From: Saccostrea echinata
Taxonomy: Eukaryota
DNA: 64,000 bases
Direction of reading: 5' to 3'
Assembly: GCF_033153115.1 (NCBI RefSeq)
Contig: NW_026889803.1
Coordinates: 62,062,001-62,126,000, forward strand
Part shown: positions 1 to 64,000 of the stretch, piece by piece
How positions within the stretch are numbered: the first letter of the stretch is position 1
Layout of the letters: each line of letters opens with the position of its first letter
Notes under the pieces: model-generated
Database searches by the model: none
What the model was told of the DNA's origin: nothing
Seen by the model: the letters and a program-made list of their open reading frames with translations, nothing else
Translations under genes and position numbers: made by a program

Positions 1-407
1 AACAGCAGTGTTATAAATAGGTACTATTAAAGCAAGAGAGAATAATTGTATATGAAATTTAGTATACAATTATTTAATGTCTGATCAGTCAATAGATCAA
101 ATATTTTCCCAAGGTGCTGTGAACAGGTCAATGTGTTCTATTGCCCGAGGCCAACGGCCTATAATGTGAAAAAATTCAACTTTAAATTGAAAATTAATAA
201 ACGGCAATAGAAAGATAGTTAAGATAATTACAAAAAAATCTTTTGTTTTTTCACTTTAATTTAATTATCATTAAACAATATTTGATTATAAATTAAAGCA
301 TATATAAGTCCTTTCAATTGTACAAGGTAAAAGTCATACAAGTTATTTAGTTACAAAACATTTATATTTTTAAATTATTATTATTTTACACAGATCACCA
401 TATACAG

Positions 408-411
<4 letters not shown>

Positions 412-487
<76 letters not shown>
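412..487. repeat. (TA)n microsatellite
   Basis: Uninterrupted TA run of about 38 units, followed by degenerate TATG/TA sequence to ~580. Confidence 0.97.
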
Positions 488-491
<4 letters not shown>

Positions 492-1619
492 TGATCTGTG
501 TAAAATATATATATATAATGTATGTATTTATGTATGTATGTAAACTATGTATGTATATATATATTTATATATATATATATAACCAACTCTCTTTGCAGCA
601 ATCACAGTATGTTTCTGTGTACGTTGATAATGCGTCAAAAATGAGTGTTGTTGTGTTGAAAAATTCGGATTTTACTGGGATAATGATGGGAACATGAGTA
701 CGCCCTACGCAAGTTATAAAACGTGTCAATCTTCAAAAGTATGTGTGCGTGCGTCAATGTGACAGTTATCCCGTCATATCGTGGGCATCCCCAGCCCTCA
801 ATAGCGTCATGTTACACCTACTCGACAAGAAAAAAAAACTCCTTTAAAATTCTGAGATTTACTTGTTGTTTTTTTTCATACCATTTAATTTATTGTATGT
901 ATTGTTTGAATTTTAATGTATGTGTACTTGCTCACAATGATATTTTTTATTGTAATTATAATTTGTTACCAGTTTTTGTTTCTTAAAAAATAAAGTTGTT
1001 TATAAAAAAGGCATGGTGTGAGGTCTTTAAACTTTGGATCTTCATTCATATATTTAGCAATTCATTATGTTTTCAACTGATTCTAAAACGTCTCTTGAAA
1101 GATGGGCAAATAAAGTGAGAAAATTGACTTTGGTTTGATAAAGAAGTGAATAATTTTTCTCCAATCAAGAAAGGACATAAAAACTTCAATTCACTTTCTG
1201 ATACCCTGGATCTTTGTCACGTGATAATGCCGATGATATATATCACAAAAAAATGTGAAGCGCAGAAAAAAGTTCATCATGTCATTTGCAACTGTATTGT
1301 ATTCAAAACAAATTTCACTTCTTAAACTTTTTACATTAGGCACTAATTAATATCCGGAAACTTAATACGTTTTGGTTTTTTTTTATGTCTTTCGCACACC
1401 CATGTTGTGGAGTAGTCTATCAATTAGGAATTGAAGCAATAAAAAAAAACGTACATGTATTATTTTCCCGTGTGCACATTCTAACACAACCGAAAATAAA
1501 TCGGCCTCTCCTGCAGTCTCTAATGAACTTTTCTTTAATTCATGTATATCAGTTATCATCATTTGAAAATCATTACAATATGACATTAGGCTTTTTAGGA
1601 TAAAATCATTCATCTAGAA

Positions 1620-1960
1620 AGCACCATGCACAAACCAAAATAGTCAAAATTGACCATTGTGCACACAACAAAATAGTCAAAATTGACAATTGCGCAAACA
1701 CCAAAATAGTCAAAACTGCCCATTGTGTACACACCAAAATGGTCAAAATTGACCATAGTGCATACACCAAAATAGTCGTAATTGACCTTTTTGCACACAT
1801 CGAAATAGTCAAACTTGACCATTATATACACACACCAAAATAGTCAAAATTGTGTACCAGGTACACACCAAAATAGTCAAAATTGACCACTGTGTACACA
1901 CTAAAATAGTCAAAATTTTGCACGTACCAAAATAGTCAAAATTGACCACTGTGCACACAA
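1620..1960. repeat. 33-bp minisatellite, about 10 copies
   Basis: Unit approx CACCAAAATAGTCAAAATTGACCATTGTGCACA; caaaatagtc recurs at 1636, 1669, 1703 and onward. Confidence 0.93.
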
Positions 1961-2399
1961 CTGTTCTGTGCATGGGTTCATTTTATGAAAGTATATTTTC
2001 TAAATATAAGTCTAGATTTTTCGTTCAACTAAAAATAGGAAGTGAGGACCCACAATTTTTTTTAAAGTGTACCGGTATGTACAATGTGACTTTTAAAAAA
2101 ACATATCTTTCTTGAGAATATTTGAAATCCCGTTATTAGAGTGTTGTGTATCACAAAGAAATATTCAAATGCCATCCCTTGTTACGATATTTAAATAGTG
2201 TCAGTCTGATTAACTGATGATCAAGGGTTATGTCGTGTGAGTTTGACCCTCATACAAACCTCTAACACATTATATTTCCTTTTACCAAAGTTTGATTTTG
2301 CAAACAGATATTTTCGATACCCTGAAAGAAAATAAAAATTTTGGTTTGGTTTGAACATATTTTATTGAATAAATTTCACAGATATGGTTCGAACACCAG

Positions 2400-3355
2400 T
2401 CTTTACTTTGTCTTTGTCACAATTGCAAAATTATTTTGTTAAAAACATTCTCTTTGTTCACACAAATACTCCAAACTTGATTTTAAAAAGATGTTTGAGT
2501 TTCGCATTGACAATATCAATGTACTTTTTGGAGTTCAAGTCTTCCAATAATCTGCTGGTATTCCGTTGGGTACTAGACCCATTTTTGTATTCACATGAAG
2601 CAGAAATTATTCGAAAACTTCTATATGAAAAGAAAGGGTCTCTTGCAACACTAAGATAAATCGACGACGTTTTAGCTATTAACAATATTCATTTTTATTC
2701 CTACTTTGCTTTGATATAGTCATTTGAACTCGAAATAAAGGATACCAAAGAGTCTGACACATGTGTTTCATATTTGGATATTTTACTAGAAAAAGACGTT
2801 AATGGTAACCTAACAACCTAACAACAAAACTTTATGATAAACGTGATGACGTCAACTTTTCTATCGTCGACTTCCCTTATTTATGTAGAAATATACCTTC
2901 ATCACCTACATATGGAGTTTATGTCTCCCATTTGATTCAATGCTCAAGAGAATGTTCTACGTACGAACAATATCTGAAACAAGGCAAGCATTGACAAATA
3001 GGTTGATGAAACAATGAGATATGAACAGTCTCGTTTAAAGTTAACATTTCGCAAATTGTATGGTCAATACAATGACCTAGTCAACAAATTACAATCTATT
3101 ATTAAGTCGAATGTTGACTGGCGTTTTTCATCACATTGTTCGACCATTATTTTCTCACTGATTTTTCTACTTATCTTTCCGTTTATGACAGGAGCATACG
3201 GCGGGTGTGACCGGTCGACTGGGGATGCTTACTCCTCAATCACCTTATCCAACATCTGATTTTTTTTTGAGGTCCGTGTTTGCTCTGCTCCAAAACTTGT
3301 ATTGTTTAAATGGACTTTCGAGCTTGATTACTATATTCGTTATCTTCATAATTTC
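2400..3355 (+). mobile_element. Decayed Penelope-like retroelement (RT C-terminal half plus conserved 3' tail)
   Basis: Broken frames read IDDVL, LYDKRDD, NIPSSP.YGVY and FRKLYGQYNDL. Homologous to 11740-12460. Ends in the tail GGCGGGTGTGACCGGTCGAC...GAGGTCCGTGTTTGC. Confidence 0.8.
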
Positions 3356-3510
3356 ACCTTAAAGGGTTTTACTGTATACAAAATTTATACATCAAAATTT
3401 GATTTTTTATACAAACGATGTGAAATGTGAATTTGACGAAAGTGTCGGCATTTTAAACGCCTTGTTTTCTTTATATTTATTTTGGTAAAAAAAAAAAGCC
3501 ATTCAATCGT

Positions 3511-3712
3511 GTCTATTCATTTTTCTTTGATTAAAAATGTTTAATGATTTTTTTTCTAACGGCATTTCATATGAATGGTGTACAGTATGTAAAAAGAAAA
3601 AAGTACGTTTTTGTCTATTCATTTTTCTTTGATTAAAAATGTTTAATGATTTTTTTCTAACGGCATTCCATATGAATTGTGTACAGTATGTAAAAAGAAT
3701 AAAGCACGTTTT
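3511..3712. repeat. Tandem duplication of a ~102-bp unit
   Basis: gtctattcatttttctttgattaaaaatgtttaatg... occurs at ~3512 and ~3613 with near identity. Confidence 0.9.
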
Positions 3713-4769
3713 CCTTGTGGTTAAGCAGTGAGCAACAATTGATTTTCCACATAATGATACGGTTGAAACATGTTTACATAAATTCTGCATGTCAATGAGA
3801 GTTTATTTTGATTAATTTTTATTTTTTGCGTGAGGACATTTGTCAAAACTACTAGAATAGATCAATAGCTATGAAGTAAGTCGTTAAAATATCTGGAGAC
3901 CAGATGTGAATTCCATCGGAAGTTGAATAAAAGGCTGAAATAGTGTTGCACAGGAAAGTAGGCTAGGAAGGGAGTGTTAAAAAGGAACTACGGCTTAAAT
4001 GAATGATTGTCTGGGAAACATAAAAAGGGAACACTCAACAAAAAATAGCTATGTTCAATAGCTTATTGAAAATCTATTTCTTCCAGTTAATAAATTGAAC
4101 TAAGAAGAATGTTTTTATGATGGATCATTGTTGCGTAGTTTAAGCATATGCTGGAGACAATTAATTTCCTAAAAATAAGTCTCAATGTATCGAAAAAGAT
4201 CCGTATTCATTTTCGGATTTATTCGCTACATATTTGTAATACTGCCCTAATTTTTCAAGGGAAAGGGGGTAAAATATAATATTTGATCGATGAACGTATA
4301 ATTTAACGCAAGCATCCTTACAATGACAAAACTTTTCTAAAATCGACTTTTGAATTATCTTTTACTTTATATCATTTGATGGTAATAAACACCATGTCGT
4401 CTACAAATTTTAAAATTTACTTCTGGGTTCAGATTGCGGGCTTCAGGGTTGGGTGAAATCGATCATGATTGAAATGCACTTAATCTTTTCGTGTTTTCCT
4501 CTTTGCTTTAAAACAACAATTAATTTAAAACAATTAGATATAAAGTTTCCACGACGATCTAATGAATAAAATCTTTTCATAAAATTATAAAATTGTCCCC
4601 TGTGTCAAGGGTTTATGCCCCAGATTTACCTCATTATGGTCAGACTTAATTTCCTTTAATGTTTTAAAGAATTATGTGCACTTGGCAGGAAAATCATTTA
4701 CATACTTGTTTTAGTTTCTGATTCTTTTACCTTTACAACTTCCTATTGATTACTTTGTTTCCCAGTCAA

Positions 4770-4930
4770 TACAGAGGGCTCACAGAGGGCGTGACTGGTT
4801 GATAGAGGATGTTTACTCCTTCTAGGCACCTGATCTACCTGAGGTGTTTTCCAGCGTCTTTGTCCTGTTCTCGATATGTATTGTTTATAATACTTTTGAG
4901 ATTAATCAATGTTCGTTATCTTCTTTTCAT
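4770..4930 (+). mobile_element. Isolated 3' tail of the Penelope-like element
   Basis: gggcgtgactggttgatagaggatgtttactccttctaggcacctgat... matches the tail at 3200-3350. Confidence 0.72.
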
Positions 4931-6694
4931 TTTGATGAGGGTTTCCAGCCCTACGCTTATATCTTGATAACATGAAAAGAATTTATTATCACTAAATTTA
5001 AAAACTTTGCAGAACTGGGTTCTTTACTATGCTATACTTCACTATAGGATTGAATGTCTTATCTGGTATAGATAATATTTAACATGGGAAATACCTGTAC
5101 CATGCATTTCTGAACCATTTTGACAAATTCAACTACTGATTGACATTTTTAAAGAAGAGAGTAAATTTGACTTTGCAAACACATTCTTACTATGCTTAAA
5201 AAATACGATCCAAAACATAAAGGCGTACAGACATACTGATATTGAGATTTTTTTACCATTGGTTCTTACAGTGGAATCGCAGTCTTAAAAGTTTCACAAT
5301 ATTTGATGAAAATTGTACAGTCTTACTTTAGCTTTGCTAGTAGATATTGCTCTGAATTTTAGCGTTTGGCTTACTGCAATGAGGTGAAGATGTGTATTCT
5401 ACTGCAACAACAGCAACAACAAAAATTAACAAAAATGTCTGCGACACTTCAATTTGAACTCGAAACTTTTTGGGCACAGATGATTCTAGATTAGTGATAA
5501 AACTTTCAAAAAAAAAATATGAAAAAGAGAATTTTAGGGTGAACGCTCTCGTCAACGCTTAATCGAACATCATATAAACAAATAAGACAACGAGGTCCTA
5601 AAATAGTATACAGTGTTAAAGAACTCTACTTCAACACGTTTTAACTCGCTCGTATTGTAACACATAAACTTGTTTTTCTGTCTCTTCATAATAAAGTATT
5701 CCCTAGCAAATTCTACTCACTAAATACAAATATAACAGTCGTTCAAACTGTCGGTCATTAAACTTAGAACGATGATATCAAAAGATTTACTTAAAAAAAA
5801 ATAGAATGCTTTCTATGTATAAAGGATATAAAGGTTAAAATATTGCAGAAAAATACATAACCCTGTAACGGTAGATTATGCTATGTGGCTAATCGTTTCA
5901 CGCCATCAAACATGACAAAGAAAGACAACTTTTTTTTTTTTAAATTTTCAAAAAATATATTCGTATAAAATAAAGTGGGTGAAAGTACCCAATATAGTGT
6001 ATTATCCATCTGTTTGATAGATGGAAGAGTAATAAACAGTAATCTTTCACATGTTTCAATATTTAATGGCTTTTTTAAAATAATCAAAAGTATTGCAATT
6101 TTTGCACATAACAGCAATATTGGTTTGTTTTTCAGAAGAAATGATGGGAATAAAAAACATCCATAAAGATTAGGGGACAAAGTTTGGCCTATCTTCTTAT
6201 TACCTCTACTCTAAAATTGTATTATTATGAGACGAGGTAATGCCACATACACTCTAAAATGAGCATGAACATCTGAATAAAAATGATTTTATTGCATCCA
6301 AAATGTTATCCAGTTTATTTCACAACCTTTTTCTTCAAGGTCAAAAAAAAATTGAAGTACCAAAATTTAAGACAAGAGTTGTGTTCCTTTTCTATAATAG
6401 TTATGTACTCCAAATAATGCTTCTTCTATTTTTTTTTTTTTTTTTTTAGATTTTTTTAAATTACATTTATTATGTGCAATTCTAGAGTTTATTGATAACA
6501 AAAGAAATGCCATTCTGTTGCAATTAATTTGATAAATTGACTGGAATCTCTCTCACTCTCTGGTCACTGTTTCAGTATTTTTTGATACTTTTGATTTTTT
6601 TTTTTAGATATATCTCGTGTCAGTTATATAACTCACCAATATATATCGCAGCAATTAGATTTTAACCAGATCATTTTGAAGTTTAGGAAGAGAT

Positions 6695-7030
6695 GACATA
6701 CGCAACGTAGTTTGATTTTTATTGTCTTTTTCCCTGGAGTTGAAGAGTTCCAATACTTAAAGGAATTGTGTTCTACATTTGTATTTCTATATATGCTGTT
6801 GTACACTTCTTCTAAAACAAGTTTGGATAAACAAAACATCTAGAATATGTGTTTAGTAATTTTTGTGTATTTTTCTTTGAATTATACAAGAATTTTCATC
6901 AATGGATATCTTTTCAAAACCCCTGGTAATGCATGCTGATTTTTTGTCAACGAACATCTGATGGCACTATAATCTTAAATTAAGAATATCTTGAAAAATT
7001 ATCAGTAGGTAAGGTACGTTGCGTATGTCC
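6695..7030. mobile_element. Non-autonomous TIR element (Kolobok-like), left end eroded
   Basis: TIR GACATACGCAACGTA...TACGTTGCGTATGTCC followed by TTAA; highly similar to 26231-26567. Confidence 0.8.
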
Positions 7031-8169
7031 TTAATATCGTGTGTTTACTCATATTTTCCCTAGGTTGTCTCTCTTACTTTGCTAGCTGGAAACTGCTTGA
7101 ATATTTCTTAATATGATATTTGAGAAAAGAGCACACTGGAGGATCTAAAATCATTATACATTTTTGTTTTTGTTAATTTATATGTATTTGTATAACAGAA
7201 CAGAAATAGTAATACAATATATTACAAATGAAGCACAATACATTATCAACAAAGGGAAATATCAGATCAATGAAATTAAATGAGGGATTTTCTTTTTTCA
7301 AATCATTTCACAAAATTGCTCAGATAAATCGTTATTGATGAGTTGAAAATTTCTATTACCCACTGGTATTGATGTATAAATCACAAACAATATAAGCTCT
7401 TTGCGCCATAGAACATTTTATATAATGAGAACAAATGGGGAAGGGGGTTTATCAATTTATATGACGGGAATTAAAATATAAGAACCACACAATGTCAAGA
7501 AATAAAGAATTTAACATACGTAACAGATATTTTTCAATTTTGACAATTGAAATATTAGCTTGTTTCCATTCAACGTCAACTACAATAATATTACGAACAT
7601 GTCTTTTTGTGTTAATATCTAATGTACTAATATGTGAAAGAATATACTTGAAATCTATCTTCAGTGCCATACTGGGTAAAAAATTAAATCAGATTTGTTT
7701 TGTTAATGAAGAACCGATGTATGAATGTCAATCATCTTGAGCGGCCTGATAGATTTAAATTAAAATTGTGTAAAAATAGTCAATATTCTTACTATGTATT
7801 ATGGGTTTTTTAAATTGACTGCTGAGTTTGTGTACAGGTATATTATTGAATAAATAAACAATTAAGAATGGTAAAGTGTTGTTGATTTACCAGTAGATGA
7901 TTTATCTCATTGGCACCCCATAATAATCCATCATCTATGGTTGTAATACAATGAAAAGTGTTCCTGATTTTCTTTCTAAAAGTATCGATCACAGATTACT
8001 TTGTTTAAATCAAAGTTTCCATAAACTTCAATAAATTGATTCACTCTTGTTATCTATTCAATTAGTTAAGCTGTAAGTAACTACATTGGACCAATGAAAC
8101 AAAAAGTGGACCAATAGTTTTATTGTATTAAGCTTTCACAAGGAAAGGAAGCAGACGATCACGCGCAAG

Positions 8170-8214
8170 ATGATGAAGGTAAAAATGACTGGATCAGACC
8201 ATCTTGTTGTCCAC
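8170..8214 (+). CDS. Candidate alternative first coding exon (MMKVKMTGSDHLVVH) of the DCX-EMAP-like gene
   Basis: ATG, 15 open codons, then CAC|GTGAGT in phase 0. Short, so it could be chance. Confidence 0.25.
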
Positions 8215-9859
8215 GTGAGTACATTTTCATTATTATTTGGATTAAATCAATGGGAACAAAATTAATATTTTGCTATGTGTCTTTTACAATTGTGTGATGT
8301 CTTATGACAAATGGCATTTATGACAAACTTTCTACATTGTACATCAACCAGTTTAGAGATGAGTAAAATGTCTAAAATTTCTCACAAATTGATATCTAAA
8401 AATGTATTTTAAAAATCCATAGTTTCAAAGTCTTTATAAGCAAAAATGTTCATGGTTTATGAAATCACAATGTTCGAGTTTTGCAAACAGGAAAAAATGA
8501 AATGAAACCCGATTAAAAAACTTCTTATATTCACAAAGAAAACAAGTAATGATAAGCAAAATTACACTTAGAATATAAAATACGAGATTTTCAGGATTTT
8601 TCAATAGTACACATTCTCTTTTGTTATTTTTTTTACCTAATGAAGAAGTCCCTGAAATCGATATCCGTTTAAAACTGTAATTGTTGACAGCAAAGCATCA
8701 GATCACGCAAATGAAGTCATACACATTGGCGATGTATTCAAATACGATGAATCGCAAACTAAGTCTCCAACAAAATTAGCGAACAATACACGGAAATAAA
8801 AGTATGACGTACTCTGCTTCCATACCATGTACTATTGAAATCAAACTAGAACTAACGAATTGGTTGCATTTAGAAAGTCATCAAATATCAAGAATATATT
8901 TTTAAACTCATGCAAGCACTTACTATAGAAAGATATATCGGTGTTGGAGACATTTTAGCGGATTGACAGGACCCTTTGGCGAAAAAAATGGACATTTTAG
9001 CGGAAAATTTGTGGACATTTCTGTGGAAAAAATTTCTATATCATTTCAACGGAAATTTAAAGTTTATCGGATAGTAAGTAAATGTACTTATACCTCTTCC
9101 GTAGCCAGTCAAAGTTTATTGACCCCTGCCTCCAACGGGGAGGTGGAAGTATAGAACCAACCCTTTTTTTCAAATCGAAATCCGTCACAAATGATCACCT
9201 CTACTACTTCCATGCTGAAACTTTTGTTAGAGCTGGTCAAAGCTTTTCGCTGAAAATGCTGTCGGTAGAAATTATAGTACAGTTTTAAAAAATACGGGTG
9301 TAAATGCTTTAGCAAAAGAGCGACCAAGTAATAGCGATACTAAATATAAAGTAAACGATAAATTGTGAGACCGATGAAATACACAACTCATAACAGTATT
9401 TGCATTTAAGGTTCATCTAAAGGCATATTTGTGTTCGTAGAAACCAAATGTTCCTAACTGCTGTAGCCTGACAGTTACACCCCAGCAAACCATAGTTATG
9501 AAGTGACTAGAAAAATCTTTGACTGGTTTCTCTTCGCTTCTATCTTTTCTTAACACAGTGGCATAGGCTGTGACGTCATGGTTGAGCGGTTGAGACGTCA
9601 AAGCTTAGCAATTGTGAGATTGAAAACACTGTTACATGGATTTTAGCAATATTTACAGCTTTGGTTTCTATCAAGACGGCTTAGTTACTATCTCTATTTC
9701 ATAACAGGCCAGAATCATTTTTGCTTACTTTGATATCCTCTCACGCTGTGACAGAATATCATTTTGGTATCCCCTCACACTGTGAAAGCTAGAATCTCAC
9801 TTTTATTCAATAAATAAATCACAGTATTTCATTATTGAAAATGTAATAAACCTTATCAT

Positions 9860-10120
9860 TAAGCCGAATGCTGCTTGACATTTTTGTACTCATTGTTAGG
9901 CCATTACTTACACACTGAATTATCTTCGGATTTTTCCGTTTGCCCGATCATGTCGATGAGCACATGGCGGGTATGACAGGTCGACAGTGGATGCTTACTC
10001 CTCCATGGCATCTGATCCCACCTCTGATGCTTTTAGAGGTCCGTGTTTGCTTTGCTCCCGATTTGTATTGTTTCAATGGACTTTTGAGCTTGATTACTGT
10101 TCATTATCTCTATATTTCAT
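9860..10120 (+). mobile_element. Isolated 3' tail of the Penelope-like element
   Basis: ggcgggtatgacaggtcgacagtggatgcttactcctccatggcatctgatcccacctctgatgcttttagaggtccgtgtttgc matches the other copies. Confidence 0.8.
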
Positions 10121-11149
10121 TCAAACATCTTGTAAGTCGGCTACTTTGATAAAACAGACAATAATCTGACTCGATATTACTGAAAGTGAAAGTTTTTCAA
10201 TTTTGTATTATATAGATAACAAGAAAACATTGATGTAACCATCAATTGTCGCCCGGGAAATAAATAAAGTAAACAATGGAAATGAGTCTTGATCATCAAA
10301 CCGCTTCGATATGTGTGAAAAAGGCATGCGTCTAAATGATGGAGACGATAGTAGAGGATATTTTGAAAACTTATAGTCGGATGAAAATCGAACAAAAACG
10401 ATACCCTTTTAAACTTTATCAATTCCTCAAGTAAATGTTGGCTACATAAAATATAATTTGAAACCAGACACATGCATCACCTATTTTCAAAAATGTCTTT
10501 CACTTTAAGATTATAAAACACGAACTGTGTAAAGTAGTTTTTACGTTTTTATGCGATAAGTAAAATTCGATGTTCTAAAAAAAGGGACCTGTCGTTTTTT
10601 CGATAGTAAATGATAAGCAACTTTATATATTAAATATGAAAAACATATATATTTTTACAGATTCACTTTATGGAAGTAAATATATTGTGTATCTCGTAAT
10701 TTATAAAGGGAAAGAACATTCTGATTAACAATCTTTTTAATGTTTAGAAAACCTTTAATTCTGAATAACTTCTCCCACCTCAATCCCCATATACCAACAC
10801 TTAAACTTATATGTATAGAGCAGCCCGGTCCTCCGGGCTGCAATAATATTAGTACTAGTGCCTGTTATAAAAAAAAGTTTGAATGCAAGCTTGCACTTCA
10901 TAAACGTAAATGAAAGAATTTGAATATCATTTAGCCTCTGAATACTCGTGGATAAAAGCGCTAGATTTTTTTTTTAAAAATCATTTATTGCAAAGAGCAT
11001 TTTAATTCAATTTGTAAGTAAAATATCTCTTACTTTGACAACTGTTTAGTTATTTTTTTAACATGAAATTCAGTCAAACACAATATACAACCAAATCTGG
11101 CTCACGTGGAATTTTAGTAAAAATTTTCATGTGCAATTCCTTGAAGTGT

Positions 11150-12460
11150 TACTCTTTGGTTCCAGATGACAAAGCTTGTAACAATGTAGTCTTTGTTTGT
11201 AAGGTATTTTAGAACTCGGTTTTAATTTCACTTCTGGTAATCCAACCTATACTCACAGTTCCCTTTCAAAAGATGAAAATCTTCAGAATCACCTATCAGT
11301 ATATATACATTTAACATTCGAGTCAGCGGAGGCGAGTTTGATTTACCATACATATTCTAGATTCCAAAACTTCATAAAAATCCTAACAAACAAAGATATA
11401 TTGCAGAGCTCAGTAAATATTCAACCAAGCCCTTATCCTTACTCCTCACCAAAATATCAACTGCTGTAAAGGACAAACTTCAGGTGTATTGTGCTACAAC
11501 ATATTCAAGGAGTCGGTGTAAATGTAGATTCTAAAAAAAACTCCAAAGAACTTTTGGAAAATTTGAAATTTCAAAACTTTTCAAACATAAATAGCATCAA
11601 AACATATTAATTTTCTACTCTTTAAACATTCATTTCTCACGATAAATTAAAGAGCGGGGTTTTTACATCATAGACAATTGCTTCCTCAATAGAAATAGAA
11701 CTCATAGAAATTCATTTCTTGTAATTGGTCATCTACAAAATTACTTAATTAAAAATTATTCCGATTCTTCATAAAGTACTCTGAATTTGATATTAAAAGG
11801 ATGCTGGAGTTCCTCATTCACAATATCTATGTAGTCTTTGAAGACCAACTCTTACAATAAACTGTAGGAATCATGATGGGTACTAACTCTGCTCCTTTAT
11901 TAGCTGACCTGTTTTTATGTTCCTATGAAAAATAACTTATTGTTAAAAAAAACTTTAAAAAAACTTCTACATAAGACGAAAACTCTTGTTTTGGCCTTCA
12001 ACTCAACATTTAGATATATCGACGACATTTTATCAATTACTAGTAACAATATTTACTTTCATTTATATGTCGACTTGATATATCCCAGTGAACTCGTAAT
12101 TAAAGACACCTCAGAGTCTGCCACATCTGTTTCATATTTGGATGTTTTACTGACTAGAGATGATAATTGCCATCTATTAACTAAACTGTATAACAAACAG
12201 GATGACTTCAGCTTTTCCAATGTAAACTTTCCTATTGTATTTAGTAATATTCCAACATCACCTGCATATGTTGTTTATGCCTCTCGGCTGATTCGATAGG
12301 CAAGAGCATGCTCTGAGTACGATCAATTTTTAAAGAGAGGCAAGCTACCACAAATAGTTGATGCAACAAGGATTACAACAACATCGATCAAAGTCTTACT
12401 TTTTACAAATAATGACCTTGTTTGTAAATACAGCCTATCACTGGGTCGTATTTTGTCTGT
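11150..12460 (+). mobile_element. Decayed Penelope-like reverse transcriptase
   Basis: Motifs DKACNNVVFVC, IPKLHKNP, MGTNSAPLLADLFL, FRYIDDILSI, KLYNKQDDF and SNIPTSPAY; frameshifts and stops throughout. Confidence 0.85.
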
Positions 12461-13037
12461 CATGAAATATGCAGATATCGAACAGTAATCAAGCTCAAAA
12501 GTCCATTGAAACAAAACATATTAGGAGCAGAGCAAACATGGACCTCTAAAAACATCAGAGGTGGGATCAGGTGCCATGGAGGAGAAAGCATCCCCTGTCG
12601 ACCGGTCACACCCGCCGTGTGCTACTTGTCATGATCGGACAAACGAAAAATTTGTAGACAAATTCAGTGTTTAAATAATTGTCTAACAATTTGAATGATA
12701 AACGTCAGACAGCATTCGACTTAATGATAGATTGTATTTGCTGACAAGATAATTGTATCGACCATAGAATTTGCGAAATGATGACTTTGAACGACACTGT
12801 TGAAATCCTTGCTGACATTCTTGTTTCATCAACTTATTTACCAATAGCTTGCCTCGTTTTAGAAATTGTTCGTATGTGGAGCATGCTCTTGAGTATCGAA
12901 ACAACTGGGAGATATAAACCTCATATGCAGGTGATTAAGGGTATACTGCTACATAAGTAAGGGAAATTGACGATAGAAAAGTTGGAAGTTATCACGTTTA
13001 TCATAGAATTTTGTTGTTAAGTTACAATTAACGTCTT
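12461..13037 (-). mobile_element. Inverted 3' portion of the same Penelope-like element, tail-to-tail with the + copy
   Basis: Minus-strand ORF RYSRACSTYEQFLKRG...FRKFYGRYNYLVSKY followed by the conserved tail. Confidence 0.85.
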
Positions 13038-40263: not shown

Positions 40264-43200
40264 TTACTCCACAGACCACTCCTCGAAGAAATCATTGCCT
40301 TTATTATCTACAACAATGAAAGCTGGGAAGTTCTCCACTTCAACTCTCCACACAGCCTCCATTCCTATTTCAATCAAACAATCACAAAATTATCAGTTTA
40401 TAAATTCCTCTTTCTTCTTATATGTCTAAACAACAACTAACTAACACATTATTCAAAATAAAAATATCAAGAGGTTGGAAATTAACTAGATTAGAATAAG
40501 TATTTTTACCTAATTCTGGGTATTCCAGCTGCTCCACTTTCTTGATACAGTTTTGTGCCAATATAGCAGCTGGTCCACCAATGGACCCCAGGTAGAATCC
40601 ACCATTGCCCTTACAGGCCTTTGTCACCTGTGTCAATCAAATAATACAGTCTATTATAACTAAATTATCTTTGGAAATGTTTGAAACATAATTTATTTCA
40701 ATTAAACCTTGACAAAGTGTAAAATATGACTACGTGTTCAAATCAATGTGAAACATGAATTTACCTATATACTTATGTGTAAAACATGAATTTACCACTT
40801 TACTTCTGTGTGAAATGTGTATTTACCTGTCTATGTCTGTGAGAGACATGTATTTACCTGTCTATGTCTGTGAGAGACATGTATTTACCTGTTTACTTCT
40901 GTTGCCTTTTGCCAACATAACCATGCTTCCTCCTGCTTTCTGAAATTCATCTACATACGAGTCCATCCTCCCAGCTGTTGTAGGACCAAAAGATCCAGAC
41001 GGAAGTCCCTAGATGTGTGAAGAATCACAAGAATTTAGTTAATTCACATCCCAATTACATGTATTGTGTACAGTAAAACACACTAATGGTGAGGACCCGG
41101 GTATGAACAATATCAATTTGTTATAAACATTATAATTCATTATATCTGAGAAGTTCATGATAAGTACATTTTAAAATTATGAGGAGTGACAATCACTCTG
41201 CTGTAAGGGTGAATTCATTATAAGCTTGTTCATTGTATCTGTACATAGAACTTGTAGCTGTAGAGACTACACTGACCTCTGGAGTCTTGGCTGGTCCTGC
41301 ATAATATACCGGGTGGTCCTTGAAGTACTGTGGCAGAGAACCCTCTGTTCTCAGTCTCTCCTGAAGCTTGGCGTGGGCTATATCTCGGGCTACTATAAGG
41401 GTACCTGACAAACTTAACCTGGTCTTCACCGGATACTTGTCTAATGATTTCAGTATCTTATCCATACCATCATTTAAATTAACCTGTGGGGAAATGGAGA
41501 ATAACTTTCAATCACAATGACCAAAAGTGTTTCAAAAACACCAATCTGAACCAAGAATGAAAAGGTATTGTCCCTTATATGTACATGTACTATTGATGGA
41601 TTCATTCATAAATTTAGTAATGTGGTTAAGAAATTATTAAAGTAATATGAGCTGCATTTTTGAGAATTTAATTTTTCTGTTAAAATGTGCTATTTTGATA
41701 AATTTCTATGTATTTTGAATCTTTTTGATCAATTTGACTTAAATAAAGTATTTAATAATTTCAGAAGAAAGATTTCTTTACAATCGAATATATAGTATTA
41801 TATAAGGAATCAATATTGTACAGGATGACAATAATGTAATTCTGCTTCAACCAAAGCTTAAAAATAGTTCTTTCATCGCAAATATGAAAAACAAAACTTT
41901 ACAAACAGTTTGTTTTCCTGTCATTGAAATAGTTAATTACAATTTGCAACAAAAATTTCCGCCATCAAATTTGCAGCTCATATTGCTTTAAAAATTATGG
42001 TAAAACCCAAGATCATCATCAGTTAAAAATTAATTTATTTTAGTTATTTAAATACATGAGGCACAGACCTGAACAACCTCTGTAGTGAGATCTTTCTCCT
42101 GAACCTCTGGCATGTACTTTGAAGGGTTTGTCTCCAGTTGCTCAAGGAAGACTCCATCTTCTGTTATTTTCCCTAAAACCTGAAGGAATTTTCAACAACT
42201 ATTAATAAAACAACTATATTATATGAGCTAAAACAGAGTGCATGTATTAAAATCTTAATTTAATATAAAGTTAAGTAGGTTCTCTCAGTCTGAAGTGTAC
42301 ATTTTGTAAAACTTTCAGCTACAGGTTGAATTTCGGTATCTCGAACACTGATATCTCAAATACCATGGATATGTCGAAGTGAATTGGAAATCCCAACCAC
42401 TTATTCTTTATGTATTTAACCCTTGATATCTCAAATACTGGGATATCACTAAGTTTTTTCTCGGTCCCATTGAGTTCGAGATAACGTGGTTTAACTGTAT
42501 TTAGTATCTCACCTGTCTGTCAGCTGAACAGGACACGCCTATTCCTACTGGACAGGAAGCACCGTGACGAGGCAGTCGCACCACCCTCACATCATGACAG
42601 AAATATTTACCCCCAAACTGAGCCCCAATTCCTGTCTTCTGTGTCAATTCATGGATCTTCTTCTCCATGTCTAAGTCACGGAAACCTCTTCCGTGTTCAT
42701 TTCCTGTAAAATATTTCCAAGTTTCAATAAGTTCATACTTAAAATAGAAAGGCTAATTTAATACCTCAGAAATAGTAATGCTCTTAATTGTTTACCTGAC
42801 TTGAAGATGCTATCAAGGTATTTGGTGGATGCTAATTTCACAGTTTTTAAGTTGAATTCTGCTGAAGTTCCTCCTATAACAATGGCCAAATGATAAGGTG
42901 GACAAGCAGCTGTACCTAATGTCTACAATTGAGAAGTAAAAACAAAAAGAACAAAATCTTGTCAAACAAAAATGCCATTCCTATTAATTATTAGAAAAAT
43001 GTACTAAAAAGACATTTTAACCTATGTTTTATCTTTGACAAAACTACTGTTTCAGGTTAAGGGGACTTTCTTTACCTTTATTTTCTCATTGACAAAAAAT
43101 CAAAAATTTTCTGGCTTTTCAAAGGCTTTCTTACCTTTATTTTCTCATTAAAAAAAACTCAGATTTTTTTCTGAGTTGTAGAGGGCTTTCCTGCCTTTAT

Positions 43201-45091
43201 TCCTCATTGACAAAACTCATAAGTTTTTCTGAGATGAGAAAAGTCTTACTTACCTACTTACCTTTTTTTCTCATTAACAAAACTCATGTTTTTCTGGGTT
43301 GAGGAGGGCATTCTCACTTATTTTATCATTGAATTGCATAAGCTTTTCTAGGTTAAGGAGGGCTTTCTTTCCTTTATTTCTCATTGATAAAATTCTTCAG
43401 TTTTTCAGGGTTGAAGGAGGCTTTATTACCTTTATTTTCTCATTAACAAAACTCATCAGTTTTTCAGGGTTGAGGAGGGCTTTTGTTTGCTGATACAAGA
43501 ATGTCTTGTTGGCTGACCCTCCTCCTTTAGCAATGAACAGGAAGTCGTACTGATTACTGTTAGTGGAATAAATTTCTATCTGAGCTGGCAGGTTGGTACC
43601 AGTGTTTGCCTCTTTATACATATCCAGTGGTGCAACCTTTAACAAACATTTTTTTTAAATTAAATTTACTGACAGTATTTGTCAAATGAGTTAATATAAA
43701 GTGAAGAAAACCAGGCATTACTCAAAAAAAAAATCACAAATTTATCATCATCATCATTTTCCAACTAAAATGAATAAATATTTTTTTTATTTTTAAATTT
43801 AGTCATTAGTTAATCAAAGGTAGATTTATAGAAACTTTTTTCAACAAAAAGTGAGAACAAATGAACATATATAGAAACATAAATATTTGACTAATACCTG
43901 TGAATATCTTAGATTTTTCTTGGTGTAAGTATTGTATACACCTTTGGATAATGCCTCGGCATCATTTCCATCTGTCCAAACATACTGACCTTTTTTACCT
44001 AATGAAGGAGAATCAACAGAATTCAAATTGATTATATCTAATGCAGGAGTGATAAGTGTAAGGATAATTACAATTTTATCGAAAAATTGGTATTATTCTC
44101 TCAAAATTCTATTTACAGATGTAATTTCTAAAAACTTACTATCAATTCATTTGCATGTATCAGTATATATTTTTCAGTATTAAACAAATTGCTAAATGTA
44201 ACACTAACCCATTATAATTGCTGTGCCTGTATCCTGACACCCAGGAAGTACCATTCCTGCTGCAACATTAGCATTTTTTAGAAATTCAAGAGCAACATAA
44301 CGGTCATTCTCTGATGCCTCTGGATCCTTCAGTATATTGGATAGTTGCTGTCAAAGATATATAAAATCATTTTTATGCTGTGTAGAAACTGTAAAAAAAA
44401 ATTTACTGCTCTGCCCCTGATTAAAAATGGACAAACTTACAAGAAAAACCCTTACTTTTCCATCTTTCCTATGTTAATGATAAATTTTTCTCATTTTTTT
44501 TTTTTTTTTTACAAATTTACCTGCAGGTGAGCTGGTCTTAATAAGTGGGCCACATCAATCATTGCTTGTTCTGAGATCAAAGTTAGAGCCTCTGGTTCAA
44601 CATTAAGACATTTCTTCCCCTTCACCTCAAACGTAGACACATAGTCACCTAAATACAGAGTTAAATCATACATAAATTTAAAAAAAAAATTATAATTGGA
44701 AACTTTTTGTAAATTATAACAAACGCAAGAACCTATTAAGATACAATACTAAATCTTAACTTACTACGCCATGAAGTAGTTAAATTCATACAGAAGTATC
44801 AAGATTTCATTAAATCAAATTCAATTTGTCTCTATTAGTCATATTGCAATACCACTGAAATGTAATATCTGAAAAAGTCAAAACAATTCTGTACAACATC
44901 AGCATTGATTATATTCTAAAAACCATACCTGTTAATTTCTTAAATGGGGTATCATGGGGTCTTTCGAATTGCAAGATGTCCTGGTAGAAGAATGGCTTCA
45001 CTGCAGTGGCAGTTGTTGCCTTATGTCGCAGTGAACAGCGACACACTGTCTGGAGGACAGATAGCAATTTACCATTGCTGTTCATGGTCAT
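40264..45091 (-). CDS. Class I (4Fe-4S) fumarate hydratase, FumA/FumB type, with mitochondrial-type leader; 12 exons, 570 aa
   Basis: Exons 45091-44929, 44648-44521, 44347-44209, 43998-43898, 43636-43430, 42922-42796, 42703-42513, 42179-42069, 41483-41277, 41008-40889, 40627-40510 and 40364-40264 join in frame (1713 nt). Motifs: [92 protein letters not shown]. Confidence 0.97.
40755..40900. repeat. 31-bp minisatellite containing copies of the fumarase exon 10 donor
   Basis: atttacctgt at 40821, 40852 and 40883 (the real junction), with degenerate copies near 40760 and 40790. Confidence 0.88.
41069..41258. mobile_element. Degenerate pogo/Tc1-like MITE in a fumarase intron
   Basis: Begins TACAGTAAAACAC, has internal ttataa/ttcattata subrepeats, and has an eroded right end. 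Confidence 0.45.
42320..42499. mobile_element. pogo/Tigger-like MITE with TA target duplication
   Basis: TA|CAGGTTGAATTTCGGTATCTCGAAC...GTTCGAGATAACGTGGTTTAACTG|TA. Confidence 0.78.
43050..43485. repeat. ~57-bp minisatellite derived from the 3' end and donor of fumarase exon 5, about 7 copies
   Basis: ttacctttattttctcattaacaaaactc...gggttgaggagggctttc at ~43072, 43131, 43191, 43258, 43314, 43368 and 43426 (the real exon end). Confidence 0.9.
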
Positions 45092-45354
45092 CTTTATAAA
45101 AATACAATGGTCTTTATACTAAAGGTATGTACAAGCTGTGTCACATTTCCTTATCCAGCTTAATGTATTCATAAAAATATTCTTGAAAAAGGAGAAACAT
45201 ACACTTTTCTTATTACGTGTGAAATAGTTAGCAGTATAATAAAGTAAAAAAAGTCGCTTGTATAAAGTCTTATAAACTACTATTTTTATGAAGATTCGCC
45301 GAATCTAGAAAAAAAAACTGTAATCATGGTTATGTAGACAACATAAATACTTAC

Positions 45355-45701
45355 CTGATTACCACCGTATACCGTAGGCCAAAGCTTTCCAAGGGTAACA
45401 GATAATTTTCTTTACTCTAATATAAGAAATAAAGCAATATCGTACAAAAAATGTTCAGCTGAATACTACTGACACGAATCTTTTAAACTAAAACGTCAAA
45501 AAATTCTCATCTTGTGGAGGCCCTCATTCGTCTGCTGTCCTTGAACTATTTGCAGGTCTGTTAAACGCTTCCTTACATGACAAAACAAAATCGATAGTAC
45601 AAGCGTTTTGAAGACGCGAGTATACTTTCTACTTTCACTTTCAACATGTTTTCTGCATGATGTGATGATGAGGAAGTAGTTCAGGTACGATAGACGGAAC
45701 C
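45355..45701. promoter_or_regulatory. Putative bidirectional promoter and 5' UTR region
   Basis: A minus-strand donor (CAG|GTAAGT at 45355) marks a non-coding fumarase exon; the ATG of the + gene is at 45702. Confidence 0.6.
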
Positions 45702-48700
45702 ATGGACCAACAAGAGAAACGAGAGGAGCCACTGACGTTTGCAGACCTGGGAATAACTGCAGCTCCGAAGCTAGAAGAAGGGGCATTAGGCAAGGTGCAT
45801 GTCGATATCCTTCCTCTGTTTTTTTCTTGCTTTGTAGGCGTAGTTGTACAGAATTCTCAGTAGTTAACGAGAGAATCAGATCGTTCTTGCAATATGTATA
45901 ATGCGTGTTTAAAAAGCTTTGATACTTACAACATGTGTTTTGAAGTTTCGGCCGTATGGGTAGATTCTAGTTTTCTTAACTGCAGGTCAGAGTGATCAAA
46001 TGGCTAATGACATGTTGTCGATGATATATTAAAATTAAATATAACAATTAATAACACAATTTAATTTACAATTTGTTTATTATTTATGATCTTCATATCA
46101 ACAAATATGAATCAATTCATAATAAAAAAAAATTAATGCATCAATTTCCATGAGTTTACTGTGACAGTGTCACACATGTATACTGTACATGCGTCTAGTC
46201 TCTGGTGATACTGGAAATACAATTCTCCTTTGTTTTAAAAATGAGACCCGAACAGCTGTCAATGATTCCATTGTTGGGCCACATCCTTTCCACACTTCCC
46301 TGTCTTTTTATTTATAACATTCAATTTTTTAAATTTCTTTTTTAGTATATTCCAAAGTAAAATATATATAAATCTTCAATTTTTTTTCTTTTGAATTCAG
46401 TGAGGACAGCATCAGTGTCATTTTTTTAAAAAAAAGTTTTGACATTCTTATTCTAGTGTACATGTATTTATCAGGGATGATTTTCACAAGTCATTTGAGT
46501 CATCAAAATTCAACTAACATGTATCAGCTCAAATACTTTGCTTCACTGGTCCACTTAATTAGCAAGGATTGATATATTAACTAAAAAAAAAAGGTGGATC
46601 CACCTGACTTGAATATTCATATAGTACTAATCAAACTTTAAAATTTAATAAACCACAGCCCACTGGCCATCACTTCTTTTAGTCTTGGTTTGTTATTACC
46701 CTAGGTATAAAATCTTGTATAAAATAATGAACAAAGTCACATGTTAAATAAAATATCTCGTGATTTGAAGTAATATCTTGCACTTGCACACAGGGAAGTG
46801 AGAAAAAAAATCAATGTTGAAATGGTATCAATGTACAAGTATTTAATTCACTTAAGTGTACCATATGTTTCATGTAGAATATAGGTGGATACAGTTAATA
46901 TACACTGTACTATGTGTCATCTGTTACCTTAGTGATGTTTTAACTTTATCAGTAATGCTGACACTGTTTAATAATCACTTATAAATTATAATAATGATAT
47001 AAACAAGGGAAACCAATACACACAATTATCTCTGATATGTGACTTGTCAGATATATTTTCCCTGTTTGCAAAATGTCACTGTCATTCATTAGATACTTGG
47101 TATTTCATTCTCTGCCACTTGATATGATTTTCTAAACTGTATGAAAGTTAACCTACTTTTAATAGTGCCACTTGTTACTAAAAAAAAGCCACAAAAGTTT
47201 TGGATTGATTGAATTACTGTAAACGTACATAAATACATGGGAGCGAACTCAAAATTTAGAGCAATCTTCCTCTTCATCTGATCAGCGCAATCATAAATTA
47301 GCGCACACGAGTCTTGAAAACGACAAGTATTGATTTATAACATACAATGTATATTAACGTGTACAGAAGTAGCACGAAAAGCGCTTGAATATGACCACCG
47401 CTAAAATAAGTACGTTTACAGGATTATTTTATCAAATATCAGCTTCTATGAATGAAAGTAATGAGACTGTTAAGGCCAGGTACGGGTACACAATGATTTA
47501 CCATTACCCACTTATTATGCTTTCCACCTAGAAATTTTGTATACAACTGTTCATATTTTTATGCACAGAAAAGACCTCTGAAAGATTTGGAGAAGAAAGA
47601 AATAGCATTTGCTGTGATATCAATACTCAGTTCTTTAGGCGCCATTGGCCTGGCAATTCAACGATTAGCCACCACCAGTAATGGAAATCCAGACTTCACA
47701 TTCGCCCTTGTCATCATTGTTAATGCTGGTACATAGATAAGACTGTATCTGAACATTCTTTGAATACTGTAAAACTTTACTTAGCAGAATCTTATTTCAG
47801 TGTCTTATATTCCATCAATTCAATTAAAAACCGCAAAACTGTGTGGTGTTGAATACTTTATTTATACATTTGATTTCATATCTCTAATTATAAAGAATGT
47901 CCGACTTGACCTGCTTTTTTTTCTTGCCAGTGAAATCACAAGTCTCGTTGTGAATTATTAAAAATGAAATATATGTCATTTCAGTTTTTTGTATGTATTA
48001 CGTTTTCCACGGCCTTCTTGCGGAGCGACCCTACGAGATCATCGTCATGGTGCTAGCGACCATCGCTGTTACAATTTATGTCATCGTTAATTTTATTCTT
48101 GGCCCAAAGAAGGATGTCAAAATTGTGAGTATCAATAGACCAGTGAGAAACCTTGTTTATAAACCTCATAAACCTTTTTACATACTCCAAAAACCGAACA
48201 CTATTGCATCTTCGCTAGCCAAAGGTGTCTGATCCACTACTTACAAACGGTTTGTGAGGAGAGTAGCGGATCAGAAACCCTCGGCTAGCGAAGATGGGCA
48301 TATTATAACTAAGACGTGATTTGCGCATTAATATCTATAAAATGACACTAGGTTTGTGACGAAAGGAGACGTTGACCCACCCCATACTGACACCACCCCC
48401 CTCCCCCACAACAGTCCTCTGTTTTGTGATGCTATGAATTTTACGACTTGGGTCTGTTGCATTTCCTGTGACACAGTTATTGGAAGGTGTTTACAAAAAA
48501 TACATTCAGCAGTAAGGAGATGGGTGAACAAGCCGTGCAGAATGCCTATAGCTTCATATATATATAAATCATATTTAATTTGTGAATTTAGTATTTAGAG
48601 TAAAGTTTCCATTATTGAAATTTATGAAATTATGACAAACAAAACTTTTCTGAGGAAAATTTTCTCGGCAAATATTATTCTTTTATTAAAAAATAATGTG

Positions 48701-51700
48701 GTATTCGAAGGATTCGAATCCCTAGCGATAAAAATCCTGAGTATCATTTTCTTTTGAGACTAACACGCTAACCATTACGCTTCACAACCCCCAATGAATT
48801 GTGTTGTGACCCTTGAATAAATGGACTTCAAGTATTTCTCGGAAAGATGCGAATGTTGTGTCATAAAAGTGTATTTTAAAGGTATAGTGGGTCTTTGCTC
48901 CATGATTTTGTTGACCAAATATGTATATTTTCACGTAAACTTTGAGGTTAAACTTTCCAAAAAATTAGATCGAAGACCCGCTCATATCGAAAAAATGTGT
49001 TATAGTATGAGAAAATGTTCCATTCTGCCCTCTAAAGTGTGTGGTTCCTATTTCAAAAGCATATAATTTCAATCTTTGTGAGATTCTTGCAAATTTTGGA
49101 AATTTTACAAAAAATATACTTTAATGTTAGTTGAAATATCAAAGAAAATTTTGGTATAATTAATAATTAATTTTCACCTTCATTTTTATCCCACTAAAGG
49201 CACTTCTCTCGCCTTCCTCTCCCATCTTTACTGGCCAACCTTACATACCTTTAGATTATATGTGCAATATTCTCTGTTACTAACTTGCTTTCTTTCTGTT
49301 GATTTATTTAATGCCGTATGTTTTTCACTTAAAGAAATAACTTTGATTCGATTATCTCTAGATCAATACGTAAAGATTTAATTGGAGGAGGGGAGTATTC
49401 TCCCAAAAGTTATAGACAAAATTGTATAGCCCTGTGACCTTGACCTTAGATATTTGACCTTGGATCAGTATCAACAATGGTAATGGGGATTAAGGTATTA
49501 CTGTCAAGTGATTTTAAAGTCTTGCAATAGATTTTGCACTTTGTCTGCCGTGTATTGAATTACCACCTGCAAGCAGAAAAAAATCCCTAACTTAGGTGTT
49601 TATCAATATGATTTATGATATGCAAGTACAAAAGAAAAAAGATGTGTTTGTGAAACACTGATGCCCCCATATGGCAGCTTATGGCGAAGGTTAAAGTTTC
49701 TCAAATGCAAGTCAAAATCCAGGCCAAAAGATAAAAAAATGTTAAATTTGAAAGCCCTAGCTGCAACTGTTCAAAAGTTATGGCGAAGGTTAAAGTTTTT
49801 TAAAAGTAAGTAAAACATCAAGGTCAAGGTCAGAGTTGTTGGTATCCAAAGGAAGGTCTTGTCACAAGGATTACATATGTAAAGTATGAAAGCCCTAGCA
49901 CCAACCATTCAATAGTTATGGCCAAGGTTAAAGTTTTTTGAAAGTAGGTCAAACTCCTATGTCAAGGTCAAAGGGTCAAAGTGGTTGGTATCCAAAGGAA
50001 GATTACATATGTGAAGTATGAAAGCCCTAGCACCAAGCATTCAAAAGTTATGGCCAAGGTTAAAGTTTTTTCAAAAGTAGGTCAAACTCCTATGTCAAGG
50101 TCAAAGGGTCAAAGTGGTTGGTATCCAAAGGAAGGTCTTGTCACAAGGATTACATATGTGAAGTATGAAAGCCCTAGCATCAACCATTCAAAAGTTTTGG
50201 CCAAGATTAAAGTTTTTCAAAAATAGGTCAAACTCCTAGGTCAAGGCCAAAGGGTCAAAGTGGTTGGTATTCAAAGGAAGGTCTTGTCACAAGGATTACA
50301 TATGTGAAGTATGAAAGCACTAGCTCTAACCGTTCAAAAGTTATGGCCAAGGTTAAAGTTTTTCAAAAGTAGGTCAAACTCCTAGGTCAAGGTCAAAGGG
50401 TCAAAGAGGTTGATATCCAGAGGAAGGTCTTGTCACAAGGAATACACATGTGAAGTTTGAAACCCCAAGCACCAACTGTTCAAAAGTTATGGCCAAGGTT
50501 GAAGTTTTTCAAAAGTAGGTCAAACTCCAAGGTCAAAAGGTCAAAGTTGTTGGTATCCAAAGGAAGGCCTTGTCACAAAAAATACACATGTGAAGTTTGA
50601 AACCCCAAGCACCAACTGTTCAGAAGTTATGGCCAAGGTTAAAGTCTCATAAAATTTTGCAAAAGTGGATCAAACTCCAAGGTCAAGGTCAAAAGGTCAA
50701 ATATGATGGTACCCAAAGAAAGATCTTGTCACAAGGAATACACATGTGAAATATGAAAGTCATAGCTCCAACCAATCAAAAGTTATGGGCAAGGTTAAAG
50801 TTGACAACAGACTGACAGACAAACAGACAGAGAGGACAAAAACAATATACCCCCGGGATCTTTCGATCCGGGGGCATAAAAAGTATCTGTATCTCTGGAT
50901 GAAATGCAGAGAAGACTTCAACACACGAGTCTGTTACAAATGAAAGAAAATCTCTCAAGGAAGAACAACGGTCCTGAATAGGAATTCTCTCTAATGTTGA
51001 CGGTATTCTAAAAGAAAAAAAAAATAGAAAGTTTATCATATAGCTTTATATTATATGGGGAAAATTGAGAAAATTCATTGTTTGAAGGTTATGAAATGGA
51101 ATTATTTATTATAATGACCCTTGATCATTTATTGTAGGCTAGATTGGTACTCGTGTGTATTTTGAGTCCTATCATCGTTGTTATGGGGTTTATTATCGCC
51201 AAAGAGTACCACGATTCCGGCAGACTGATTTTCCGGATGGTTGGTGCTGATTCAACTCTTCAAGGATTCTGTAAAAATCTCTTTTTGTTCCTGGGTTTGC
51301 AGAAGTTTGATCTACAATTAAATGTAAGATGACAGGCAATTATTAAGTCATGTGAGGACACATCATTCAACATGTTCAAATAATTAGAATAATAATCTTA
51401 AACCCTAATAATGTTTTTATCTATACACACAGGCATTTCCCAAGTTATAATTAGGTTCATATCTTAATCATGATAATTGCTTTATTTTCCTTTTGCATTT
51501 TTTTTAATTTCTCGAGTCTTTGTATGGAAGCTATTGTGACTTCTCAAGTCCTGCATTATTGTCAAAGTACAATAATTTATATATTTGCTAATGAAGGTGA
51601 CAATGGTGCTGTTGATTCTTCAGTCAGGGACTAAAGTGGACACAGAGGACATCGTCATCATATCTGTCGGAGTTCCGGTCACTATCGCGTGTTTTGCTCT

Positions 51701-63810: not shown

Positions 63811-64000
63811 TAATTAAGATTTTGTGAATAAGTCAATCCGGATTGATTAGTTCTGCCCAAAAAGACTCCTGTAGATAGACATGCATATTATGACGTTCAA
63901 TTGTTTGTGACGTCACAATCAATAACTAACACTATATTGTTGCTAAAAGCCAATTTTAGGAAGGAAGACAATCATGATTGTGGCAATGCATCTACTTTTC

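Follow-up and report, generated by a model that had tools for sequence, protein, structure and literature searches.

The genome of the oyster Saccostrea echinata holds a spliced, single-copy gene for a class I (4Fe-4S) fumarate hydratase (FH) that is likely imported into mitochondria through its leader, is likely the principal mitochondrial fumarase, if not the sole one, and was likely inherited vertically; taken together, we consider this reading probable. This mitochondrial role is assigned because the class II enzyme of the same genome begins without a presequence. A bolder form, which we find possible but would not yet favor, is that the Krebs cycle fumarase step in true oysters has been given over wholly to an oxygen-labile, pre-animal Fe-S enzyme, with the human-type enzyme being cytosolic and carrying a fixed change from Glu to Gln within a motif that is elsewhere invariant. 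The class I gene itself is not new, being catalogued in RefSeq, and animal class I FH is already in print; its presence would not surprise a specialist, and it is the division of labor between the two classes that matters. Searches of the literature outside subscription journals returned no study of class I FH from oysters or other bivalves, and no enzyme assay of any oyster fumarase protein was found in the literature searched.

Within the window, a stretch of 64,000 nucleotides, the coding span runs on the minus strand from an ATG at 45091 to a stop codon at 40264-40266 (Table 1). Twelve coding exons, separated by 11 GT-AG introns of 92-585 nt, give an open protein of 570 aa, and nine of the twelve match PF05681 or PF05683 in collinear order. 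Exact splice joints for 10 of the 11 coding introns were found in spliced contigs from four runs, which represent at most three samples and two studies; none is recorded as RNA, that status being the tool's guess based on intron-less contigs. The translation and these joints bear out the complete, intron-rich gene with CQDTG, ACPPY, and SCSADR motifs that an earlier note had described from the letters alone. For intron 2, at a skipped repeat, the joint is absent among the matches listed, and one contig crosses it with an exon-sized insert. The runs carry no condition labels, and contig depth is unsuitable for ranking expression. The contigs add a 5'-UTR intron of 263 nt that was missing from the coordinates of the earlier note; as it abuts the ATG, the gene reaches past those coordinates. 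Translation of the 5'-UTR exon reveals no in-frame ATG after its last in-frame stop. A DCX/EML-type gene and a DUF7789 gene, both animal genes, flank the locus, which is the only class I fumarase locus found in the genome.

Table 1. Features of the class I fumarate hydratase gene, in positions of the window
Feature	Position	Strand	Evidence
5'-UTR exon, 5' end approximate	45355..45480	-	joint 45091-45355 in 4/4 runs; donor CAG/GTAAGT
5'-UTR intron, 263 nt, acceptor AG immediately 5' of start codon	45092..45354	-	contig joints
Coding exon 1: start codon, basic leader of 31 aa without acidic residues (predicted mitochondrial presequence), first part of mature enzyme	44929..45091	-	model, translation
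Coding exon 2	44521..44648	-	gene model; intron 1 joint in contigs
Coding exon 3: CQDTG, cluster ligand C134, Q135, catalytic acid D136 (by alignment)	44209..44347	-	model, domain match, alignment
Coding exon 4: R174	43898..43998	-	model, domain match, contig joints
Coding exon 5: KGGGS, G217	43430..43636	-	model, domain match, contig joints
Coding exon 6: ACPPY, cluster ligand C253	42796..42922	-	model, domain match, contig joints
Coding exon 7: H335, SCSADR including cluster ligand C347	42513..42703	-	model, domain match, contig joints
Coding exon 8: inter-domain linker	42069..42179	-	model, contig joints
Coding exon 9: C-terminal domain, R422	41277..41483	-	model, domain match, contig joints
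Coding exon 10: T468, T469, R472, K492 (catalytic base network)	40889..41008	-	model, domain match, contig joints
Coding exon 11	40510..40627	-	model, domain match, contig joints
Coding exon 12 and stop codon	40264..40364	-	model, domain match, contig joints
3'-UTR, minimum extent	40048..40263	-	contigs run on from exon 12 to 40048-40085

By its sequence, the product is a single-subunit class I fumarate hydratase, as the earlier note had it. The spliced model shows 0 of 570 differences from the RefSeq Saccostrea protein XP_061163068.1, named class I fumarate hydratase, and annotated orthologues occur in S. cucullata, Magallana/Crassostrea, and Ostrea. That record is an automatic annotation, for which no functional test was found. 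Both PF05681 and PF05683 are present in one chain (271 and 284 bits against cut-offs of 25 and 22.2), the Leishmania FH structures 6mso and 5l2r match over the full length (residues 22-566, E about 1e-226), and a search of the ESM Atlas returned solely fumarate hydratase clusters. In an ungapped alignment to 5l2r, C134, C253, and C347 correspond to the cluster cysteines C133, C252, and C346 of Leishmania FH (LmFH), and all ten catalytic or substrate residues (LmFH Q134, D135, R173, G216, H334, R421, T467, T468, R471, and K491) are kept. All of the 13 active-site residues listed for Leishmania class I FH (bioRxiv 2022.09.03.506457) are thus conserved, 12 of them invariant in 45/45 holozoan sequences and the other, LmFH T468, present in 44/45. 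It is therefore expected that the oyster enzyme would bind a 4Fe-4S cluster, be oxygen labile, and interconvert fumarate and L-malate. As the family includes tartrate dehydratases, and E. coli FumD has an altered substrate preference, another dicarboxylate such as mesaconate or tartrate could be imagined as the main substrate. We regard this as very improbable, given that all 13 substrate and cluster residues are unchanged and that the FumA and FumB models score 862 and 861 bits, against 761 for the FumD-type PRK15392 and 76 and 61 for tartrate dehydratase.

The first 31 residues contain four K/R and no D/E, with a hydrophobic moment of 0.65, and KPFFYQ begins at residue 32. The five bacterial class I examples printed all begin at the core, without a leader, whereas a basic leader of at least 15 aa is found by a crude charge-count rule in 43 of 45 holozoan class I proteins. 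The mitochondrial leader proposed earlier stands to this extent, as a basic, acid-free segment of 31 aa that the same kind of rule predicts to be a presequence. Such a location has precedent, as in many organisms with both classes, class I is predicted to be mitochondrial and class II is not (bioRxiv 158956); a snail class I protein has been detected by proteomics (PMC6281880).

The other half of the argument concerns class II, which the genome carries at two nearly identical loci with no exon missing, and with a whole-protein score of 760.8 against the fumC cut-off of 664.75. The first coding exon is likely a bare ATG. The gene upstream lies about 2 kb away, and among 22 and 21 ATG-to-donor candidates in this gap, no leader-like candidate is common to both copies. 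A database search gave 120 class II matches, of which 35 are oyster-type (6 named); 3 of these are truncated, and all of the 32 that are full length, mostly from Logan contigs, begin at the core without a presequence. The RefSeq isoforms of 445-476 aa likewise lack a basic leader, and RefSeq is likely mistaken in labeling class II proteins of oysters "mitochondrial". In this genome, the 5' end of class II is placed from gene models and from proteins in databases, and the mollusc sampling consists of oysters and Mytilus. Entry of class II into mitochondria by an unannotated leader exon, a non-AUG start, or an internal signal is conceivable.

The class II enzyme is otherwise intact, with the equivalents of H188, S318, K324, and E331 kept. 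A GHFELN motif has become GHFQLN in 35/35 oyster-type sequences and in 0/85 of the other matches. We considered this change as a loss of the catalytic Glu331 and rejected it: the site is E. coli 357 (human 404), and Glu331 is the E of PTQCE, which oyster class II keeps. The change therefore does not demonstrate a crippled enzyme. It could be speculated that both classes are redundant mitochondrial isoenzymes, class II arriving by a missed route and stepping in when oxidants or a lack of iron damage the class I cluster. In E. coli, FumC backs up FumA. The intact active site is in keeping with redundancy, as are the diverse mechanisms that give dual targeting of class II in eukaryotes (PMC13655608) and the leader on amphioxus class II. 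We nevertheless judge redundancy unlikely, since a leader is found in 0/32 full-length oyster-type proteins and nothing resembling a leader exon is shared by the two copies in the upstream gap. Amphioxus has basic leaders on both fumarase classes, and the division of labor that we favor for oysters is thus not general.

Placed into physiological context, the proposed division of labor would work as follows. The class I protein would be imported through its basic leader, which would then be cleaved, and the conserved C134, C253, and C347 would hold the 4Fe-4S cluster; D136/H335 would act as the acid and T468/R422/R472 as the base, after Leishmania FH. In normoxia, class I would form malate by hydration of fumarate as a step of the aerobic Krebs cycle; upon shell closure or emersion, it would run in reverse from malate to fumarate, feeding rhodoquinone-linked fumarate reduction. 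Class II would handle cytosolic and nuclear fumarate. The class I gene would have descended vertically from the ancestor of animals and choanoflagellates and been lost in lineages such as vertebrates.

The earlier note had set the enzyme in a bivalve context, which is borne out, and had linked it to anaerobic succinate production. This is plausible, as coq-2 in this genome has the rhodoquinone-type exon, an e-type (L, S) and an a-type (F, A) exon both being present, but plausibly as a by-product of the likely position of class I as principal mitochondrial fumarase. The anoxia-specific part of that idea fares less well. In its full form, class I would be a second, anoxia-specialized mitochondrial fumarase, hypoxia induced for malate dismutation, with class II doing the aerobic work, and we consider this decidedly unlikely. 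Oyster class II has no presequence with which to do so, and C. elegans performs the anaerobic step with FUM-1, which we take to be a class II fumarase. The oxygen sensitivity of the enzyme class (bioRxiv 2022.09.03.506457), the rhodoquinone-type exon, and a like idea proposed for trematode class I FH (PMC5257007) speak in its favor. Rhodoquinone is described in four phyla, nematodes, flatworms, molluscs, and annelids (PMC7434440), whereas class I orthologues occur also in echinoderms, hemichordates, amphioxus, Priapulus, and Trichoplax. The distribution of class I is therefore not confined to rhodoquinone-using lineages, which weakens an anoxia-specific reading. In addition, a sea star "fumA", known by that label only and possibly not the host class I gene, is down-regulated under sediment burial (PMC12154441).

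This distribution also bears on origin. Class I orthologues were found in 10 animal phyla, with 70-94 percent identity outside Saccostrea, and class I is reported from 81 of 1,277 animal proteomes (PMC13655608), so that the rarity in animals implied by the earlier note was overstated. In a tree of 63 rows, 20 animals and the choanoflagellate Mylnosiga form one clade (99/99), and in another tree, 44 animals and Mylnosiga do so with a support of 99. The 63 rows were hand-picked from 184 to thin near-duplicates, under LG+G4 without a mixture and with an unconverged bootstrap (0.984); the choanoflagellate is represented by a single transcriptome protein, and the protists are few, with one apicomplexan placed elsewhere and Leishmania sequences left out. 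A protein-representative search, yielding mostly fragments, added no named protists (of 8 looked up, 7 clusters were nameless and one had an Acetobacteraceae member). Because animals and choanoflagellate form one clade, a vertical origin from before animals is likely. That oysters or molluscs acquired the gene recently from bacteria, or that the assembly is contaminated with bacterial DNA, is by contrast barely tenable: identity to bacterial proteins reaches 74 percent, and multiple class I transfers into eukaryotes have been argued (PMC13655608), but the 11 coding introns spliced in transcripts, the animal genes on both flanks, the orthologues in 10 phyla, and the clade with the choanoflagellate already largely refute it. 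The branch next to the holozoan clade comprises 8 alphaproteobacterial rows (91/89, not starred), drawn from the best 30 of 135 matches among 401 genomes of the class, a sampling that favors such a placement; an alphaproteobacterial source is weakly supported. The origin is thus less open than the earlier note had left it, vertical descent being favored, and a single ancient pre-animal transfer in place of a mitochondrial origin is conceivable.

If oysters depend on a mitochondrial Fe-S fumarase, the vertebrate-derived textbook assumption of a stable class II enzyme would not hold for an intertidal species under cultivation, exposed in turn to anoxia and reoxygenation. On the bolder reading above, class I would be a second aconitase-like weak point in oyster mitochondria, liable to be switched off by oxidants, nitric oxide, metals, and post-emersion reoxygenation, and this weak point would control aerobic flux as well as the formation of succinate in anoxia. 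Two statements in print also need qualifying in the light of the clade of animals and choanoflagellate. One is that, among animals, class I FH is confined to flatworms, a point of consequence for targeting it with anthelmintics where snail hosts are close by; the other is that repeated transfer accounts for its patchy occurrence in eukaryotes. Among animals, a single origin followed by several losses fits the pattern.

Comparison with known systems places the oyster enzyme more closely. It shares with Leishmania FH the single-subunit, two-domain architecture, whereas kinetoplastids have class I only, with separate mitochondrial and cytosolic genes, and the oyster combines a single class I locus with class II. 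E. coli FumA and FumB (NF011919 and NF011920) belong to the same family and match over oyster residues 31-566, a plasmid-borne E. coli FumB being about 66 percent identical, but the enterobacterial NCBIfam cut-offs of 1105 and 1094 lie above the oyster scores; the oyster protein is on this basis a family member but strictly neither FumA nor FumB, and it differs in having a leader and introns and in occupying a separate branch of the tree. The flatworm enzymes (Fasciola hepatica, Hymenolepis, and Echinococcus) are likewise animal class I FH, have been suggested to catalyze the reverse reaction in malate dismutation and called Platyhelminthes-specific (PMC5257007), and include trematode orthologues that fall within the oyster's clade. 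Two tapeworms have class I only, whereas the oyster retains class II.

The presence of an N-terminal leader on class I fumarase and its absence from the modelled class II enzyme set the physiological context for the class I (4Fe-4S) fumarate hydratase (FH) of Saccostrea echinata. By six-frame translation and splice-site mapping, the class I gene comprises 12 coding exons separated by 11 GT-AG introns of 92-585 nt and encodes 570 aa in an unbroken reading frame, with collinear PF05681 or PF05683 matches in nine of the exons. This bears out the protein length and intron number given in the earlier note, whose three cluster-binding cysteine motifs are placed at C134, C253, and C347. Of the 11 coding introns, 10 are skipped exactly in contigs from four public runs (at most three samples from two studies, their RNA status a guess only). 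The intron 2 joint is absent among the joints listed, its site being a skipped repeat; one contig spans this site with an insert of exon size. A 263-nt intron in the 5'-UTR is also evident from these contigs, its acceptor adjoining the ATG; as the upstream exon contains no in-frame ATG, the start codon stands. Leishmania class I structures align with the oyster protein across its length, and all 13 cluster and substrate residues given in bioRxiv 2022.09.03.506457 are retained. A single class I locus was found in the Saccostrea genome searched (G000), and its product would, judged by its sequence, be imported, loaded with its cluster, and active.

The flanking genes are of animal type: a gene of the doublecortin/EML type runs toward the 3' end of the fumarase gene, and a DUF7789 gene diverges from it. 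As the latter apparently starts head-to-head with the fumarase, a few hundred bases from its 5'-UTR exon, a shared bidirectional promoter is suggested. Several repeats lie within the class I gene. In intron 5, a 59-nt unit recurs in tandem about 6.6 times in degenerate form, overlapping the exon 5 3' end and donor site, and unspliced low-depth contigs cross this intron in the runs; high-copy interspersed repeats in introns 7 and 8 coincide with many loose-ended contigs, and a tandem array spans the exon 10 donor.

Coordinates of features in the window and, where prefixed G000, in contigs (C2, C9, C29) of the Saccostrea genome searched
Feature	Position	Strand	Remark
Doublecortin/EML-type gene	18131-39500	+	large, long charged exons
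Doublecortin domain of that gene	30260-31012	+	
EML beta-propeller exons of that gene	36415-37888	+	
Class I FH gene	45091 to 40264	-	
Intron 5 array	43066-43483		59-nt unit
Repeats in introns 7 and 8	42325-42500 and 41640-41990		
Array at exon 10 donor	40747-40902		31-nt unit
DUF7789 gene	45355-45800 (head-to-head region with the FH 5'-UTR exon) and 47497-48229	+	
Class II block, first contig	G000:C2:7959000-7978999		
Class II block, second contig	G000:C9:54223600-54243599		
Gln site of GHFELN motif	G000:C2:7960220		also in C9 copy
coq-2 tandem exons	G000:C29:44472023-44473966	-	

The genome search for a class II (FumC-type) enzyme that the earlier note had proposed located fumC exons at two loci, and most of the 20 kb retrieved for each matches the other at 98-99.7 percent identity. 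The class II gene and an upstream neighbor that we take to be ZFPL1-like sit in a block of at least 20 kb that occurs on two contigs, as either a segmental duplication or an uncollapsed haplotype. This neighbor ends about 2 kb away and has no Pfam match. The class II exon set is complete, the corresponding RefSeq protein scores above the fumC cut-off, and equivalents of the catalytic residues H188, S318, K324, and E331, as named in the main text of PMC13655608, are present.

The class II coding sequence probably opens with an exon that contributes the ATG alone and is spliced onto the core, and the upstream gap of about 2 kb holds no leader-like exon common to both copies. Among the 120 class II matches listed, 35 are oyster-type (six named, 29 unnamed Logan proteins), of which 32 are 464 aa long, all starting at the core, and three are truncated; the RefSeq isoforms (445-476 aa) also have no basic leader. 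Among the same 120, the vertebrate, tick, Nematostella, and amphioxus sequences do carry one; by a crude charge rule, so do 43 of the 45 class I proteins from holozoans. We therefore infer that class I is probably the main or only mitochondrial fumarase of the oyster. Against this reading stand amphioxus, with leaders on both classes, and the ability of class II enzymes to reach mitochondria by varied routes.

Two further features of class II emerged. At E. coli position 357 (human 404), within the GHFELN motif, all 35 oyster-type proteins (P0218-P0252) carry Gln, and the 85 others listed carry Glu. Class II models from five Mytilus species (P0365, P0367, P0368, P0369, P0371, and P0317; 660-827 aa) bear an N-terminal CENP-B/Tc5 DNA-binding module in the presequence position; as the 365-aa part occurs alone among Logan proteins, this fusion could reflect read-through splicing or an annotation merge. 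Fumarase has a role in DNA repair, and a DNA-binding fumarase, if real, would be notable in that light.

A full-length search returned 7,997 scored matches, the best 120 of which include 61 with an animal species name from at least 10 phyla (molluscs, annelids, nemerteans, flatworms, rotifers, priapulids, cephalochordates, hemichordates, echinoderms, and placozoans), one choanoflagellate (Mylnosiga), and 58 without an organism name. Vertebrates, arthropods, nematodes, and cnidarians do not occur among the named matches in these 120, which is not proof of their absence. The phylogeny called for earlier unites Mylnosiga with 44 animals as a single clade (FastTree, 184 rows, support 99), as does IQ-TREE with 20 animals (63 of those rows, 99/99, bootstrap short of full convergence), which does not settle the position of Mylnosiga within it; the single apicomplexan falls elsewhere. 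A single origin before the animal-choanoflagellate split, represented on the choanoflagellate side by one protein, with losses afterwards, may be inferred. Eight alphaproteobacterial rows form the adjacent IQ-TREE branch (91/89), but as these were drawn from the best 30 of 135 matches in 401 genomes of that class, a mitochondrial source is plausible at most.

The anaerobic role envisaged in the earlier note holds in part. The oyster coq-2 has an e-type exon (Leu, Ser) and an a-type exon (Phe, Ala) in tandem, the signature of rhodoquinone synthesis by the criteria in passages of PMC7434440. Given this signature, the same class I enzyme would supply fumarate in anoxia, a housekeeping enzyme then running in its other direction. 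That class I is instead an anoxia specialist is disfavored by its occurrence in phyla lacking described rhodoquinone. FUM-1 of C. elegans belongs to class II. Also speaking against a specialist, FUM-1 performs the anaerobic fumarase step in that animal (excerpts of PMC8659336), and a sea star transcript labeled 'fumA', weak evidence by label only, is lower under burial (excerpts of PMC12154441). The anaerobiosis passages of the Alvinella genome paper do not mention fumarase.

The gene is already annotated and the class I family is known in animals. It was termed Platyhelminthes-specific, with a proposed role in malate dismutation, in passages of PMC5257007, and a proteomics table of PMC6281880 includes a snail class I protein. 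The main text of PMC13655608, as far as available, reports class I FH in 81 of 1,277 animal proteomes, gives repeated transfer as the cause, and does not mention molluscs, oysters, or anaerobiosis, and its supplements may list oysters; we found no paper on an oyster class I FH in the open-access literature searched. Sections of bioRxiv 158956 describe the class as sparse in multicellular eukaryotes and as the only one in two tapeworms, and put the pattern of a mitochondrial class I and a nonmitochondrial class II in general terms. Beside these known cases, the interest here lies in the single-origin tree and in a Krebs cycle step that may have been handed over to class I in oysters, which is testable.
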